From assembly GCF_036960985.1 (NCBI RefSeq), contig NZ_JBALWD010000016.1:3998-67997 (forward strand): a stretch of 64,000 nucleotides of DNA. Reading direction: 5' to 3'. The DNA is from Sneathiella sp. Its GTDB lineage: Bacteria; Pseudomonadota; Alphaproteobacteria; Sneathiellales; Sneathiellaceae. Made by a program: the position numbers and the translations under genes. This document shows positions 1 to 64,000 of this stretch, piece by piece (positions within the stretch are counted from its first letter, which is position 1; every line of letters starts with the position of its first letter). A model generated the notes under the pieces. That model had not been told where the DNA came from. It was given only the letters and a program-made list of their open reading frames with translations, and ran no database searches.

Positions 1-322
1 CCTTGAAGCGGTCCAACTTGCGGAGACTTTGGCGACACTTTCGGGTAGCTTCGGCTCTGGCGGTGGAATCACAGGATTTGTACGTAATACTTTGGGTGTA
101 GATGTTCTCAGTGCTGGTACGAATGCTGATACAGGTGCTGCCGAAGTCAGCGTCGGAAAATACGTCAATGACAACGTGTATGTTGGTGTGGATCAAGGGG
201 CAGAGGCCGGAAGCACTCGGGCAAAAGTTCAAATCGATCTCACTCCCAATCTGTCCCTCGAAACGGAGATGGGACAAACATCAGATAGTCGTGTGGGCAT
301 TTTCTGGAAATGGGATTACTGA
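1..322 (+). CDS. tamB: C-terminus of translocation/assembly module TamB (DUF490), truncated by the window start
   Basis: Beta-strand C-terminus (VSVGKYVNDNVYVGVDQG...DLTPNLSLETEMG...GIFWKWDY) typical of TamB. Confidence 0.8.
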   Translation, partial: LEAVQLAETLATLSGSFGSGGGITGFVRNTLGVDVLSAGTNADTGAAEVSVGKYVNDNVYVGVDQGAEAGSTRAKVQIDLTPNLSLETEMGQTSDSRVGIFWKWDY

Positions 323-402
323 TCTTTCGACTGCAAGTCGCCTGAGTTTAGACTTAATTCATTACTAGTCTCGGATATGGCTAAGTAAATTTTGGGGGTT
401 TT

Positions 403-1035
403 ATGTATTGGTTTTTATGGGCGCGCAGATCTTTTTTAAACTCGAAAACGTATGTTCTCGCAGGTGTGGCAATGATGTATATGTTTGTCGGAATTGCACC
501 TGCATTTGCCGATCCTCCGCCTTGGGCGCCAGCTTGGGGGTATCACGGAAAGCAAAAAGGCAAGAATAAACAAAAGCACAAAGGAAAGAAAACGCACTAT
601 GCCGTACCTCCCGCGGTGCCGTTTGGTATCGGCAGGGGAGATTGCAATAGGGAACTCCTTGGAAGCGTACTTGGTGCAACTATTGGCGGCGTCGCCGGTT
701 CCCAAGTAGGTAAGGGGAGCGGTCAGCTGGTCGGCGTTGCTGGCGGTGCCATAATCGGTTATTTGATCGGCGGCAGTATCGGCCGATCCATGGATGAAAT
801 CGACCAAAACTGTATTGGCCAAGTGCTTGAGCACGGGGAAGATGGCCAGGATATCGTCTGGAATAATCCGCGAAATGGTGCAATATATGAGGTAAGCCCG
901 AGTAAAACCTACCAGGAAGATAACGGTGAGTATTGCCGGGAATACACAGCTCAATCTGACGTTAATGGTCAGATACAAACCACATACGGTAGAGCTTGCC
1001 GTCAGGAAGACGGCACCTGGAAAATCAAAAACTGA
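403..1035 (+). CDS. 17 kDa surface-antigen-like outer membrane protein (glycine zipper 2TM + RT0821/Lpp0805-type C-terminus)
   Basis: Signal-like N-terminus, PPWAPA motif, glycine zipper LGSVLGATIGGVAGSQVG, C-terminal YCREY...YGRACRQEDGTWKI. Confidence 0.85.
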   Translation: MYWFLWARRSFLNSKTYVLAGVAMMYMFVGIAPAFADPPPWAPAWGYHGKQKGKNKQKHKGKKTHYAVPPAVPFGIGRGDCNRELLGSVLGATIGGVAGSQVGKGSGQLVGVAGGAIIGYLIGGSIGRSMDEIDQNCIGQVLEHGEDGQDIVWNNPRNGAIYEVSPSKTYQEDNGEYCREYTAQSDVNGQIQTTYGRACRQEDGTWKIKN

Positions 1036-1138
1036 GGGACTAAATAGAAATTCTTTAGTGCCTTTGTGCATTTGAGAATTATACTGGTCGAGGTCAAAAA
1101 ATACATATGCAACGCATATGACAAAAAGGGGACCTTCG

Positions 1139-1930
1139 ATGAGTTATGAGTTTATTTCCGTTTCGACAGCTGAGCATGTGACCCGGATCACCCTCGATCG
1201 GCCAGAGGTTATGAATGCCATCAACAAACCGATGCATGCTGAAATGCAAGCGGCGTTGGATGACTTTGCCGCGGACACAGATCAATATATATGCGTTATA
1301 ACCGGCCGAGGTGATCGCGCTTTCTGCGCGGGCAGTGATTTGAAAGCAATCGCGGAAAGTGATGGGCTTAAACGGCATGTTTACCCGAAAAACGGTTATG
1401 CCGGATTGATCGAACGCTATGACCTCGACAAGCCGGTCATTGCTGCGGTCAATGGTGTCGCCCTCGGTGGTGGTTTTGAGATTGCCTTGGCATGTGACAT
1501 TATAATTGCCACGGAAAATGCACGATTTGGTTTGCCCGAACCTTTAGTCGGTGCGGTTGCTATAGGCGGTGGTATGCATCGATTAGCCCGGCAAATTGGC
1601 CTTAAGCAGGCAATGGGTTTGATTCTCAGTGCAGATAGTGTTGACGCGGTAAAAGGTGAAAGCCTGGGGTTCGTAAATGAAGTCGTTGCCCAGGAAAATC
1701 TGGAAGATGCGATAGAGCGTTGGTGTAAGTCCATCCTTCGATCTGCCCCTTTAGCTATCCGGGCGTCGAAAGAAACTGTCATGCGAGGCTTGGACGAAAC
1801 AAGTCTGGAAGCTGCGATGGCCGGACAAGCGAACTATCCTGCATTCAGTACCTGGCGTAATGCAGAGGACACGTTGGAAGGACCTAAAGCCTTTGCTGAA
1901 AAACGCAAGCCCAACTGGAAAGGAAGATAG
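1139..1930 (+). CDS. Enoyl-CoA hydratase/isomerase (crotonase family)
   Basis: AFCAGSDLK, KPVIAAVNGVALGGGFEIALACD, FGLPE motifs; start at ATG 1139 preferred over 1118. Confidence 0.92.
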   Translation: MSYEFISVSTAEHVTRITLDRPEVMNAINKPMHAEMQAALDDFAADTDQYICVITGRGDRAFCAGSDLKAIAESDGLKRHVYPKNGYAGLIERYDLDKPVIAAVNGVALGGGFEIALACDIIIATENARFGLPEPLVGAVAIGGGMHRLARQIGLKQAMGLILSADSVDAVKGESLGFVNEVVAQENLEDAIERWCKSILRSAPLAIRASKETVMRGLDETSLEAAMAGQANYPAFSTWRNAEDTLEGPKAFAEKRKPNWKGR

Positions 1931-1937
1931 TCAGCGT

Positions 1938-2378
1938 TCAGCTGGTGACCCGCCGCCAGAGCAGATGATGTTCGTAAATATTTCCGGACTTTGTCGTCTC
2001 CGGCTTGGTTTTAAGCAATAGGTCTTTCCCTTGCTTCTCCATAGTTCTGACCAGTGGATGACCAATCCAATGAGCAATTGTTGAGACAATAACGTCATGG
2101 CTGACGCGATCTCCTTCCAAATGGTAGGTGCCACCATAAGCAAGGCTGGTGTCTGCGGTTGCGGATGCGCCATGGGGCGCGCTCTCAAAATCCGCCCTCA
2201 TAAGGAATCCGGACATGCGGCCATCTGCCGAGTAAATGATCTGGCCTTTGGCGTTCTCGCCCATGGGATACCCGTCAGGCTTGCCATTTTTGACTGAAGT
2301 CCAGGTTACTAAGGTCCAACTGCCTATTAACTCATCAACGGTCATCATGGTCGCATATACCCCTGTATTGTTTTTCAT
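1938..2378 (-). CDS. Lipocalin-like domain protein
   Basis: LIGSWTLV...GQIIYSADGRMS...AYGGTY...L.W.RV pattern. Confidence 0.75.
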   Translation of the reverse strand: MKNNTGVYATMMTVDELIGSWTLVTWTSVKNGKPDGYPMGENAKGQIIYSADGRMSGFLMRADFESAPHGASATADTSLAYGGTYHLEGDRVSHDVIVSTIAHWIGHPLVRTMEKQGKDLLLKTKPETTKSGNIYEHHLLWRRVTS

Positions 2379-2516
2379 ATTCTATCAGGTGTCGCGGAGC
2401 GGTGAAACCCGTTTGTATTGACGATCACTTGTTGTTCATTCCACGACCTAGTAGTCTTTTTTAGGCGAACCATTATTGGTCAAATATCATGATGAACTTG
2501 AAGGCTATGTGAACAA

Positions 2517-3140
2517 ATGAAACGAATATGTTTTGTCGGCGCTTCAACAACCGAAGGACAGGGGGACGAAACAGGGCAAGGTTGGCCGGGCCGCCTGAGT
2601 GCACCTCTTCGGGATAAAATTGCTCCGTATAATTTGGGTGTAAGCGGACAATTGCTTGGCGAAATCCGTCGGCGCGCGGCTGCCGAGTGCGCGGCACGTA
2701 TCTTGGATTCGGATCAGGGCGGTATCGTTTTTTGCAGCGGGATGAATGATATTGCGCGCCATCAAGGTCTCTCCCGGACTCCGATCCGTCGTGTTATTCA
2801 AACTTTTGAGACGTTATTAAATGATTTAGAAGCGATCGCGCCCCTAATTGTTATCGGACCCTTTCCAGTCTATACGCCAAAAATGCCTTACCATTCAGAA
2901 GTGTCCGGGCTTGAATTGGATTTTCGAAATGAAGATATAGAAGAAACGAATACAATTTACCAAGGCCTCTGTGAAATGCATTCGGTACCCTACTTATCGA
3001 TTTTCCCCGACCTCATGGAAAGTGACCTCTATGGCCACTCTTTGAAGGAAGGGGACGGGCTGCATCCGGGCGGTGACGGATATCAATTGGTGGCCGAAAA
3101 AATTGCAGATTGGCCGGCTTGGAAAACACTTATCACTTAG
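2517..3140 (+). CDS. SGNH/GDSL-family hydrolase
   Basis: Block I VGASTTEG, NLGVSGQ, GMND, DGLHP catalytic motif. Confidence 0.88.
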   Translation: MKRICFVGASTTEGQGDETGQGWPGRLSAPLRDKIAPYNLGVSGQLLGEIRRRAAAECAARILDSDQGGIVFCSGMNDIARHQGLSRTPIRRVIQTFETLLNDLEAIAPLIVIGPFPVYTPKMPYHSEVSGLELDFRNEDIEETNTIYQGLCEMHSVPYLSIFPDLMESDLYGHSLKEGDGLHPGGDGYQLVAEKIADWPAWKTLIT

Positions 3141-3163
3141 AGTCAGAGACAAGGAAGAGGGCA

Positions 3164-3574
3164 ATGTTTGCAATAAAACACCTAGACCATCTGGTATTGC
3201 GGGTCACCGATATTCAGCAAATGATGGATTTCTATATTGAGATACTTGGATGTAAGCTGGAAAAAACCAACGAACAGGCGGGACTGTATCAACTAAGAGC
3301 GGGCGGTAGCCTCATTGACCTTGTGCCAATCGACGGAAACATAGGACGTATGGGCGGGGCGGCACCCGGCAAAGAAGGCCGTAATCTGGATCATTTTTGC
3401 CTGTCTATCGAGCCTTTTGATGCGGAAGAGTTGAAATCTTTCCTGCGGGGGAAAGGCGTTGACCCCGGAGAAGTTCAACAAAGATACGGCGCGGAAGGAA
3501 ACGGGCCGTCCCTTTACCTGACGGACCCGGAAGGAAATGTCGTCGAACTGAAAGGGCCATCGTCCGGAAATTAG
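3164..3574 (+). CDS. VOC/glyoxalase family protein
   Basis: LDHLVLRV, LDHFCL, SLYLTDPEGNVVELK; ATG 3164 follows GGAAGAGG. Confidence 0.9.
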   Translation: MFAIKHLDHLVLRVTDIQQMMDFYIEILGCKLEKTNEQAGLYQLRAGGSLIDLVPIDGNIGRMGGAAPGKEGRNLDHFCLSIEPFDAEELKSFLRGKGVDPGEVQQRYGAEGNGPSLYLTDPEGNVVELKGPSSGN

Positions 3575-3619
3575 CGCGTTTTCGTTTCGCCCAGACAATA
3601 GCAATAGAGGAAGATCAAG

Positions 3620-4072
3620 ATGAACCGGCTTATAGGCGCGTTGATTGTGGGTGTTGGGATGGGAATAGCCGCGATGGCCGCCGCTGAGACCGCCGAACAA
3701 AAAGTCATGGAGCAAGCGCGTAAAGATTGCAGCAGCTTTGAAAATGGCGTGATGGCGATGACACGCAAGGCTATCCCAAGGATCGACTTAACAGGGGACG
3801 GCGTCCCAGACACAATCATTGACGCGCATGAATTTCGCTGTTCTACGGCCGCCTCAATGTATTGCGGAACGGGAGGCTGCAGTCTTTGGGTCATTGTTGG
3901 GGATAAAAGCTATGCTTATCTGGCAAAAGGCTGGAAGGTCGTAGAATGGGCCAATTTTAAGGTATTATTGTTGGACGTACATGGTTCCGAATGCGGCGGC
4001 ACAAATCTTCGGAAATGCGTGCGCGCCGAAGTCTGGACTGAAGACGGATTTTACAGTGTTGACGCCCAGTGA
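3620..4072 (+). CDS. Secreted cysteine-rich hypothetical protein
   Basis: Signal peptide, DLTGDGVPD and CGTGGC motifs, six Cys; RBS GAGG upstream. Confidence 0.7.
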   Translation: MNRLIGALIVGVGMGIAAMAAAETAEQKVMEQARKDCSSFENGVMAMTRKAIPRIDLTGDGVPDTIIDAHEFRCSTAASMYCGTGGCSLWVIVGDKSYAYLAKGWKVVEWANFKVLLLDVHGSECGGTNLRKCVRAEVWTEDGFYSVDAQ

Positions 4073-4104
4073 TTAATTGACAAATTCATCGCGGAAGGAA
4101 ATTA

Positions 4105-4362
4105 ATGGCCTGCCGATTTTTGGTAATCACGTTTGCGATCCTGTATGCCGTTGCGCTCGGCTTGTTTTTGATTGGTACCTATGGTTGGTTCGGACAGGAT
4201 ACGGGTCCGTTGGCAGGAATATTCCTCATACCTCTTGGTCTGCCATGGTCTTTAATTGAAGTTCCTGACGCGATGCTCTTGCCTGTGGCAGTAGGCTCCC
4301 CGTTCTTAAATCTGATTATTTTGTGGGTTATTTGCCGGCTAATCCGCAAAAGGCTCACATGA
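4105..4362 (+). CDS. Small membrane protein
   Basis: 85 aa with three hydrophobic segments; AAGGA upstream. Confidence 0.6.
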   Translation: MACRFLVITFAILYAVALGLFLIGTYGWFGQDTGPLAGIFLIPLGLPWSLIEVPDAMLLPVAVGSPFLNLIILWVICRLIRKRLT

Positions 4363-4367
4363 AACAA

Positions 4368-5000
4368 CTAAGGATAAAGAGGGTTTCGTGTATCGGTAAG
4401 GAGTTTCCCTCCAATTCCGATAAAACAGATTCCGGCGGCGCGCTCAATCCAATGGCTGGTTTTTGCGAAGCGTTCGACAACAGGCTTCGACGACATGAAC
4501 AAACTGACAATGGCATACCAACATAGCGCGGACGTAAATACCAATCCAATGATCAGCATCAATAACCAGACAGGTGTTTCCGATGTAACGGCCGTCGCGA
4601 AAACGCTGCTAAATATAACAATCGCTTTGGGGTTGGTGAGCGTAACGAGAAATCCAAAGAAAAAGGGGTTTGAAGCCGGTTTCTTCTCCGGCTCCGAAAT
4701 ATCAATCTGAACTGGTTTTGCAAATAACAGCCGCAAACCCAAATAGATCAGGTAGCTTGCGCCGAGAATACGAATGGACCAGGCGAGCCATTCATACTGC
4801 ACCAGGATAGCTGACAATCCAAGCAGGCTTAATCCAGCGTAGGCCAACAGTCCCAAAGACACGCCTAACGTTGTCATCAGCCCGGCGCGCGTGCCGCCCT
4901 TAATCGACGAACGAACAACCGCAACGAAATCCGGACCGGGGAGCATCAAAGCCGGGAGGAAAATCCCGAAGATACTTAATAAGACAACGAAGGGATCCAT
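4368..5000 (-). CDS. LysE/RhtB family exporter
   Basis: PGPDFVAVV, GASYLIYLG, GFLVTLTNPKAIV. Confidence 0.92.
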   Translation of the reverse strand: MDPFVVLLSIFGIFLPALMLPGPDFVAVVRSSIKGGTRAGLMTTLGVSLGLLAYAGLSLLGLSAILVQYEWLAWSIRILGASYLIYLGLRLLFAKPVQIDISEPEKKPASNPFFFGFLVTLTNPKAIVIFSSVFATAVTSETPVWLLMLIIGLVFTSALCWYAIVSLFMSSKPVVERFAKTSHWIERAAGICFIGIGGKLLTDTRNPLYP

Positions 5001-5003
5001 AGA

Positions 5004-5390
5004 CTATCCCCGTTTGTAAGTTATTTTACGAACCAGCTTGCCGTTTTCGAAATGTAAAAGATCAAGGCCCATCATGGTTTTTTCCTTGTCGGCCCCCTCG
5101 CCGTGAAACATATGTAAGGTCCAGCTGTCCATAACCTTTCCAGTTTCTTCATCGATAAACCGGTCGTCACCGGCAAAGAGGATTTTGCCGATACTGCCGT
5201 CAAGGACGGGTTCAAAAGCTTTGGAAATCGCTGTTTTCCCCTCATGGGATTTTCCGTAGGCATCTTTGTAAACAGCATGATCGGAAAAAAAACTCATGAC
5301 GTCCGCCATGCTTTGCCGGTTAAACGCGTCGACAAAACGGTCTGCTAGATCTGAAAGTTCCGCACGGCTCTGTAAAGTTGTAGTGCTCAT
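5004..5390 (-). CDS. SnoaL-like / NTF2 family protein
   Basis: FVDAFNRQ...FFSDHAVY...GLDLLHFENGKLVRK; ATG 5390 with GGAG RBS. Confidence 0.8.
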   Translation of the reverse strand: MSTTTLQSRAELSDLADRFVDAFNRQSMADVMSFFSDHAVYKDAYGKSHEGKTAISKAFEPVLDGSIGKILFAGDDRFIDEETGKVMDSWTLHMFHGEGADKEKTMMGLDLLHFENGKLVRKITYKRG

Positions 5391-5415
5391 GGTTTTCTCC
5401 TCTGGTTGCTGTAGG

Positions 5416-6279
5416 CTACAATCCCATTTGGCGCAGAATTGCCAGGACCAGCGGGTCGTCTGGATCATGTAGCCTGTTTGTTATGTCAAAATGGTTATCC
5501 GTGCGCAGCGCCATATACTCACAAGAGAGCTCGGCCTTTCTGCATTTTTCCGTGAAATCCTGCGACTGGCGCAAAAAAGAGCCCGATTCCCCGCCGCCGA
5601 CCGCGCAAATAACCGGACAGGCGCAGTGCAGTTCCAGGTTTTGCGGGCTGTTGGCCAATGCCTCTTCTTTCGTTAAATGAATATCGTCCTGCAAATCAGT
5701 ATATCTGTGCGGCATAATATCGAACAGGCCACTTAACGGAGAGGCACCCTTTAATAAATTGGCGGGCATTCCGTACTGTTCCGCCCAGTCCGTTGCCATC
5801 ATCATGCCGGTCAAATGGCCGCCAGCGGAGTGGCCGGACAGAAACAGTAAGTCAGGATCTCCGTTATAGTCGGAAATATTCTCGTAGATCCATTTCAGTG
5901 CCTGCCGCATCTGGTCGACAATATCCGGTATCGTGACGGCGGGACATAAGTCATAATTTGGTAGAACAACCGTCGCGCCGGCGTTGTTAAATACGGGCGC
6001 AATCTCACTGTACAATGCCTTGTCCCAGCCGCGCCAATAACCACCATGGATAAAAATGAAAACCGGGGCCCCGGTGGCTGCGGCTGGAAAAATGTCGACA
6101 GTTTGCAGACTTGAGGATCCATAGACGACATCAATATGGCCGAGGCCTTCCTCGCGTGCCCGCGCACTCCGGATACCGGCATTCTCCTTATAATCTGCCA
6201 TGTTGGAAACCGTACGGCTCGGTAGGTACTGCACGTTTAGGGCTTCTATTTCGTCCTTATTGAGATTATCATATCCCAT
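5416..6279 (-). CDS. Alpha/beta hydrolase, arylformamidase (kynurenine formamidase)-like esterase
   Basis: HGGYW oxyanion motif, GHSAG nucleophile, C-terminal HF. Confidence 0.85.
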   Translation of the reverse strand: MGYDNLNKDEIEALNVQYLPSRTVSNMADYKENAGIRSARAREEGLGHIDVVYGSSSLQTVDIFPAAATGAPVFIFIHGGYWRGWDKALYSEIAPVFNNAGATVVLPNYDLCPAVTIPDIVDQMRQALKWIYENISDYNGDPDLLFLSGHSAGGHLTGMMMATDWAEQYGMPANLLKGASPLSGLFDIMPHRYTDLQDDIHLTKEEALANSPQNLELHCACPVICAVGGGESGSFLRQSQDFTEKCRKAELSCEYMALRTDNHFDITNRLHDPDDPLVLAILRQMGL

Positions 6280-6418
6280 TATATTCTCTTTATTGGTTTG
6301 AGGATTAATTATAGTATTGCATATTTATTGGAGCGGAGGCAATTTCGCAAATCTACCATTTTGACATTATTTTCAGGATTTAAATCTTGTTGTTTACGCT
6401 ACGTTTTATTGTCGGCGA

Positions 6419-6434
6419 TTAAGGCCTCATTAAC
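6419..6434 (+). promoter_or_regulatory. Putative CtrA binding box (TTAA-N7-TTAAC)
   Basis: TTAAGGCCTCATTAAC matches the full consensus; about 93 bp upstream of the TAXI start. Confidence 0.6.
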
Positions 6435-6526
6435 TCAAACCCACTATCTTTGGTTGCGAATAAGAGATCACCTGAAAAATCAAAGGCAGTTCGGACTTCA
6501 GAGCTCGTCAAAGTTGGGAAAGTAAT

Positions 6527-7546
6527 ATGCGTTCAAAATCAGTCATCGGTGCGGGAATTTTTCTTGCAGTAACGTTTATGATGACAGGAGCTTTGGCTGT
6601 TGAAAGCAATATCTTTCGAATTGGAACAGGCGGGATCAGTGGGACATATTATCCAGTCGGTCAGGCGATAGCGACGATGATTTCAAATCCTCTCGACAAA
6701 AAAGAATGTGGCGATATACCCTGTGGTGTCTCTGGTTTACTGGCTGTAGGGCAGGCCTCTAATGGATCTGTTGCAAATATCGCAGGTATCCAATCAGGCC
6801 AAATCGAAAGTGGTTTTTCGCAATCAGATATAGCTCATTGGGCACGGACTGGAACCGGTTTCTATAACGGAGAAGTGCCAAACACAAACATTATGGCTTT
6901 TGCCAGTCTGTATACAGAAAGTATCCATCTGGCCGTGCGTCAAGATTCAGGTATTAAATCGATTTATGACTTGGTCGGAAAACGTGTGTCACTTGACGAT
7001 CCAGGATCTGGAACCCTTGTCGATACGCGCATTATTTTGAATGCATACGGTGTTTCCGAGGCGGATATGGATGTTCAATATGTCAAGGCATCGGAAGCCA
7101 TAAAGAAAATGAAGGCTGATCAACTGGATGCGTTTTTTGTGATCGCAGGGTTTCCGTCGAAAGCCATTACCGATTTGAGCAATGACACTCAAATCTCCTT
7201 GATAGATATTGACGGTGATGCTGCTTCGAGAATTACACGTGACAATGAGTTCTTTTCTGAGCAAATCATACCGGCCGGGACATATCAAAATATCGATGAT
7301 GTGCAAACGCTAGGTGTTGGCGCCTTGTGGGTTGTAAATAAAAATGTTAGCACGGAACGGGCCTACAAAATCACCAGAAAATTCTGGGAGAGTTTACCGG
7401 ATTTCAAAAAATTTGGGGGACATCCTAAATTATCAAAAATTTCTCTTGAGACCGCGTTTCAGTCAATGAGCGTGCCGTTGCACCCGGGAGCTCGAAAATA
7501 TTATGAGGAAACTGGGCTTTTGAACGAAAAAATATTGCGGAATTAG
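6527..7546 (+). CDS. TAXI-family TRAP solute-binding protein (BCSP31-like)
   Basis: IGTGGISGTYYPVG, SNGSVANI, LYTESIHL, DAFFVIAGFP, PLHPGARKYY. Confidence 0.93.
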   Translation: MRSKSVIGAGIFLAVTFMMTGALAVESNIFRIGTGGISGTYYPVGQAIATMISNPLDKKECGDIPCGVSGLLAVGQASNGSVANIAGIQSGQIESGFSQSDIAHWARTGTGFYNGEVPNTNIMAFASLYTESIHLAVRQDSGIKSIYDLVGKRVSLDDPGSGTLVDTRIILNAYGVSEADMDVQYVKASEAIKKMKADQLDAFFVIAGFPSKAITDLSNDTQISLIDIDGDAASRITRDNEFFSEQIIPAGTYQNIDDVQTLGVGALWVVNKNVSTERAYKITRKFWESLPDFKKFGGHPKLSKISLETAFQSMSVPLHPGARKYYEETGLLNEKILRN

Positions 7547-7556
7547 GGCCAGATTA

Positions 7557-9371
7557 ATGATTAAAGCCTGGCTTTCAAAGCTCAACGAAAAAATCGAATC
7601 TAAAAATATTCCTGAATGGAACAATGCCTATGTTGCGGGTATTTTTTGCCTGTCATTGTTTGTGATAGCGACGATTACTTACGTACAAGTTACGTTGTCG
7701 AAAATCGAGGAATCCGTTCCGTTACAGATTGTGGCTCAGGAGCAAGCGGTCGACGACATAATTGATCAGTTCGCCGTCGCCAATAATGCCCTGGTCTTGG
7801 CCCAGCTTGCTGAAGGTCAAAAGCGGATGGAATATATCGATCTTGCACGGAAAAAAATCCAACAGGTACACGCTGCTTTGGAAAAAGAACGTATCCAGTT
7901 CGGTTTTGATAACCTTATCGGCACGGCGGCAATCTATGCGGTCATACAGCCGGCAACATTTGATGTTCAAAACTGGCTTGAAAAGGGGATCAGTGGCTTG
8001 CCGCCTGAAGCATTGGTCGTGCTTGAAACGGCTTCAGTCCGATCGCGCGCCGCAATTGATGAAGCTGAAAATTTACACAATCAAGTAACGGAAACAGCCT
8101 CAAATCTATTGGCGATGCAAGCGGAAAAGATCAATGCGTTTCGCGGCATTATGATCCTTGTTCTATTCCTTCTAGCCGGACTTGCAACAGTCCTGACTTA
8201 CTATATCTACAATAGGTGGTTGGCCAGCCGCGAGCTGGAAAGAAGTGAGCTAAAACATCGACGTATTTACGAGAATGCGACCGAAGGTATTTTTCAGGTA
8301 AATATGAATGGCACGTTTATCGATACTAATCCCGCTATGGCCACTATGCTTGGCTATAGTTCATCGTCGGAGATGGTGGAGAATGTTAAATCTTTCATCG
8401 ACGAAATTTATCTGGATGTCGAGGTCGCTGAAAAACACCTGATGCTGCTGACCAAGGGTCAATATCTAATTGACGAAATCTATCAGTGGCGGCGTAAAGA
8501 TGGATCGTTTATTTGGGGGGCGCTTAACGCCCATGCCGTTTATGATAAAAAAGGCGCCTTGTTGCATGTCGAAGGAACCTTGACGGATATGAATGCGCGG
8601 GTGCGCGCAGAACTGAATTTACGCAAAGCCAAAGAATTGGCCGAACTGGCTAATCGTGCCAAGTCCGAATTTCTGGCAAACATGAGTCATGAACTTCGAA
8701 CACCGCTGAATGCCGTAATTGGGTTTTCGGAAATTTTGCAGTCTGAAGCTTTCGGGCCTTTGGGACATGCAAACTATAAAGACTACTCAAATGATATTCA
8801 TGCAGCCGGTAAGCATTTGTTGGATGTGATCAACGATGTTCTCGATGTTGCCAAGATTGAGGCGGGGCAACTCAATCTGTCCGAAAGAAATATGGATCTG
8901 TCGGCAACGGTTACCTCTTGTATTCGCATGCTCTCCGTGCGGGCCTTCGACGCCGGCGTCAAATTGAGCTCCGATATTCCGTCAGATATGCCAGGCTTCC
9001 TGGGAGATGAAACACGCATAAAGCAGATCCTTGTAAATATAGCCTCGAACGCAATCAAATTCACCGACAAGGGTGGATCCGTCACGGTTGCCGCAGAGAT
9101 CGGGGACGGCGGCGGAATAACCTTGCGCGTGACCGACACAGGTATCGGCATCGCGAAGAAAGACATTCCCCGGGTTCTTGATCGTTTCGGGCAGGTTCAA
9201 ACCACCTATGCCCGCAACAACGATGGAACGGGTCTCGGGTTGACGTTAGTTCAGATGTTGGTCGAAGTGCATGGTGGCAAGTTCACCTTGGAAAGCGAAG
9301 TCGATGTCGGAACGGAATGCAGTATTCACTTTCCACCCGAGCGCACGGTCCGCTTGGCAGCGGCTGTCTAA
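7557..9371 (+). CDS. Membrane-bound PAS sensor histidine kinase, PleC/DivJ-like
   Basis: Two TM segments around a helical periplasmic domain, PAS, H-box FLANMSHELRTPLNAVIGFSE, N box NAIKFT, DTGIGI, GTGLGL. Confidence 0.92.
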   Translation: MIKAWLSKLNEKIESKNIPEWNNAYVAGIFCLSLFVIATITYVQVTLSKIEESVPLQIVAQEQAVDDIIDQFAVANNALVLAQLAEGQKRMEYIDLARKKIQQVHAALEKERIQFGFDNLIGTAAIYAVIQPATFDVQNWLEKGISGLPPEALVVLETASVRSRAAIDEAENLHNQVTETASNLLAMQAEKINAFRGIMILVLFLLAGLATVLTYYIYNRWLASRELERSELKHRRIYENATEGIFQVNMNGTFIDTNPAMATMLGYSSSSEMVENVKSFIDEIYLDVEVAEKHLMLLTKGQYLIDEIYQWRRKDGSFIWGALNAHAVYDKKGALLHVEGTLTDMNARVRAELNLRKAKELAELANRAKSEFLANMSHELRTPLNAVIGFSEILQSEAFGPLGHANYKDYSNDIHAAGKHLLDVINDVLDVAKIEAGQLNLSERNMDLSATVTSCIRMLSVRAFDAGVKLSSDIPSDMPGFLGDETRIKQILVNIASNAIKFTDKGGSVTVAAEIGDGGGITLRVTDTGIGIAKKDIPRVLDRFGQVQTTYARNNDGTGLGLTLVQMLVEVHGGKFTLESEVDVGTECSIHFPPERTVRLAAAV

Positions 9372-9994
9372 CCCACACGCCAAAAATCTTTTAGAATGTC
9401 CGCTTGCAGCAAAGCCAATCCGACCGCAACAACCATCAAGATAGCCAAGGTTACGTTGATGATGCGTAAGGCTTTCGTCGATTTGACCAATCGCCGTAAG
9501 ACATTCCCGCCATAACACCAAATTGAATTAAGCGGAAAACTGACCGCCGCAAAAATGATCATGATCGTTGCGATTTGCCCCACGTAACTCGCGGAGGGGG
9601 AGACGAACTGGGAATAAGCCGCGATGATGGTGACCCAGGCCTTCGGATTGAGAGGGTGTAAAATGACACCCGCCAAATAGCCCGGATGACTGGATCTGTC
9701 TTCCACGTGCGGGTTGGCAGTTGCCACTTTATAGGCCAAGTAAATGATATATAAAACCGACGCGAACAAGAAGACAATCTGTAGGGTGGGGAAGGTTATA
9801 AAAAGCGATCCTAGTCCAAGCGCGACGGCAAGGCAGACCAACAGAAACCCTGAAATACTTCCCACCAGAAAGGGTAGAGAACGACGGTAGCCAAAACTGG
9901 CCCCGGACGCCATCAAGGCCATATTGACCGGTCCTGGCGAGCCGACCATGGAGACTGCGAACATGGCAATCAGAGCAATTTTTCCGAGTTCCAT
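9368..9994 (-). CDS. LysE family exporter
   Basis: SPGPVNM, YIIYLAYKVA, LNPKAW. Confidence 0.9.
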   Translation of the reverse strand: MELGKIALIAMFAVSMVGSPGPVNMALMASGASFGYRRSLPFLVGSISGFLLVCLAVALGLGSLFITFPTLQIVFLFASVLYIIYLAYKVATANPHVEDRSSHPGYLAGVILHPLNPKAWVTIIAAYSQFVSPSASYVGQIATIMIIFAAVSFPLNSIWCYGGNVLRRLVKSTKALRIINVTLAILMVVAVGLALLQADILKDFWRVG

Positions 9995-10014
9995 CGGGCT
10001 TCTTTCTGAAATAG

Positions 10015-10084
10015 GACAATTTACATTGTCTCAATATTGTCATAAAATTGTCCCAGTCAATTCCAATATTGTCACAGTGACAAT
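10015..10084. promoter_or_regulatory. Array of ATTGTC/GACAAT repeats, probable operator of the MocR regulator
   Basis: GACAAT at 10015 and 10079; ATTGTC at 10025, 10036, 10047 and 10068, all within the 102-bp divergent intergenic gap. Confidence 0.7.
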
Positions 10085-10096
10085 TTTAAGGCTGTT

Positions 10097-11482
10097 ATGC
10101 GAAAATTTGAAGAGATTGCCGAAACCCTTGTCGACCTTATTAAGCAGGGAAAATTGAAGGCAGGAGACCGGCTGCCCAGTCATCGCGATCTGGCCTATGA
10201 CTATAAGTGTAGCGTTGGCACTGCCAGCCGGGCGTATGGGGAATTGGAGCGGCGCGGATATACCTATGGCAAAGTCGGGCAGGGTACTTTTATTTATGGT
10301 ACAGAGGCCGATGAAGCGGCTATTGGCAAAGGCGTGTTTTTTCCGCGAGAAAGCTGGGTCGATGGCCAACGCGGTATCGTCAATCTGTCCAAGAACAGTT
10401 ACTATCACAAAGATACGGATGCCCGTATGCGCGACGCCTTTCTGCGGCTGTCCATGGGCAATGAACCAACCCAGTATCTGGAGTATTTCGACAGCCGCGG
10501 TCGCCCCCGTGATCGGGTCATTGCCGCGAGCTGGATAGGCAAACAAATCGAGAAGGTCGATCCGGAGAATATCATTATTACACAGGGCGCTCAGCCGGGT
10601 CTATACACGGCCATGGCCACATTGGCTAATCCGGGTGACGTGGTGGCGACAGAAGCCTTTGGATATCCAGGCATCCGGGCGGCGGCTTACGAACTTGATT
10701 TACGGCTGACGCCCATTGCCATGGATAATTTTGGCCTTATCCCCGAAGAATTCGAGGCAATCTGCAAACGCGGATCGGTCAAGTTGCTGGTGACGATGCC
10801 GACCGGCCATAATCCAACCGGCACAACGCAACCGCTGGAACGTCGGTTAGAAATCCTTGAGATTGCCCGGGCTCACAATGTCCTGATTGTCGAGGATGCG
10901 GTTTATGCGCCGCTGCAGGATGTCTTTCCGCCAGCTTACATAGACCTCGATCCGGAACGGGCCTTGTATATTACGAGCTTGTCCAAGGTGTTCAGCCCCG
11001 GCTTGCGGGTTGGGTACATCGTTGCCCCGCCTAATCTTGTGCCGCGATTGGCAACAAAAGTCACAGCCATCAACTGGATGACGTCGGCCATTACTCTGGA
11101 CATGTCGAATTTCTTCCTGCAAGGCGGGATCGTTGACGCGCAAGCGGTGGACTTGGTGAAAACATGTTGGCGCCGGGAACGTCGGGCGATAGATATTCTC
11201 GCACCCTGGATCGCACATGTGCATCATGCAAAACGGTCGCCGTTGCCGCATTTGTGGGTTGAACTCCCTGCAGATCAGAATATGGCCGAGTTTGTTGCTT
11301 CGGCGCGGCGAGAAAATATCGTTATTATTGCCGGCGATAGCTTTGCCATGTCCAAAACCGTCTCCGTCAATCATATCCGGGTCTGCCTGATGTCGGAACC
11401 CGACGAGCAGCGTCTTGAAAAAGCGTTGAAACGTCTGGCGACCTTGTTGGCCGAACAAACATCTCCGGTTATGGTCATTTAA
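10097..11482 (+). CDS. MocR/GabR-family regulator (GntR wHTH + PLP aminotransferase domain)
   Basis: GDRLPSHRDLA...TASRAYGEL wHTH; VEDAVY; SLSKVFSPGLRVG PLP lysine. Confidence 0.93.
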   Translation: MRKFEEIAETLVDLIKQGKLKAGDRLPSHRDLAYDYKCSVGTASRAYGELERRGYTYGKVGQGTFIYGTEADEAAIGKGVFFPRESWVDGQRGIVNLSKNSYYHKDTDARMRDAFLRLSMGNEPTQYLEYFDSRGRPRDRVIAASWIGKQIEKVDPENIIITQGAQPGLYTAMATLANPGDVVATEAFGYPGIRAAAYELDLRLTPIAMDNFGLIPEEFEAICKRGSVKLLVTMPTGHNPTGTTQPLERRLEILEIARAHNVLIVEDAVYAPLQDVFPPAYIDLDPERALYITSLSKVFSPGLRVGYIVAPPNLVPRLATKVTAINWMTSAITLDMSNFFLQGGIVDAQAVDLVKTCWRRERRAIDILAPWIAHVHHAKRSPLPHLWVELPADQNMAEFVASARRENIVIIAGDSFAMSKTVSVNHIRVCLMSEPDEQRLEKALKRLATLLAEQTSPVMVI

Positions 11483-11606
11483 ATCAAGATTTTGTACCAA
11501 TGACGAGTTGGATCTTTATTGAAATTGGGTTCTCGTGATTTTGCTGGTTCCCAGCGTTCTTTATTACTGGCCGAAGTTCAGAAAATAACACGCCCTAAAC
11601 ATGTTT

Positions 11607-12017
11607 CTATGAGTTTTGATCTTCCGACGGCAACATGTCGGGGCGAGGCTTGCTGGGGCGGGTTAGTACAAATCCAGCTCCAAATCCCATAAGGGCGAGC
11701 ATGGCGACAAGTCCATACCAAGGCGTGCTGGAAAAAGCGATGACCAATATTGCACTAACTGTCATGGTTCCGACGGCGACAATTTTTGCGCGAAGTGGGA
11801 TGACGCCGTATTTAGACCAATCTTGAAGCGGCGGACCAAAAACCTTGTGGTTATAAAGCCAATCATGGAACCGTTCAGAACTTTGCGAGAATGCCCAAAG
11901 AGAAATGAGTAAAAACGGCGTTGTTGGCAGGACAGGCAGAAAAATTCCGATGGCTCCGACGGCAACGAAAAACCAGCCGACTAGAAGTAGGAGTATCCTC
12001 TTGCTTGGTTGCATCAT
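11607..12017 (-). CDS. YbaN/DUF454 family membrane protein
   Basis: GIFLPVLPTTPFLL...SSERFHDWLYNHKVFGP. Confidence 0.9.
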   Translation of the reverse strand: MMQPSKRILLLLVGWFFVAVGAIGIFLPVLPTTPFLLISLWAFSQSSERFHDWLYNHKVFGPPLQDWSKYGVIPLRAKIVAVGTMTVSAILVIAFSSTPWYGLVAMLALMGFGAGFVLTRPSKPRPDMLPSEDQNS

Positions 12018-12486
12018 TAAATTTATTGCCATTAATTCGAGAATCGGGATTGTCAATGTCCGGGGTAAAATCCAGCTTGTGAAGGATATACCTTAAACAA
12101 TGAAGACATGTTGAAAAAAACCGCTTTTTTTGTCTTTCAAAGGTATTTTTGAGAAATAGCGACCGGTTTGACAGCTTTCAATTTAGTCAAAAGCCTTCGT
12201 TTACCCTACTGTGCGGACCTAAACCGTTATAATATTTGACTATTTTGCCTATTTTTTAAGCAGGGTGGGACAGGTTAGTATTTTTGGCATTTTGCGAGAC
12301 CAAAATACGGAAATTTGACTCAAAATCGCAATTTTTTGTTTGATCTCACCTGTGTTCTGGGCTTTCATGAAGACTGCAAGAATGCATTTAAGCGCCTTCA
12401 CTGCAACATTGTCGGGATCTAATAAAGTAAAAACAAAGAACCGGACATACATTGGGACGTCTTTAATTTCCTTAAGGGAGGAAAAA

Positions 12487-13731
12487 TTGAAAATTAAATC
12501 CATTATTTTGGCCAGTGCCGTCGTATCGGCAATCTCGGCTTTCAGCGCGCAAGCGGCTGATACAATCAAGATCGCCTTTATTGATCCGCTTTCCGGACCG
12601 TTTGCCGCAACAGGAACAAATGGCCTGAGAGAATTCGAATTTGCTGCTGATACACTTGTAAATGCCAAAGGCGGCGTTTTGGGCGGACAACAATTCGTTA
12701 TCGTGCCTTTTGATAATAAAATTAGCCCCAAAGAAAGCCTCATTCAGCTGAAACGGGCAATCGGTGAAGGCATCCAGTATATTGCGCAAGGAAACAGCTC
12801 CGGTGTTGCAAATGCACTGACGGATGCGATTAAAAAGCACAATAAACGGAATCCAGATAAGCCGGTTCTTTTCCTGAACTATTCCGCGGTTGATCCTGCA
12901 TTGACCAATGCAAAATGCAACTTCTGGCATTTCCGTTTCGACGCCAATGCCGATATCAAGATGAATGCATTGACGGACGTTATTGCGCAAGAAGACGGGA
13001 TCAAGAAAATCTACTTGATTGGACAGGATTACTCCTTCGGTAAAGCGGTTGCTGCAGCGGCGGTTAAATTCCTCGGAGAGAAACGCCCTGACATCGAAAT
13101 CGTCGGGAACGAACTTCACCCAATCGGTAAAGTGAAAGACTTTACACCCTATGCAACGAAAATTCGGGCCTCTGGCGCGGATGCGGTTATTACAGGTAAC
13201 TGGGGTGCGGACATGGTTGGTCTGGGTAAAGCCATTGGCGACACCGGACTTGATGTGCCAATTTACACTTATTATGCGGCTAAAAATGGTATTACAAAAA
13301 CCATTGGTGCCTCTGGTAAAAACAAAATCCGTCTTGTTCACGAAGGAAATGACAATCCTCCTTTGAATGAAGAGATCACGGCATATTACACTGGCTTTAA
13401 AGCTAAGTATCCTGACATGGACATCACACAGTACCGGATTGCCAACACAATTGGCATGCTGGCAGGTGCGATGGAAACAGCAGGGACAACTGATCCAGTA
13501 GCCGTTGCCAGAGCTCTTGAAGGTATGGAATTCACAACGTTGAATGGTGATAAAATGACCATGCGGGCTGAAGACCATCAGGCAATCCAGCCAATTCGGA
13601 TTTCTGTTCATACGGACGAAAACGTTACGTTTGATGCAGATAACTCAGGATATGGTTTGGTAACAGAATCAACAATTACAGCTGCTGATTCATCTTTGCC
13701 ATCAACTTGTAAAATGGAACGTCCTAGCTAA
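12487..13731 (+). CDS. Branched-chain amino acid (LIV-type) ABC transporter substrate-binding protein
   Basis: Signal peptide, IAFIDPLSGPFA, DFTPYATKI; TTG 12487 follows RBS GGGAGG. Confidence 0.9.
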   Translation: MKIKSIILASAVVSAISAFSAQAADTIKIAFIDPLSGPFAATGTNGLREFEFAADTLVNAKGGVLGGQQFVIVPFDNKISPKESLIQLKRAIGEGIQYIAQGNSSGVANALTDAIKKHNKRNPDKPVLFLNYSAVDPALTNAKCNFWHFRFDANADIKMNALTDVIAQEDGIKKIYLIGQDYSFGKAVAAAAVKFLGEKRPDIEIVGNELHPIGKVKDFTPYATKIRASGADAVITGNWGADMVGLGKAIGDTGLDVPIYTYYAAKNGITKTIGASGKNKIRLVHEGNDNPPLNEEITAYYTGFKAKYPDMDITQYRIANTIGMLAGAMETAGTTDPVAVARALEGMEFTTLNGDKMTMRAEDHQAIQPIRISVHTDENVTFDADNSGYGLVTESTITAADSSLPSTCKMERPS

Positions 13732-13757
13732 ACGGGACGCTGTTGCAAGTCTAATAG

Positions 13758-13788
13758 TGCTGGTCGGATGTTTCCGGCCAGCATTTCT
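13758..13788 (+). terminator. Intercistronic hairpin after the binding-protein gene
   Basis: TGCTGGTCGGA-tgtt-TCCGGCCAGCA followed by TTTCT. Confidence 0.55.
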
Positions 13789-13843
13789 CAGCCGGGCGTA
13801 AGATCTGGTTTCCAAGAATGTGTGTAATTAAGAGATTCAACCA

Positions 13844-14794
13844 ATGTTTGAATTGATCTTCTTTTCCCTGTTAAATGGGATTGTCACGGGACTACTGCTG
13901 TTCATGCTCGCAAGTGGTCTAACCCTTATTTTCTCGATGATGGGCGTCTTGAATTTCGCGCATGCCAGCTTCTATATGCTTGGCGCGTATCTGGCGTATA
14001 CTATCAGTATATATTTGGGGTTCTGGGTGGGCCTCATTGTCGCTCCGATATTGGTCGGCCTTATTGGCGCCGTCGTTGAGCGATACGGCCTTCGCTATGT
14101 CCATCGGTGGGGGCATGTGGCGGAGCTTATTTTCACCTTTGGTCTTGCCTTCCTTATTGAAGAAGTGGTGCAATTCATTTGGGGTAAAGATACAAAAGCG
14201 TATCTCGAGCCAGAAGTCCTGCAATTTCCGCTCTTTACGTTCTTCGGGCAAAACTTTCCGGCGTACAAAGCATTTATGCTGCTAATTTCCATCTCTATCT
14301 TTATCATGCTGTTGTTGATCCTGACTAAGTCACGTGTCGGTTTGATCATCCAGGCCGCAATTCATAAGCCGAATATGACGGCGATGCTCGGCCATAATGT
14401 GCCGCTGGTCTTCATGGGCGTGTTTGGAGTTGGCTGTGCGCTTGCAGGTGTTGCCGGCGTGATTGCCGGGCCAGCGCTGGGAACTTTCCCTGGTATGGCC
14501 GTTGTACTTGGCAGCATTGTTTTTGTGATCGTGGTAATTGGCGGTCTTGGGTCCCTGACCGGTGCTTTCGTTGCCTCCTTGATAATTGGCTTGTTGCAAA
14601 CATTTGCCATTGCCCTTGATTATTCAGTGAATGACCTTTTGACCGCCTTGAACATATCGTTTGATGCAGACAGTGCATTGCGCGATTTATGGTCACTCTC
14701 ATTGCCGCAGATTGCACCAATCCTGCCGTATCTCCTTCTGGTTCTGGTCCTGATATTCCGACCGACCGGCTTGTTTGGGAACCGTGAGACATGA
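13844..14794 (+). CDS. LIV-type ABC permease (LivH-like)
   Basis: GLTLIFSMMGVLNFAH, VVIGGLGS. Confidence 0.92.
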   Translation: MFELIFFSLLNGIVTGLLLFMLASGLTLIFSMMGVLNFAHASFYMLGAYLAYTISIYLGFWVGLIVAPILVGLIGAVVERYGLRYVHRWGHVAELIFTFGLAFLIEEVVQFIWGKDTKAYLEPEVLQFPLFTFFGQNFPAYKAFMLLISISIFIMLLLILTKSRVGLIIQAAIHKPNMTAMLGHNVPLVFMGVFGVGCALAGVAGVIAGPALGTFPGMAVVLGSIVFVIVVIGGLGSLTGAFVASLIIGLLQTFAIALDYSVNDLLTALNISFDADSALRDLWSLSLPQIAPILPYLLLVLVLIFRPTGLFGNRET

Positions 14795-16089
14795 GTGAAA
14801 TAGCAAAAACAGCGACTGCTGAAAAATCAGTGCCGTTCGTAAAACGTTACGCTGTCTGGATCGGGTTTTTCGTCATGCTTATGGTGATGCCGTATGTTTT
14901 CTCTTCAAACATCGGCTTATACACCATGAATTTGATGGGTATTTTTATCATTTTTGCCTTGTCCTATAATATGTTGCTTGGGCAAGGTGGTATGCTCTCT
15001 TTTGGTCATGCAGTGTATTTTGGACTAGGTGGTTTTATGTCCGTGCATTTCATGAACTACATAGAAGATGGTACTTTCTTCTTTCCCATGTGGTTGCTCC
15101 CAATATTTGGTGGTCTGATCGGATTGGTTTTTGCCATCATCATCGGCAGCTTCTCGACCCGGAAAGCCGGAACCGTTTTCGCCATGATATCTCTAGGAGT
15201 TGGTGAGCTAATGGCAGCCAGTTCGCTCATCTTCGTTGCCTTCTTTGGTGGCGAGGAGGGCGTAAGCGGCGACCGGACAATGGGCCCGCCGCTGTTTGGC
15301 TTTGATTTCGCCCAGGATGTTCAAGTATATTACCTGATAGCCGCCTGGGTCTTCGTCTCGGTTTTCCTGATGTATCTGTTTTCGCGAACACCGGCCGGAC
15401 GCATGGCCAATGCCGTCCGTGACAATGCGGAGCGGGCCGAGTTTGTCGGTTATAGCCAACGAAAAGTCAGATTTGTCTCCTTCTGCATTTCCGGGTTCTT
15501 CGCGGGTATCGCGGGTGGGTTATTTGCTATTAACTTTGAAATCGTCACAGAAGAAAACTTGAACGCCTTGACATCCGGCGTTGTTCTGTTGATGGCTTTC
15601 ATCGGCGGTGTTGGCTTCTTTATCGGACCGATTATCGGGGCCGTGGTTTTCACCTTGCTGCAAAGTATCTTGAGCAACTATACGGATATCTGGCAGCTCT
15701 ATGTGGGCGTCTTGTTCCTGCTGACGGTGATGTACGCGCCGCATGGACTAACCGGTATCATGATGATGCATACGCCGGCGTTCAAGATGAACCGCTTGGG
15801 AACTTTGTTAGTGCCATATCTTCGCATTGGTATTCCGACAATTTCCTTTATGGCCGGGGTCGCCGGTTTCCTGGAGATGATCCATCACGTACGAAGTGCA
15901 CCTGTGGATGAGACCATGATGAGCCTGATGGGCATTGAGTTTGATACCCATTCGATCATGCCGTGGGTGGTTATTTTCCTGTTGGCAGTAGTTGGCGGAT
16001 ATCTGGTGAAAACACAAGTGAGTCAGTTTAGAGATGCCTGGGATACGGCAAACGATCCAAATGCTGATACGGGAGGAGCCTCGTCATGA
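14791..16089 (+). CDS. LIV-type ABC permease (LivM-like)
   Basis: LSYNMLLGQGGMLSFGHA, AVRDNAERA. Confidence 0.92.
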   Translation: MSEIAKTATAEKSVPFVKRYAVWIGFFVMLMVMPYVFSSNIGLYTMNLMGIFIIFALSYNMLLGQGGMLSFGHAVYFGLGGFMSVHFMNYIEDGTFFFPMWLLPIFGGLIGLVFAIIIGSFSTRKAGTVFAMISLGVGELMAASSLIFVAFFGGEEGVSGDRTMGPPLFGFDFAQDVQVYYLIAAWVFVSVFLMYLFSRTPAGRMANAVRDNAERAEFVGYSQRKVRFVSFCISGFFAGIAGGLFAINFEIVTEENLNALTSGVVLLMAFIGGVGFFIGPIIGAVVFTLLQSILSNYTDIWQLYVGVLFLLTVMYAPHGLTGIMMMHTPAFKMNRLGTLLVPYLRIGIPTISFMAGVAGFLEMIHHVRSAPVDETMMSLMGIEFDTHSIMPWVVIFLLAVVGGYLVKTQVSQFRDAWDTANDPNADTGGASS

Positions 16090-16838
16090 GTACGGCAATC
16101 GAGCTTCGAAACCTGCGCAAGAGTTTTGGTCCTACCGAAATTATCCGCGGTGTGGATTTGCAAATCGAAAAAGGCGAGCGTCATGCGATTATTGGACCAA
16201 ACGGTGCTGGAAAATCGACCCTTTTTCACCTGATTAGCGGCCGGTATAATCTGAGTGGTGGTTCGGTACATCTGCATGGTGAGGATATCAGCAATCTGCC
16301 ACCTTACGAGATTTATCGTAAAGGGCTTTCGCGCAGCTTCCAGGTCACCAATATATTTCCAAACATGAGTGTGTTTGAGAATGTCCGCTGTGGATTGATG
16401 TGGTCGAAGAATTATAAATATTCTTTCTGGCATCTGGTGGATCGGGAACATGACCTCAACAATAAAACCTTGCAGGTAATCGAGGAAATCGGCCTCACGT
16501 CCCGCCAACATATTCCGGCCGGTGTTCTGACTTATGCGGAGCAACGGGCGCTGGAAATTGGTATTTCCGCGGCGGGTGGTGCCGACGTCATTATGCTCGA
16601 TGAACCAACGGCCGGTATGAGCCACTCAGAAACTGATCAAGCCATTGAATTAATCCGCAAAATTACCGAGGGCAAGACGCTGGTGATGGTGGAGCATGAC
16701 ATGGGGGTTGTGTTTGACGTGGCCGACCGGATCTCCGTATTGGTGTATGGCGAAATTATCGCCTGTGACACACCAGAAAACATAAGAAATAGTAAAGCTG
16801 TGCAAGAAGCCTATCTTGGCGCGGAGGCAGAGGACTGA
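16086..16838 (+). CDS. LIV-type ABC ATPase (LivG-like)
   Basis: GPNGAGKST, RSFQVTNIF, LDEPTAG. Confidence 0.93.
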   Translation: MSTAIELRNLRKSFGPTEIIRGVDLQIEKGERHAIIGPNGAGKSTLFHLISGRYNLSGGSVHLHGEDISNLPPYEIYRKGLSRSFQVTNIFPNMSVFENVRCGLMWSKNYKYSFWHLVDREHDLNNKTLQVIEEIGLTSRQHIPAGVLTYAEQRALEIGISAAGGADVIMLDEPTAGMSHSETDQAIELIRKITEGKTLVMVEHDMGVVFDVADRISVLVYGEIIACDTPENIRNSKAVQEAYLGAEAED

Positions 16839-17533
16839 TGCTAGAAGTACTTGATTTACATGCCTATTATGGAAAAAGCCACATTCTGCAAGGCGTGAAT
16901 TTTACGGTGGGTGAGGGTGAGATTGTTTCTTTGTTGGGCCGTAACGGTGTGGGCCGGTCAACGACAATCAAATCGATCATGGGCGAAGTGCCGCCGCATG
17001 GTTCCATTAAATATAAAGGCGAAGAAATCGCCGGCCTGAAGGAGCATGAGATTGCTCATCGCGGCCTCGGATATGTACCGGAGAACCGAGATGTGTTTCC
17101 AGGGATGACGGTCCGCCAGAATCTTCTCATGGGCGTCAAAGACATGAAAAAACAAGGCCGGTGGGCCATGGAAGACATGTTCAAGATGTTTCCTAACCTT
17201 CGCGAGAGGGCCGATGTCGATGCCGGTGTTCTTTCGGGCGGGGAGCAGCAGATGTTGACCATGTGCCGCACCTTGATGGGCGATCCGGATCTGGTGATGA
17301 TTGATGAGCCGACTGAAGGTCTCGCGCCGAAAATTGTTGCCCAGGTCGGTGACCTGTTGGCTGAAATCGCCAATCGGGGTGTCTCAATTCTTCTCGTCGA
17401 GCAGAAACTTGCAATTGCCATGCGAATATCTCATCGTTTGTATGTGATGGGGCATGGCCATATGGTATATGAAGGAACGCCCGACGAGTTGAAAGCCAAC
17501 GACCAGATCCGCAAGGAGTGGCTGGAAGTATAA
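16838..17533 (+). CDS. LIV-type ABC ATPase (LivF-like)
   Basis: GRNGVGRST (variant Walker A), LSGGEQQML, DEPTEGL. Confidence 0.93.
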   Translation: MLEVLDLHAYYGKSHILQGVNFTVGEGEIVSLLGRNGVGRSTTIKSIMGEVPPHGSIKYKGEEIAGLKEHEIAHRGLGYVPENRDVFPGMTVRQNLLMGVKDMKKQGRWAMEDMFKMFPNLRERADVDAGVLSGGEQQMLTMCRTLMGDPDLVMIDEPTEGLAPKIVAQVGDLLAEIANRGVSILLVEQKLAIAMRISHRLYVMGHGHMVYEGTPDELKANDQIRKEWLEV

Positions 17534-17582
17534 AGAAGTCATTCTTTGGTTATCGCTTTATCCCGGGGCGCGGGAGTTCAAA

Positions 17583-20500
17583 ATGCAGAATACGAACGTA
17601 AGTCTAGACGACAAGTACGAATTGGAAACTGGGCAGGTGTTTATCACCGGCACCCAGGCGCTTGTGCGCATTCCAATAATGCAACGTCAAAGAGACGCGG
17701 CGGCGGGTCTGAAAACCGGCGGATTTATCTCGGGATATCGCGGATCGCCGCTCGGTTTGTATGATCAAAGTCTTTGGAAGGCGAAGCCATTTCTGAAGAA
17801 TAACGATATTCATTTTCAGCCGGGCGTAAATGAAGATCTGGCGGCAACCAGTGTCTGGGGATCTCAGCAGCTTCCGATGTTTGGCCAGTCGGATTTTGAC
17901 GGTGTATTCGGGATCTGGTACGGAAAAGGTCCAGGGATTGACCGCTCTGGTGATGTTTTCAAACATGGAAATATGGCGGGTAGCTCAGAACATGGTGGCG
18001 TGCTCGTCCTCATGGGCGACGATCATATGGCCAAGTCCTCGACAGTTGCACATCAAAGCGAACAGGCGCTTGTCGCCGCGATGATGCCAATCCTCAATCC
18101 CGCGACGGTTCAAGAATATCTTGATTACGGCCTTTTTGGTATTGCCATGTCCCGCCATAGCGGCGCCTGGGTCGGGATGAAATGCCTGACGGATACCGTG
18201 GAGAGTTCAGCAACGGCCTATGTCGGTCCGGACCGCGTAGAGATAAAAATTCCGGAAGATATCGAGCCGCCGCTTGATGGCGTGCATATTCGCTGGCCCG
18301 ATAGCTCCAAAGGCCAGGAAACGCGTCTTCTGCGACACAAATTGCCGATGATCAAGGCCTTCGTTCGGGCCAATAAGCTGGATCGGATTACCCAAGATAG
18401 CCAGAACCGCAAATTTGGGATCGTAACGACCGGTAAATCCTGGCTGGATGTGGAACAAGCGCTGGGCGATCTTGGTATCGGCCCGTCTGAGGCGGAAGAA
18501 ATTGGCCTGTCCGTGTATAAAGTCGCCTGTCCCTGGCCATTAGAACCCGAAGGTATTCGGAAGTTTGCCGAAGGTCTGGACGAAATCTTGTTCGTTGAAG
18601 AAAAACGAAGCCTTATCGAGGAACAAGCGGCCCGTATTCTGTATGATCTTGATAACCGTCCCGTCCTCGTCGGCAAAGAAGACGAAAATGGCGATATGTT
18701 ATTGGCCTCTGACGGTGAATTGACCCCGGCATCGGTTGCACGGGCAATTGCATCGCGGTTGAAACGCCGCTCAATATCCGATGCTATTGCGGAAGGCATT
18801 AGTTTGGCCGAAGCCCGGGAAGACGGAAACGCCATGCCGGCGGCTCCTGTTACCCGCTCTCCGTGGTTCTGTTCCGGGTGCCCACATAATTCGTCAACAA
18901 ATGTCCCCGAAGGCAGCCGTGCGATGGCGGGTATCGGGTGCCATACCATGGCAATTTATATGCCCAATCGTCGGACCGAGACATATACTCATATGGGGGC
19001 GGAAGGGGCGAACTGGATTGGTCAGTCGCCGTTCACCAATGAAAAGCATATTTTTCAGAATTTAGGCGATGGGACCTATTATCACTCCGGCCTATTGGCT
19101 ATTCGCGCGGCAGCGGCAGCCAATGTAAATATTACCTACAAGATTCTGTTTAATGATGCTGTTGCCATGACCGGTGGGCAGCCATTCGATGGCCCGCTCT
19201 CCCCGTGGCAGATCAGTCAGCAAGTCCATGCGGAAGGTGCGAAGAAAGTTGTCGTCGTCACGGATGAGCCAGATAAATATGAAGCTGGGATGAAATGGGC
19301 GCCCGGGGTCAAGATTTATCACCGGGATGATCTGGACAAGGTTCAACGCGAGTTGCGTGAGATCGAGGGTGTTACGGCTTTGATCTATGACCAGACCTGC
19401 GCAGCTGAAAAGCGCCGTCGGCGTAAGCGCGGAACCTTTCCGGATCCAGCGAAACGCGTATTTATCAATGACGAGGTATGTGAAGGTTGTGGTGACTGCG
19501 GCGTCGCGTCCAACTGTGTTTCCGTCAAGCCGCTGGAAACCGAATTTGGCCGCAAGCGGGTTATTGATCAATCAAGCTGCAACAAAGACTTTTCTTGTGT
19601 TAAAGGTTTCTGCCCAAGCTTTGTGACCATTGAAGGCGGTGACCTCAAGAAGCCACAGACGCAGAATGTAACATCTTCTAATATTGATATTATGAACCCC
19701 GCGGTGGGGCTTCCGGAACCCACCGGGCCGGTAATAAATGGGACGTATAACATACTGGTCACAGGAATTGGCGGCACGGGTGTAATTACAGTTGGTGCGT
19801 TGCTGGGTATGGCCGCACATATTGAAAATAAAGGCGCCTCCATTCTCGATCAGACCGGATTGGCGCAAAAAAATGGCGCGGTAATGAGCCATGTTCGTAT
19901 TGCCAATAACGCCGATGAATTGAGCGGAACACGCATTCCAAACCGGCAAACGGATCTTGTGGTGGGGTGTGATCTGGTGGTTGCCGCAGGCCAGGACGCC
20001 GTTCAGACGTATGACCTGGGAAGGACGCGGGCGATCATTAATGACCATGTGGTTCCGGTTGCGGCCTTTACACTTTCACCAGATCTGGCTATGGACAGAG
20101 ATACATTGACTGGTCTCGTGGCCGACAGCATTGGCCGTGAACAGTCCGAGTTTATTAACAGCACCAAACTGGCAACCGCCTTGATGGGGGATTCTATTGC
20201 CGCCAATCTGTTCTTGCTCGGTGTTGCATTCCAGCGGGGAACAATTCCGTTGTCCTTGAATTCAATTGAGGCAGCAATCGAATTAAACGGCATAGCCGTT
20301 GACGCCAATAAGCGTAGTTTTGCCTGGGGGCGTAAAGCTGCCGCTGATCAGAAAGCTGTTGAGGAAATCGCCTTGCCGGCCATGCCAAAAGAAGACGTGG
20401 CCCTCGATACGTTGGATCAAATCGTCGCCAAGCGTATGGATCGTTTGAAAGACTATCAAAGCGGCCGTTACGCCAAACGCTATGGCAAGCTCGTTGCGTC

Positions 20501-21068
20501 TGTGCTGGCAGCCGAAGAAAAAGCCAGCCCCGGCTCAACAGCGATTAGCGGCGCCGTCGCCCGCTATTTCTATAAATTAATGGCCTATAAAGATGAATAT
20601 GAAGTCGCGCGGCTTTATACGGATGGCGCTTTTGCAGCAAAAGTAAATGACCAATTCGAAGGTGACTTTAAAGTTAAATTTCATTTGGCGCCGCCAATTT
20701 TTGCAAAACGCCATGAAGAAACAGGTCATTTGATCAAGAAGGAATTCGGCCCCTGGATGATGAAAGCTTTCGGCGTCCTCGCCAAGCTGCGGTTCTTGCG
20801 TGGCTCGGCCCTTGATCCTTTCGGTAAATCCGAAGAGCGCAAATCAGAGCGGGCATTGATCGGCGAGTATGAAAAGACAATGCAGGAAGTGTGTGAAACA
20901 CTTACCGCGGAAAATCTATTGCTAGCAGCCGAAATTGCTGAGGTACCGGAACAAATTCGCGGTTACGGCCATGTTAAGGAACAACATCTCGCTGTTGCCC
21001 GGGCCATGCGTGAAGATCTGTTAAGTCGTTATCATCTAGGCGAAGCGCAACCGATGGCGGCGGAATAG
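17583..21068 (+). CDS. Indolepyruvate ferredoxin oxidoreductase family protein (fused alpha/beta)
   Basis: SGYRGSPLG, FCSGCPHN, GIGCH, GDGTY, CEGCGDC...CNKDFSCVKGFCPSF, GIGGTG, AYKDEYEVARL. Confidence 0.95.
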   Translation: MQNTNVSLDDKYELETGQVFITGTQALVRIPIMQRQRDAAAGLKTGGFISGYRGSPLGLYDQSLWKAKPFLKNNDIHFQPGVNEDLAATSVWGSQQLPMFGQSDFDGVFGIWYGKGPGIDRSGDVFKHGNMAGSSEHGGVLVLMGDDHMAKSSTVAHQSEQALVAAMMPILNPATVQEYLDYGLFGIAMSRHSGAWVGMKCLTDTVESSATAYVGPDRVEIKIPEDIEPPLDGVHIRWPDSSKGQETRLLRHKLPMIKAFVRANKLDRITQDSQNRKFGIVTTGKSWLDVEQALGDLGIGPSEAEEIGLSVYKVACPWPLEPEGIRKFAEGLDEILFVEEKRSLIEEQAARILYDLDNRPVLVGKEDENGDMLLASDGELTPASVARAIASRLKRRSISDAIAEGISLAEAREDGNAMPAAPVTRSPWFCSGCPHNSSTNVPEGSRAMAGIGCHTMAIYMPNRRTETYTHMGAEGANWIGQSPFTNEKHIFQNLGDGTYYHSGLLAIRAAAAANVNITYKILFNDAVAMTGGQPFDGPLSPWQISQQVHAEGAKKVVVVTDEPDKYEAGMKWAPGVKIYHRDDLDKVQRELREIEGVTALIYDQTCAAEKRRRRKRGTFPDPAKRVFINDEVCEGCGDCGVASNCVSVKPLETEFGRKRVIDQSSCNKDFSCVKGFCPSFVTIEGGDLKKPQTQNVTSSNIDIMNPAVGLPEPTGPVINGTYNILVTGIGGTGVITVGALLGMAAHIENKGASILDQTGLAQKNGAVMSHVRIANNADELSGTRIPNRQTDLVVGCDLVVAAGQDAVQTYDLGRTRAIINDHVVPVAAFTLSPDLAMDRDTLTGLVADSIGREQSEFINSTKLATALMGDSIAANLFLLGVAFQRGTIPLSLNSIEAAIELNGIAVDANKRSFAWGRKAAADQKAVEEIALPAMPKEDVALDTLDQIVAKRMDRLKDYQSGRYAKRYGKLVASVLAAEEKASPGSTAISGAVARYFYKLMAYKDEYEVARLYTDGAFAAKVNDQFEGDFKVKFHLAPPIFAKRHEETGHLIKKEFGPWMMKAFGVLAKLRFLRGSALDPFGKSEERKSERALIGEYEKTMQEVCETLTAENLLLAAEIAEVPEQIRGYGHVKEQHLAVARAMREDLLSRYHLGEAQPMAAE

Positions 21069-21075
21069 GGGCCCC

Positions 21076-21399
21076 ATGTCTCACCAATATACGGGAGAGC
21101 TGCTGCGTGAAGCATTGCTTTCTCACAGCGGCGTCACCGAAAAGAAGATGTTCGGCGGTATTTGCTTTCTACTGAATGGCAATATGCTGTGCGGAACAGG
21201 CATCGACCGGGTGATGTTTCGCGTTGGAAAAGAACTGGAAGCTGAGGCTGTCGCGCGCGCCGGTGCGCAAGCCATGGAGATGGGAGGACGGAAAATGGGC
21301 GGTCTTGTCTGGGTCGAGCTTGATGCCGCCCTTGAAACCGGTCTTGACAACTGGATCTCTCTCGCCAATAAATTCGTTGGTAGTCTGCCACCGAAATAG
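21076..21399 (+). CDS. TfoX/Sxy N-terminal domain protein
   Basis: EKKMFGGICFLLNGNM. Confidence 0.88.
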   Translation: MSHQYTGELLREALLSHSGVTEKKMFGGICFLLNGNMLCGTGIDRVMFRVGKELEAEAVARAGAQAMEMGGRKMGGLVWVELDAALETGLDNWISLANKFVGSLPPK

Positions 21400-21430
21400 A
21401 AAAATCTCCAAGCTCAGGGAAGTCCTATAA

Positions 21431-22393
21431 ATGATGGAAATTGCGGGACTTGTCTTCCCTCTCTTCGGGTTGATCTTGCTGGGCTATATTGCGGCACGTA
21501 TCACCAAGCAGCCGGAAGCCGCCATGGGCTGGCTCAGTACTTTTATCATATACGTTTCGCTGCCCTGCCTGTTCTTCAAGCTACTCTCTCAAACGCCGGT
21601 GGAAAAGCTTGCATCGTGGGATTTTATTGGCATTAACCTGCTGGCGACCTTCTCGGTTTTTGTCATGGTCTTTGGTATTTCAAGACTGACCACAAAATCA
21701 ACGACACCCGAGGCGACAATTCAAGGATTGGCTGGTGCGTATGGAAATATCGGTTTTATGGGACCGGGAATTGCCCTGCTGTCCTTCGGAGAGTTGGCCG
21801 CCGTCCCACTTGCCTTGATTTTCTGTTTCGAAAATATCATGCATTTTACACTTGCCCCAACCCTGATGGCCTTTGCCAGCGGTAAGGCGAGCAATATTGG
21901 TGGCCTGATTTTTGAGATCGGCAAGAAAGTCCTTCTGCATCCCTTTATCCTCGCCACAATTGTTGGTGTTTCAGCGGCGATTATCGGCTTTACACCGCCA
22001 ACGCCTGTTGAGCGTCTTATCGATTACCTGGCGCAGGCCGCGGCCCCTTGCGCATTGTTTGCCATGGGCGTGACGTTGGCGCTCCGGCCGTTGCGGCGTA
22101 TTCCGGGAGAGCTGTCCTTTATCATTCCATTCAATCTCGCGATCCATCCGATACTGATGTATCTGGCGCTAAGTTGGTTTGGCAATTTCGATCCTATCTG
22201 GGTTTATACGGCGGTCTTGCTGGCAGCTTTGCCGACGGCGACCAATGTCTTTATCATCGCCCAGCAATATGGTGTCTGGATCGAGCGCGCCTCTGCCACT
22301 ATCCTGTTGTCAACGATGATCTCCGTTGTCACCGTCTCGGTTCTGCTTTACGCCATGACCACGGGATTGATGCCGGTCGATTTGTTTCCTTGA
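21431..22393 (+). CDS. AEC (auxin efflux carrier) family transporter
   Basis: GNIGFMGP, PCALFAMG, ALPTATNVF. Confidence 0.92.
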   Translation: MMEIAGLVFPLFGLILLGYIAARITKQPEAAMGWLSTFIIYVSLPCLFFKLLSQTPVEKLASWDFIGINLLATFSVFVMVFGISRLTTKSTTPEATIQGLAGAYGNIGFMGPGIALLSFGELAAVPLALIFCFENIMHFTLAPTLMAFASGKASNIGGLIFEIGKKVLLHPFILATIVGVSAAIIGFTPPTPVERLIDYLAQAAAPCALFAMGVTLALRPLRRIPGELSFIIPFNLAIHPILMYLALSWFGNFDPIWVYTAVLLAALPTATNVFIIAQQYGVWIERASATILLSTMISVVTVSVLLYAMTTGLMPVDLFP

Positions 22394-22479
22394 CTGAATA
22401 ATACCCATTCGCCTTTCATAAGTGGTATTAAGCTCGTAATATATTCTTCTTTTGCGGGTAGTTAACTGGAGCTTAGAAT

Positions 22480-23052
22480 TTGAATATGCGGAGCGTAGAC
22501 AACATCGTGATCGATATTGATCTCACAACAGTTCAAGCGCTGGTGGAGAAGGCACGTGATTTGCTCATCGCATTGCGCAACGAATATGACTTATCCGCAT
22601 GGGAATATACAAAAAATGTGCGGATCGCGCCGTATGAATTTCCCCATAGTCATCCCATATTGACGATCAACGCCCAACTTGTCGACGGCCCGGCAAAAGA
22701 CGTGGAGGCGTTTCTGTCCACCTATATTCATGAGCAGATACATTGGGCGCTGGATGACCATCGCCTTTCAGAAACCAAAGAGGCAATGCAAGTTTTTAAG
22801 GAAACATATCCGAACTTTCATAAAGATTTTCCGACGACAGCAAAAGATGAATGTTCCAGTTATCTCCATTTGATAGTTAATTGGCTGGAGTTGAAAGCAA
22901 TGACAGAGTTAGTTGGAGCAGAGCGAGCTCGAAATTTGATGGGGCGATTTCACCATTACACGAAAATCTATGAGACCGTTCTATGTGACTTTGACGAAAT
23001 TCAAACCGTCTTAGAAGAAACGAGCATCCTACCGTTGCCTCGGCCTCAATAA
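22480..23052 (+). CDS. Hypothetical protein with HEXXH motif
   Basis: 190-aa ORF filling the gap, GGAG upstream, HEQIH motif. Confidence 0.65.
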   Translation: MNMRSVDNIVIDIDLTTVQALVEKARDLLIALRNEYDLSAWEYTKNVRIAPYEFPHSHPILTINAQLVDGPAKDVEAFLSTYIHEQIHWALDDHRLSETKEAMQVFKETYPNFHKDFPTTAKDECSSYLHLIVNWLELKAMTELVGAERARNLMGRFHHYTKIYETVLCDFDEIQTVLEETSILPLPRPQ

Positions 23053-23147
23053 AACTGCCAATTTGGTACGACAACAATTGCGTCGCCCGCTTTGTTTCGT
23101 TAAAACAAGCCCAACAGAAAATTTGATTTATCGGAGCGACGATCCCC

Positions 23148-24827
23148 ATGGCATCTTACCAGTATATTTATGTGATGAATGGTCTGTCGAAGACCTATCC
23201 CGGCGGCAAGCAGGTATTGAAAGATATCCGGCTGAGTTTCTTTCCTGGCGCTAAAATTGGTGTCCTGGGTCTGAACGGTTCGGGTAAGTCGACACTGCTG
23301 AAAATCATGGCCGGGATCGAGACGGAATTTAACGGGGAAGCCTGGTCTGCCGATGGCGTGAAAGTTGGGTACCTTGCACAGGAACCGGAGCTGGATCCGG
23401 CTAAGGATGTGCTTGGCAATGTGATGGACGGGGTGCATGAAAAGAAAGCTCTGCTCGATCAGTTCAACGAAATTTCCGCTCGTTTTGCCGAAGACCTGAC
23501 CGATGATCAGATGAATGATCTGATAGCCGAGCAAGGGGAGTTGCAAGAACAGATTGATGCCCAGAATCTGTGGGATCTGGAGCGTGAAGTCGACATCGCC
23601 ATGGATGCATTGCGTTGCCCTCCCGGCGATGCGGATGTCACTAAGCTTTCTGGTGGGGAGCGCCGCCGTGTGGCCCTCTGCCGCTTGCTGCTGTCACAAC
23701 CTGATATGCTGTTGCTCGATGAGCCGACAAACCATCTGGATGCGGAAAGCGTGGCCTGGTTGGAACGGTTCCTTCATGATTATCCGGGCACCGTCGTCGC
23801 CGTTACCCATGATCGCTATTTCCTTGATAACGTGGCTGGGTGGATACTGGAGCTGGACCGCGGCCATGGTATTCCGTGGGAAGGTAATTATTCCAGTTGG
23901 CTGGAACAAAAAGAAAAACGTCTGGCGCAAGAAGGCAAGTCTGAAGACGCTCGGCGCAAGTCACTGGATCGGGAACTGGAATGGATCCGTCAAGGCCCGA
24001 AAGGCAGACAGTCAAAATCTAAGGCTCGGATCAGCGCCTACGAAGATCTGCTTAGCCAGGAAAACGCCAGCCGCGCTGACAATATGCAGATTTATATCCC
24101 GGCTGGACAACGGCTCGGTGATCTGGTTGTCGAGGCTGATAATGTCTCCAAGGCTTTCGGTGACAAATTGTTGATTGAGGGATTGAATTTCAAACTTCCC
24201 GCCGGAGCGATTGTCGGCGTTATCGGGCCGAACGGCGCCGGTAAGACGACTTTATTCAAGCTACTGACCGGTCAGGAAGCGCCTGATGCGGGGGATTTCA
24301 AGGTGGGTCCGACGGTTCAGCTGGGCTATGTGGATCAGGATCGTGATACGCTGGATGGCACCAAGACGGTCTGGGAGGAAATCTCCGAAGGCAATGAAAT
24401 TATCGAACTTGGCAAGAAAGAGATCAATAGCCGGGCGTATGTTTCCGGCTTTAACTTCAAAGGTTCGGACCAGCAAAAGAAGGTTGGCCAGCTTTCCGGC
24501 GGCGAACGCAACCGCGTCAATCTTGCCAAGATGCTGAAAACCGGCAGTAACTTCCTGCTTCTCGATGAGCCGACCAATGATCTGGATGTGGATACCCTTC
24601 GGGCACTGGAAGAGGCGTTATTACAATTCGCCGGCTGTGCCGTGGTCATCAGCCATGATCGCTGGTTCCTTGATCGCATCGCTACCCATATTCTGGCCTA
24701 TGAAGGCGATAGTCATGTGGAGTGGTTCGAAGGAAACTTTGAGGCTTACGAGGAAGACAAGCGCCGCCGTCTGGGTAAAGACTCAACCGAGCCGCACCGG
24801 ATCAAATACAAACCGATCAGTCGCTGA
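23148..24827 (+). CDS. ettA: Energy-dependent translational throttle protein EttA (ABC-F)
   Basis: [27 protein letters not shown], two ABC domains, [12 protein letters not shown] linker. Confidence 0.96.
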
Positions 24828-24848
24828 TAATATTTGAGTACGCGGAGG

Positions 24849-25475
24849 TTACTCCGCGTGCTTATCGACAATGTATTTGACGGCGGGGCGGGCGAGCATG
24901 GCGCCGCGATGTTTTTTCATAACCGGGAAGTCGTTGATGTCGACGCTATCGCTTTCCATCCATTGCGTGATGGCGAACAGATAGATATCAGCGATGCTAT
25001 AGTCATCTCCCATGACCCAGGGTCCTTTGAATAGTTCGGCCTCGATCAAGGCGAATATTTCCTCCATGTTGCTGGTCACTTTGGCCTGCATGGCTTTGAT
25101 GGAATGGCTGTCATTTTCGTCGACCCAGCGTTTTCCGCGCATGCGGTGAGCATGATTGATATGGGCTGTTGAACAAAGATAGCTATTGAATGACTGCAGC
25201 TGTGCGAATTCATAGAGGTCAGCAGGCGGGGGAAAGACATCGTTGCCAAAACGCTGGGCAATATACAGCAAAATTGCCGGAGTTTCAGTCAGAATGCCGT
25301 GCTCGGTCACCAGCGAAGGCACTCGACCCTTCGGGTTGATCGCCAGATATTCAGGTAGGGTATGTTCCAAAATCGCGGGATTAAGCTTTATTCCTTCATA
25401 ATTTACACCACTTTCTTCAAGTGCAATATGAGAGGCGAGGGCGATAGAGCCCGCATTATAAAAGAGTTTCAGCAT
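24849..25475 (-). CDS. Glutathione S-transferase family protein
   Basis: SHIALEESG, YLAINPKGRVPSL, LTETPAIL, YSIADIYLF. Confidence 0.92.
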   Translation of the reverse strand: MLKLFYNAGSIALASHIALEESGVNYEGIKLNPAILEHTLPEYLAINPKGRVPSLVTEHGILTETPAILLYIAQRFGNDVFPPPADLYEFAQLQSFNSYLCSTAHINHAHRMRGKRWVDENDSHSIKAMQAKVTSNMEEIFALIEAELFKGPWVMGDDYSIADIYLFAITQWMESDSVDINDFPVMKKHRGAMLARPAVKYIVDKHAE

Positions 25476-25644
25476 TTTCTTTCTTTCCACTGTTCAGTTC
25501 GATCATGATATGGGTCTATAACAACCATTATGGTCCGAGATTTTACGGCTGTCGCGTCAATAAATTGCCATAGAGACTTGTTAAAAGAATATGTTAAGTA
25601 TTTGCCAGTATTTTTAGGCAAAATTACGAGGAAAGATTGCCCTA

Positions 25645-26214
25645 ATGGAAATTGAAGAAACTGCCATCCCTGAGATAAAAATTCTGACACCGAAGAAATT
25701 CGGCGATCATCGTGGGTTTTTCTCCGAAGTTTGGAATGAACGGACACTCACGGATGCGGGGCTTAATCTTCAGTTTGTCCAGGATAATCATGCGTTAAGT
25801 GCGGAAGTTGGAACGTTGCGGGGACTGCACTATCAGCTGGACCCGGCAGCACAGGGCAAGCTAGTCCGCGTCATCCGCGGGGCTGTCCTGGATGTGGCCG
25901 TGGATATCCGTGTCGGCTCTCCGACTTTTGGCCAGCATGTGGCAGTCGAACTCTCGGCAGAAAACTGGCGACAGCTTTGGGTGCCGCGGGGCTTTGCCCA
26001 TGGGTATTGTACTTTGCAGCCGAATACCGAACTGGTCTATAAAGTCACGGATTATTACAGCCCGGACCATGACTGCGGAATTTTCTGGAATGATCCGGCA
26101 ATCGGGATTGACTGGCCCGTGGCGCCGGAAAAAGTAATCTTGTCCGAAAAAGATACGGTTTTACCGGTGCTGCAAGATCAAACAAGACTATTTGATTTCG
26201 AGGAAAAAACATGA
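25645..26214 (+). CDS. rfbC: dTDP-4-dehydrorhamnose 3,5-epimerase
   Basis: [34 protein letters not shown]. Confidence 0.96.
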
Positions 26215-27266
26215 CGGTTTTTGTAACAGGTGGCGCGGGATTTATTGGCTCCGCATTGGCCCGCGATCTGATTGGGCAGAACAAGCAGGATGTAGTGATT
26301 ATCGACAAGCTGACTTACGCCGGCAGCGTCGAGAGCCTTAAACCGGTCAGCAACAGTCCGCACTATCATTTTTCCCAGACAGATATTTGTGATCGAGATG
26401 CAATCGGCGCGCTTTTTGCGAAATATCAGCCGACAGCGGTTTATCATCTGGCAGCTGAATCCCATGTGGACCGCTCCATCGATGGCCCAGCTGATTTTGT
26501 TCAGACCAATCTGGTGGGAACTTTTACCATGCTGGATGCCGCGTATCATTATTGGCGCGAACTGCCAAAAGAAAGCCAGCAAGCCTTCCGCTTCTTGCAT
26601 GTATCGACTGATGAAGTTTACGGTGAACTGGGGGCGACAGGTGAGTTTTCAGAAACCAGTGCCTATGACCCCAACTCCCCGTATTCCGCCAGTAAAGCAG
26701 GGTCGGATCATTTGGCGCGGGCCTGGCATAGAACTTATGGCCTGCCGGTGCTGGTGACCAATTGCTCCAATAATTATGGACCTTACCAGTTTCCTGAAAA
26801 GCTTTTGCCCGTTGTCATCTTGAACGCGTTGCAGGGCAAGGAACTGCCGGTGTATGGCAAAGGTGAGAATATTCGCGACTGGCTCTATGTGGAAGATCAT
26901 GCAACTGCCTTGCAGCAGGTCGTGGCCGACGGAGTTGTCGGCGAGACTTATATGATTGGCGGCCGGGCCGAGCAAACCAACATTTATATGGTCCGGGCTA
27001 TCTGCCAGATCATGGACAAGAAATTCCCGGAAAAAGCACCGCACGAAGACCTGATCCGCTATGTGACGGATCGTCCGGGTCATGACGCTCGCTACGCCGT
27101 TGATTGCACCAAGATCGAAACCGAATTGGGGTGGGCGCAATCACTTAATCTGGAGACGGGCCTTGAGAAAACAGTAGACTGGTATCTGGATAATCTGGAC
27201 TGGGTGCGGGCCGTATCTGAAGATTATTCTCAGGAACGATTGGGATTGGGTACCGAAAAAACATGA
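26211..27266 (+). CDS. rfbB: dTDP-glucose 4,6-dehydratase
   Basis: [42 protein letters not shown]. Confidence 0.96.
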
Positions 27267-28108
27267 AACTGGTTGTAACAGGCGCTGGCGGCCAGGTTGG
27301 TGCGGCCCTTGGTCTTATGGGGCCGCTCGCAGGCCATGAGATTATCCCCCTCGATCGGCAAACGCTGGATATTGCGGACAAGGCACAAGTCATCGCCGCG
27401 ATTTCTAATTATCGGCCGGACGCCGTTATAAATGCGGCGGCCTATACCGCAGTTGATAAAGCGGAAAGTGAGCCGGATGCCGCCTTGGCGATTAATGCGG
27501 CGGGCGCTGAAAATCTTGCCATAGCCTGCGCGCAATTGGATATCCCGTTCCTGCATATTTCAACAGACTTTGTCTTTGATGGCACGAAAGAGGGACCTTA
27601 CACGGAAACCGATCCCATTGGTCCGCTGAGTGTTTATGGCAGCAGCAAAGCGGAGGGTGAAGCGCGGGTTAAAGCCATTGGCGGAAAATTCCTGATCCTC
27701 AGAACAGCCTGGGTTTTTGGCGGCGAGCAGAATTTCGTTGCGACCATGTTGCGTCTCGGCGAGACCCTGGACGAGTTGCAAATAGTCGACGATCAGCACG
27801 GCGGCCCGACAGCTTGTACAGATATTGCGGCGACGCTGCTGCGTATGGCAGAACAGGCTCTATCACCGGCGTTTAGTGACTGGGGCTTTTATCATTACAG
27901 CGGCGCACCGTCCCTGACCTGGTACGGATTTGCCCAAGCTATCTTTTCCGGACGCGACAAACCGGTCCTGCATCCCATTCCAACGGAAGACTATCCGACA
28001 CCGGCGGCGCGGCCGAAAAACTCCGTGCTTGATTGTTCAAAGATAAAACAGGTGTTTGATATTGACCAGCCGGACTGGCGCACGGCATTATCACAGCTCC
28101 TGACATAA
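27263..28108 (+). CDS. rfbD: dTDP-4-dehydrorhamnose reductase
   Basis: [37 protein letters not shown]. Confidence 0.95.
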
Positions 28109-28132
28109 TTTTTCATTTCCACAGGCAGACAT

Positions 28133-28567
28133 ATGGCGCGTAGTGATTTTTCGTTTTTTTTCGATTTTCGAGTGCGGTATTCAGAGATTGATGGGCAGGG
28201 CGTTGTCTTTAATGCGCATTATCTCACCTATTTCGATACAGCCATCACCGAGTATTTTCGTCATCTAGGCTTTGACTACCGGGACTATGTGGCCCAGACC
28301 GGGCAGGATTTTCATTTGGTCAAGTCGCTGGTGAATTATGAAAAACCGATCCTGTTTGATGCAGATATCGAGGTTGGCTGTCGTGTGTCAAATGTTGGCC
28401 GCACCTCCATCACCTTCCTGCTCGAGATATTTGGCAAAGGAAATGACACCCGATATAGCAACGGTGAAATTATCTGGGTGAACACAGATCAAGCAACCCA
28501 TAAAACGGCGCCGGTTAATGATGAAATTCGGGCGCTATTTGGCCATACTGCGCTTGCCGCTACCTGA
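28133..28567 (+). CDS. Acyl-CoA thioesterase (4HBT/hotdog fold)
   Basis: RVRYSEIDGQGVVFNAHYLTYFD. Confidence 0.9.
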   Translation: MARSDFSFFFDFRVRYSEIDGQGVVFNAHYLTYFDTAITEYFRHLGFDYRDYVAQTGQDFHLVKSLVNYEKPILFDADIEVGCRVSNVGRTSITFLLEIFGKGNDTRYSNGEIIWVNTDQATHKTAPVNDEIRALFGHTALAAT

Positions 28568-28590
28568 TCACGACAAGATAGGATCCTGAA

Positions 28591-30135
28591 ATGACGTTCG
28601 CCGGACCAGTTTTATCAACCCCCATTCATATCTCAACGCTGCTGCAAACCGGCATGACAGCGACACCTGATGAGACCGCCATCGTCTCCGCAGAAATGAG
28701 CTGGACCTGGCGTGAATTGCAGTCTGTAGTGGATAACGTGGCGGCAAATTTAATGCTGAAAGGGCTTAAAACTGGCGATCGACTGGCCTGCCTGATGCCA
28801 AATCGGACCCATTTGCTGATCCTGTATCTTGCAAGTTTCAAGGCTGGGTTTGTATTGGTTCCGCTCAATTACCGTTATACACCGAGAGAGATTGATTACG
28901 CGCTGGACGTCAGCGGGGCTTCTTTACTGGTTTATCATTCGGAACGTGCGGATGATATTGCCGCGTCGACGTCGACCCAGAACCTTTCGCTGGGCATGAT
29001 CCCTTACCGCCCTGCCGATGCAAGCGAAGCCGGTTTTGAAGATTTATATTCCGAGCCCGCAAGAGCGGTTGAATTCGGCTCGCTTGACGTAACTGGCCCC
29101 GCCGCCATCTTTTTTACATCCGGCAGTACAGGTAAACCAAAGGGCGTTACCCATAGCCATGAAAGCCTGGGCTGGATGTTTGCCGCCATTGTGGGCGCCT
29201 GCGGGCTGACCGCAAAGGATGTCATGCTTCCGGGCTCGTCCATGTCGCATCTGGGCGGCTTTATGTTTTCTTTTGCGGCCTTGTCTGTGGGCGGACGGGT
29301 GGTTATCGCTCGGGTTTATGACGCCACTGAAATACTGCCCCTCATGCGTCAGGAAAGGCCGACCGTGCTGTGTATGCTCCCGGCGACCTTAATGGGATTG
29401 GTTCGGGATCAAAGTGCAAAAGAAGATGATTTCAAATCTATCCGTCTTTGCCGATGTGGCAGTGACAAGGTACCGGCCGAGCTGGAAGTCGAGTTCGAAG
29501 CCCTGACAGGCTATAAAATTGATGAAGGTTACGGCATGTCCGAAGTCGGTCTGGCGGCCCTTAACCCGCCTGAAGGACTGATTAAAATGGGCTCCATTGG
29601 CACCGCCACTCCCGGTTTCGAAATGTCGATCCGTGATGATCAAGGCGTTGAGGTCATGAACGGGACCATCGGCAATCTCTGGATGAAAACACCGAGCCTG
29701 ATGACCGGGTATTGGAATAACCCCGAAGAAACGGAAAAAACCGTCCATGAAGGATGGATTGACAGCGGCGATATCATGCGGGCAGATGAGCAGAATTATT
29801 TGTGGTTTTGCGGCCGTAAAAAGCAGATTATCGTCCATGACGGATCGAATATCTTTCCGCAAGAAGTGGAAGAAGCCCTGATGGAACATGAGGCTGTCTC
29901 CAGTGTTGGCGTGGTTGGGCTACATGATCTGGTGCATGGTGAAAATGTCCGGGCCTATGTGGTTCTGCGCCCGGATCATGAGTTTCCAAGCGCGCTGGAG
30001 CTGATCGAGTTTACCCGCGGGCGTATCGGATATAAAGCACCGGAAGAGATCATCTTTTTACAGGAAATGCCGTTCAATCCCACCGGGAAAATTGACCGCG
30101 TCCGGTTGAAAAACATGGCGGCGGCCAATCACTAA
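28591..30135 (+). CDS. Class I adenylate-forming enzyme (acyl-CoA synthetase-like)
   Basis: FTSGSTGKPKG, YGMSE, SGD, GRKKQII, TGKIDR. Confidence 0.92.
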   Translation: MTFAGPVLSTPIHISTLLQTGMTATPDETAIVSAEMSWTWRELQSVVDNVAANLMLKGLKTGDRLACLMPNRTHLLILYLASFKAGFVLVPLNYRYTPREIDYALDVSGASLLVYHSERADDIAASTSTQNLSLGMIPYRPADASEAGFEDLYSEPARAVEFGSLDVTGPAAIFFTSGSTGKPKGVTHSHESLGWMFAAIVGACGLTAKDVMLPGSSMSHLGGFMFSFAALSVGGRVVIARVYDATEILPLMRQERPTVLCMLPATLMGLVRDQSAKEDDFKSIRLCRCGSDKVPAELEVEFEALTGYKIDEGYGMSEVGLAALNPPEGLIKMGSIGTATPGFEMSIRDDQGVEVMNGTIGNLWMKTPSLMTGYWNNPEETEKTVHEGWIDSGDIMRADEQNYLWFCGRKKQIIVHDGSNIFPQEVEEALMEHEAVSSVGVVGLHDLVHGENVRAYVVLRPDHEFPSALELIEFTRGRIGYKAPEEIIFLQEMPFNPTGKIDRVRLKNMAAANH

Positions 30136-30162
30136 AGGTAATAAGGGTCCGTATCGTCGACT

Positions 30163-31017
30163 TTAATTTTGTTTGTTCATGACAACGTCTATCACGCCAA
30201 TACAACTGGATGAGTGGGGGCCGGATGTGGAGCCGGATGAGGCGCTGGATTTAGGTTCAGCTGTTAGCCTGACTTGCGGACTATTCAGCTTCAGAGTTTG
30301 GATCAAATACCAGTTGTTGCCACCGTCGGGAACCGAGAAAGCCAGTTCCGAAGTCTCCTCAGAGTGCTTCCCGGTGACAATCAGCTGAACGCCATCGCTC
30401 CAGTAAGTTTCCGATATGCCGCCGCGCTTTCGGTAATCCAGCTGGAAATCCCAGTTGCGCTGCTTCGGGCAAACGGAATTGTTCATGGCCGTCGGGCTAT
30501 AGGTTGCCTGGACATTCCAGTAACCGGCTGGATCGAAAATTTCTGTTACAGTCGGAGCTGGTACCGCGGATTCCAACGACGAGTTAACTGGTGCGTTGCG
30601 GGCAACCTGCTGCTGAGACGACAGGTAACTCAGGTTAGAGCTGATACTGATTTCTAGCTGCCGCACCCAGGTATTGTAGCTGCGATGGATGCGGGCACCC
30701 TGGCTTAACAAATTGCGGCTCGATATGTAATCAATGTCAAAGGATTGATTGGTATAAACCACGTCAACCACAGCCTGATGTTTATTCTGGACATCCAGAG
30801 TGCCGCGGATCACGCCGGGCTCCAATTCTTTCATTACCCAGTTCCGTTCCACACCGGCAGCGAGAATTCCATCCCGGATAACCGAAAGCGGCGCCGTCTC
30901 CAATCCCGGTGACACGGCGACCGAAGAGGGGACATAAATAGGTTGAATGCGCGGCTGGCAGGCGCCGACGAAGATGACAAATAATACAAGTGCTGAAAAA
31001 CGGAAAAGAGAATTCAC
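30163..31017 (-). CDS. Lipoprotein of unknown function, short paralog
   Basis: Lipobox FVGAC; GTG 31017 with AGGA upstream; highly similar to the N-terminal half of 31095..32870. Confidence 0.75.
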   Translation of the reverse strand: MNSLFRFSALVLFVIFVGACQPRIQPIYVPSSVAVSPGLETAPLSVIRDGILAAGVERNWVMKELEPGVIRGTLDVQNKHQAVVDVVYTNQSFDIDYISSRNLLSQGARIHRSYNTWVRQLEISISSNLSYLSSQQQVARNAPVNSSLESAVPAPTVTEIFDPAGYWNVQATYSPTAMNNSVCPKQRNWDFQLDYRKRGGISETYWSDGVQLIVTGKHSEETSELAFSVPDGGNNWYLIQTLKLNSPQVRLTAEPKSSASSGSTSGPHSSSCIGVIDVVMNKQN

Positions 31018-31094
31018 AAGACAGTTCCTACTATACAAAAATGTTGATTTCTAACTACTACGGAAATATTGAAAGCCACTTGTTGCGTTATCAA

Positions 31095-32870
31095 TTATCC
31101 TGTTTTGCTAATCTTTGTCATGCTGAAGACAATTTTCCCGGTACACCCAGCATGACCACCACTAGTTTCCTGCGCTTCAGAATGAAAGGTTTTCTGGTCC
31201 TGATCCAGCCTAAATCTTTCGCTCCATTGCCAGTTACTGCCGCCACCCGGGTAGTTGACTGCGAGCACGATTTTACCGTTTATGGTTTCGCTATTGACAT
31301 ACAAGCCCTCGCGTCCGGCCCAGAAAGTAAAAGACTGCTGCGGTGCGGTGAAGCTTAAATCAAAATTCCACAAATGAGATCGGGAGCAATAAGCTGAATT
31401 ACCGACCGAGGCTTCATATTTAGCCGTAACGCGCCACGTTCCCCTCGTTTTATAGCCCGCCGGATTTTGCGCCGTTGCCGTAACTTCTGACGAACGGGCC
31501 AGGGCTTCATTGAGGTTTAGAATGGCGACAGAAGCGTATTTGCTATCCAGATGCTCCTTTAAAAACTGGCCGAGTGCGGTTGGATCCTGCTTGTCTTCAA
31601 GGTTGCGCCAGGCAATATCCGCGCTAGAGATCGATGCGCTGCTTTGCTTTTTCATGGTGAAGACAATTTTCCCGATGCATCCAGCATGACCGCCACCAGC
31701 TTCACGAGCTTCAGAGAAGAAGTTTTTTTGATCCTGATCCAGCCTAAATCTTTCGCTCCATTGCCAGTTACTACCGCCTTTTGGATAGTTCAATGCGAGA
31801 ACGAGCCGGCCGTTCTCTATAGTACTATTGACATACAGGCCTTCTGATCCGGTCCAGAACGTATAGGATTGCGGTGTGTTGGATAGGGTGAGATCGAAAT
31901 CCCAAACATGTGGTTTGGCACAGTAGGCCGATTTCCCCGAAACCGCTTCATATTGTGCAGCTACGCGCCATCTTCCTGTCGTATCATAGTCATTACCCGT
32001 GGAATTTCTTGCGGCAGCGCTAGACGAAAACGCCAACCCAGGCCTGTCCTGTTTCGTCATGAGAATATCTACCACACCGACACAATTTGACGCCGACATG
32101 GATCCCGAGCTGAATTTAGGTTCAGACGTTAACCTGACTTGCGGTTTGTCCAGTTTTAGTCGTTGGGTCAGTTGCCAGTCGCCGCCAGCATCGGGAACCG
32201 AGAAAACCAGTTCCGAGTAATCCGCGGAATGTTCCCCAGTGACATTTAATTGAACGCTATTACTCCAGTAAGTTTCCGATATGCGGCCGCGCCTACTGTA
32301 GTCGAGCTGGAAATTCCAGCTGCGTTGTTTCGGGCAAATGGAGGCGTTCGTGGCTGTGGCCGAATACGTCGCGGAGACATTCCAGATGCCGGCCGGATCA
32401 AAGGCTGCGGCTTCGGCTTTGGGAACAGCTGCAAGTGGCACCGCCGCTGTTGGATTTGCTTTTTGTTCCGCGGCGACATAACCCAGGTTATTCCCGATGC
32501 TGATTTCCAATTCGCGGACCCAGGTATTGTAGCCGCGGTGAATTCGAGCACCCTGGCTCGCCAAATTGCGGCTCGACACGTAATTTATGTCAAAGGATTG
32601 GTTGGTATAAACCACGTCAACCACCGCCTCATGCTTACCTCTAACACCGAGTGTAGCGCGGATTACACCCGGGCTCCGTTTTTCCATTACCCAGCCTTTC
32701 TCAGCACCCGCGGCGAGAATTCCGTCGCCGATCGCCGACAATGGTGCCGTCTCTAATCCCGGCGGTACCGCGACCGAAGAGGGGATATAGATAGGTTGGA
32801 TGCGCGGCTGACAGGCGCCGATGAAGATGACAAATGTAATCAAGGAGATAAGACGGAACGGGATTTTCAC
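31095..32870 (-). CDS. Lipoprotein of unknown function with three copies of a ~115-aa Cys/Trp domain
   Basis: Lipobox FIGAC; repeats at aa ~157-274, ~295-409 and ~473-586. Confidence 0.8.
   Translation of the reverse strand: MKIPFRLISLITFVIFIGACQPRIQPIYIPSSVAVPPGLETAPLSAIGDGILAAGAEKGWVMEKRSPGVIRATLGVRGKHEAVVDVVYTNQSFDINYVSSRNLASQGARIHRGYNTWVRELEISIGNNLGYVAAEQKANPTAAVPLAAVPKAEAAAFDPAGIWNVSATYSATATNASICPKQRSWNFQLDYSRRGRISETYWSNSVQLNVTGEHSADYSELVFSVPDAGGDWQLTQRLKLDKPQVRLTSEPKFSSGSMSASNCVGVVDILMTKQDRPGLAFSSSAAARNSTGNDYDTTGRWRVAAQYEAVSGKSAYCAKPHVWDFDLTLSNTPQSYTFWTGSEGLYVNSTIENGRLVLALNYPKGGSNWQWSERFRLDQDQKNFFSEAREAGGGHAGCIGKIVFTMKKQSSASISSADIAWRNLEDKQDPTALGQFLKEHLDSKYASVAILNLNEALARSSEVTATAQNPAGYKTRGTWRVTAKYEASVGNSAYCSRSHLWNFDLSFTAPQQSFTFWAGREGLYVNSETINGKIVLAVNYPGGGSNWQWSERFRLDQDQKTFHSEAQETSGGHAGCTGKIVFSMTKISKTG
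31113..31988. repeat. Intragenic direct repeat, period 534 bp, including a 41-bp perfect match
   Basis: TCCTGATCCAGCCTAAATCTTTCGCTCCATTGCCAGTTACT at 31198-31238 and 31732-31772, within longer degenerate similarity. Confidence 0.9.
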
Positions 32871-33067
32871 AATACGGATCCTACGAAGAAATCACAGAGT
32901 TTAACCAACTACCTGAGAAGGATTAACAAACTGTTTTTACGCGCCAAAAAAACAATCTGGAGTTTAGTATCATGGTAGAGGGAAGGGCAATGGATTTTTT
33001 ATTTATATGATTTTTCTATTAATAGAGCCGATTACGCGAATATTTCTATGAATAAAGCAGGACCCTG

Positions 33068-33670
33068 TCACAGGGTAACGTCTGTCGGTGTATTGGTGAG
33101 AATATAAACCCCGACACCCATGAGCAGGAAGGGAAGGATCTTTGGCGCGATTTTGACCAGAATGTTGCGCAGCTTCGAAAAGGAAACAGCGGATTGACCG
33201 GCAAAAATAATGAACGCTGCGGTGACCACGACACTGATATACATCCACGGAATGAGGGCGGATCTGGTATCCACAAATAACGGCGCCAACACACCGATGG
33301 AATCCCAGCTATGGGTCAGCATGATGACAACTATCGCCCAAATCGATCCGCTTCCCCGTATCAGATCGGTTTTGATTTCGTCCGCAGGCGATGTTTTCCG
33401 GGTGACCAGTTGATATAATTCATAAGCGCCAATGGCGAGCGGCACGAGGCCAATATAATGGATGTATTCTGTCGGGATCAGCCGCGCACTCTGCGCCAGA
33501 ATATGGGCGATGACCAACATCAGGATAACGGCAATCATGTAACCCGCACGGACCTTTGCCGCCCCATATTTGGGATGCAAAGAAAGCGTCACCAGCAGGA
33601 ACAGATTATCGATGCTGGTCGAGAGAAAAGCCATAAAGCTGACGGAAATCGCCAGAATGATTTCATCCAA
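33068..33670 (-). CDS. Cadmium resistance transporter (CadD)-like membrane protein
   Basis: STSIDNLFLL, YIGLVPLAIG, DSIGVLAPLF; LysE-superfamily topology. Confidence 0.75.
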   Translation of the reverse strand: MDEIILAISVSFMAFLSTSIDNLFLLVTLSLHPKYGAAKVRAGYMIAVILMLVIAHILAQSARLIPTEYIHYIGLVPLAIGAYELYQLVTRKTSPADEIKTDLIRGSGSIWAIVVIMLTHSWDSIGVLAPLFVDTRSALIPWMYISVVVTAAFIIFAGQSAVSFSKLRNILVKIAPKILPFLLMGVGVYILTNTPTDVTL

Positions 33671-33720
33671 TTTTTACAATTCCCGTCGTTACTCAGTGAC
33701 TATTTGTCGACGTCCAGACA

Positions 33721-34713
33721 TTAATCCTGCCGTTCGCCCTGACCAATATGAAACAAGCAGTCACCGCGGACGACCCGCGCTGGTACCCGCTTCGCCAAAA
33801 TCACACCATCGGCCTCAAAAAATAACTCGACAGGCGGCCGGCCGGGGGTCTCGGTTTGATGGATCAGGGCCGCCGGTTGCCCGGGTTTGACGTCCTCACC
33901 CGGATCAGCCAGCGGCTCGAACACACCGGGTTCCGTGGCAAATATAGAGCCTTCTTCAAGAAAGGCCCGGGAGCGCCCGGGGGCGGCCTCGGGGGCGGAG
34001 GATATGGCGCCAATGGACTTCAGCGACCGCTTCAAGCCATCACCTGCTTCGCGGGCCAGTCCTTTTGTCACGGCACCGCCGCCAGCCAATTCCGTAAGAA
34101 TACTACAGACACCTTTGCGGAACGCTGCTGCTGAGGAGAACCCGCCAATTTCGTCACGCTCGAAATACAAAGTCAGGGGCAATCCGAAGGCTTTTTCAAC
34201 GGCCTGCTTCTCGGCCAAATGCGGATCATCGCCATACAGGGATATCAACAAGGTTGGCTTGTATAACAAGGAACTACCGCCAGAATGTAGGTCAAACAGA
34301 TAGTCCGCCCGCTCGAGCAATGTATTTTCGATGTAATGGGCGATTTGTTGTGTCGGGGTGCCTGCCGGGTTTCCGGGAAACGATCGGTTAAGATTGCCCT
34401 GATCAAGCGGGGAGGTGCGAAGGCCGGCTTCCGCCGCTGGGAAGTTGGACATGGGCAGGAAGATCAATTGCCCCGTGACCTCTTCCAGTGGAAGGGTCCG
34501 GATCATCTCGGACAGGATCACCTGACCTTCATACTCGTCCCCATGATTGCCCGCCATCAACAGCACTGTCGGGCCTTCGCCATTCTTAATGCTGGCAATG
34601 GGAATGGGAATAAACCCATAAGCCGAACGATGAACTGAATGCAGCAGTTGAAGATAACCGTGCTGAACACCATTGGCATCGAAATCGATTGTACTGGTAA
34701 TAAGAGAGGACAT
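33721..34713 (-). CDS. Succinylglutamate desuccinylase/aspartoacylase family deacylase (DoeB/EutE-like)
   Basis: AGNHGDEYEG, GNLNRSFPG, DLHSGG, ELAGG. Confidence 0.88.
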   Translation of the reverse strand: MSSLITSTIDFDANGVQHGYLQLLHSVHRSAYGFIPIPIASIKNGEGPTVLLMAGNHGDEYEGQVILSEMIRTLPLEEVTGQLIFLPMSNFPAAEAGLRTSPLDQGNLNRSFPGNPAGTPTQQIAHYIENTLLERADYLFDLHSGGSSLLYKPTLLISLYGDDPHLAEKQAVEKAFGLPLTLYFERDEIGGFSSAAAFRKGVCSILTELAGGGAVTKGLAREAGDGLKRSLKSIGAISSAPEAAPGRSRAFLEEGSIFATEPGVFEPLADPGEDVKPGQPAALIHQTETPGRPPVELFFEADGVILAKRVPARVVRGDCLFHIGQGERQD

Positions 34714-34837
34714 GTCACCCCGTCATAATCTGGATTGGGAACCCCAAAGATGGATTCTATAAGTCAATATTTGCCACGGGCCGTCCGGAAATACCAGTGA
34801 AGAAGTAACCGATGCAGAAATAAGGCAAGGTTGGCGG

Positions 34838-35065
34838 TTATTGATCCTTGGTATCTCGTTTGAACAAGGCCCATTCTTCCATGACAGTGCCATCGGGTAA
34901 GTGGCAATAGCCAACCTGGCCCGCAGCCTCTGACACGATTTTCACAGTGCCGCCTTTTTCAGCACAATGCACCGATGCGGGGTTGGCTAAGGTAGATTTC
35001 GGTTTCTGTTCCTCTGAGAGGCAGGCCATCAGGGGCAACACTAAAATTAGGGATAGATATCTCAT
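34838..35065 (-). CDS. DUF333 small lipoprotein
   Basis: LMAC lipobox, ANPASVHC...GG...GYCHLPDG...EEWALF. Confidence 0.88.
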   Translation of the reverse strand: MRYLSLILVLPLMACLSEEQKPKSTLANPASVHCAEKGGTVKIVSEAAGQVGYCHLPDGTVMEEWALFKRDTKDQ

Positions 35066-35195
35066 AATCTTGACCTCAATACACGCATGTTTAGAAATAA
35101 ATTATTTACCACAACCTATGGAGTGTCTATATAGTTTGTTTGCACTTCTACGGTTATTGTTTTTGACAGACACGTCAATAGGGGAAAAAAGTAGC

Positions 35196-36764
35196 ATGCC
35201 GATTACCGGATCCAAACTGGAAAAACCTTCAAATCTCCTGAACATTTTTAAGACTAGCCTGGAAACCAAACCCGATGAGATCGCGTTGGTGTCCCGGCGG
35301 GTTCGCCTGACCTGGCGCGAATTGGAAACCATGAGCAGTACTTTGGCGAGCAGTTTGCTCGCTTTTGGTTTGGTGCCGGGTGATCGCGTAGCTTCCTTGA
35401 TGCCCAATCGATGGGAACTGTTAATCCTTTATCTCGCTTGCCTTAAAGCCGGGCTGGTCGCCACGCCGCTTAACTATCGATATATGGCGCCGGAGATTGA
35501 TCATGCGCTGGGCGTAAGTGACGCGAAAGTTTTAATTGCCCATGCGGAACGAGATGCAGACCTGGCCGAGACCAGCCTTGTGAAATCACTTCCATTTGGT
35601 GTCATCGGCTATGCCGCCGATGACAAGCGGGAGTCAAACCTGGAACAGATGATTGAAAGCTGTCCCGATAATATTGAAATTCCGGAAAACGATTTTTCCG
35701 CGCCGATGGCGATCTTTTTTACGTCCGGCAGTACGGGTAAGCCGAAGGGAGTGACCCATACGGTGGAAACTTTCAGCTGGATGTGTTCGGCAATTATGCA
35801 AGCCCTGGAAATTCGCGGCGATGATGTACTGCTACCGGGCTCCTCTATTTCGCATGTGGGAGGTTTTCTCTGGACATTTGCCTGTTTGTCCTCCGGTACG
35901 CAGGTTATTATTGCTCGGTCCTTTGACGGCGATGAAATGTTGCCAATCCTGCGTGATTTCAAGCCAACAGTTTTGAGCATGATTCCTGCGGCATTGTTCG
36001 AGCTGGTCCGCGACCGCCATGGTACCCATGATGATTTTGCGTCTCTGCGCCTTTGTGTTTCCGGTGGCGACAAGATCTCCAGTGTGCTCGAGCATGAATT
36101 TATGGAAAAAGCAGGTATCGTCGCCTCGGAAATATACGGCATGACCGAAATCGGTTGCTCGCATTTCAATCACGATAAGTCGCAGCATCATTTGGGATCC
36201 GTTGGGACAGTTGCCGACGGGTTTGAGGCAGTCCTGCGGGATGATAATGGTGGAGAAGTTGCGCTGGAGGAGCCGGGACGGTTATGGGTGCGATCAAAAA
36301 GCACAACAATCGGTTACTGGAATAATGAAGACGCCACGAGCGAAGCCTATGATGAGGGTTGGTTTGATACAGGTGACATCATGAAGCTTGATAAGGACGG
36401 GTTTTATTGGTTTTGTGGTCGCAAGAAACAGATCATTATACATAACGGATCAAATATTTGCCCGCAGGAAGTCGAGGAGGCATTGCAGGGCCATGCTGCC
36501 GTTGAACATGCCGGCGTTGTCGGCGTGCATGATCTGGTTCATGGTGAGAATGTTATTGCCTATATAACCTTGCAGGCTGATGCCGTTTTGCCGTCTTTGG
36601 GTGAAATTATTGCGTTTAGTAAAAAACTGGTGGGATACAAGGCGCCGGAAGAAATTGTCATCCTCGATGAAATGCCGTTTAACGCGACGGGAAAAGTTGA
36701 CCGTGTCACCCTGAAGAAGCTCGCTGAAGAGGCTCACCGCATTGACGCCGTAGTAACCGCGTGA
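35196..36764 (+). CDS. Class I adenylate-forming enzyme, paralog of 28591..30135
   Basis: FTSGSTGKPKG, YGMTE, TGD, GRKKQII, TGKVDR; ATG 35196 follows GGGG, avoiding overlap with DUF333. Confidence 0.92.
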   Translation: MPITGSKLEKPSNLLNIFKTSLETKPDEIALVSRRVRLTWRELETMSSTLASSLLAFGLVPGDRVASLMPNRWELLILYLACLKAGLVATPLNYRYMAPEIDHALGVSDAKVLIAHAERDADLAETSLVKSLPFGVIGYAADDKRESNLEQMIESCPDNIEIPENDFSAPMAIFFTSGSTGKPKGVTHTVETFSWMCSAIMQALEIRGDDVLLPGSSISHVGGFLWTFACLSSGTQVIIARSFDGDEMLPILRDFKPTVLSMIPAALFELVRDRHGTHDDFASLRLCVSGGDKISSVLEHEFMEKAGIVASEIYGMTEIGCSHFNHDKSQHHLGSVGTVADGFEAVLRDDNGGEVALEEPGRLWVRSKSTTIGYWNNEDATSEAYDEGWFDTGDIMKLDKDGFYWFCGRKKQIIIHNGSNICPQEVEEALQGHAAVEHAGVVGVHDLVHGENVIAYITLQADAVLPSLGEIIAFSKKLVGYKAPEEIVILDEMPFNATGKVDRVTLKKLAEEAHRIDAVVTA

Positions 36765-37654
36765 CGGCGCCATCCTTTTATCAAGGCTTGGTTTACGGGT
36801 TTATTGCGGCTTTCTTTTGGGGAACCCACAGTGTCATCGTGCGGTTTCTGACCGCTGACCTGGGGGGTTTGGCTGTTGCTTGCATTCGGTTATATATCGC
36901 CGCGCTATGCCTTGGTGTATTTTTGAAATTTCGCGGCTATCCAATCCGCATTGATTTTCGAAACCCCGTCTTTTGGTGGACCACACTGGCCGCCACGGTG
37001 AATTTCGTATTTTTCCATGTAGGGCTTGAATATACCGATGCCCCTAGCGCGATTTTACTAGAGAATACAGCGCCAATCTTCGTCATTATTGGCATGTTCC
37101 TGATTTGGCGGTGGAAAATAAGATGGGCCGAGATGTGTTCCGTGGCGCTGGTGGTTTTTGGTGCCTATTACACGGTCCGGGACAGTTTTTCCTTAGGCGG
37201 GGATGTCGTCACCGGGGATATCATGGAAATAGTCGCCGGCTTGGTTTGGGCCGTCTTTATTGTCGGTAGCAGCCGGGCACTGAGCACCAGCTCAAGTACT
37301 AATGAGCGCGTTAATTTTCTGTTCGGCGTGTTTATTATCTCGGCTGTTCTGATGACACCGTTTCTGTTTTTCTCAACTTATCACGTGACCCTGCTTGACG
37401 GCACGTTGCTCATACTACTGGGTGTTTTCCCGACAGCCTTTGCCTTTATTTTTTGGTATGAGGCGGCGGCGCGGGTGTCAACGGTGACGGCGGCGCTGCT
37501 CTTTAGTCTGTCGATCATCTTTACGTTTATTTTCGCCTCAATATTTCTGGGAGAAGAAATTCGTCCGGATATGATGATCGGCGGGGGCCTTATAATTCTA
37601 GGGGTTGGAATATCAAAATTCTCGTCGCCGGAATTGGCCGCGAAAAAAATCTAG
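36761..37654 (+). CDS. DMT/EamA family transporter
   Basis: About ten TM segments in two EamA repeats; GTGA overlap with the ligase stop. Confidence 0.9.
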   Translation: MTAPSFYQGLVYGFIAAFFWGTHSVIVRFLTADLGGLAVACIRLYIAALCLGVFLKFRGYPIRIDFRNPVFWWTTLAATVNFVFFHVGLEYTDAPSAILLENTAPIFVIIGMFLIWRWKIRWAEMCSVALVVFGAYYTVRDSFSLGGDVVTGDIMEIVAGLVWAVFIVGSSRALSTSSSTNERVNFLFGVFIISAVLMTPFLFFSTYHVTLLDGTLLILLGVFPTAFAFIFWYEAAARVSTVTAALLFSLSIIFTFIFASIFLGEEIRPDMMIGGGLIILGVGISKFSSPELAAKKI

Positions 37655-37676
37655 CCTCTCCATCCGGAAAGGCTAG
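37643..37676 (-). terminator. Possible intrinsic terminator of the small heat-shock gene
   Basis: CTAGCCT...AGGCTAG stem followed by a T-run on the minus strand. Confidence 0.45.
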
Positions 37677-37693
37677 GTCCGTATTGGCAGCCG

Positions 37694-38146
37694 TTAAGCT
37701 GCTTTACTTTCAATCAACTTGCTTGACGCAATTTCAATTGTTCGTGGTTTCAGGGCTTCCGGAATTTCGCGGACCAGATCAATATGAAGTAGTCCGTTTT
37801 CCATATCGGCGCCAACCACTTTAATGGTTTCTGCCAATTCGAAATTCTGGTTGAAAGAACGGGCGGCGAGGCCACGATGCAGATATTCTGCGTCGTCTTT
37901 TTCCTTGGCCGATTTCCCGGTCACTTTCAGCGAACTCTGGTTTGCCGTAATCTCGATTTCATCTTCCGCAAATCCCGCGACCGCCATGGTGATCCGGTAG
38001 TTATCCGCATCCTTCTTGACGATATTGTAGGGGGGGAAGCTGGTGTCGGTTGAGGCGCGCTCTAGGCCGCGAAACAGATGTTCGATACGGTCAAAACCAA
38101 CGGAAGAACGCAAAAGGGGTGAAAAATCATATGCACGCATTGTCAT
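37694..38146 (-). CDS. ibpA: Small heat shock protein (IbpA/Hsp20)
   Basis: DFSPLLRSSVGFDR, FPPYNI, YRITMAVAGF, YLHRGLAARSF, NGLLHIDLVREIPE. Confidence 0.93.
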   Translation of the reverse strand: MTMRAYDFSPLLRSSVGFDRIEHLFRGLERASTDTSFPPYNIVKKDADNYRITMAVAGFAEDEIEITANQSSLKVTGKSAKEKDDAEYLHRGLAARSFNQNFELAETIKVVGADMENGLLHIDLVREIPEALKPRTIEIASSKLIESKAA

Positions 38147-38229
38147 ATTCTCCTAAAGAAGCAATATAATTTGTTTCGCCATTATTGGCCAAAACAGTTG
38201 TCATCAGACCCGATAACGGCGCCTGACAG
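38144..38229 (-). ncRNA. ROSE-like RNA thermometer in the ibpA 5' UTR
   Basis: 3' hairpin ATT-G(bulge)-CTTC/TTTA/GGAG-AAT-ATG sequesters the SD and contains UUGCU; two upstream hairpins. Confidence 0.75.
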
Positions 38230-38234
38230 ACCAT

Positions 38235-38262
38235 ATATGTGGTCAATAAAAAGGGAATCAAG
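38235..38262 (-). promoter_or_regulatory. RpoH (sigma32)-type promoter of ibpA
   Basis: Minus strand CTTGAT-N14-CCACATAT. Confidence 0.7.
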
Positions 38263-38342
38263 CCTTATGAATATGGAAAATTAACTTTTTTGGCTTATTT
38301 ATTTGTGAAGCAACCAAGTGAGTTTTCTGCGGGAATTTATTA

Positions 38343-38786
38343 ATGAGTACAGGTCACGAAGAGGAAACGGTGCCAGCCATCGGTACAATATTTTTCTCCT
38401 CCACCTATGATGAGGCGCTGGCCCTGACCCACGAAGCACGATCCTATCTTGCTGGTCCCGGCCAGGAAGCGGTCCAGGAACTATCATCGGATCAAAGCTT
38501 TGGGTACGCGACGGAATCCTTGCGAATGACAACTCGATTGACCGAAGCCATGTCCTGGTTGTTTTTTCAGCGGGCCGTGCAAGCCGGCGAAATCACCGCC
38601 GAAGAAGCGCAGGCGAATGATTGCCATCTGCAGCATGCGGATGTGTGTCTGCCCGAATCCGAGAGGGATATTTCCAATCTGCCAGAAGGGTTCGTGTCGT
38701 TGCTGACCCGCAGTGAACATCTCTATCGGCGGATTTCCCGGCTCGATAAGATGGCGATCCACGCGTATGAGCGGGCACGTTCATAA
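38343..38786 (+). CDS. rcdA: DUF1465 family protein, RcdA-like regulator of CtrA degradation
   Basis: TYDEALAL...YATESLRMTTRLTEAMSWLFFQRAV..GE...L.RS..LY.RI.RLD. Confidence 0.8.
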   Translation: MSTGHEEETVPAIGTIFFSSTYDEALALTHEARSYLAGPGQEAVQELSSDQSFGYATESLRMTTRLTEAMSWLFFQRAVQAGEITAEEAQANDCHLQHADVCLPESERDISNLPEGFVSLLTRSEHLYRRISRLDKMAIHAYERARS

Positions 38787-38801
38787 CCTGAAAAAATCCA
38801 A

Positions 38802-38828
38802 GAAAAAGGCGCTTTAAACAAAGCGCCT
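38802..38828 (-). terminator. Intrinsic terminator of rpmE (possibly bidirectional)
   Basis: AGGCGCTTT-aaac-AAAGCGCCT with a T-run on the minus strand. Confidence 0.75.
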
Positions 38829-38866
38829 GTCTCAATCACCGGGTAACAACCCGCCGCAAATATAGG

Positions 38867-39088
38867 TTACTTGATGCCGAAGCTTGCGAAACGTTTGTTA
38901 AACTTGGCAACCTGTCCGTCGTCACGAAGCATCTGAGTGCCTCCTGTCCAAGCCGGATGTGTCTTGATATCAATATCAAGCTTCAAAACATCGCCTTCTT
39001 TACCGTATGTAGAACGGGTTTCGAAAGTCGTACCATCTGTCATTTCGACTGTGATGGCGTGGTAATCTGGATGTATTTCTTTTTTCAT
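38867..39088 (-). CDS. rpmE: 50S ribosomal protein L31 (no zinc-binding cysteines)
   Basis: [10 protein letters not shown]...TRST...[12 protein letters not shown]...FNKRF. Confidence 0.95.
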
Positions 39089-39254
39089 GTCGGCTCACCC
39101 TTTGGGGGACGCTAAAATTCTCTCAGCGCGCCTTATATTAAAGCTTGCCAAGGATAGCAAGTAAAGAAGTGCATTAAGGGGATTTTTCTTGCAATCTTGG
39201 CTCTGCCGTATACATCCTTTCATCGTAAACACTAACAAAAATGGACATTATCGC

Positions 39255-41063
39255 GTGACAGATACCAGGGAAGCCGAGATCCGGGCGAAAAACGCCGGAA
39301 AGCCGAAGCAGGGGATCAGCCGACTCTGGGAATTGTCACGATTCGTCAGCCCATATAAATGGGCCATGACGGGCGCGCTCATTGCTTTGGTCTTTGCGGC
39401 GGGTAGTACGCTCGGGATCGGGGAGGCAATCCGCCTGTTGCTGGATAAAGGGTTTTCCGCAAGCTCCGGCGCGTTGGAGCCCTATTTTATCTGGCTGATG
39501 GGCGTGGTTGCAGTGCTCGCGTTTGCCACCTTCGGGCGGTTCTATCTAGTATCTTGGATAGGGGAGCGGGTCATTGCCGATATTCGTAAAGCGGTTTTTG
39601 ATCATGTGCTTACCCTGAATCCAGCTTTTTTCGAAATTACCCGGACCGGGGAAGTGCTGTCGCGGCTGACAACAGATACGACTTTGATTCAGACCGTCAT
39701 CGGTTCGTCAATTTCTGTCGCCCTTCGAAATTTACTGTTGTTTGTGGGCGGACTTGTGATGTTGATTATCACCAGTCCTTCGCTGGCTGGAATTATCCTT
39801 TTGGTGGTCCCAGTTGTTATCATCCCGATTATCGTGTTTGGCCGCCAGGTCCGAAAACTCAGCCGGGCCAGCCAGGATAGCGTCGCCGCCGTCAGCGCCC
39901 GGGCTGATGAGACCCTGCGATCAATTCAGACCTCACAGGCGTATACCCATGAACAGCATGACCAGAGGCATTTCGCCGAAGAAGTCGAAACTAGCTTTCG
40001 CATTGCCATCAAGCGCATTCGCGCCCGTGCCTGGCTGACGGCGTTAGTGATTCTGTTGATTTTCGGCGCCATCGACTTTGTCTTATGGAGCGGGGCAACA
40101 GCGGTGGTCGGCGGGACGATGACAGCTGGTACTCTGGGTGCTTTTCTATTCTATGCGGTTGTGGTCGCTGGCTCCACTGGGTCGCTCAGTGAAGTTTGGG
40201 GCGATTTGCAGCGGGCGGCTGGCGCCTCGGAACGGTTGTTGGAAATATTAGCGGAAGAGCCGACGGTGAAGGTTGTCGATAATCCATTAACGCTGGACGA
40301 TCGGCTGCAGGATAAAATCAGTTTCGATGAGGTCTTGTTCCATTATCCCTCACGCCCGGACATGCCGGCAATGGAGAAGGTGTCGCTTGAGATAAAAAAA
40401 GGCGAGACGGTTGCTTTGGTTGGCCCCAGCGGCGCGGGTAAAACGACGGTATTTCAATTGCTCCTTCGGTTTTATGACCCGCAAAGCGGAGCGATTTCCA
40501 TAGATGGTACGGATATCGCGAAAACCGATCCAACCCGCTTACGTTCACTGATGGGACTGGTTCCGCAGGAACCGGTAATCTTCGCTGATACGGCTTATAA
40601 CAATATCCGGTATGGTCGGCCGGACGCTAGCGATGAAGAGGTACGTGCCGCTGCGGACGCTGCCGTGGCGACAGAATTTATCGATGCCATGCCGGAAGGC
40701 TTTCATACGGAGTTCGGTGAGCGCGGCATTAAATTGTCAGGCGGGCAAAAGCAACGCATCGCCATTGCCCGGGCGATTTTGCGCGATCCGGAGATTCTGC
40801 TCCTGGATGAGGCGACGTCGGCGCTGGATGCGGAAAGTGAGCGATTGGTGCAAGTCGCTTTGGAACATTTGATGAAAAACCGGACAACCCTGGTCATCGC
40901 TCACAGATTGGCAACAGTCCTGAATGCCGATCGGATCGTGGTGCTTGAGAATGGCGGCGTTGTCGCGGAAGGGACCCATGATGACCTGATGCGCGAAGAT
41001 GGCCTCTATGCCCGGCTTGCCAAGCTGCAGTTCGATACCGGACGTGCTGCACTTACTGCTTGA
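39255..41063 (+). CDS. ABC exporter, fused permease + ATPase (MsbA-like)
   Basis: Six-TM domain, GPSGAGKT, LSGGQKQRIAIARA, LDEATSALD; GTG 39255 preferred. Confidence 0.92.
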   Translation: MTDTREAEIRAKNAGKPKQGISRLWELSRFVSPYKWAMTGALIALVFAAGSTLGIGEAIRLLLDKGFSASSGALEPYFIWLMGVVAVLAFATFGRFYLVSWIGERVIADIRKAVFDHVLTLNPAFFEITRTGEVLSRLTTDTTLIQTVIGSSISVALRNLLLFVGGLVMLIITSPSLAGIILLVVPVVIIPIIVFGRQVRKLSRASQDSVAAVSARADETLRSIQTSQAYTHEQHDQRHFAEEVETSFRIAIKRIRARAWLTALVILLIFGAIDFVLWSGATAVVGGTMTAGTLGAFLFYAVVVAGSTGSLSEVWGDLQRAAGASERLLEILAEEPTVKVVDNPLTLDDRLQDKISFDEVLFHYPSRPDMPAMEKVSLEIKKGETVALVGPSGAGKTTVFQLLLRFYDPQSGAISIDGTDIAKTDPTRLRSLMGLVPQEPVIFADTAYNNIRYGRPDASDEEVRAAADAAVATEFIDAMPEGFHTEFGERGIKLSGGQKQRIAIARAILRDPEILLLDEATSALDAESERLVQVALEHLMKNRTTLVIAHRLATVLNADRIVVLENGGVVAEGTHDDLMREDGLYARLAKLQFDTGRAALTA

Positions 41064-41087
41064 AGAAAATTCGTTAGTTAATTGATC

Positions 41088-42140
41088 TTAAAGGTGTTCG
41101 ATGATGCGCTTAAGCTGTGAATCAATGGTTCGAGCGCCGAAATTTGCGTCATAATATGCACGGGCATCGGTTCCAAGGCTTGGAAGCTGGTCTCGATTTT
41201 CATATAGCTGTGCGACTTGTGTCGCGAGCGAATCGGCGTCTCCCGCTGCAATTTGCATCAATCCCTTTTCATCTGAGACCGGATAAGCGCTGGAACGCCG
41301 CGTGACAACAGGTTTGCCGCAGGCCAGGGATTGATACACTTTGTTTGGAATGACCCGAGCCGCTTTGTCGCTTTCTCCAAATATTCCCAGCAATACGTCA
41401 GCTTTATGAATTCGAGCCGGTATTTCTAAATAGGGAAGAGGGGGTGTAAAAACGATATTATCCTGTCCGGCGGCCAATTCTTCACAACGCGGCCGCTCAG
41501 GGCCTTCACCGATCAATGTCCATAGCACAGGGGCGGTACAACGTTTAGCGGCCTCCACGATGATGTGAGGCGCCTGTAGGCCAATAAAACTGCCATAGAA
41601 CAGCGCTTCAAAGGGTTCTGCTCGAGATGGCGCCGGAGACTCTGCTGGTTTGAAGAGGGCTTCTTCCGCGCCGACCGCGACGACGCCAATTTTTTCTTTG
41701 GGAACAGCAAACGTGTCGGTGAAAAATTCTGCATGTCCGTTGGTATCGGCAATGACCCTGTCTGCGGCCTTCAAGATGTGCGTTTCCCAAGCAAGAAGCT
41801 TTCGGCCTTTGACTGATGTCGAGCTAAATTTTGACCGCTCAAATACCTGTTTGTCATAAGCGGATATCAAGGGATCGAATATCAGGGGAATGTTTCGAGA
41901 AGCGGCCCAGCGAGCAGCTGCCGCGACATCGCGTTGACGAAAGGCCGGCACCCACACCAGCTCCGGTGTTTCAACATGTGTAAGTTTTGCCTGAATATCG
42001 GCAATGGAGCTGATCTGTGGCCTAAAATCGATGACGCGCCACCCGAGATTTGAGAAGGCTTGTCGCAGGATGCGGTTCCGCGAATAATCTGGGTCAAACC
42101 GTCCCCACCATAATACGCTGCGCGGTGCGTCGCGGGCCAT
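41088..42140 (-). CDS. Glycosyltransferase (GT-B, family 4-like)
   Basis: FYGSFIGLQ, ADVLLGIFG...VIPNKVYQSLACGKPVV; ATG 42140 overlaps the upstream TGA. Confidence 0.85.
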   Translation of the reverse strand: MARDAPRSVLWWGRFDPDYSRNRILRQAFSNLGWRVIDFRPQISSIADIQAKLTHVETPELVWVPAFRQRDVAAAARWAASRNIPLIFDPLISAYDKQVFERSKFSSTSVKGRKLLAWETHILKAADRVIADTNGHAEFFTDTFAVPKEKIGVVAVGAEEALFKPAESPAPSRAEPFEALFYGSFIGLQAPHIIVEAAKRCTAPVLWTLIGEGPERPRCEELAAGQDNIVFTPPLPYLEIPARIHKADVLLGIFGESDKAARVIPNKVYQSLACGKPVVTRRSSAYPVSDEKGLMQIAAGDADSLATQVAQLYENRDQLPSLGTDARAYYDANFGARTIDSQLKRIIEHL

Positions 42141-43063
42141 CAGCTTTTCAGTTCCAGTTGTTCGATAACGGTCTGTAATGGTAAATCCGCAAGATTGTCT
42201 TCTCGCAGAACCCGCACATCTGGGCCACGGGGGCGCGACATATCCGGGTTGGAAGCTTTTGAGAAAAGCACGACCGTCGGACATCCAACCGCTGCGATAA
42301 GATGCAAGGGCCCTGTATCATTGCCTATCGCCAGCCGGGCCTGCGCGCCAAGACTGGCAATATCTCCAAAGCTGGTTTGTGAAGAGAGATCCAGAGCGCT
42401 TGGGCAGAGATGCCGGATTTCCGCGATGACTTCTGCTTCCGCTGGCCCACCTAATAAGACCGGGGTCAACTCGTTACTGTGAAGGTGACCGGCCAGTTCA
42501 CCAAATCGCGCCGCAGGCCATCTTTTCTCTGGACGGTGAGCTGATCCACCCGGTACTAACAAAGCGAGCTCAGGTGGTAGGTGGAATTTAGATATGTCAG
42601 TCATCGCCCAGGCAAAGTCGGCCGCCGGAATATCTGTGAGGCCGATGACAGATAATTGATCAATATGTCGCTCAATGGTGTGAATTTTGGTTCGCAAAGG
42701 ACTTAAATGAGGGTGAGAACCTGCTTTAGCGTACCCACACCATTCAGGCTTCTGGCCCGCGGGGAATAGCTTGAAATAACTGTTTGTACGTTCTGAGGTC
42801 TGTAAGTCATACACCCGATCAAACTCTGCTGAGCGTAGTTTTTTCCGGAATGTTGCGAGATGTTTGAAATTCCATGGCTTTGGCTTGTCGTCTACCCACA
42901 CGTCATCAAACAAACCAGATTTTTCCAGAAACTCGGCAAAGGGTTTAGTCGTCAGCAGCGTAATCTTGGCATCGGGATGATGTTGTCGGATGGCCTGGAA
43001 AGGAGATTGCGCCAATATGACGTCACCAAGGGCACCGTGCTTGATGACCAGAATATTCTTCAT
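42140..43063 (-). CDS. Glycosyltransferase family 9 (LPS heptosyltransferase-like)
   Basis: ILVIKHGALGDV, KRWP, GNDTGPLHLIAA. Confidence 0.92.
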   Translation of the reverse strand: MKNILVIKHGALGDVILAQSPFQAIRQHHPDAKITLLTTKPFAEFLEKSGLFDDVWVDDKPKPWNFKHLATFRKKLRSAEFDRVYDLQTSERTNSYFKLFPAGQKPEWCGYAKAGSHPHLSPLRTKIHTIERHIDQLSVIGLTDIPAADFAWAMTDISKFHLPPELALLVPGGSAHRPEKRWPAARFGELAGHLHSNELTPVLLGGPAEAEVIAEIRHLCPSALDLSSQTSFGDIASLGAQARLAIGNDTGPLHLIAAVGCPTVVLFSKASNPDMSRPRGPDVRVLREDNLADLPLQTVIEQLELKS

Positions 43064-43074
43064 TCTGCCGATCC

Positions 43075-44499
43075 CTATCGTTCTGTGAGCTTTAATTCAA
43101 TCCGGCGATTACGCAGATACCCGATTTCATCTTCCCGATCATCAATGGGTTGAAATTCTCCAAAACCCGTTGGTGCCAGTCTGTTCGCCGGAATGCCCTG
43201 ACTGATCAGGAATTTCGTGACGGATAAGGCACGGGCCATTGAAAGTTCCCAATTGGAGGGGAAGCGGGCGGTATTGATAGGCTGACTGTCCGTATGGCCG
43301 TCTACTCTAAGGATCCAGTCGATATCTTTGGGTATGTCTTTTGAGATGCCAAGAAGGGTTGCTGCAAATTTTGCCATATCCTGCCTGCCTTGTGGACCGA
43401 GCTGGGCCTGACCCTCACCAAACAACACTTCGGATTGAAAAACAAACCGGTCACCAACGATACTGATACCGGGGCGATTTTTGAGCACTTCTCTTAGTTT
43501 TCCGAAAAATTCAGATCGATACTGTTGTAGCTCCTGTACCTTTTGCGCGAGGGCCTGATTGAGACGGCTACCCAAATCGGCTATTTGCGCTTGCTGTTCG
43601 ACGTCTTTCACTTCGCTGGCTTCCAAAGCCTGGTTCAATTTTGCCAGTTCAGTTCTCAGGGAATTTATCTGCACGTTCAGTAACGCAACCTGTGAGGCGG
43701 CAGCCGCGGATAGAGCTTCTTCTTCCGTTAATTTATCCTGCGTTTGCAGATAGAGGGTCTGCAATTCAGCCAACCGGATCTCGCGCTCTTCGATATCTTT
43801 TTGAGCCAACACCGTTCGATCTGTTTCTTCTGCAAGACGCGCTTCGAGCTCTTTGCTGCGATCTCGCAGGCTCCCGACTTCGGTTTCGCTTGAAGCCAAT
43901 TTTGATGTCAGTTCTTTGAGTTGTTCATCACTCAGTTGCAGTTTGGCTGCCATATCGCTGACATCTGTTTCCAGTTTTGTACGCAGAATCTCCAACGCCA
44001 CGATATCACGTTTCAGACTTTCAAGTTCAGCCAGGTTGGCTCTGACAACATCTTCACTTACCACTAATTTTTCGGTGCTTTCGGCAAGTGCGGTTTCGGC
44101 TGCCGTCGCTTTTTCTGTTTGCTCTTTAAGTAAAATAGTCAGCCGATCACGATCTTCCTCAGCGGAGAGGGCGCGGCTGTTGAGTGTATCCAATTGGATA
44201 ATAACGTTATCCCGCTCTTCTTGCGTGCGGGCGAGATCGATCGTTATTTGGCTGATCTCATTTTCAAGTTGGGCACTGGTGCCGCGCTCAAGAGCGAGTA
44301 AGTCGGAAAGCTCGTTTACCTGTTGGTTTAGTTTTTCAAGGGCGGCGTCTCGGCCAGAGAGAGCCTGCGATAAGAAAAATTGCGCCAGGACGAACACCAC
44401 AAGCAGGAAAATAATGACCAACAACAGTGTGGTAAGGGCGTCGACAAAGCCGGGCCATATTTCATAATTGGCGCGTTGTCCGCTGCGTCTACGGGCCAT
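43075..44499 (-). CDS. MotB/OmpA-like peptidoglycan-binding protein with long coiled coil
   Basis: WPGFVDAL TM with conserved Asp, ~300-aa heptad-rich region, VDGHTD...NWELS..RA...NRRIE. Confidence 0.85.
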   Translation of the reverse strand: MARRRSGQRANYEIWPGFVDALTTLLLVIIFLLVVFVLAQFFLSQALSGRDAALEKLNQQVNELSDLLALERGTSAQLENEISQITIDLARTQEERDNVIIQLDTLNSRALSAEEDRDRLTILLKEQTEKATAAETALAESTEKLVVSEDVVRANLAELESLKRDIVALEILRTKLETDVSDMAAKLQLSDEQLKELTSKLASSETEVGSLRDRSKELEARLAEETDRTVLAQKDIEEREIRLAELQTLYLQTQDKLTEEEALSAAAASQVALLNVQINSLRTELAKLNQALEASEVKDVEQQAQIADLGSRLNQALAQKVQELQQYRSEFFGKLREVLKNRPGISIVGDRFVFQSEVLFGEGQAQLGPQGRQDMAKFAATLLGISKDIPKDIDWILRVDGHTDSQPINTARFPSNWELSMARALSVTKFLISQGIPANRLAPTGFGEFQPIDDREDEIGYLRNRRIELKLTER

Positions 44500-44531
44500 T
44501 ACTCACTCCGTCATCCGCTGCTTGCACAATA

Positions 44532-45734
44532 TTATCCACGACGGCTTTCTTCTGCGATCGCGGCAATTGTTCGGGTTAAAAGCTTGATATCACTGCGAAT
44601 TTCCTGAACCATCAACTCACGTCCATCGGCGCTTTCTTCCAGCATTCGCACCATATGAACATCCATGTTACGCAAATGATTTCGGCTGGCCTGATCCAAT
44701 CCGGCCTGTTCTCCAGATTTGGCAAGTCGTTCAAGGACGGGCTTCAGGTCCGTTTGGCCTTCAGCCAACTTGATCAGTAAATCCTGCTCAGTCCGCATCT
44801 GGTCGGTCAGTGCCGCAAGACGTTCGCTGAGCCCAATAAAGGAGTTCTCGGCAGAACCACGTTTGTCCTCATTTCGGACAAGTGTGCGTTGCAAGTTATT
44901 CAGGCTTTCAGCCGTCTGCTCCAGCAACGCCTGAACATAAGCTGGGACGCTTTGCTCCCCTTCAGCAACAACGCCGGGAGTTGAGGCGGAGAACCGGGTG
45001 ATGGACGTCAGCCATTCTTCCAGATCCGTGTAAAACCTGTTTTGGGCCTGACCAGCCTGCATATCCAGAAATCCAAGGACCAAAGATCCGGACAAACCAA
45101 ACAAGGAAGATGAAAACGCGATCGCCATGCCAGCCAGTGGCTTTTCCAATCCAACTTTGAGCTCATCGAAAACTTTGGAAAAATCGCCGCCGCCAACATT
45201 GAGTGTTGAAATAGCGGCACCAACGGAATCGACTGTTTCAAGCAAACCCCAAAACGTACCGAGCAGGCCTAGAAAAACAAGGACATTGATCATGTAACGC
45301 GAAATATCACGGCCTTCGTCTAGTCGCGTTCCAATGCTGTCGAGGATCGTGTTCATGGTAATGGCCGTAAGCCGCACGGGACCTTTAGAATCCCCAATAA
45401 TCGTGGCGAGCGGAGCGAGAAGTTTGGGGCCGCGTAAGGGAGGCGCGCCGGCGTCGAGCCGTCGCAACCCCTGTATCCAATTAACTTCGCCCGAAAGTAT
45501 GAATACTTGGCGCAGAATGAAGCCAATACCAAATAGCAATACCAAGAGTATCAATCCGTTCAATGCCGGGTTTGCTAAAAAGGCTGTTTGTATCGGTTGG
45601 TATAAAAAGGCGGCAATGGCAGCCACAATTACCAAAAATATGGCCATCCGGATATAGTATCTCCGGGGCTTCTTGATATTGGGGGCCCCGATAAGGCTGG
45701 GTGCTTCTAATCCGGATAGGCTTGTCATTGTCAC
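44532..45734 (-). CDS. MotA/TolQ/ExbB-like proton channel protein with C-terminal tail
   Basis: Four hydrophobic segments, LGLLGTFWG, AFSSSLFG, ~165-aa polar C-terminal tail. Confidence 0.8.
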   Translation of the reverse strand: MTMTSLSGLEAPSLIGAPNIKKPRRYYIRMAIFLVIVAAIAAFLYQPIQTAFLANPALNGLILLVLLFGIGFILRQVFILSGEVNWIQGLRRLDAGAPPLRGPKLLAPLATIIGDSKGPVRLTAITMNTILDSIGTRLDEGRDISRYMINVLVFLGLLGTFWGLLETVDSVGAAISTLNVGGGDFSKVFDELKVGLEKPLAGMAIAFSSSLFGLSGSLVLGFLDMQAGQAQNRFYTDLEEWLTSITRFSASTPGVVAEGEQSVPAYVQALLEQTAESLNNLQRTLVRNEDKRGSAENSFIGLSERLAALTDQMRTEQDLLIKLAEGQTDLKPVLERLAKSGEQAGLDQASRNHLRNMDVHMVRMLEESADGRELMVQEIRSDIKLLTRTIAAIAEESRRG

Positions 45735-46789
45735 CGCGCAATCATTACTAGGTCAACACGATCTACAGGACCATCACCGGTTGGCTGGCCAAGAGCCCGT
45801 ACTTCGATCTTATTATTCTTTACACCCAAGTCTATCAGTTTCGATCGGACGGAAAGCGCCCGACCCAAAGATAGGCGGCGGGCCGCACTATTGCTGTCTC
45901 CAGTCGCGTAGGCGATCAGTTGGACATTTTGCCCCTCGGTCTGAAGTTGGTCGGCAATGGCTTGGATTTCAGTTTCTGCAGATCCCGGAAGCGCTGCTTC
46001 GCCCGCCGGAAACAGAATGCGTGTCATGTCGCCGGTCGCCCGTTTCATAGGCAACGCACCGGGCTTCTTTTCTGGCGTTAAAGCGGCAACAACGATTTCT
46101 TTTTCTTCCGGTTGCTCTTCTTTAACGTCAGCTTGTTGAGATGTCGGAGCGGTTTCGTTCGGTTCGGATTGCTTTTCAACTACTTCTGCTTGCGGCGGCA
46201 AAGGGGCAATTTCTTCTGGCTTGCTGATCGCGTCGACGGTTGCCATTTTTGTCTCTGCATCGGAAGCCACATCCTGCTTTACAGTAGCGGCTTCTGCTGC
46301 CGTCGGCAAAGGTGTGGTCGCAGCCAGAGCGGTTTTCTCCGGAACAGTTTCAAATTTTTCGGGGGCTTCGGGGCTTGATGCAAGCTCTGCTGTTTCTTTG
46401 GGTGGAAGTTTTGCCGGATTAATTGGTGGCACAGGTGTCGTTGTTATTTCAACAGGTGTTGGCGCGGCGTCGACAGCCGCAGTTTCCGGCAAGGAAATCT
46501 CCGGCTTCATCCGCGGAGTGACAATCTTCGCCGCAGGCACCTTTTTCTGCAAACTTGGCGGAATCAGTATAATGACATCGCTGCCATCAATTATTCGCTG
46601 TGGTGCCGTATATTTCGTATCGGACCTCGGCGTCGGCAAATTGACGCTAACGCCCGAGTTATCTGTACCTGATATGACAATTGGCTGCGCGGCAAAGGCA
46701 GTTGTATGGCTTACACTGGCCAGAGATACTGTCAGGGCACAAGCACCAAGGAGGAGGCGCGCATTTACTGCTTTATTTGTCAAAACCAT
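45731..46789 (-). CDS. OmpA-family domain protein with Pro/Ala/Glu-rich linker
   Basis: Signal peptide, low-complexity linker, C-terminal ARRLSLGRALSVR...EVRALG...DRVD. Confidence 0.82.
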   Translation of the reverse strand: MVLTNKAVNARLLLGACALTVSLASVSHTTAFAAQPIVISGTDNSGVSVNLPTPRSDTKYTAPQRIIDGSDVIILIPPSLQKKVPAAKIVTPRMKPEISLPETAAVDAAPTPVEITTTPVPPINPAKLPPKETAELASSPEAPEKFETVPEKTALAATTPLPTAAEAATVKQDVASDAETKMATVDAISKPEEIAPLPPQAEVVEKQSEPNETAPTSQQADVKEEQPEEKEIVVAALTPEKKPGALPMKRATGDMTRILFPAGEAALPGSAETEIQAIADQLQTEGQNVQLIAYATGDSNSAARRLSLGRALSVRSKLIDLGVKNNKIEVRALGQPTGDGPVDRVDLVMIAR

Positions 46790-47009
46790 TACTTACCTCC
46801 CTCTTGTTTGATGCTGGATATCTGAATCCGTAGCATCGATACCGCGTTCGTCATGAAACTTGCCAACTGAAAATGGCAACTTTGCGGCATGATGAACATT
46901 CGCGATGTACAATAACTTAGCAAGGGCTCCCTCACAATCCCTTAGTTTTGAGTCAAATTTGACGCATTAGAAGCGTGAGGTATACGAGGAAGAGTTTGTT
47001 TCCAGTTAT

Positions 47010-47813
47010 TTAGCGACCCAGACGGATCTTTCGGAAAATATCGAGCATGGATTTATTGATACCGCCAGCCGTGGCTAATATATCGCCTTTTTCAAGCATT
47101 TTATCTCCGCCATCTAGCTGACTGACCATCGCGCCAGCTTCTCGGGCGATAACAATACCGGCAGCCATATCCCATTCTTTCAAATTGCGTTCCCAGAAGC
47201 CGTCAAAGCGACCGGCGGCAACATAAGCAAGGTCGAGAGAGGCGACGCCAAATCGGCGAATGCCTGCAGAAACTTCCATAACCGCTTCGGCCTCTTTAAG
47301 GAATTTGTCGTGATCGGCAATTCCGGCAAACGGAATTCCTGTCGCCAGAATACAATCAGCCATGTTTTTCCGGTTTGAAACTCGAAGGCGGCGGCTGTTC
47401 ATATAAGCACCAACGCCTTTTTCTGCCCAGAAAAGTTCATCGCGGATCGGATCAAGCACAATACCTGCTATAACTTCTTTACCGGCCTTGACCCCGATGG
47501 AAATGGCAAAATGCGGTAAGCCATGTAAGAAATTGGTGGTACCATCTAACGGGTCAATAACCCAATTATGGATACCATCTTTGGACGGAACGACGCCGCC
47601 TTCTTCAAGGATAAATCCGAATTCTGGCCGTAACCGACTTAGTTCCTCACGCAGCGTTGCTTCCGCGGTCAGGTCCGCCTGGCTTACAAAATCGGCGGGT
47701 CCTTTTCGCGATACCTGTAAATGCTCAACTTCGTTAAAGTCGCGATTAAGTTTCCGAGCGGCTTTGCGCGCGGATAATTCCATTGCGTTGATAAGGGCGG
47801 ATTTTTTCGCCAT
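47010..47813 (-). CDS. suhB: Inositol monophosphatase SuhB
   Basis: DFVSQAD, WVIDPLDGTTNF, WDMAAG. Confidence 0.92.
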   Translation of the reverse strand: MAKKSALINAMELSARKAARKLNRDFNEVEHLQVSRKGPADFVSQADLTAEATLREELSRLRPEFGFILEEGGVVPSKDGIHNWVIDPLDGTTNFLHGLPHFAISIGVKAGKEVIAGIVLDPIRDELFWAEKGVGAYMNSRRLRVSNRKNMADCILATGIPFAGIADHDKFLKEAEAVMEVSAGIRRFGVASLDLAYVAAGRFDGFWERNLKEWDMAAGIVIAREAGAMVSQLDGGDKMLEKGDILATAGGINKSMLDIFRKIRLGR

Positions 47814-47854
47814 AGTATTTTACCTGATTAAATTCCGGGAAAAGGACGGCCCGA

Positions 47855-48418
47855 TTATTCCGTGCGTTTAAGATATTCCGATGTTTCTGTATTCACGATG
47901 ACTTTTTCGCCAGTTCCGCAGAACGGCGGAACCATGATCCGGACACCATTTTCCATAATAGCGGGCTTATAAGAAGAAGCCGCCGTCTGGCCTTTCACGG
48001 TTGGTTCGGTTTCAGTGATTTCCAAAGTGACGTATTCCGGCAGAATTACGGTGAGGGGACTGTCTTCATGAAATTCGATTTCTACTGCCATACCATCCTG
48101 AAGATAAACGGCTCGCTCACCAATCATATCGCTTGCAATAGAAACCTGATCATAGGTGTTCGTGTCCATGAACGTCAGCATATCGCCATCAGCAAACAGA
48201 TATTGATGCGGCTTCTGTTCAAGCCGTACCTTTTCAACAGACTCGGAGGCCCGAAACCGTTCATTTAGTTTCGTCCCATCGCGTAGATTTTTAAGCTCTA
48301 CCTGAAGATAGGCTCCGCCTTTTCCAGGCTGTGTATGTTGAATTTTAACAGCGACCCAAAGGCCACCTTTATGTTCAACCACGTTTCCGGGGCGAACTGC
48401 GTTTCCATTTATTTTCAT
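47855..48418 (-). CDS. efp: Elongation factor P
   Basis: [20 protein letters not shown]. Confidence 0.96.
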
Positions 48419-48465
48419 GACTGAACTCTATTTGCTCGACGTTAATTTTTATGGCCGGGACCCTA

Positions 48466-49125
48466 TCAGGTTGCTATTACCTTATCAATCATACGATTGA
48501 AATCACTCACCGCCTGTTTCGGGCCCGTCTTGTAGTTCCAAACGCCAGCTGACACGGAAAGAAAGTCCGCACCACTTTCAATCAGCGCCGGTGCATTTTC
48601 TACAGTAATGCCGCCGATGGCAACGCAAGGCGTTTCGATAAGGTCGGAGCACCAACTGAGAATGTCAACATCAGCGCGGGTCGTCTCATCTTTAGTCGTC
48701 GAGGGGAAGAAAGCCCCGAAGGCCACATAGTCAGCGCCATTTTCGGCTGCCTGCATTGCCAAATGTTTGGAATTTTTACATGTGACGCCGATAATAGCGT
48801 CCGTACCAACGATTGCCCGTGCGTCCTTAATCGGCATGTCGTCTTGCCCAATATGAACCCCGTCGGCATTTAACTCGTGAGCGAGTTCCGGATCATCATT
48901 CAGTAAGAATGCGACATTGGCAGCTTGGGCGATGGGCATCAAACGCTTCGCAGCGGCAGAGATTTCTTCTCGAGGACGATCTTTCAGCCGAAGCTGAAAA
49001 CAGGCTACATCGCCACCTTGTAAAGCCTCTTTAAAAGCGACTTCGAAACTGTCCAGATCTATCTCTGCTGGAGAGATTAAATAAAGCCGAGTGGGTATTC
49101 TGTCGAGTAAATTTTGGTCTTGCAT
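48466..49125 (-). CDS. thiE: Thiamine-phosphate synthase
   Basis: FQLRLK, LLNDD, DGVHIGQDD, YVAFG, VAIGGI. Confidence 0.93.
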   Translation of the reverse strand: MQDQNLLDRIPTRLYLISPAEIDLDSFEVAFKEALQGGDVACFQLRLKDRPREEISAAAKRLMPIAQAANVAFLLNDDPELAHELNADGVHIGQDDMPIKDARAIVGTDAIIGVTCKNSKHLAMQAAENGADYVAFGAFFPSTTKDETTRADVDILSWCSDLIETPCVAIGGITVENAPALIESGADFLSVSAGVWNYKTGPKQAVSDFNRMIDKVIAT

Positions 49126-49135
49126 TTACGTCGAC

Positions 49136-50146
49136 CTATTCCATTCCAACGTTATATTCGCCGTCACGGGCGGCGCTCGTTAGCTTTGCCCGATGCAGAA
49201 AAGCGGTTTGTGCTGCGCTAACATTTTCTGACTTTCCTTGCCACGCTGCCAACGCTGAACTTTGCAAAGCACGGCCATAAGAATAACTGATTTCCCAAGG
49301 TTGTTTACCTTGCTGGTTCATGAAATTCAGATTTTCCGTTGCCCGTTGCTCAGTCTGTCCGCCAGATAGAAAAACAATTCCGGGAACTGCGGAGGGAACC
49401 GTTTGTGCAAAACAATATAGAGTTTTGTCTGAAATTTCTTCAGCGGCCGCTTGCTCCGGGCAGTCAATACCTGAAATCACCATATTTGGTTTAAGCAGCA
49501 TTTGTTCCAATACAACGCGCTGCTTGTACAGCTCATCGAAAACGGATTTCAAAGTTGTTTCAGTTACGGCATAGCATTCGTCAATAGTATGATCGCCATC
49601 CATCAGAACTTCAGGCTCTACGATTGGAACAATATTTGCTTCCTGGCACAGCGCAGCGTAGCGGGCAAGAGCATGTGCATTCGTGTCTATGCAATACTGA
49701 CTTGGCGCGCCATCCTTAATGGTGATTACGGCGCGCCATTTCGCAAATCTAGCGCCGAGTGAATAATATTCCGAAAGGCGTTCCCGCAGACCATCCAGTC
49801 CTTCAGTGACCAATTCACCATTTGAAAAAGCGAGCGGCTTGGCGCCCATATCTACTTTAATTCCGGGAATAATATCATTTGATTTCAGTAGTTCTGGAAA
49901 CGGCGTTCCTGCGTTGGAAGATTGACGCAGCGTTTCATCATACAAAATGACGCCACTGATAAGGTCTGACGCTCCGTTCGCCGTGAAAAGCAATTCACGG
50001 TAATCGCGTCGATTATCTTCGGTGCTTGTCGTGCCAATGCCATCAAGCCGTTTTGTGATGGTGCCTGTGCTTTCATCGGCCGCAAGGATACCTTTGCTCG
50101 GGGCAACCAATGCCAAGGCAACATCTTCCATATCAAGATCACTCAT
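49136..50146 (-). CDS. Class I fructose-bisphosphate aldolase
   Basis: KGILAADES, FAKWRAV, VPIVEPEV, LKPNMV, FLSGGQ, YGRALQ. Confidence 0.95.
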   Translation of the reverse strand: MSDLDMEDVALALVAPSKGILAADESTGTITKRLDGIGTTSTEDNRRDYRELLFTANGASDLISGVILYDETLRQSSNAGTPFPELLKSNDIIPGIKVDMGAKPLAFSNGELVTEGLDGLRERLSEYYSLGARFAKWRAVITIKDGAPSQYCIDTNAHALARYAALCQEANIVPIVEPEVLMDGDHTIDECYAVTETTLKSVFDELYKQRVVLEQMLLKPNMVISGIDCPEQAAAEEISDKTLYCFAQTVPSAVPGIVFLSGGQTEQRATENLNFMNQQGKQPWEISYSYGRALQSSALAAWQGKSENVSAAQTAFLHRAKLTSAARDGEYNVGME

Positions 50147-50169
50147 GATCTTTTCCTTTTTCAGTTTGT

Positions 50170-51372
50170 TTAAGTTGCGTCGCTATTAAGCGCGAGGACA
50201 CCCGGCAAATCTTTGCCTTCCATCCATTCGAGGAAGGCGCCGCCCGCCGTCGATATATACGTAAATCCGCCAGTTACTCCGGCTTTTGCCAAAGCTGATA
50301 CGGTATCGCCACCGCCGGCAACAGAGATAAGTGTTCCATTTCGAGTTAATGCTTCTGCAGCTTTAGCAACGGCCACCGTCCCATCTCCAAAAGGGTCAAT
50401 TTCGAAAGCGCCCAGCGGACCATTCCAGATTAACGTTTTTATGGTCTTTAGGCGTTCTTCCAACAATGCGACACTTTCCGGTGCGACATCCAGTATCATT
50501 TCATCTGACTTAACATCCTCAACGGACGCTGTTCTGTTCGCAGCACCCGCTCTAAATTCCTTGGCGAGTACGGCGAAAGAAGGCAGTAGGATTTCACAAC
50601 CAATTTTTTCTGCTTTTGAGAGAATCTCGTTGGCGGTATTCGCCAAGTCGTGCTCGCAAAGGGAAGCTCCTACATTAATTCCTTTGGCATTGAGGAAGGT
50701 ATTGGCCATACCACCGCCGATGACCAGACAATCGACTTTTTCAATTAAGTTAAAGAGCAGATCGAGTTTCGTTGAAATTTTTGCGCCACCGACAATTGCC
50801 ATGACCGGCCGCAATGGATTTTCGAGCGCTGAAGAAAGCGCAGTTAACTCCGCCTCAAGGTTCCGGCCGGCGTAGGCCGGCATGATATGTGCAATGGCCT
50901 CCGTCGAGGCATGGGCACGATGGGAGCAGGAAAAAGCGTCATTCACATAGATCTCACCAACTTTTGCCAGCTCCTCAGCGAACGCAACATCATTTGCTTC
51001 TTCACCCGCGTAATACCGCACATTTTCAAGCAGTATGACGCTTCCATCCGGAAAATCTTGGACTTTCTTTTCTGCGTCGGCCCCAACGCAATCATGGACG
51101 AATTCAACGGGACATGAGAGATATTGTGCAAGGCTGGCGGCAATAGGTCGAAGCGACATTTCCGGTACAGGCTGACCTTTAGGGCGACCAAAATGGCTTA
51201 ATAATACAATTTTGGCGCCTTTGGTTCTTAATTCCTGAAGGGTCGGTACAATTCTTTCGATGCGAGTAAAATCGGAAATTTTTCCGTCCGCCATAGGAAC
51301 ATTCAGATCTACACGAACAAGAACAGTTTTACCGTTCGCGTCCAGATCATCGAATGTCTTGAAACCGACCAT
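50170..51372 (-). CDS. pgk: Phosphoglycerate kinase
   Basis: [41 protein letters not shown]. Confidence 0.97.
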
Positions 51373-51400
51373 TCTATCTAACTCCGTTTTCTAACTGTAT

Positions 51401-52408
51401 CTAGTTAGCGTTTGACATGGCAATTGCTGTATCGCCCATGCGGTTGGAGAAGCCCCATTCATTGTCATACCAGCTAAGGACTCGAACGAAAGTTCCATCG
51501 ATGACTTGCGTTTGTGTGAGATCAAAAGATGAGCTTGCGGGATGATGATTGAAGTCCATGGAAACCAAAGGTTCACTATTGGCATCCAAAACGCCTTTGA
51601 GACGACCATTTGCAGCTTCAACAATGGCGGCATTGACTTCTTCAACAGAAGTTGCACGACCCGCTACGAAGGTTAAATCGATCATCGATACGTTGGGCGT
51701 CGGAACCCGAACAGAGGTACCATCAAGTTTTCCAGCCAGTTCAGGAAGAACCAAACCAACGGCTTTTGCGGCGCCAGTAGATGTTGGAATTATTGACATA
51801 CCGGCTGCGCGAGCACGGCGCATGTCGGAATGCAGGGTATCAAGGACAGGCTGGTCGCCGGTGAAGGCGTGAACAGTCGTCATAAAACCGTGAACCAGAC
51901 CAACGGAATCGTTTAGAACCTGTGCAACGGGGGCCAGGCAATTTGTTGTGCACGAAGCATTTGAAACAACTGTATGCTCAGCTTTCAACTGGTCATGATT
52001 GACACCAAATACCACTGTCAGATCTGCGTCTGCGCCAGGAGCGGATATAAGGACTTTTTTCGCGCCAGCAGCAAGATGAGCCGCTGCTTTGTCACGTTGC
52101 GTGAAAATTCCGGTGCATTCAAACGCGATATCCACGCCGAGCTCACCCCAGGGCAAATCTGCTGGATTGCGTTCTGCACTTACCTTGATTGGGCCGCGAC
52201 CCAGATCAATACTATCGCCGGAAACAGTAACAGTCCCCGGAAACCGGCCGTGAACACTATCATAGCGAAGAAGATGGGCATTAGCTTCTACTGAGCCGAG
52301 ATCATTAATACCAACGACATCGATATCGGTGCGTCCACTTTCATAGATCGCCCGAAGAATGTTCCGTCCAATACGTCCAAAACCATTGATTGCTACACGA
52401 ACAGTCAT
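51401..52408 (-). CDS. gap: Type I glyceraldehyde-3-phosphate dehydrogenase
   Basis: [25 protein letters not shown]. Confidence 0.98.
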
Positions 52409-52461
52409 CTTATTCTTACTCCTTATATCAACAGGCAGTCCCGTGACCGCCCATCACTGAT

Positions 52462-54465
52462 TTAAAGTCTTTCTTTCGCAGCAGCGACGATCGCCTCTGC
52501 AGTAATACCGAAATGTTTGTACAAATCTTCTGCCGGCGCACTTGCACCAAAACTATCAATGCCGATGAAACCACCATCAAGGCCCGTATATTTTTGCCAT
52601 CCCATGGAGCAGGCTGCCTCGACCGCGATCTTGACGGTTCCAGGTCCGAGAGTTTCCGTTTTATATGACATATCTTGGGCGTCGAAAAGTTCCCAACATG
52701 GCATTGATACAACGCGTGTTCCAATGCCTTCGGATTCAAGTTTTTTCCGTGCTTCCATGGCAATTGTGACTTCAGAGCCTGTCGCAATGAGTGTCACTTT
52801 CGCGTCGATATTTGCCGGTGAGAGCTCGTAGCCGCCTTTTGCAGATAGATTTTCATCCGTATGAGTGAGGCGCAGAAGCGGCAGGCCCTGCCGGCTGAGC
52901 GACAAAATAGAAGGCGTAGATTTCGCTTCCAGTGACAGCTGCCAGCATTCCGCTGTTTCCACAGCGTCGGCTGGACGGAAAACGTTAAGATTAGGAATGG
53001 CGCGCAAAGAAGCCATATGTTCTATGGGTTGATGGGTTGGGCCATCTTCTCCCAATCCAATCGAATCATGTGTCATAACATAGATGACGCGAAGACCCAT
53101 CAGCGCCGAAAGGCGAATGGCGGGACGTGCGTAATCCGTAAACACCATGAACGTGCCGCCGTAAGGAATAAATCCGCCGTGCAGGGCAATACCGTTCATG
53201 AAGGCTGCCATCCCGAACTCCCGCACACCGTAATAGATATAGCGACCGGAGAAATCGTCCGGTGTTACCGGCAACATATGCGAGGTCTTCGTCAGATTGG
53301 ATCCAGTTAAATCCGCCGACCCACCGACCGTTTGAACGATATGTTCATTAATAACATTCAGCGCTTCTTGACTGGCTTTTCGCGATGCCCAACCGGGGGC
53401 CGTATCGCTCAGCGTTTGCTTATACGTCGCAATTGTCTCGTGGAAATCGGCAGGCAATTCGCCGGACTGACCGGTTGCAAATGCCTGTCGCACTTCTTCG
53501 CTTTGCGCATTAAGGCTTTCTTCCCAAGCAGCCGACAGGCGCGCACCTTTCGTACCAACTGTCCTCCAGCAATCCAGTATTTTCACCGGAATATCAAAAG
53601 CTGCGTGAGGCCACTTCAACTGCGTGCGCGTGAGCTCAATTTCCTCATTGCCGAGCGGCGCACCGTGGGCTGAAGCGGTGCCTTGTTTGTTAGGGGCGCC
53701 ATAACCGATTATGGTCCGGCAGGCAATCATGGATGGCTTGTTGGTCTTGCGTGCGGCTTCGATTGCTTTTTCGATTTGTTCTGCATCGTGGCCGTCGACA
53801 GCTTGCACATCCCAACCAGCGGCTTCAAAGCGTTTACCCTGGTCGTCTGACACAGCGAGGTCAGTCGAACCATCAATGCTGATGGAATTATCATCCCAAA
53901 GAAGCACAAGTTTGCTGAGACCTAAGTGGCCGGCAAACGAAATCGCTTCATGGCTGATGCCTTCCATTAGGCAACCGTCTCCTGCAATGACGTAAGTGTA
54001 ATGATCAACAAGGGCATCAAAGCGGTCTGCCAACATGCGTTCCGCAAGTGCCATGCCTACCGCTGTTGCCAAGCCCTGGCCCAATGGCCCTGTTGTGGTT
54101 TCAATGCCATCCGCATGTCCATATTCCGGATGACCAGCCGTTTTTGATCCTAATTGCCGAAAATTACGGATCTCATCGAGTGTGAGGTCCTTGTACCCTG
54201 TCAAATGAAGGAGCGAGTAAAGCAGGCTTGAGCCATGCCCTGCGGAGAGGACAAATCGATCGCGATCCGGCCAATTGGGTTTAGCAGGGTCAAATTTCAA
54301 AAATTTTGAATAAAGGACGGTTGCTACATCAGCCATTCCCATGGGCATGCCGGGATGTCCGGAATTTGCTTTTTGTACAGCTTCCATGGAAAGGGCACGA
54401 ATGGCATTAGCCATGTCGTTATGTTTTGACGAATTCGCAGACGGCGTAAGCCCGGAGTTGTTCAT
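52462..54465 (-). CDS. tkt: Transketolase
   Basis: [41 protein letters not shown]. Confidence 0.97.
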
Positions 54466-54877
54466 AGTTGGCTCATCTTTGTTCCACCAGCCACTACATA
54501 TGTTCCTTCAACGTGAATTTGCCGCCTAAATTAAAGGGGTAAATTGGTTGCGTACAATGCTGGTGCCCATTGAGGGTATAGTTACAGTTTACATCCGTAA
54601 ATTGGGTATATTCGGTCATTTTACCAAGCGAAAAACAAACACTTTTAAAATGACAGAACAAACCAGCCTCCAGATGGCACTTTTGGAATCGTGCGGAAGA
54701 TGCCGCCCAATCTTCTTTTCGTCAACTGCTTAGTTGCCGAGGACGCTCGGAATCCTTATAAAAATGACACAACCAATTATGTTGACGGGCCTTATGGCAA
54801 AATCGTATTGTGGAATATGAGGGTTATCACGTAAGTGATGCTAACCAATATGAAAAAACAGGGTAGGGGGCAAGCAG

Positions 54878-55135
54878 ATTAGCGAATCAAGATTAGATGC
54901 TGCTTTATCGCGATTGGAGAAAGCGGCTGTGGCCGCTGTAGATGATCGCAATCAAGGTAGCTTTGATATGGGAGCCGACCAAGCGACTGCTGGTTTGCAG
55001 GCCGAGAATGATGCTTTGAGAGAAGAGCTCAAAGCGATGACTGAAAAATATGAAACTCTGGAGCGCACCGCAGACACTATTTCCGGACGCCTCGATAATT
55101 CAATCAATGAGCTGACCGAAATTTTGGAGCAATAA
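54878..55135 (+). CDS. DUF4164-like small coiled-coil protein upstream of zapA (start codon uncertain: ATT 54878 or TTG 54914)
   Basis: In-frame SESRLDAALSRLEKA precedes the TTG; coiled coil; position immediately before zapA. Confidence 0.7.
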   Translation: MSESRLDAALSRLEKAAVAAVDDRNQGSFDMGADQATAGLQAENDALREELKAMTEKYETLERTADTISGRLDNSINELTEILEQ

Positions 55136-55138
55136 ACC

Positions 55139-55438
55139 ATGGCATCTTTGACAGTTAAGGTAAATGGCAGGGCTTATCCCATCGTGTGCGGTGACGGCGA
55201 AGAAGAGCATTTGGAATATCTTGCGGAATTTGTGGACAAAAAGGTTCAGGACCTATCGGAGTCAATTTCTAATGCAAGTGAAGGGCAATTATTATTGATG
55301 GCTTCTTTACTTATTGCCGATGACCTGTCCCAAGCCTATGAGACGGTTGAAAAATTGCGCGAGGAAACGGGCAGCACAAATACAGATATTCTTGCAGAAA
55401 AAATTGAAGCTATTGCGGATCGCTTGGAAAGCGCTTAA
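55139..55438 (+). CDS. zapA: Cell division protein ZapA
   Basis: VKVNGRAYPIVCGDGEEEHL..LA..VD, LLLMASLLIAD. Confidence 0.93.
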   Translation: MASLTVKVNGRAYPIVCGDGEEEHLEYLAEFVDKKVQDLSESISNASEGQLLLMASLLIADDLSQAYETVEKLREETGSTNTDILAEKIEAIADRLESA

Positions 55439-55450
55439 GTAGGATCGTAG

Positions 55451-55610
55451 AGCTGCACTGGCTTGTGCGTTTGATGAATGATTTCCTGGGGCCAATAACG
55501 AAATCCTGGGAGCTGTTCCCTGATTGGACCCTGGTCCTAACATATCGGCGCCCACCTGACTTGTCAGGCCACAGTGATTTCCACGCATCGACGGCTATGT
55601 TGGTGCAGCT
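55451..55610 (+). ncRNA. ssrS: 6S RNA
   Basis: Terminal stem AGCTGCAC/GTGCAGCT enclosing ~160 nt; canonical location between zapA and the 5-formyl-THF cyclo-ligase gene. Confidence 0.85.
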
Positions 55611-55649
55611 TTTATTATTTTGTACTCCATTTGATAGAAATCATACGAA

Positions 55650-56219
55650 GTGACATTGCTAGCCTCGCAAAAACAGGCCCAGCGTCGGGATGCGCAAAAA
55701 ATACGGGATAGCCTGTCGGCGGATGATGCTGGGAATATGGCGGCTGCTAAATTTATTGCGGCTTTTCCCGTCTCAAATGATAAAATCGTTTCCCTGTATT
55801 GGCCCATCGGCTCTGAATTAGATACCCGGCCACTCTTGACCAAACTCCATGATATAGGTGTGATTTGCGCATTGCCGGTCATTGAAAAAAAAGACCATCC
55901 TTTATCTTTTCGTCTTTGGCGCCCGGAAATGATTTTGCAGCCAGGTCCGTTTAAAGTTCCTGTTCCGCCTGAAACCGCTGACGGGGTCACACCCAACATT
56001 GTCATTACGCCATTGCTTGCCTTTGACGCAGCAGGCTATAGACTTGGATACGGTGGTGGTTTTTACGATAGAACACTCGAGAAATTGCGGAGAAATCGCA
56101 GCTGCGAAGCCATAGGATATGGATATGCCGGTCAAGAGGTTGTGACAGTGGTGACGGATCGATATGACCAACAACTTGATGCTATGGTAACAGAAAAAGA
56201 CGTTAGGATATTTAAGTGA
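55650..56219 (+). CDS. 5-formyltetrahydrofolate cyclo-ligase
   Basis: YWPIGSELD, PLLAFD..GYRLGYGGGFYDRT. Confidence 0.94.
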   Translation: MTLLASQKQAQRRDAQKIRDSLSADDAGNMAAAKFIAAFPVSNDKIVSLYWPIGSELDTRPLLTKLHDIGVICALPVIEKKDHPLSFRLWRPEMILQPGPFKVPVPPETADGVTPNIVITPLLAFDAAGYRLGYGGGFYDRTLEKLRRNRSCEAIGYGYAGQEVVTVVTDRYDQQLDAMVTEKDVRIFK

Positions 56220-57034
56220 AATTTGCATATTTCGGCGATGTCGTCGGTCGCTCTGGCCGAGAAGTTTTAATCGAAAAATTACCTGACATCCGAAAGAGGC
56301 TCAATCTTGATTTCGTCGTCGTTAATGGCGAAAACGCAGCGGCGGGTTTTGGAATAACCGAAAAAATTTCGGAAGAATTTTATGCGGCTGGTACGGACTG
56401 CATTGTCCTTGGTAATCACAGTTTTGATCAAAAGGAAATCATGCCATATCTGGAAAAAGATGCGCGAATTCTCCGTCCAATAAACTATCCGGCAGGGACT
56501 CCGGGTCGGGGATTTAGCGGTTTTAAAACGCGAAGTGGTAAAACAATTCTCGTTATTCAAGTCATGGCGCGACTATTCATGGATCCATTGGATGATCCAT
56601 TTGCAGCCGTAGATAAAATTCTGAAGGCTAACCCGTTGGGCAAGAAATTTGACGCCATTCTAGTTGATATCCATGGTGAAATCACCTCCGAGAAAATGTC
56701 TATGGGACATTTCTGCGATGGCCGTGCCTCTCTGGTGGTGGGCAGTCATACACATGTGCCGACCGCAGATGCCCAGATTTTTCCGGGCGGTACAGCTTAT
56801 CAGACAGATGCTGGCATGTGTGGGGACTATAATTCGGTGATCGGTATGGATAAAGAAGAGCCGTTGCGTCGCTTTACAAGAAAAATACCAGGCGGAAGAT
56901 TTACACCTGCGCTGGGACCTGGCACAGCTTGCGGCGTTTTTGTTGAAACAGATGATAAAACGGGCCTTGCTGGCATGATTTCACCAATCCGGGTTGGTGG
57001 TCGATTAATTGAAATCTGGCCAGATTTAAACTAG
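56216..57034 (+). CDS. YmdB/TIGR00282 metallophosphoesterase
   Basis: GDVVGRSG, NGENAA.GFG, LGNH, DIHGE.TSEK, GSHTHV. Confidence 0.94.
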   Translation: MKFAYFGDVVGRSGREVLIEKLPDIRKRLNLDFVVVNGENAAAGFGITEKISEEFYAAGTDCIVLGNHSFDQKEIMPYLEKDARILRPINYPAGTPGRGFSGFKTRSGKTILVIQVMARLFMDPLDDPFAAVDKILKANPLGKKFDAILVDIHGEITSEKMSMGHFCDGRASLVVGSHTHVPTADAQIFPGGTAYQTDAGMCGDYNSVIGMDKEEPLRRFTRKIPGGRFTPALGPGTACGVFVETDDKTGLAGMISPIRVGGRLIEIWPDLN

Positions 57035-57129
57035 TTAGCAAACTTCGTTAAAAACCACGTGCCTCTCGTGGATGGATCGGCTACAAACGGCACTAACATT
57101 ATATATGTATTACAAATAAGAGACGGAAT

Positions 57130-57882
57130 ATGGCGGGACATTCACAATTTAAGAATATTATGCATCGCAAAGGTGCGCAGGATAAAAAGCGAGCGAAGAT
57201 ATTTGCAAAACATATTCGCGAATTGACGGTTGCAGCGAAATCCGGTCTCCCCGATCCGAGTATGAACCCGCGGTTGCGTACTGCTATTGGTGCTGCTCGC
57301 AGTGATAACATGCCTAAAGACAATATAGATCGAGCCATCAAACGGGCCTCTGGTGAAGGGGATGGCGAAGTTTATGAAGAAATTCGCTATGAGGGTTATG
57401 GCCCTGGAGGCATTGCGGTCATCGTGGAAACGTTGACAGACAACAAAAACCGTACCGCAGCTGAAGTACGTTCGGCTTTCGCGAAATCTGGTGGGGCCCT
57501 TGGTGAAACGGGATCCGTTTCCTTTATGTTTGACCATGTTGGACAAGTTGTTTTCGATGCAACAGAAATTGATGGTGATGAAATTTTTGAAGTGGCGCTT
57601 GAGGCTGGTGCGGAAAATGTTGAAAGCGATGAGCAAATTCACGAAATCACCTGCGCAATAGAAGATTTCAATGATGTACGGGATGCGTTGGAAGAGAAAT
57701 TTGGCGAACCGCAAGAAGCCGGAATAATCTGGAAGGCGCAGAATACGATCCCCGTTGAAACGGAAGAAAAAGCAAACTCCGTTTTTAAACTTGTTGATGT
57801 GCTGGAAGATAATGACGACGTTCAAAAAGTTTCAGCCAATTTCGATATTCCAGCCGATATTATGGAAAAACTCGGCGACTAG
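57130..57882 (+). CDS. yebC: YebC/PmpR family regulator
   Basis: [28 protein letters not shown]. Confidence 0.95.
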
Positions 57883-57906
57883 TCTCTGAAAGGAAAATCG
57901 TCAGGC

Positions 57907-58422
57907 ATGCGTTTATTAGGCCTTGATCCAGGACTTCGCCATACCGGGTGGGGGATCATCGAAGTGGAAGGCAATAGTCTTCGTCATCTGGGCAATGGTG
58001 CGGTCGCTTCCGATGGGTCACTTGGACTTTCAGAGAGGCTGGTGCAACTTTACAACGGTATCAATCAAGTTATTATTGACTGGCAGCCAACTGAAGCGGC
58101 CGTCGAAGAAACCTTTGTAAATAAAAATCCGGTTTCCACGTTGAAATTGGGACAGGCGAGAGGGATTGCGTTACTCGTTCCCTCCTTGCATGGTTTAGCT
58201 GTTGAAGAATATGCGCCAAACAAGATCAAGAAATCTGTTGTTGGTGCCGGACATGCTGGCAAACATCAAATTCACGCAATGGTCGGCATGTTGTTGCCGG
58301 GCTGTAAGATTTCCAACGAGCATGCGGCGGATGCGCTGGCAGTTGCCATTTGCCACGCTCACTACGCCGGCAGTAACCGCAGTCTAAAGAAAGCGACTAT
58401 GATGGCAGGGCGCGCGACATGA
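57907..58422 (+). CDS. ruvC: Holliday junction resolvase
   Basis: LGLDPG...GWG, AVEE.F, LKLGQARG, ADALAVAICH. Confidence 0.96.
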   Translation: MRLLGLDPGLRHTGWGIIEVEGNSLRHLGNGAVASDGSLGLSERLVQLYNGINQVIIDWQPTEAAVEETFVNKNPVSTLKLGQARGIALLVPSLHGLAVEEYAPNKIKKSVVGAGHAGKHQIHAMVGMLLPGCKISNEHAADALAVAICHAHYAGSNRSLKKATMMAGRAT

Positions 58423-59045
58423 TTGCAAAACTCACCGGTAAGCTTGATAGCATTGGCGAAGATTGGGCTATCATTGATGTCGGGGGCGTCGGCTATTTGG
58501 TTTTCTGTTCTGCTAGGACTTTACGAGTGATGCCGGAAATTGGTGGAACGGCCGGTTTGCATATTGAAACACATGTTCGTGAAGATCATATTCACTTGTA
58601 CGGTTTTCAGAATGTGGCCGAACGGTCATGGTTCTTGTTGCTGCAAACAGTTCAGGGTGTCGGTGCCAAAGTGGCTCTTGCTTTTCTTTCGCTGTACAGC
58701 AGCGAAGAGCTTACCCAGATTATTGCCGCCGGAGATAAAACGGCTTTGACGCGCGTCAGCGGTGTCGGTCCAAAAGTTGCCAGTCGTGTTGCGACGGAAT
58801 TAAAGGACAAAGTGGCGAAGATGGACCTCGGCCCTGTTGCCTTTGCGGCGCAAGTTTCAAATCCATCCGTGGCAGGCGGAGGCGTGCCACAAGCCGCTGC
58901 AGGCGACGCCGTGTCGGCATTGGTGAATTTGGGTTATGGGCGGGCCGATGCTTTTGGAGCAGTCGCTGCTGCGGCACGTGCCTTAGGCCCTGACGCAACT
59001 GTTGAAACCTTGATCACCGCCGGATTGAAGGAGCTTGCGGCATGA
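58419..59045 (+). CDS. ruvA: Holliday junction branch migration protein
   Basis: [38 protein letters not shown]. Confidence 0.96.
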
Positions 59046-60088
59046 CAGAGGAACGACTTGTCGGCGCCGATCAAGGTGAGCAAGACCTCATTGAAAGCCA
59101 GTTCAGGCCGCAGGTTCTCGATGACTTTATCGGTCAGAAGCAGGTTCGCGAAAATCTGAGTGTCTTCATACAAGCTGCGAAATCACGGGGCGAGGCGCTT
59201 GACCATGTCATGTTCTTTGGACCGCCGGGGTTGGGTAAGACGACCTTGTCGCAGATTGTTGCTCGAGAATTAGGGGTTAGTTTCCGGGCAACCGCAGGTC
59301 CGGTAATTACAAAAGCTGGAGATTTGGCTGCATTACTCACCAATCTAGAAGAAAACGATGTTTTGTTTATTGACGAAATACACAGGTTGAGCCCGGCAGT
59401 AGAAGAAATTCTCTATCCCGCCATGGAAGATTTTCATCTGGATTTGATAATCGGTGAAGGACCTTCCGCGCGGTCTGTTCGAATTGATTTGCCGCCCTTT
59501 ACATTGGTAGGCGCAACGACGCGATCCGGTTTGATCACGACGCCATTGCGCGAACGATTTGGTATTCCGCTGCGTATGAATTTTTACGAACCGGATGAAT
59601 TAAAACTTATTGTGGCTCGTGGCGCTCGCGTATTGGGTGTTAATTTAAGCGAAGACGGGGCCATTGAAATCGCCAATCGCAGTCGCGGGACACCGCGGGT
59701 GGCTGGACGACTTTTACGTCGCGTCCGCGATTTCGCTTCAGTCGCTGGTGCCGATTTGATTGATGCAGTCAAAGCCGACGCAGCCCTCAATCGTCTAGAA
59801 GTCGATAAGCGAGGCCTCGATGCTATGGATCGCCGGTATCTTGGTCGGATTGCCCGTGATTTCGGTGGCGGACCGGTTGGCGTAGAGACGATGTCTGCTG
59901 CCTTGTCTGAGCCGCGGGACGCAATTGAGGATATCATCGAACCATATTTGATTCAGCAGGGCTTTTTACAGCGGACGCCGCGTGGCCGCTTATTAACGAA
60001 AGCCGCTTTTGATCATCTTGGTCTCGCTTTTCCGAAAGAAATAGGTGCCCAGCTAAATCTCATTGAAGAAGACAGTCGAGATGACTGA
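59042..60088 (+). CDS. ruvB: Holliday junction branch migration helicase
   Basis: [35 protein letters not shown]. Confidence 0.97.
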
Positions 60089-60569
60089 AGGTGAGATGTT
60101 GGGGATGTTCGTCACAGAGAACGATGTGGTTCGTCATACTTTTCCTGTTCAGGTTTACTGGGAGGATACGGACGCTGGCGGGATCGTTTATTATGCCAAT
60201 TATCTGAAATTTACGGAACGGGCGCGAACCGACATGTTGCGCGGGCTTGGTATCAATCAGCAGCAAATGATGGTTGACGAAGGCGCCAATTTCGTTGTCC
60301 GGTCGTGCGAGATCGAATATCTCCGTCCGGCACGGATGGACGACCAACTGGAAGTTTTGACGACACTGACGGATTTGCGAGGCGCTTCACTACACATGCA
60401 GCAAGATATTCGTCATGGACGTGACATTATAGTGACAACTAAGGTCCGTGTCGCTTGTTTGGGAGAAGGCGGAAGGCCTCAGCGTCTTTCTTCTGCCATA
60501 AATGATAAGTTTAATGCAACATTAGGATCTGCGGAAGATTTTGCGCATTTTTTAGCCAGGGAAGACTAA
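60081..60569 (+). CDS. ybgC: Tol-Pal-associated acyl-CoA thioesterase
   Basis: [26 protein letters not shown]; position before tolQ. Confidence 0.92.
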
Positions 60570-61292
60570 ATGGAAAACGAAACGATTGTCGTTACCCAAG
60601 AATTGGGGGGCGCAGCCCATGATTTATCTATGGTTGGCCTGTTTTTACAGGCCGATATTGTCGTTCAGATAGTGATGATTGTTCTAATACTTGCTTCTTT
60701 TTGGAGCTGGGCGATCATTATTGATAAAATTATGAGATTTCGGCGGTTAAGCACGGATTGCGATGATTTTGAAAATGAATTCTGGGCGGGCGGCAATCTG
60801 GACGACTTATATCGTCGTGTAGGATCAAGCCCGGACAACCCTTTGGCTATGTTGTTCGCCGCCGCCATGAAAGAGTGGTCGCGTTCAACGGAAAAAGGTA
60901 TCGACAAAAATGCTCATACAGGCCTGCAAGCACGGATCCATCAGGTCATGCGGGTTACCATTGATCGCGAAGTGGAGCGCCTTGAAAAATATTTGGGTTT
61001 CTTGGCGACAGTTGGATCCACAGCGACCTTTCTTGGACTGTTTGGAACAGTCTGGGGCATCATGAACAGCTTTCAGTCGATTGCCGCGACCCGTGATACG
61101 AGCTTGGCGGTTGTTGCTCCGGGTATCGCAGAAGCTCTTTTCGCGACAGCTTTAGGATTAGTCGCCGCTATTCCTGCGGTCGTGGCCTATAACAAATTTT
61201 CCAATGATCTACAGAGAATTATCACGCGACTTGAAGGATTTGCCGGCGAATTTTCGGCGATCCTGTCACGTCAGCTGGATCAGGGCGACTAA
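60570..61292 (+). CDS. tolQ: TolQ
   Basis: LATVGST..FLGLFGTVWGIMNSF, PGIAEAL.ATA.GL. Confidence 0.95.
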   Translation: MENETIVVTQELGGAAHDLSMVGLFLQADIVVQIVMIVLILASFWSWAIIIDKIMRFRRLSTDCDDFENEFWAGGNLDDLYRRVGSSPDNPLAMLFAAAMKEWSRSTEKGIDKNAHTGLQARIHQVMRVTIDREVERLEKYLGFLATVGSTATFLGLFGTVWGIMNSFQSIAATRDTSLAVVAPGIAEALFATALGLVAAIPAVVAYNKFSNDLQRIITRLEGFAGEFSAILSRQLDQGD

Positions 61293-61294
61293 TC

Positions 61295-61765
61295 ATGGAT
61301 AGCAATCATTATACGGCTTTTACTGGTAAAGGTCGCCGGCGCCGGCATCAGCAGATGTCCGAAATTAATGTGACACCGTTTGTCGATGTCATGTTGGTCT
61401 TGCTTATCGTGTTTATGGTGACAGCCCCTTTATTGACAGTTGGCGTGCCGCTTGATTTACCAAATACCAAATCGACCACAGTCCAGGGAAATGACGAACC
61501 ACTGGTTATCAGCGTCGACAGTGAGGGCCAGATTTTTCTGGAAGATACTGTAATTGAGTTGGAAAATCTCGTTCCTAAATTACAGGCGGTTACTGGTGCA
61601 AAGCAAGATCAACGGATTTTTGTGCGGGGCGACACAAATGTTGCTTATGGGCGTGTATTGCAGGTAATGGGGGAAATACAAAGCGCTGGCTTTAAGCGGG
61701 TTGCGATGGTGTCATCCAGCAAACCCAATACCAAAGCTGACACACCAAAAGATAAAAAGCAGTAA
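61295..61765 (+). CDS. tolR: TolR
   Basis: SEINVTPFVDVMLVLLIVFMVTAP. Confidence 0.95.
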   Translation: MDSNHYTAFTGKGRRRRHQQMSEINVTPFVDVMLVLLIVFMVTAPLLTVGVPLDLPNTKSTTVQGNDEPLVISVDSEGQIFLEDTVIELENLVPKLQAVTGAKQDQRIFVRGDTNVAYGRVLQVMGEIQSAGFKRVAMVSSSKPNTKADTPKDKKQ

Positions 61766-61780
61766 GGGATCTTTTTTAGA

Positions 61781-62680
61781 ATGAGGGTGTCTGCGCTAAC
61801 ATCGGCTGTGCTGCATATGGTGATTCTTGTGATCATGTATACCGGCTTGCCGTTGTTTACAGATCCGAAGATTTACGAGCAATCGGCAATCATTGAAGTT
61901 GAAATCGTTGATATCGCCGATATTACTAATTTACCTAACCCAACGCCGGAGCCAAAGCCCGATCCCAAGCCAGAACCGGAGCCAAAGCCCGAACCAAAAC
62001 CTGAGCCTGAACCTGAACCGGCCCCAGAACCTGAGCCAAAACTGGAACCCGAGCCCGAGCCGGCCCCAGAACCTGAGCCGGCACCAGAGCCGGCACCAGA
62101 GCCCGAACCCGCGCCAAAAGTGGTGCAGCCCGTTCCAACGCCAAAAGTAAAGCCGAAACCCAAACCGAAACCAGCTGAGCCTAAAAAGCCTGAGCCGAAG
62201 CCAGAAGCAAAGCCGAAGAAAAAAACATTTGATTTGAAGCAGATGAAGGCGCTTTTGGATAAGAAGAAAAAGGAGCAGGCCGCGAGCCAGCCAAAAGAAA
62301 CAGACACAAAAAAGACAAATTCAGCTGAAAAAGTGCGAAATTCATCCACGAAAGCATCGGATGCCTCTCTGCCCATGACGCTGGGCGATAAAGATGCGTT
62401 GAGGCAGCAGGTTCAGAAATGCTGGAATCCACCGCTTGGAGCCGCGGATGCGGAAGGTCTGATTGTGACGTTGAATATAAACTTAAATCAGGATGGTACG
62501 TTGATTGGCTATCCAAAGATTGCTAATGGTGCATCAATTAGAAGCGATGTACATCGGGTTGCCGCGGAGAGTGCGACGCGTGCTGTCATTCAATGTCAGC
62601 CCTATAAGTTGCCGCTGGAAAAATATGAAAGCTGGCGTGAAGTAACGATGAATTTCGATCCGAAGGATATGTTCAGGTAA
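61781..62680 (+). CDS. tolA: TolA
   Basis: N-terminal TM with S..LH motif, PE/PK-rich linker, C-terminal KCWNPP...FDP domain. Confidence 0.9.
61940..62125 (+). repeat. Coding low-complexity (PE/PK)n repeats in tolA
   Basis: Tandem CCAGAACCTGAG/CCCGAACC-type units encoding PEPEP. Confidence 0.85.
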
Positions 62681-64000
62681 TGGGAAATGTGATGATTAGA
62701 GCTCTACGCAAAACCTCTGTTTTTCTGGCCGGCTTGGCTGTGCTACTTGCTTTTTCGAGCGCGCCAAGAGCTGAGCTTGTGATCGATATTACGCAAGGGA
62801 ACATTAAGCCCATGCCGATCGCTGTAACAGATCTTTACAGCCAGACGGAAACCGCCTCAAAGATAGGCAAGCAAATTGCCGACGTTATCCGCGCCGACCT
62901 TGAGAGGTCAGGCCTTTTTAAGCCCATTGATCAACGCGCATTCTTACAAAAGCCCGCGGATCTACAGGTTATTCCAGTGTTTGCCAATTGGCGAAAAATT
63001 GATGCGCAGGCTCTGTCCACCGGATTAGTCAGGGCACTAGGGGACGGGCAGATTAATGTCCAATTCCGTCTTTGGGATGTTCTTGCAGACACACATATTG
63101 ATAGTGGACAATTGACGGGGCCTCCTTCTAGCTGGCGCGAAATAGCCCACCGAATTGCAGATGTTATTTATAAACGGCTGACAGGAGAGCAGGGCTATTT
63201 CAATACCCAGATCGTTTATGTTTCGGAGTCAGGTCCTGCAGATCGCCGGATCAAGCGTCTCGCAATAATGGATCAGGATGGTGAAAACCACAAATTCCTA
63301 ACCGATGGTAAAAACTTGGTTTTGACTCCGCGGTTTTCTCCGACACCAACGTCGAAAGAAATTACCTATCTTTCCTATTTCAATAACAAACCTAGGGTAT
63401 ATCTTTTTAACATCGAAACAGGGCAGCAGGAGATCCTGGGTGAGTTTCCGGGTATGACATTTGCGCCACGGTTTTCGCCTTCTGGAAATCAGGTTGTCAT
63501 GAGCATGGCAAAAGACGGAAATACCGAAATATATATCATGGATTTGCGGACCCGGGGAATCAAGCGTTTGACCAACCATCTAGGGATTGACACGGCTCCG
63601 TCTTTCTCTCCGGATGGAACAAAAATCGTTTTTGAATCGGACCGTGGTGGCCGGCAACAGATCTATACAATGAACGCTGACGGCTCAAATGTGAAGCGGA
63701 TCAGCTTCGGAAGTGGTAATTATGGCACACCTGTTTGGTCGCCTCGTGGTGATTTGATTGCTTTCACCAAATTTACCGGGGGCCAATTCTCCATAGGCGT
63801 TATGCGGACTGATGGTTCACAGGAACGCATTTTGACAGAAGGTTTCCACAATGAGGGGCCTACTTGGGCGCCAAATGGACGTGTTTTGATGTTTTTCAGG
63901 CAAATTCCGGGAAAAAATGACGGGACAGGGGATAAAGTTAGCTTGTGGTCTATAGATTTAACGGGATATAACGAACGGGAGGTTATCTCACCGCGTGACG
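62680..64000 (+). CDS. tolB: TolB, truncated by the window end (absent from the ORF track)
   Basis: Read by eye from ATG 62680: [11 protein letters not shown]...[21 protein letters not shown], then PD40 propeller repeats ([30 protein letters not shown]). Confidence 0.95.

Follow-up and report, generated by a model that had tools for sequence, protein, structure and literature searches.

Proteins of the TAXI solute-binding family ordinarily supply a transporter. The one encoded at this Sneathiella locus is most likely the nutrient co-receptor of a membrane signaling protein with an undescribed four-helix sensor domain, because such a pairing occurs here and at about 60 other bacterial loci. 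We propose, with a probability of roughly 0.7, that its gene and the histidine kinase gene behind it constitute a dedicated sensing cassette, in which docking of the TAXI protein on the four-helix bundle of the kinase would signal its ligand state. The pairing itself goes far beyond chance: across unrelated lineages, each sensor-domain gene that we examined has TAXI sequence directly upstream. According to this model, the TAXI protein would be exported to the periplasm and bind a small ligand, for which a glutamate- or glutamine-like alpha-amino acid is the likeliest candidate. It would then dock onto the periplasmic bundle, in the manner of maltose-binding protein on Tar, TorT on TorS, or NspS on MbaA, and a conformational change would run through the continuous helix formed by bundle helix 4, TM2, and the linker to the PAS and DHp domains. 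The outcome would be a changed ratio of kinase to phosphatase activity towards a response regulator encoded elsewhere, with docking, ligand identity, direction of regulation, and the regulator being the parts of the model that we infer.

Gene order and predicted architecture

Both open reading frames were confirmed in the window (the whole 64-kb stretch of DNA analyzed), with products of 339 and 604 residues, and we presume that both genes share one transcript. The features are as follows.

5416-6279, minus strand: esterase gene, flank
6280..6526, plus strand: intergenic region, presumed promoter region of the TAXI gene
6527..7546, plus strand: gene for the TAXI-family periplasmic solute-binding protein (TIGR02122, PF16868)
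7547..7556, plus strand: spacer of 10 nt, from the TAXI stop codon to the kinase start codon
7557..9371, plus strand: orphan sensor histidine kinase, 604 aa, ordered TM1, periplasmic four-helix bundle, TM2, PAS, HisKA, HATPase_c
7626..7694, plus strand: TM1, residues about 24-46, hydrophobic, within the continuous AF2 helix 20-84
7695..8144, plus strand: TAXI-associated periplasmic sensor domain, residues about 47-196, a predicted four-helix bundle (AF2)
8145..8213, plus strand: TM2, residues about 197-219, within AF2 helix 153-234
8253..8594, plus strand: cytoplasmic PAS domain, residues 233-346 (PF00989 at 1.5e-10)
8658..8867, plus strand: HisKA/DHp domain, residues 368-437 (PF00512 at 1.6e-19)
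8688-8690, plus strand: predicted phospho-acceptor His378, from the sequence motif
9003..9341, plus strand: HATPase_c catalytic domain, residues 483-595 (PF02518 at 3.7e-27)
9368-9994, minus strand: LysE-family gene, flank

Reading frames and domain matches agree with the preliminary description in placing a two-TM PAS histidine kinase 10 nt behind the TAXI gene. Its further statements, that neither a permease nor a response regulator lies on either side and that both flanking genes are on the opposite strand, hold as well. Across all 64 kb of the window, four permease probes (one of them verified as PF06808 at 3.6e-104) gave no match, and no DctM-type TRAP permease was found; the neighbor downstream of the TAXI gene is the kinase, not a fused DctQM-type membrane component. 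The window likewise contains no detectable receiver-domain protein or response regulator, and no receiver-domain ORF occurs within 5 kb of the sensor genes in related loci, so gene context does not propose a partner. In those loci the gap between TAXI and sensor genes is mostly -4 to +73 nt, often with an ATGA overlap, and the search for a conserved third cassette gene returned only lineage-restricted synteny.

A CtrA-box-like site (TTAA-N7-TTAAC) upstream of the TAXI gene, at 6419-6434, is the sole full match in the window, against a chance expectation of 0.56. In 12 other Sneathiella-type loci the region ahead of the TAXI gene lacks such a site, which is therefore probably a chance occurrence, and we rejected it as a sign of cell-cycle control. 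A promoter and terminator scan was uninformative.

The kinase was previously described as having two transmembrane segments that enclose a helical periplasmic domain of about 150 residues, and the hydrophobic segments and the AF2 model concur. The model, of moderate confidence (pLDDT 78, pTM 0.56) and built on a shallow alignment of mostly Sneathiella sequences, places helices at 20-84, 88-115, 123-143, and 153-234, such that the segment between the membrane spans is all-helical and TM2 is continuous with bundle helix 4 and the cytoplasmic linker helix. Pfam detects no HAMP domain in the kinase. With four antiparallel helices between two transmembrane segments, the sensor is predicted to be a Tar/Tsr-like four-helix bundle similar to known 4HB sensors. 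Foldseek aligned it to the sensor domains of Tsr, PcaY, KinB, QseE, and Adeh_2942 with target-normalized TM-scores of 0.55-0.66 and rmsd values of 3.6-5.7, all at E-values above 0.02, so the likeness is one of fold only. By sequence the domain falls outside the curated 4HB_MCP and TarH-type families, and on its own it has no Pfam match at E up to 10 and no NCBIfam match at E up to 1.

A sensor family linked to TAXI genes

How far does the pairing extend beyond this genome? An exhaustive phmmer search recovered the sensor-domain family as 159 representative clusters among 1.84 billion representatives, with histidine kinase, hybrid histidine kinase, GGDEF/EAL, Guanylate_cyc (adenylate/guanylate cyclase), and HD_5 (HD-GYP-type) outputs behind the same domain. 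Across 184 sequences, P55, R112, P132, D136, W140, G144, and R162 are nearly invariant. In the conservation measurement, the invariant polar residues sit inside the bundle.

Linkage to TAXI was approached from both sides and counted over loci with readable upstream DNA. A TAXI-anchored survey of 80 genome loci yielded eight outside Sneathiella with a sensor-type gene directly downstream of TAXI. The proteins encoded by these eight begin with a match to kinase residues about 30-215 (phmmer, 1e-20 to 1e-28) and continue as GGDEF-EAL, PAS-GGDEF-EAL, or PAS-less HisKA-HATPase proteins. Reciprocally, when metagenome loci were picked by the sensor-domain motif alone, a TAXI coding sequence was found directly upstream and on the same strand in 48/48. 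Neighborhood look-ups of phmmer matches gave the same arrangement in all five informative cases, including a match at the edge of detection (E 4e-5), and all Sneathiella loci share the adjacency and co-orientation. The pairing was seen in Gammaproteobacteria, Rhodospirillaceae, MarineAlpha10, and Ectothiorhodospiraceae MAGs as well as many metagenomes, with flanking genes that are unrelated and output domains that differ. A survey of TAXI genes next to kinases had been suggested for this locus, and it finds the pairing conserved, at about 60 other loci; as in binding-protein-dependent sensors generally, the genes are adjacent and co-oriented and stay together across lineages.

Two kinase orthologs encoded without a TAXI gene (L003 and L004) provide a natural counterpart. 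Both retain the PAS-histidine kinase part (E 1e-103 or better) and have lost R112, G122, P132, W140, G144, and P150; L003 has in addition lost D136 and R162. Strict co-occurrence with TAXI together with this decay in its absence indicates that the conserved sensor residues depend on TAXI. The earlier idea of a TAXI protein repurposed as a receptor for the helical domain of the kinase is thereby strongly favored by comparative genomics, TAXI being always upstream whatever the output, whereas the docking that it entails is a step that we infer.

The TAXI ligand and alternative roles of the pair

The binding protein belongs to the TAXI family by sequence, scoring far above both curated cut-offs (301.5 bits against 84.35 for TIGR02122, 5.4e-90; 267.5 bits against 27 for PF16868, 2.3e-79). 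Its N-terminal residues 1-24 (6527-6598) resemble a Sec signal peptide, and it is homologous to the solved TAXI structures 1us4/1us5 and 8s4j (PDB). Mapping against the published pocket (PMC11574862) gave Y41, S81, Q99, Y129, E131, G162, and T163 as pocket residues. Y45, S75, Q93, E125, and G156 of VcGluP correspond to the identical Y41, S81, Q99, E131, and G162, while VcGluP H123 and D157 are replaced by Y129 and T163, as in TtGluBP (PMC11574862). The positions by which VcGluP and TtGluBP hold the alpha-amino-acid moiety are kept (PMC11574862). Because this Glu/Gln-type pocket is conserved, an amino acid is the probable ligand, most likely an alpha-amino acid resembling glutamate or glutamine. 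The amino-acid or organic-acid cue of the preliminary description is plausible on these grounds, with an amino acid as the probable kind.

The same pocket bears on the foremost alternative, namely that the TAXI protein mainly delivers substrate to a fused DctQM permease whose gene lies elsewhere in the genome, with the kinase regulating uptake or being co-regulated with it, perhaps through a shared co-sensor as in DctB-DctS-DctA. Pocket residues are identical between the sensor-linked TAXI proteins and permease-linked relatives of the clade, so that the TAXI protein of this locus might additionally work with a permease whose gene lies beyond the window. There are already examples of orphan TRAP binding proteins (PMC12344293), and the Bacillus subtilis DctB co-sensor is a precedent (cited in PMC12718363). 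We nevertheless regard this explanation as unlikely. Besides the lack of a permease in the 64-kb window, an ORF scan around the sensor-linked TAXI genes flagged no such neighbor either; sensor-linked and permease-linked TAXI proteins form separate clusters in a neighbor-joining tree, albeit one computed quickly from distances and from a biased sample; and nothing obvious connects a transporter with the cyclase, HD-GYP, and GGDEF/EAL outputs that recur in the cassette. Few positions distinguish the two groups (Q76, F/Y113, and V270), too few to delineate a docking surface, and that attempt was given up.

It is also conceivable, with a somewhat smaller likelihood still, that the bundle senses a small molecule directly and that the signal is not carried by TAXI, which would then be an accessory such as a ligand buffer or scavenger, or else a constitutive partner with a structural role. 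Invariant polar residues lie within the bundle, where D136, R162, W140, and H/Y127 could form a small-molecule site of their own, and direct ligand binding is common among 4HB sensor domains, the structures matched by Foldseek for Tsr, Tar, and PcaY being ligand-bound. Direct sensing is, however, disfavored by the strict TAXI co-occurrence and by the decay of exactly these residues where TAXI is absent. Mere inherited synteny or chance adjacency with no functional coupling, for which one might cite the syntenic Sneathiella neighborhood (esterase, SnoaL, LysE, MocR, and ABC genes) that makes within-genus conservation alone say little, is effectively refuted by the 48/48 metagenome loci and by the same pairing in other lineages with unrelated flanks and different outputs.

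Kinase output and relation to known systems

The preliminary description assigned the H-box to the PleC/DivJ/PdhS type and from there proposed a coupling to the cell cycle. The helix connector reads FGPLG...Y.DY..DI..AG.HLL.VINDVLD, and the DHp domain alone aligns to the NCBIfam PdhS model (positions 788-875) ungapped, including the FGPLG connector, where PDB entries with a hybrid-kinase-type DHp align only with a 4-residue gap. PdhS is the top match at 103.2 bits, effectively tied with TorS (101.5) and DivJ (101.4). The full kinase lies far under the equivalog cut-offs and outside both equivalog families (215 bits against 1000 for DivJ, NF050805; 205 against 2000 for PdhS, NF041593). An assignment by score to PdhS/DivJ or to TorS type was abandoned, as the two do not separate against PDB and NCBIfam with either the catalytic core or the DHp alone.

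To our knowledge, no PdhS family member has been reported with a binding-protein-dependent periplasmic sensor. The family is defined through HisKA homology (PMC7003649), and the present kinase resembles its members PleC, DivJ, and PdhS1/2 in having a DHp with the four-residue FGPLG connector and in being an orphan lacking an adjacent regulator. Of the earlier assignment, then, the ungapped top match stands, while the score tie leaves the PdhS, DivJ, and TorS types unseparated; the same match gives a slight hint of a PleC/DivJ cell-cycle link, against which the family's outputs are generic signaling enzymes (c-di-GMP, cyclic-nucleotide, and phosphorelay) and none that is particular to the cell cycle. 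DivK/PleD-type proteins are possible partners. We offer only as a speculation, and one we think improbable, that the cassette carries a previously unrecognized input domain devoted solely to reading TAXI, through which, in Sneathiella, a PdhS-like orphan kinase passes a TAXI-sensed extracellular amino-acid signal to DivK/PleD.

Several known systems share elements of the proposed mechanism. In TMAO sensing by E. coli TorT-TorS, a periplasmic partner with a binding-protein fold signals via an all-helical kinase domain and does not serve transport. The present pair has the same combination of partner and histidine kinase; TorT, in contrast, comes from another binding-protein family, and TorS is a hybrid kinase whose sensor is a larger double bundle without sequence similarity to the one described here, NCBIfam TorS matches being limited to the catalytic core. 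In Bordetella, the TTT binding protein of BctC-BctE is a co-sensor for a histidine kinase. A TRAP binding protein of DctP type does the same in DctB-DctS-DctA of Bacillus subtilis (PMC12718363). Both resemble our cassette in pairing a secondary-transporter-family binding protein with a histidine kinase, but they use other binding-protein families and sensor domains and regulate the matching transporter. A regulatory role was looked for in the V. cholerae TAXI protein GluP, without success (PMC12718363).

Tar senses maltose via maltose-binding protein (PMC10443332), likewise a ligand-loaded binding protein on a periplasmic four-helix bundle, and the fold predicted here resembles the Tar/Tsr ligand-binding domains. 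Unlike the dedicated cassette, maltose-binding protein functions mainly in ABC transport and is genetically unlinked to tar, and the outputs here are kinases and nucleotide cyclases instead of chemoreceptors. The GGDEF-EAL members of the family recall NspS-MbaA of Vibrio cholerae and ScrB-ScrC of V. parahaemolyticus, in which a binding-protein gene adjoins that of a membrane GGDEF-EAL protein and the binding protein is read by the periplasmic domain of its neighbor; there, however, the binding proteins are PotD- or LuxP-like and the periplasmic domains unrelated, and a review of such systems makes no mention of TAXI (PMC8050422). TAXI-GltS of Bordetella pertussis (BP0403) was recognized via gene context as a TAXI recruited to a non-TRAP partner (PMC12344293), but GltS is a transporter and the partner here a signaling protein.

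We found no published description of a TAXI-sensor pairing, which suggests that TAXI with a four-helix-bundle sensor is a so far undescribed variant of binding-protein-dependent signaling. Most TAXI proteins are uncharacterized, and 'orphan' TRAP binding proteins lack an assigned role; our findings assign one TAXI clade to signaling, not transport. A sensor domain outside Pfam and NCBIfam ties TAXI to histidine kinases, c-di-GMP enzymes, a nucleotide cyclase, and an HD-GYP protein, and its two genes, probable amino-acid ligand, and conserved residues make for a compact, testable system. If the PdhS-like kinase does act on DivK/PleD, an environmental input would have been found for a pathway whose signals are largely unknown, feeding nutrient information directly into the alphaproteobacterial CtrA cell-cycle and motile-sessile circuit and paralleling the c-di-GMP enzymes driven by the same sensor in Gammaproteobacteria. 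More broadly, the family opens a route into how an extracellular metabolite comes to govern second-messenger or phosphorelay decisions in marine Alpha- and Gammaproteobacteria.

Gene pair and genomic surroundings

The TAXI protein and the kinase are encoded side by side on the forward strand, and both flanking genes lie on the opposite strand:

Genes at the TAXI/kinase locus (window coordinates)
5416-6279, -, esterase gene flanking the pair
6527-7546, +, TAXI binding-protein gene (339 aa; signal-peptide-like N-terminus)
7557-9371, +, histidine kinase gene (604 aa; start 10 nt past the TAXI ORF)
9368-9994, -, LysE-family exporter gene flanking the pair
after the LysE-family gene, +, MocR/GntR regulator gene (product resembles EhuR; 374 bits, below the cut-off of 480)

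The TAXI protein scores 301.5 bits against TIGR02122 (cut-off 84.35) and 267.5 bits against PF16868 (cut-off 27). Two hydrophobic segments with about 150 residues between them open the kinase, followed by PAS, HisKA and HATPase_c domains. The whole 64-kb window encodes no receiver-domain protein and no DctM-type permease, as judged by four TAXI-permease probes that gave no match, one of them confirmed as PF06808 (3.6e-104). With the ORFs, the flanks and these two absences checked in the window, the preliminary description was correct in presenting a TAXI/kinase pair without permease or response regulator.

The window belongs to a Sneathiella species (Alphaproteobacteria), and the nearest proteins are those of S. 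marina (86-88% identity). Sneathiella invariably carries the pair, along with its entire neighbourhood, including the order that runs from the kinase through LysE (-), the MocR-type regulator (+) and DUF454 (-) to Peripla_BP_6 and ABC transporter genes (window 9368-16838); conservation of the pair at the genus level therefore says little. The TAXI gene and the opening quarter of the kinase gene (window 6001-8000) have a G+C content of 0.44, compared with 0.49-0.52 in the flanking kilobases, and a similar dip occurs at 12001-13000. A 591-aa ORF at 31095-32870 (-) matches no Pfam family at E up to 1e-5.

A sensor domain paired with TAXI genes

More informative are loci outside the genus. We surveyed 80 species-level genome loci, each encoding a TAXI relative at 43-59% identity. 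In most, a canonical fused permease with 12-16 TM segments immediately follows the TAXI gene; at eight non-Sneathiella loci (Gammaproteobacteria, Ectothiorhodospiraceae, Rhodospirillaceae and MarineAlpha10 MAGs), the downstream gene starts with a TM/periplasmic/TM region resembling residues about 30-215 of the kinase (phmmer, 1e-20 to 1e-28), followed by GGDEF-EAL, PAS-GGDEF-EAL or PAS-less HisKA-HATPase outputs. In a MarineAlpha10 lineage (L014:6005-7887 and L114:1249-1938), the sensor domain (229 aa) and HisKA-HATPase (398 aa) occupy separate overlapping ORFs; the cause may be a recurrent frameshift or a truly split gene. Sensors of 229 aa also occur among database representatives (P0160, P0170). 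The nearest non-Sneathiella TAXI relatives among those looked up are orphans beside an HNH endonuclease gene. On three unrelated contigs (L007:7301-7879, L008:7253-7837 and L013:5464-6045), an HNH endonuclease gene immediately precedes an orphan TAXI gene that has neither permease nor sensor.

The reciprocal survey scanned metagenome contigs with a motif from the sensor domain only, F[DN][ND][LV][ILV]G[ATV][SA]AI. Of the 48 loci recovered, 45 have a TAXI gene immediately before the sensor gene in the same orientation, with gaps mostly of -4 to +73 nt and frequent ATGA overlaps; in the remaining three, the upstream sequence is shorter than 450 nt, yet encodes TAXI fragments. The pairing, with TAXI sequence upstream at all 48 loci, is hence conserved beyond the genus. 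At L118:1-470, a sensor gene is abutted by an N-terminal TAXI fragment only (profile positions 8-79), which may reflect a deletion or an assembly chimera.

An exhaustive phmmer search of 1.84 billion representative proteins with kinase residues 1-235 returned 159 clusters with E-values of 1e-3 or lower, 86 of them at 1e-10 or lower. Among the 150 matches listed, the sensor domain is always N-terminal; a histidine kinase follows in 74, some hybrid with a receiver domain, GGDEF with or without EAL in 33, and PAS_7 plus adenylate/guanylate cyclase, PAS plus HD_5 (HD-GYP type) or PAS-GAF in others. Of six representatives' neighbourhoods looked up, five were informative, and in all five (a cyclase, an HD-GYP-type protein, a GGDEF-EAL protein of 1539 aa with multiple PAS domains, a hybrid kinase and a borderline match, E 4e-5) TAXI lies directly upstream. 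The cyclase gene (sensor/PAS_7/adenylate-guanylate cyclase, L137:1757-3913) is preceded by two TAXI genes in tandem; one is divergent and scores 137 bits on the clade profile. Gene-context comparison of cassette loci revealed no conserved third gene, and in loci L001-L136 no sensor gene has a receiver-domain ORF within 5 kb.

Neither Pfam (E up to 10) nor NCBIfam has a model that matches the sensor domain. An AlphaFold2 model from a shallow alignment (pLDDT 78, pTM 0.56) places helices at 20-84, 88-115, 123-143 and 153-234, a predicted layout of TM1, a four-helix periplasmic bundle and TM2 running on into a cytoplasmic linker helix. Its Foldseek relatives, the four-helix-bundle sensor domains of Tsr/Tar, PcaY, KinB, QseE and Adeh_2942, are alike at the fold level only (TM-scores 0.55-0.66, no E-value below 0.02). 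All 184 family members compared share D136 and R162; conservation is 98% or higher at W140, G144 and P132 and about 90% at R112, Y115, L54 and P55 (the window kinase has F at 115 and V at 54). Two distant kinase orthologues, L003 and L004, are 35-37% identical over the N-terminal half and retain the kinase-LysE-MocR order with no TAXI gene upstream; L003 keeps the full kinase-to-ABC arrangement, and L004, a short contig, the core only. Both keep the PAS-kinase part and have lost most of the conserved sensor residues, L003 even D136 and R162, which ties these residues to the presence of TAXI. In the TAXI gene's place L004 encodes a secreted 345-aa protein of no Pfam family (1008-2045).

Kinase type and the cell-cycle question

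The preliminary description assigned the kinase to the PleC/DivJ type and proposed a link to cell-cycle signalling. All TAXI-linked kinases, from various lineages, have the DHp pattern FGP...Y.EY..DI..SG.HLL..I.DILD. In NCBIfam, PdhS is the top match to the DHp alone (103.2 bits, ungapped), and DHp domains of PDB hybrid kinases align only with a gap of four residues at the FGPLG connector; however, TorS (101.5) and DivJ (101.4) score level with PdhS, and the full-length kinase falls far under the equivalog cut-offs. Since the PdhS family, with DivK/PleD as predicted targets, is defined by HisKA homology (PMC7003649), the kinase may belong to it. The cell-cycle interpretation is speculative. 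The sole full CtrA-box consensus (TTAA-N7-TTAAC) in the window, TTAAGGCCTCATTAAC at 6419-6434, precedes the TAXI start codon by 93 nt; since it is missing upstream of TAXI in 12 other Sneathiella-type loci, it is probably a chance match.

Ligand pocket and proposed mechanism

What might the TAXI protein bind? Among proteins of known structure, it is closest to the Thermus Glu/Gln-binding protein (1us4/1us5) and V. cholerae GluP (8s4j). Of the VcGluP binding residues (PMC11574862), Y45, S75, Q93, E125 and G156 correspond to TAXI Y41, S81, Q99, E131 and G162; H123 and D157 correspond to Y129 and T163, like the Thermus protein, and Y200 to V205. This match points to a Glu/Gln-type amino acid as the probable ligand. 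The mapped positions are essentially identical between sensor-linked and permease-linked TAXIs of the clade, so in principle a permease encoded elsewhere in the genome could use the protein. The two groups form separate clusters in a quick neighbour-joining tree.

TAXI proteins are nowhere mentioned in the main review on the signalling roles of binding proteins (PMC8050422), recent TAXI papers do not mention kinases or diguanylate cyclases (PMC11574862, PMC12344293), and a 2025 study that weighed a regulatory role for VcGluP found none (PMC12718363). Our searches, which mostly covered literature outside subscription journals, turned up no account of a TAXI-sensor module; an earlier one is possible.

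The window pair is a member of a conserved two-gene cassette of a TAXI protein and a membrane signalling protein, the latter with a dedicated, uncatalogued input domain predicted to be a four-helix bundle. The proposal that TAXI acts as the kinase's ligand receptor gains from the lineage-wide pairing and the loss of sensor residues where TAXI is missing, but its cell-cycle part stays speculative. We consider binding-protein-dependent sensing, which the TAXI/kinase pair would perform, the most likely mechanism, with a probability of roughly 70%.

Follow-up and report, generated by a model that had tools for sequence, protein, structure and literature searches.

Paralogous Sneathiella lipoproteins joining an ApeA-family domain to a predicted all-beta repeat

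The window analyzed here is a 64,000-nucleotide stretch of DNA from a marine bacterium, Sneathiella. Two adjoining minus-strand ORFs within it encode paralogous lipoproteins, a long one of 591 aa and a short one of 284 or 291 aa, according to the start codon chosen. Their features are as follows, in window positions.

31095 to 32870, minus strand: long lipoprotein gene, 591 aa; GTG start, with AGGA before the start
32811 to 32870, minus strand: signal peptide and lipobox of the long protein (aa 1-20, ending in FIGAC), read from the sequence; residues 2-19 form a helix in the AF2 model
32451 to 32810, minus strand: ApeA-family N-domain of the long protein (aa 21-140); alpha-beta4-alpha predicted, AF2 pLDDT 84-96
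32043 to 32408, minus strand: repeat A' (long protein aa 155-276, Cys179/Cys263)
31638 to 31994, minus strand: repeat B (long protein aa 293-411, Cys317/Cys398)
31473 to 31628, minus strand: predicted three-helix spacer module (long protein aa ~415-466, ADIAWRNLEDKQDP..FLKEH.DSKYA..A...LN)
31104 to 31460, minus strand: repeat B' (long protein aa 471-589, Cys495/Cys576)
30163 to 31038, minus strand: short lipoprotein gene, 291 aa from TTG 31038 or 284 aa from GTG 31017
30598 to 30957, minus strand: ApeA-family N-domain of the short protein (aa 28-147, TTG numbering)
30166 to 30543, minus strand: repeat A (short protein aa 166-291, TTG numbering, Cys190/Cys279)

The long protein thus reads signal peptide, ApeA-like N-domain, A', B, helical module, B', and the short one signal peptide, ApeA-like N-domain, A; in both, the linkers between domains are rich in Ala, Pro and Ser. 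A hydrophobic helix precedes the lipobox (FVGAC in the short protein), the lipobox Cys is present in both proteins, and the cysteines of the long protein lie at 20, 179, 263, 317, 398, 495 and 576. A preliminary description of this DNA had claimed tandem lipoprotein ORFs with a lipobox and a common N-terminal domain, and this was borne out, the two N-domains being 71% identical (E 8e-78, pairwise BLASTP). The Cys pairs it gave for the long protein, C179/C263, C317/C398 and C495/C576, are at exactly those positions. Both minus-strand ORFs are where it placed them, but the start of the short one is more probably GTG 31017 than TTG 31038, given an AGGAA Shine-Dalgarno sequence and the same start in a database call (P0008) and in a homolog (P0003). 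Residue +2 after the lipobox Cys is Gln rather than Asp, so that by the E. coli sorting rule both lipoproteins would go to the outer membrane.

Recent gene conversion between the paralogs can be ruled out because their DNA identity is only 75-82%. Promoter and terminator scans did no better than on shuffled sequence. Elsewhere in the window, an AT-skew anomaly at 14-16 kb looks ordinary; two ABC permease genes (PF02653) lie at the same place.

The N-domain, as judged by homology, is a member of the ApeA lipoprotein family of gene clusters for aryl-polyene (APE) pigment lipids. That of the long protein is 37% identical to E. coli ApeA over 120 aa (E 7e-20, BLASTP), and hhalign gives a probability of 99% (E 2.9e-18). 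In an annotated APE cluster, the gene of the E. coli match takes the place of apeA, with the methyltransferase, CLF, LPLAT and ACP genes following immediately downstream of it. There, apeA is c1204, a lipoprotein gene (Table 1 in PMC8253772); its deletion leaves immature APE acids only, and a role for ApeA in outer-membrane localization is the proposal of those authors (PMC8253772). The homology makes both window proteins ApeA paralogs extended by an orphan beta module and, in the long one, by the three-helix spacer. Neither the ApeA identity nor the spacer between B and B' was in the preliminary description.

The context of the N-domain in other genomes points the same way. In a one-genome-per-species collection, a scan with a diverse N-domain alignment found at least 425 loci of the ApeA family; with a narrow alignment, it gave no confirmed loci. 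An ApeC-like chain-length factor adjoins the N-domain gene in 59 of 80 loci, the two ACPs are found in 55 and 51 of the 80, and the acyltransferase and ApeG in 50 each. Most solo members measure ~128-160 aa as stop-to-stop frames, so that their gene length is overstated. Neither the N-domain profile nor E. coli ApeA itself matched anything above noise among Pfam, NCBIfam or PDB sequences.

The repeat that follows the N-domain is ~118 aa long, with one copy in the short protein and three in the long one. A and A' are 63-65% identical (E about 1e-58) and B and B' 67% (E 1e-60), whereas between the A and B classes identity falls to 26-31% along the whole ~118 aa (E 1e-11 to 3e-19; all by pairwise BLASTP), still far beyond chance. 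The four copies and their division into two close pairs, distant from each other, were therefore read correctly at the outset. Seven positions, namely G, W, Y, C, W, F and C, never vary among 33 copies taken from 16 proteins; they include one Cys pair per copy. The repeats and the whole proteins gave nothing above noise against Pfam, NCBIfam and PDB sequences, in line with the earlier remark that the domain was not recognized from any named family; weak sequence matches to DUF6174 (E 0.1), PNGase_A_C and DUF4177 were rejected as chance. The three-helix spacer, likewise without a match in Pfam, is kept in relatives at varying positions.

A profile search of 1.84 billion (1.84e9) protein representatives returned about ten true relatives. 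A further set of hits, the long, many-stretch proteins P0033-P0044, was taken as spurious because P0036, the one inspected, is a low-complexity tandem repeat. The repeat was present in 14 of 92 fetched loci, all from Sneathiella or close alphaproteobacterial MAGs. These searches make it a new sequence family, one with essentially no members outside Sneathiella. All placeable loci share one syntenic slot in Sneathiella-like genomes, and the number and order of modules vary from genome to genome; in S. marina, the two proteins measure 584 and 409 aa. In a tree of the repeats, B clusters with the final repeat of one paralog in other genomes and B' with that of the other paralog, a grouping that implies shuffling of modules between the tandem genes. 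The history is thus not the simple succession of domain and gene duplications first envisaged.

Structure prediction supports an all-beta repeat, as was originally proposed. Repeat B modeled alone has eight strands (AF2 pLDDT 89.3, pTM 0.81), and the full-length model of the long protein shows these eight strands, in unchanged order, in each of its three repeats, so that the modeled copies share one fold, predicted to be an up-and-down antiparallel meander. In that model, the N-domain is alpha-beta4-alpha and the spacer consists of three helices; within the chain, confidence is low in the linkers only, and it is low between domains (pTM 0.34). The G-x-W, with G and W invariant in all 33 copies, stands at the start of strand 1, and the Cys pair lies just past strand 1 and where strand 8 begins. 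DSSP finds no C-terminal helix after strand 8 in either the single-repeat or the full-length model.

A closed barrel is plausible for such a module. The suggestion of a lipocalin- or avidin-like fold is weakly supported. Lipocalins are the best Foldseek matches for the single repeat (E 0.014), and for the full-length model the best is the TbpB structure 4qq1_C (E 4.6e-4). However, the lipocalin matches have TM-scores of 0.35 or lower with an rmsd of 12-16 Å, and at this weakness a lipocalin-type closed barrel is no more than a possibility; neither the repeats nor the proteins matched a Pfam lipocalin family, with E allowed to rise to 10. Viral structures, searched with Foldseek, held no meaningful match.

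The lead of TbpB raises another reading, in which these lipoproteins belong to the TbpB/fHbp type, exposed at the surface and made for binding or adhesion. The beta modules would capture a macromolecule or nutrient carrier from a host, from algae or from the environment in place of one of the cell's own lipids, and the ApeA-like domain would be only a membrane-proximal anchor. The modular, linker-rich build and the quick variation of repeat number between genomes are typical of surface proteins, and in a search of public runs for expression evidence, the only run containing the sequence was a DNA run from an algae metagenome, with no RNA run among the hits. The TbpB matches (E 4.6e-4 to 1.6e-3, probability 0.69-0.96, and 0.92-0.96 for the 5kkx C-lobe) nevertheless have TM-scores of only 0.10-0.27 with an rmsd above 12 Å, and Pfam tables of the window neighborhood and six syntenic loci contain no Slam/DUF560 or TonB-dependent receptor gene within about 8 kb. 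We consider this reading rather unlikely.

What does lie nearby is a CadD-like transporter gene (PF03596, E 1.5e-9), immediately upstream of the lipoprotein genes and on the same strand. Every locus examined has the order AstE/AspA-like, CadD-like, lipoprotein gene(s); other conserved neighbors are genes for acyl-CoA synthetases and a thioesterase. Together with two invariant Cys in each module, this constancy would suit a thiol metal site in place of a disulfide, the proteins buffering soft metals (Cd, Cu, Hg, Zn) or handing them over in concert with the transporter. That seems highly improbable: no conserved His, Met, Asp or Glu stands beside the cysteines, the periplasm is oxidizing, and the distance from the Cad gene to the lipoprotein gene varies between 78 and about 980 bp, some loci having ORFs on the opposite strand. 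The synteny itself carries little functional weight since it covers one narrow clade.

One can also envision the modules as ligand-free structural or regulatory spacers, rigid beta beads on Pro/Ala linkers spanning the periplasm in the manner of LpoA/LpoB. The long Ala/Pro-rich linkers of relatives such as P0002, the variable number of beads and the low inter-domain confidence of the AF2 model all fit. The strictly invariant aromatics and the G-x-W of each bead point to a conserved fold core, which a spacer could have as well; we regard a purely structural role as very doubtful.

Our preferred reading is of paralogous cell-envelope lipoproteins with domains like beads on a string. Their function is inferred to be binding within the cell envelope, and APE-type lipids are a possible ligand. 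The ApeA-like head would target the protein to the partner of canonical ApeA, either an APE lipid or its outer-membrane assembly or export machinery. In the oxidizing periplasm, each invariant Cys pair may form a disulfide that staples a closed barrel by its first and last strands, and the beta modules could be small calycin-like cups for hydrophobic envelope molecules, for which APE-type polyene lipids would be the most economical candidate. For the cups, we counted the invariant G-x-W on strand 1 and the place of lipocalins and TbpB barrel lobes at the top of the Foldseek results; against the reading, we counted that the gene pair lies outside an APE cluster, among neighbor genes with no demonstrated APE role. 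We give this reading as a whole a probability of about 0.5. A more specific version, in which the ApeA domain docks or anchors APE lipids in the outer membrane and the fused arrays of disulfide-stapled, calycin-like cups bind the polyene lipid and make a dedicated, multivalent carrier for this pigment lipid, periplasmic or at the surface, strikes us as decidedly unlikely.

These proteins show that the ApeA domain can serve as a modular N-terminal unit, in one genus fused to arrays of a beta module not described before. Should hydrophobic ligands bind to the modules, this would be a testable clue to ApeA in outer-membrane lipid handling; were the multivalent-carrier version true, it would be a "Rosetta-stone" fusion exposing ApeA function in the biosynthetic gene-cluster family with the broadest distribution in bacteria. 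In either case, two sequence families without a Pfam or NCBIfam model are now defined, the widespread ApeA family and the genus-restricted repeat. Should none of the functional ideas hold, the locus would still be a clean case of lineage-specific domain invention and shuffling, of limited general importance.

Among the nearest known systems is ApeA (c1204) itself, the first gene product of APE clusters in E. coli, Vibrio and Xenorhabdus. It has in common with the window proteins the ~120-aa N-domain, with the motifs H-x-A-V-V-D, Y-V-S-S-x-N-L and I-H-R-x-Y-N-x-W-V, as well as the lipoprotein signal peptide and lipobox. Canonical ApeA is a single domain of about 125-140 aa, whereas the window proteins reach 284/291 and 591 aa with one to three beta modules, and the long one has the three-helix spacer besides. 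Their location differs too: canonical apeA heads an APE cluster, while the window genes sit at another locus, among CadD-like, AstE-like, acyl-CoA synthetase and thioesterase genes, and a search for APE genes in the 64-kb window found none besides the two N-domains. A colinear apeA-C-D-E-F-G-H-I cluster is present in three Sneathiella genomes. Related Sneathiella genomes have the canonical cluster, apeA to apeI, some 50 kb away, and so keep a canonical apeA separate from the extended paralogs.

Lipocalins and other calycins, such as lipocalin-type prostaglandin D synthase (4os3), resemble the repeat in the predicted eight-strand antiparallel pattern and in the G-x-W of the first strand, which is the lipocalin SCR1 motif. 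The repeat is missing the C-terminal helix that packs on the lipocalin barrel, the position of its putative disulfide differs, and the likeness is limited to E 0.014 in Foldseek, with TM 0.22-0.35, rmsd 12-16 Å and no Pfam lipocalin match. TbpB, with its tandem lobes of eight-stranded barrels, is like the window proteins a lipoprotein of tandem beta modules; the TM-scores are 0.27 or lower without sequence similarity, no handle-domain/barrel lobes are evident in the window model, and no Slam or TonB-dependent receptor gene is near the window genes.

As judged by sequence comparison, the N-domain shared by L and S, the long and the short lipoprotein, is homologous to ApeA, the lipoprotein encoded by the first gene of aryl-polyene (APE) clusters. 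This is our main new result. The two proteins are paralogs in which this N-domain is joined to orphan modules, three in L and one in S. The preliminary description of paralogous, repeat-bearing lipoproteins was confirmed as a whole, but recognizing the N-domain as ApeA changes its framing.

The N-domain profile matched standalone lipoproteins of ~128 to 140 aa in Kangiella and others. A scan of a collection holding one genome per bacterial or archaeal species gave 425 confirmed loci, in taxa including Vibrionaceae, Shewanella, Aeromonas, Xenorhabdus, Buttiauxella, and Belnapia, and Campylobacteraceae and Desulfovibrio MAGs (fetched ApeA family loci, L016-L092, e.g., L073:4941-5327, L093:2537-2914). 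When neighboring ORFs were clustered for 80 fetched loci, a ketosynthase chain-length-factor-like gene adjoined the lipoprotein gene in 59; two acyl carrier proteins (ACPs) were present in 55 and 51 loci, a lysophospholipid acyltransferase (LPLAT) and a small membrane protein in 50 each, and an AMP-ligase, a methyltransferase, and a flavoprotein in many. This gene content is that of APE clusters.

In E. coli O145:H28, the cluster starts with a 125-aa hypothetical protein, a methyltransferase, a chain-length factor, an LPLAT, and two ACPs, followed by a hypothetical protein, an AMP-binding protein, a FabZ-like protein, and a GT2. The 125-aa protein is a lipoprotein (..LAGC|ART..); residues 11-129 of L match it at 37% identity (E 7e-20), and hhalign matched it to the Sneathiella N-domain alignment with a probability of 99%. 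RefSeq labels ApeA in E. coli "hypothetical protein." No Pfam-A or NCBIfam model matches ApeA, and a sequence search of the PDB found no solved structure. In CFT073, apeA (c1204), labeled "lipoprotein," is the first gene of the APE cluster; its deletion preserved pigmentation, with only immature APE carboxylic acids made, and ApeA was suggested to serve outer-membrane localization of the APE lipid or to carry APE as its lipid anchor (Johnston et al. 2021, PMC8253772).

A colinear apeA-C-D-E-F-G-H-I cluster is present in three Sneathiella genomes (L016, L035, L036), and in S. sedimenti and S. litorea one contig carries both the APE cluster and the fused genes, ~50 kb apart. No APE genes were found within the 64-kb window. 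In a rough tree, the fused N-domains sit among alphaproteobacterial ApeA, close to canonical Sneathiella ApeA, compatible with duplication within the lineage. Buttiauxella sp. B2 has an ApeA-like gene (L070, 4914-5330) beside lysC, rluF, and yjbD homologs, outside an APE cluster; the family therefore occurs as a stray gene beyond Sneathiella too.

The genes for L and S are as follows:

31095-32870, minus strand: L gene, 591-aa ORF
30163-31038, minus strand: S gene, 291-aa mechanical ORF, from TTG 31038

L starts at a GTG with AGGA ahead. For S, GTG 31017 (284 aa) is more likely the start than TTG 31038, given an AGGAA Shine-Dalgarno 7 nt upstream and the agreement of both the 284-aa database gene call P0008 and the start of the homolog P0003. 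In both proteins, a lipobox closes the hydrophobic signal peptide (FIGAC in L, FVGAC in S), and Gln follows the lipidated Cys. Under the "+2 rule" of E. coli, lipoproteins without Asp after this Cys are sorted to the outer membrane; carried over to an alphaproteobacterium, the rule suggests an outer-membrane location for L and S.

The cysteines of L (positions 20, 179, 263, 317, 398, 495, and 576) agree exactly with those first reported. BLASTP of excised segments gave 71% identity between the two N-domains, 63 to 65% between repeat A of S and A' of L, and 67% between B and B' of L; A-class and B-class repeats aligned across the whole ~118 aa at 26 to 31% (E 1e-11 to 3e-19). With an HMM made from the four copies, every homolog was found to have one to three. 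An alignment of 33 copies taken from 16 proteins shows seven invariant positions (G, W, Y, C, W, F, and C) and conservation of at least 80% at V, L, S, T, P, GG, W, LD, G, M, and K, so the consensus originally drawn is correct. Pfam, NCBIfam, and PDB sequence searches with L, S, and the repeat profile gave no match, and the domain, described from the outset as unrecognized, indeed lacks a match in current family libraries.

The repeat-bearing lipoproteins are essentially confined to one genus. Only 7 and 6 relatives came out of word-indexed searches that covered 5.8 billion proteins; those with a name are all Sneathiella, including the S. marina tandem pair NBZ79_06710/06705. A full HMMER search, run with a profile against 1.84 billion cluster representatives, gave 22 matches, ~10 of them true; the others, long many-stretch proteins, were treated as spurious because P0036, the one read, proved to be a tandem repeat of low complexity. 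The closest relatives, P0001 (92% identity) and P0009 (89%), come from a Sneathiella MAG and assign the window to Sneathiella (Alphaproteobacteria, Sneathiellales). P0001, the ortholog of L, breaks off partway through the third repeat and closes with 28 unrelated aa (..GRGALRLNMKPRSVIQLIAPDLICGILI), a shortening that is a frameshift or assembly error in the MAG.

Every locus that could be placed lies in one syntenic slot, ordered AstE/AspA-like gene, CadD-like transporter, and lipoprotein gene(s), with a convergent acyl-CoA synthetase, a 4HBT thioesterase, and rmlD/B/C beyond. Its neighbors in the window include:

28133-28567: 4HBT thioesterase gene, adjoining the synthetase gene at 28591-30135
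28591-30135, plus strand: AMP-binding acyl-CoA/ACP synthetase gene
34838-35065, minus strand: small DUF333 (PF03891) putative lipoprotein gene, between the AstE-like and second acyl-CoA synthetase genes
34947-36764, plus strand: AMP-binding acyl-CoA/ACP synthetase gene, paralogous to the first

The lipoprotein, CadD-like, and AstE-like genes form a block with one of the two synthetase genes on either side. Most Sneathiella loci examined keep this synthetase/thioesterase arrangement; the SAT66 locus (L005/L006) is without the first synthetase. The 605-aa synthetase ORF is probably ~522 aa, as in relatives. The DUF333 gene is present in most syntenic loci. An unlikely rival reading gives L and S a thiol-metal role together with the neighboring CadD-like transporter. 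Elsewhere in the window, a strongly negative AT skew (-0.27) at 13844-16089, over two branched-chain amino-acid ABC permease genes (PF02653), was rejected as an anomaly, since it looks ordinary for membrane-protein genes.

The architecture is variable within the genus.

Module order (N, ApeA-like N-domain; R, beta repeat; H, three-helix spacer module; plus signs join tandem genes; L numbers are fetched loci)
Window: N-R-R-H-R + N-R
S. marina: N-R-R-H-R + N-R-R
Two metagenome contigs: N-R-H-R + N-R-R-H-R
Sneathiella SAT66: N-H-R-R-R, single gene
L004/L013: N-H-R + N-H
L014: N-R + N-R
S. litorea, S. sedimenti: N-R-R
L025: N-R-R + N-R

The helical module H (31473-31628, L aa ~415-466; P0025 aa ~145-190; L004:8954-9601) is a conserved, three-helix stretch of ~45 aa (A-W-x5-6-D-x3-L-x2-F-[LM]-x4-[DG]-S-x-Y-A-x2-A-x3-L-N) that matched nothing in Pfam. 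It stands after N or between repeats, depending on the relative, and a 215-aa paralog at L004 consists of N and H, without a beta repeat. In a neighbor-joining repeat tree, first-position repeats all fall in one class, A, while B of the window clusters with the last repeat of P0004, a 477-aa paralog, and B' with the last repeats of P0002 and P0003, paralogs of 618 to 649 aa. Modules have therefore been exchanged between tandem genes. The A and B classes stand, in the tree and by BLASTP, but the successive duplication first proposed has to be widened beyond serial duplication. These rearrangements are not recent, given that the window's paralogous parts share 75 to 82% DNA identity.

An AlphaFold2 model of repeat B (19-row alignment; pLDDT 89.3, pTM 0.81) predicts eight consecutive beta strands without a long helix. 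In the AlphaFold2 model of full-length L (21-row alignment; pLDDT 81.3, pTM 0.34), we distinguish:

helix 44-57, four strands 61-101, helix 112-138: N-domain, alpha-beta4-alpha
aa 162-273, 299-408, 477-586: eight-strand repeats
aa 416-466: three-helix module

Confidence falls below 50 only at linkers 143-154, 277-292, and 464-471. The low pTM leaves the domain arrangement undefined, as one would expect if flexible Ala/Pro/Ser linkers string the domains together like beads. In another rival reading, less likely than the favored one, L and S would be purely spacers. The eight-strand pattern is common to all three copies in L, consistent with the shared fold anticipated earlier. We take the orphan module as a predicted beta domain of eight strands, each copy of which has an invariant Cys pair. 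One Cys lies a few residues past strand 1, and the other begins strand 8. With eight strands in a meander, these two points lie on the same side and next to each other only when strands 1 and 8 are paired, and we infer that a disulfide there would staple each repeat as a closed barrel.

Foldseek of the repeat B model against the PDB placed lipocalins at the top, including L-PGDS (4os3), with an E of 0.014, TM of 0.22 to 0.35, and rmsd of 12 to 16 Å; for full-length L, TbpB came first (E 4.6e-4, C-lobe probability 0.92 to 0.96, TM at most 0.27), and nothing matched in a viral library. The early guess of a lipocalin/avidin-like fold is reasonable but unproven. A third rival, again less likely than the favored reading, would make L and S TbpB-type surface adhesins or receptors.

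We favor a binding function, in which the ApeA-like head would guide the proteins to the partner of canonical ApeA, either an APE-type lipid or its assembly and export machinery, and each beta module would be a small calycin-like unit that binds hydrophobic molecules of the envelope. Support for this reading is indirect and comes from homology to ApeA, the G-x-W motif of the first strand, the weak lipocalin/TbpB resemblance, and the fact that lipocalins commonly bind polyenes and lipids. The proteins are a genus-specific elaboration of a widespread, functionally obscure lipoprotein family, and their value would be moderate, chiefly in pointing toward what ApeA does and in adding a new family of small beta domains. 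Because the Foldseek matches are weak (TM at most 0.35), the resemblance is only local: no match establishes family membership, but calycins and TbpB barrels have a local geometry like that of the repeat's beta meander.
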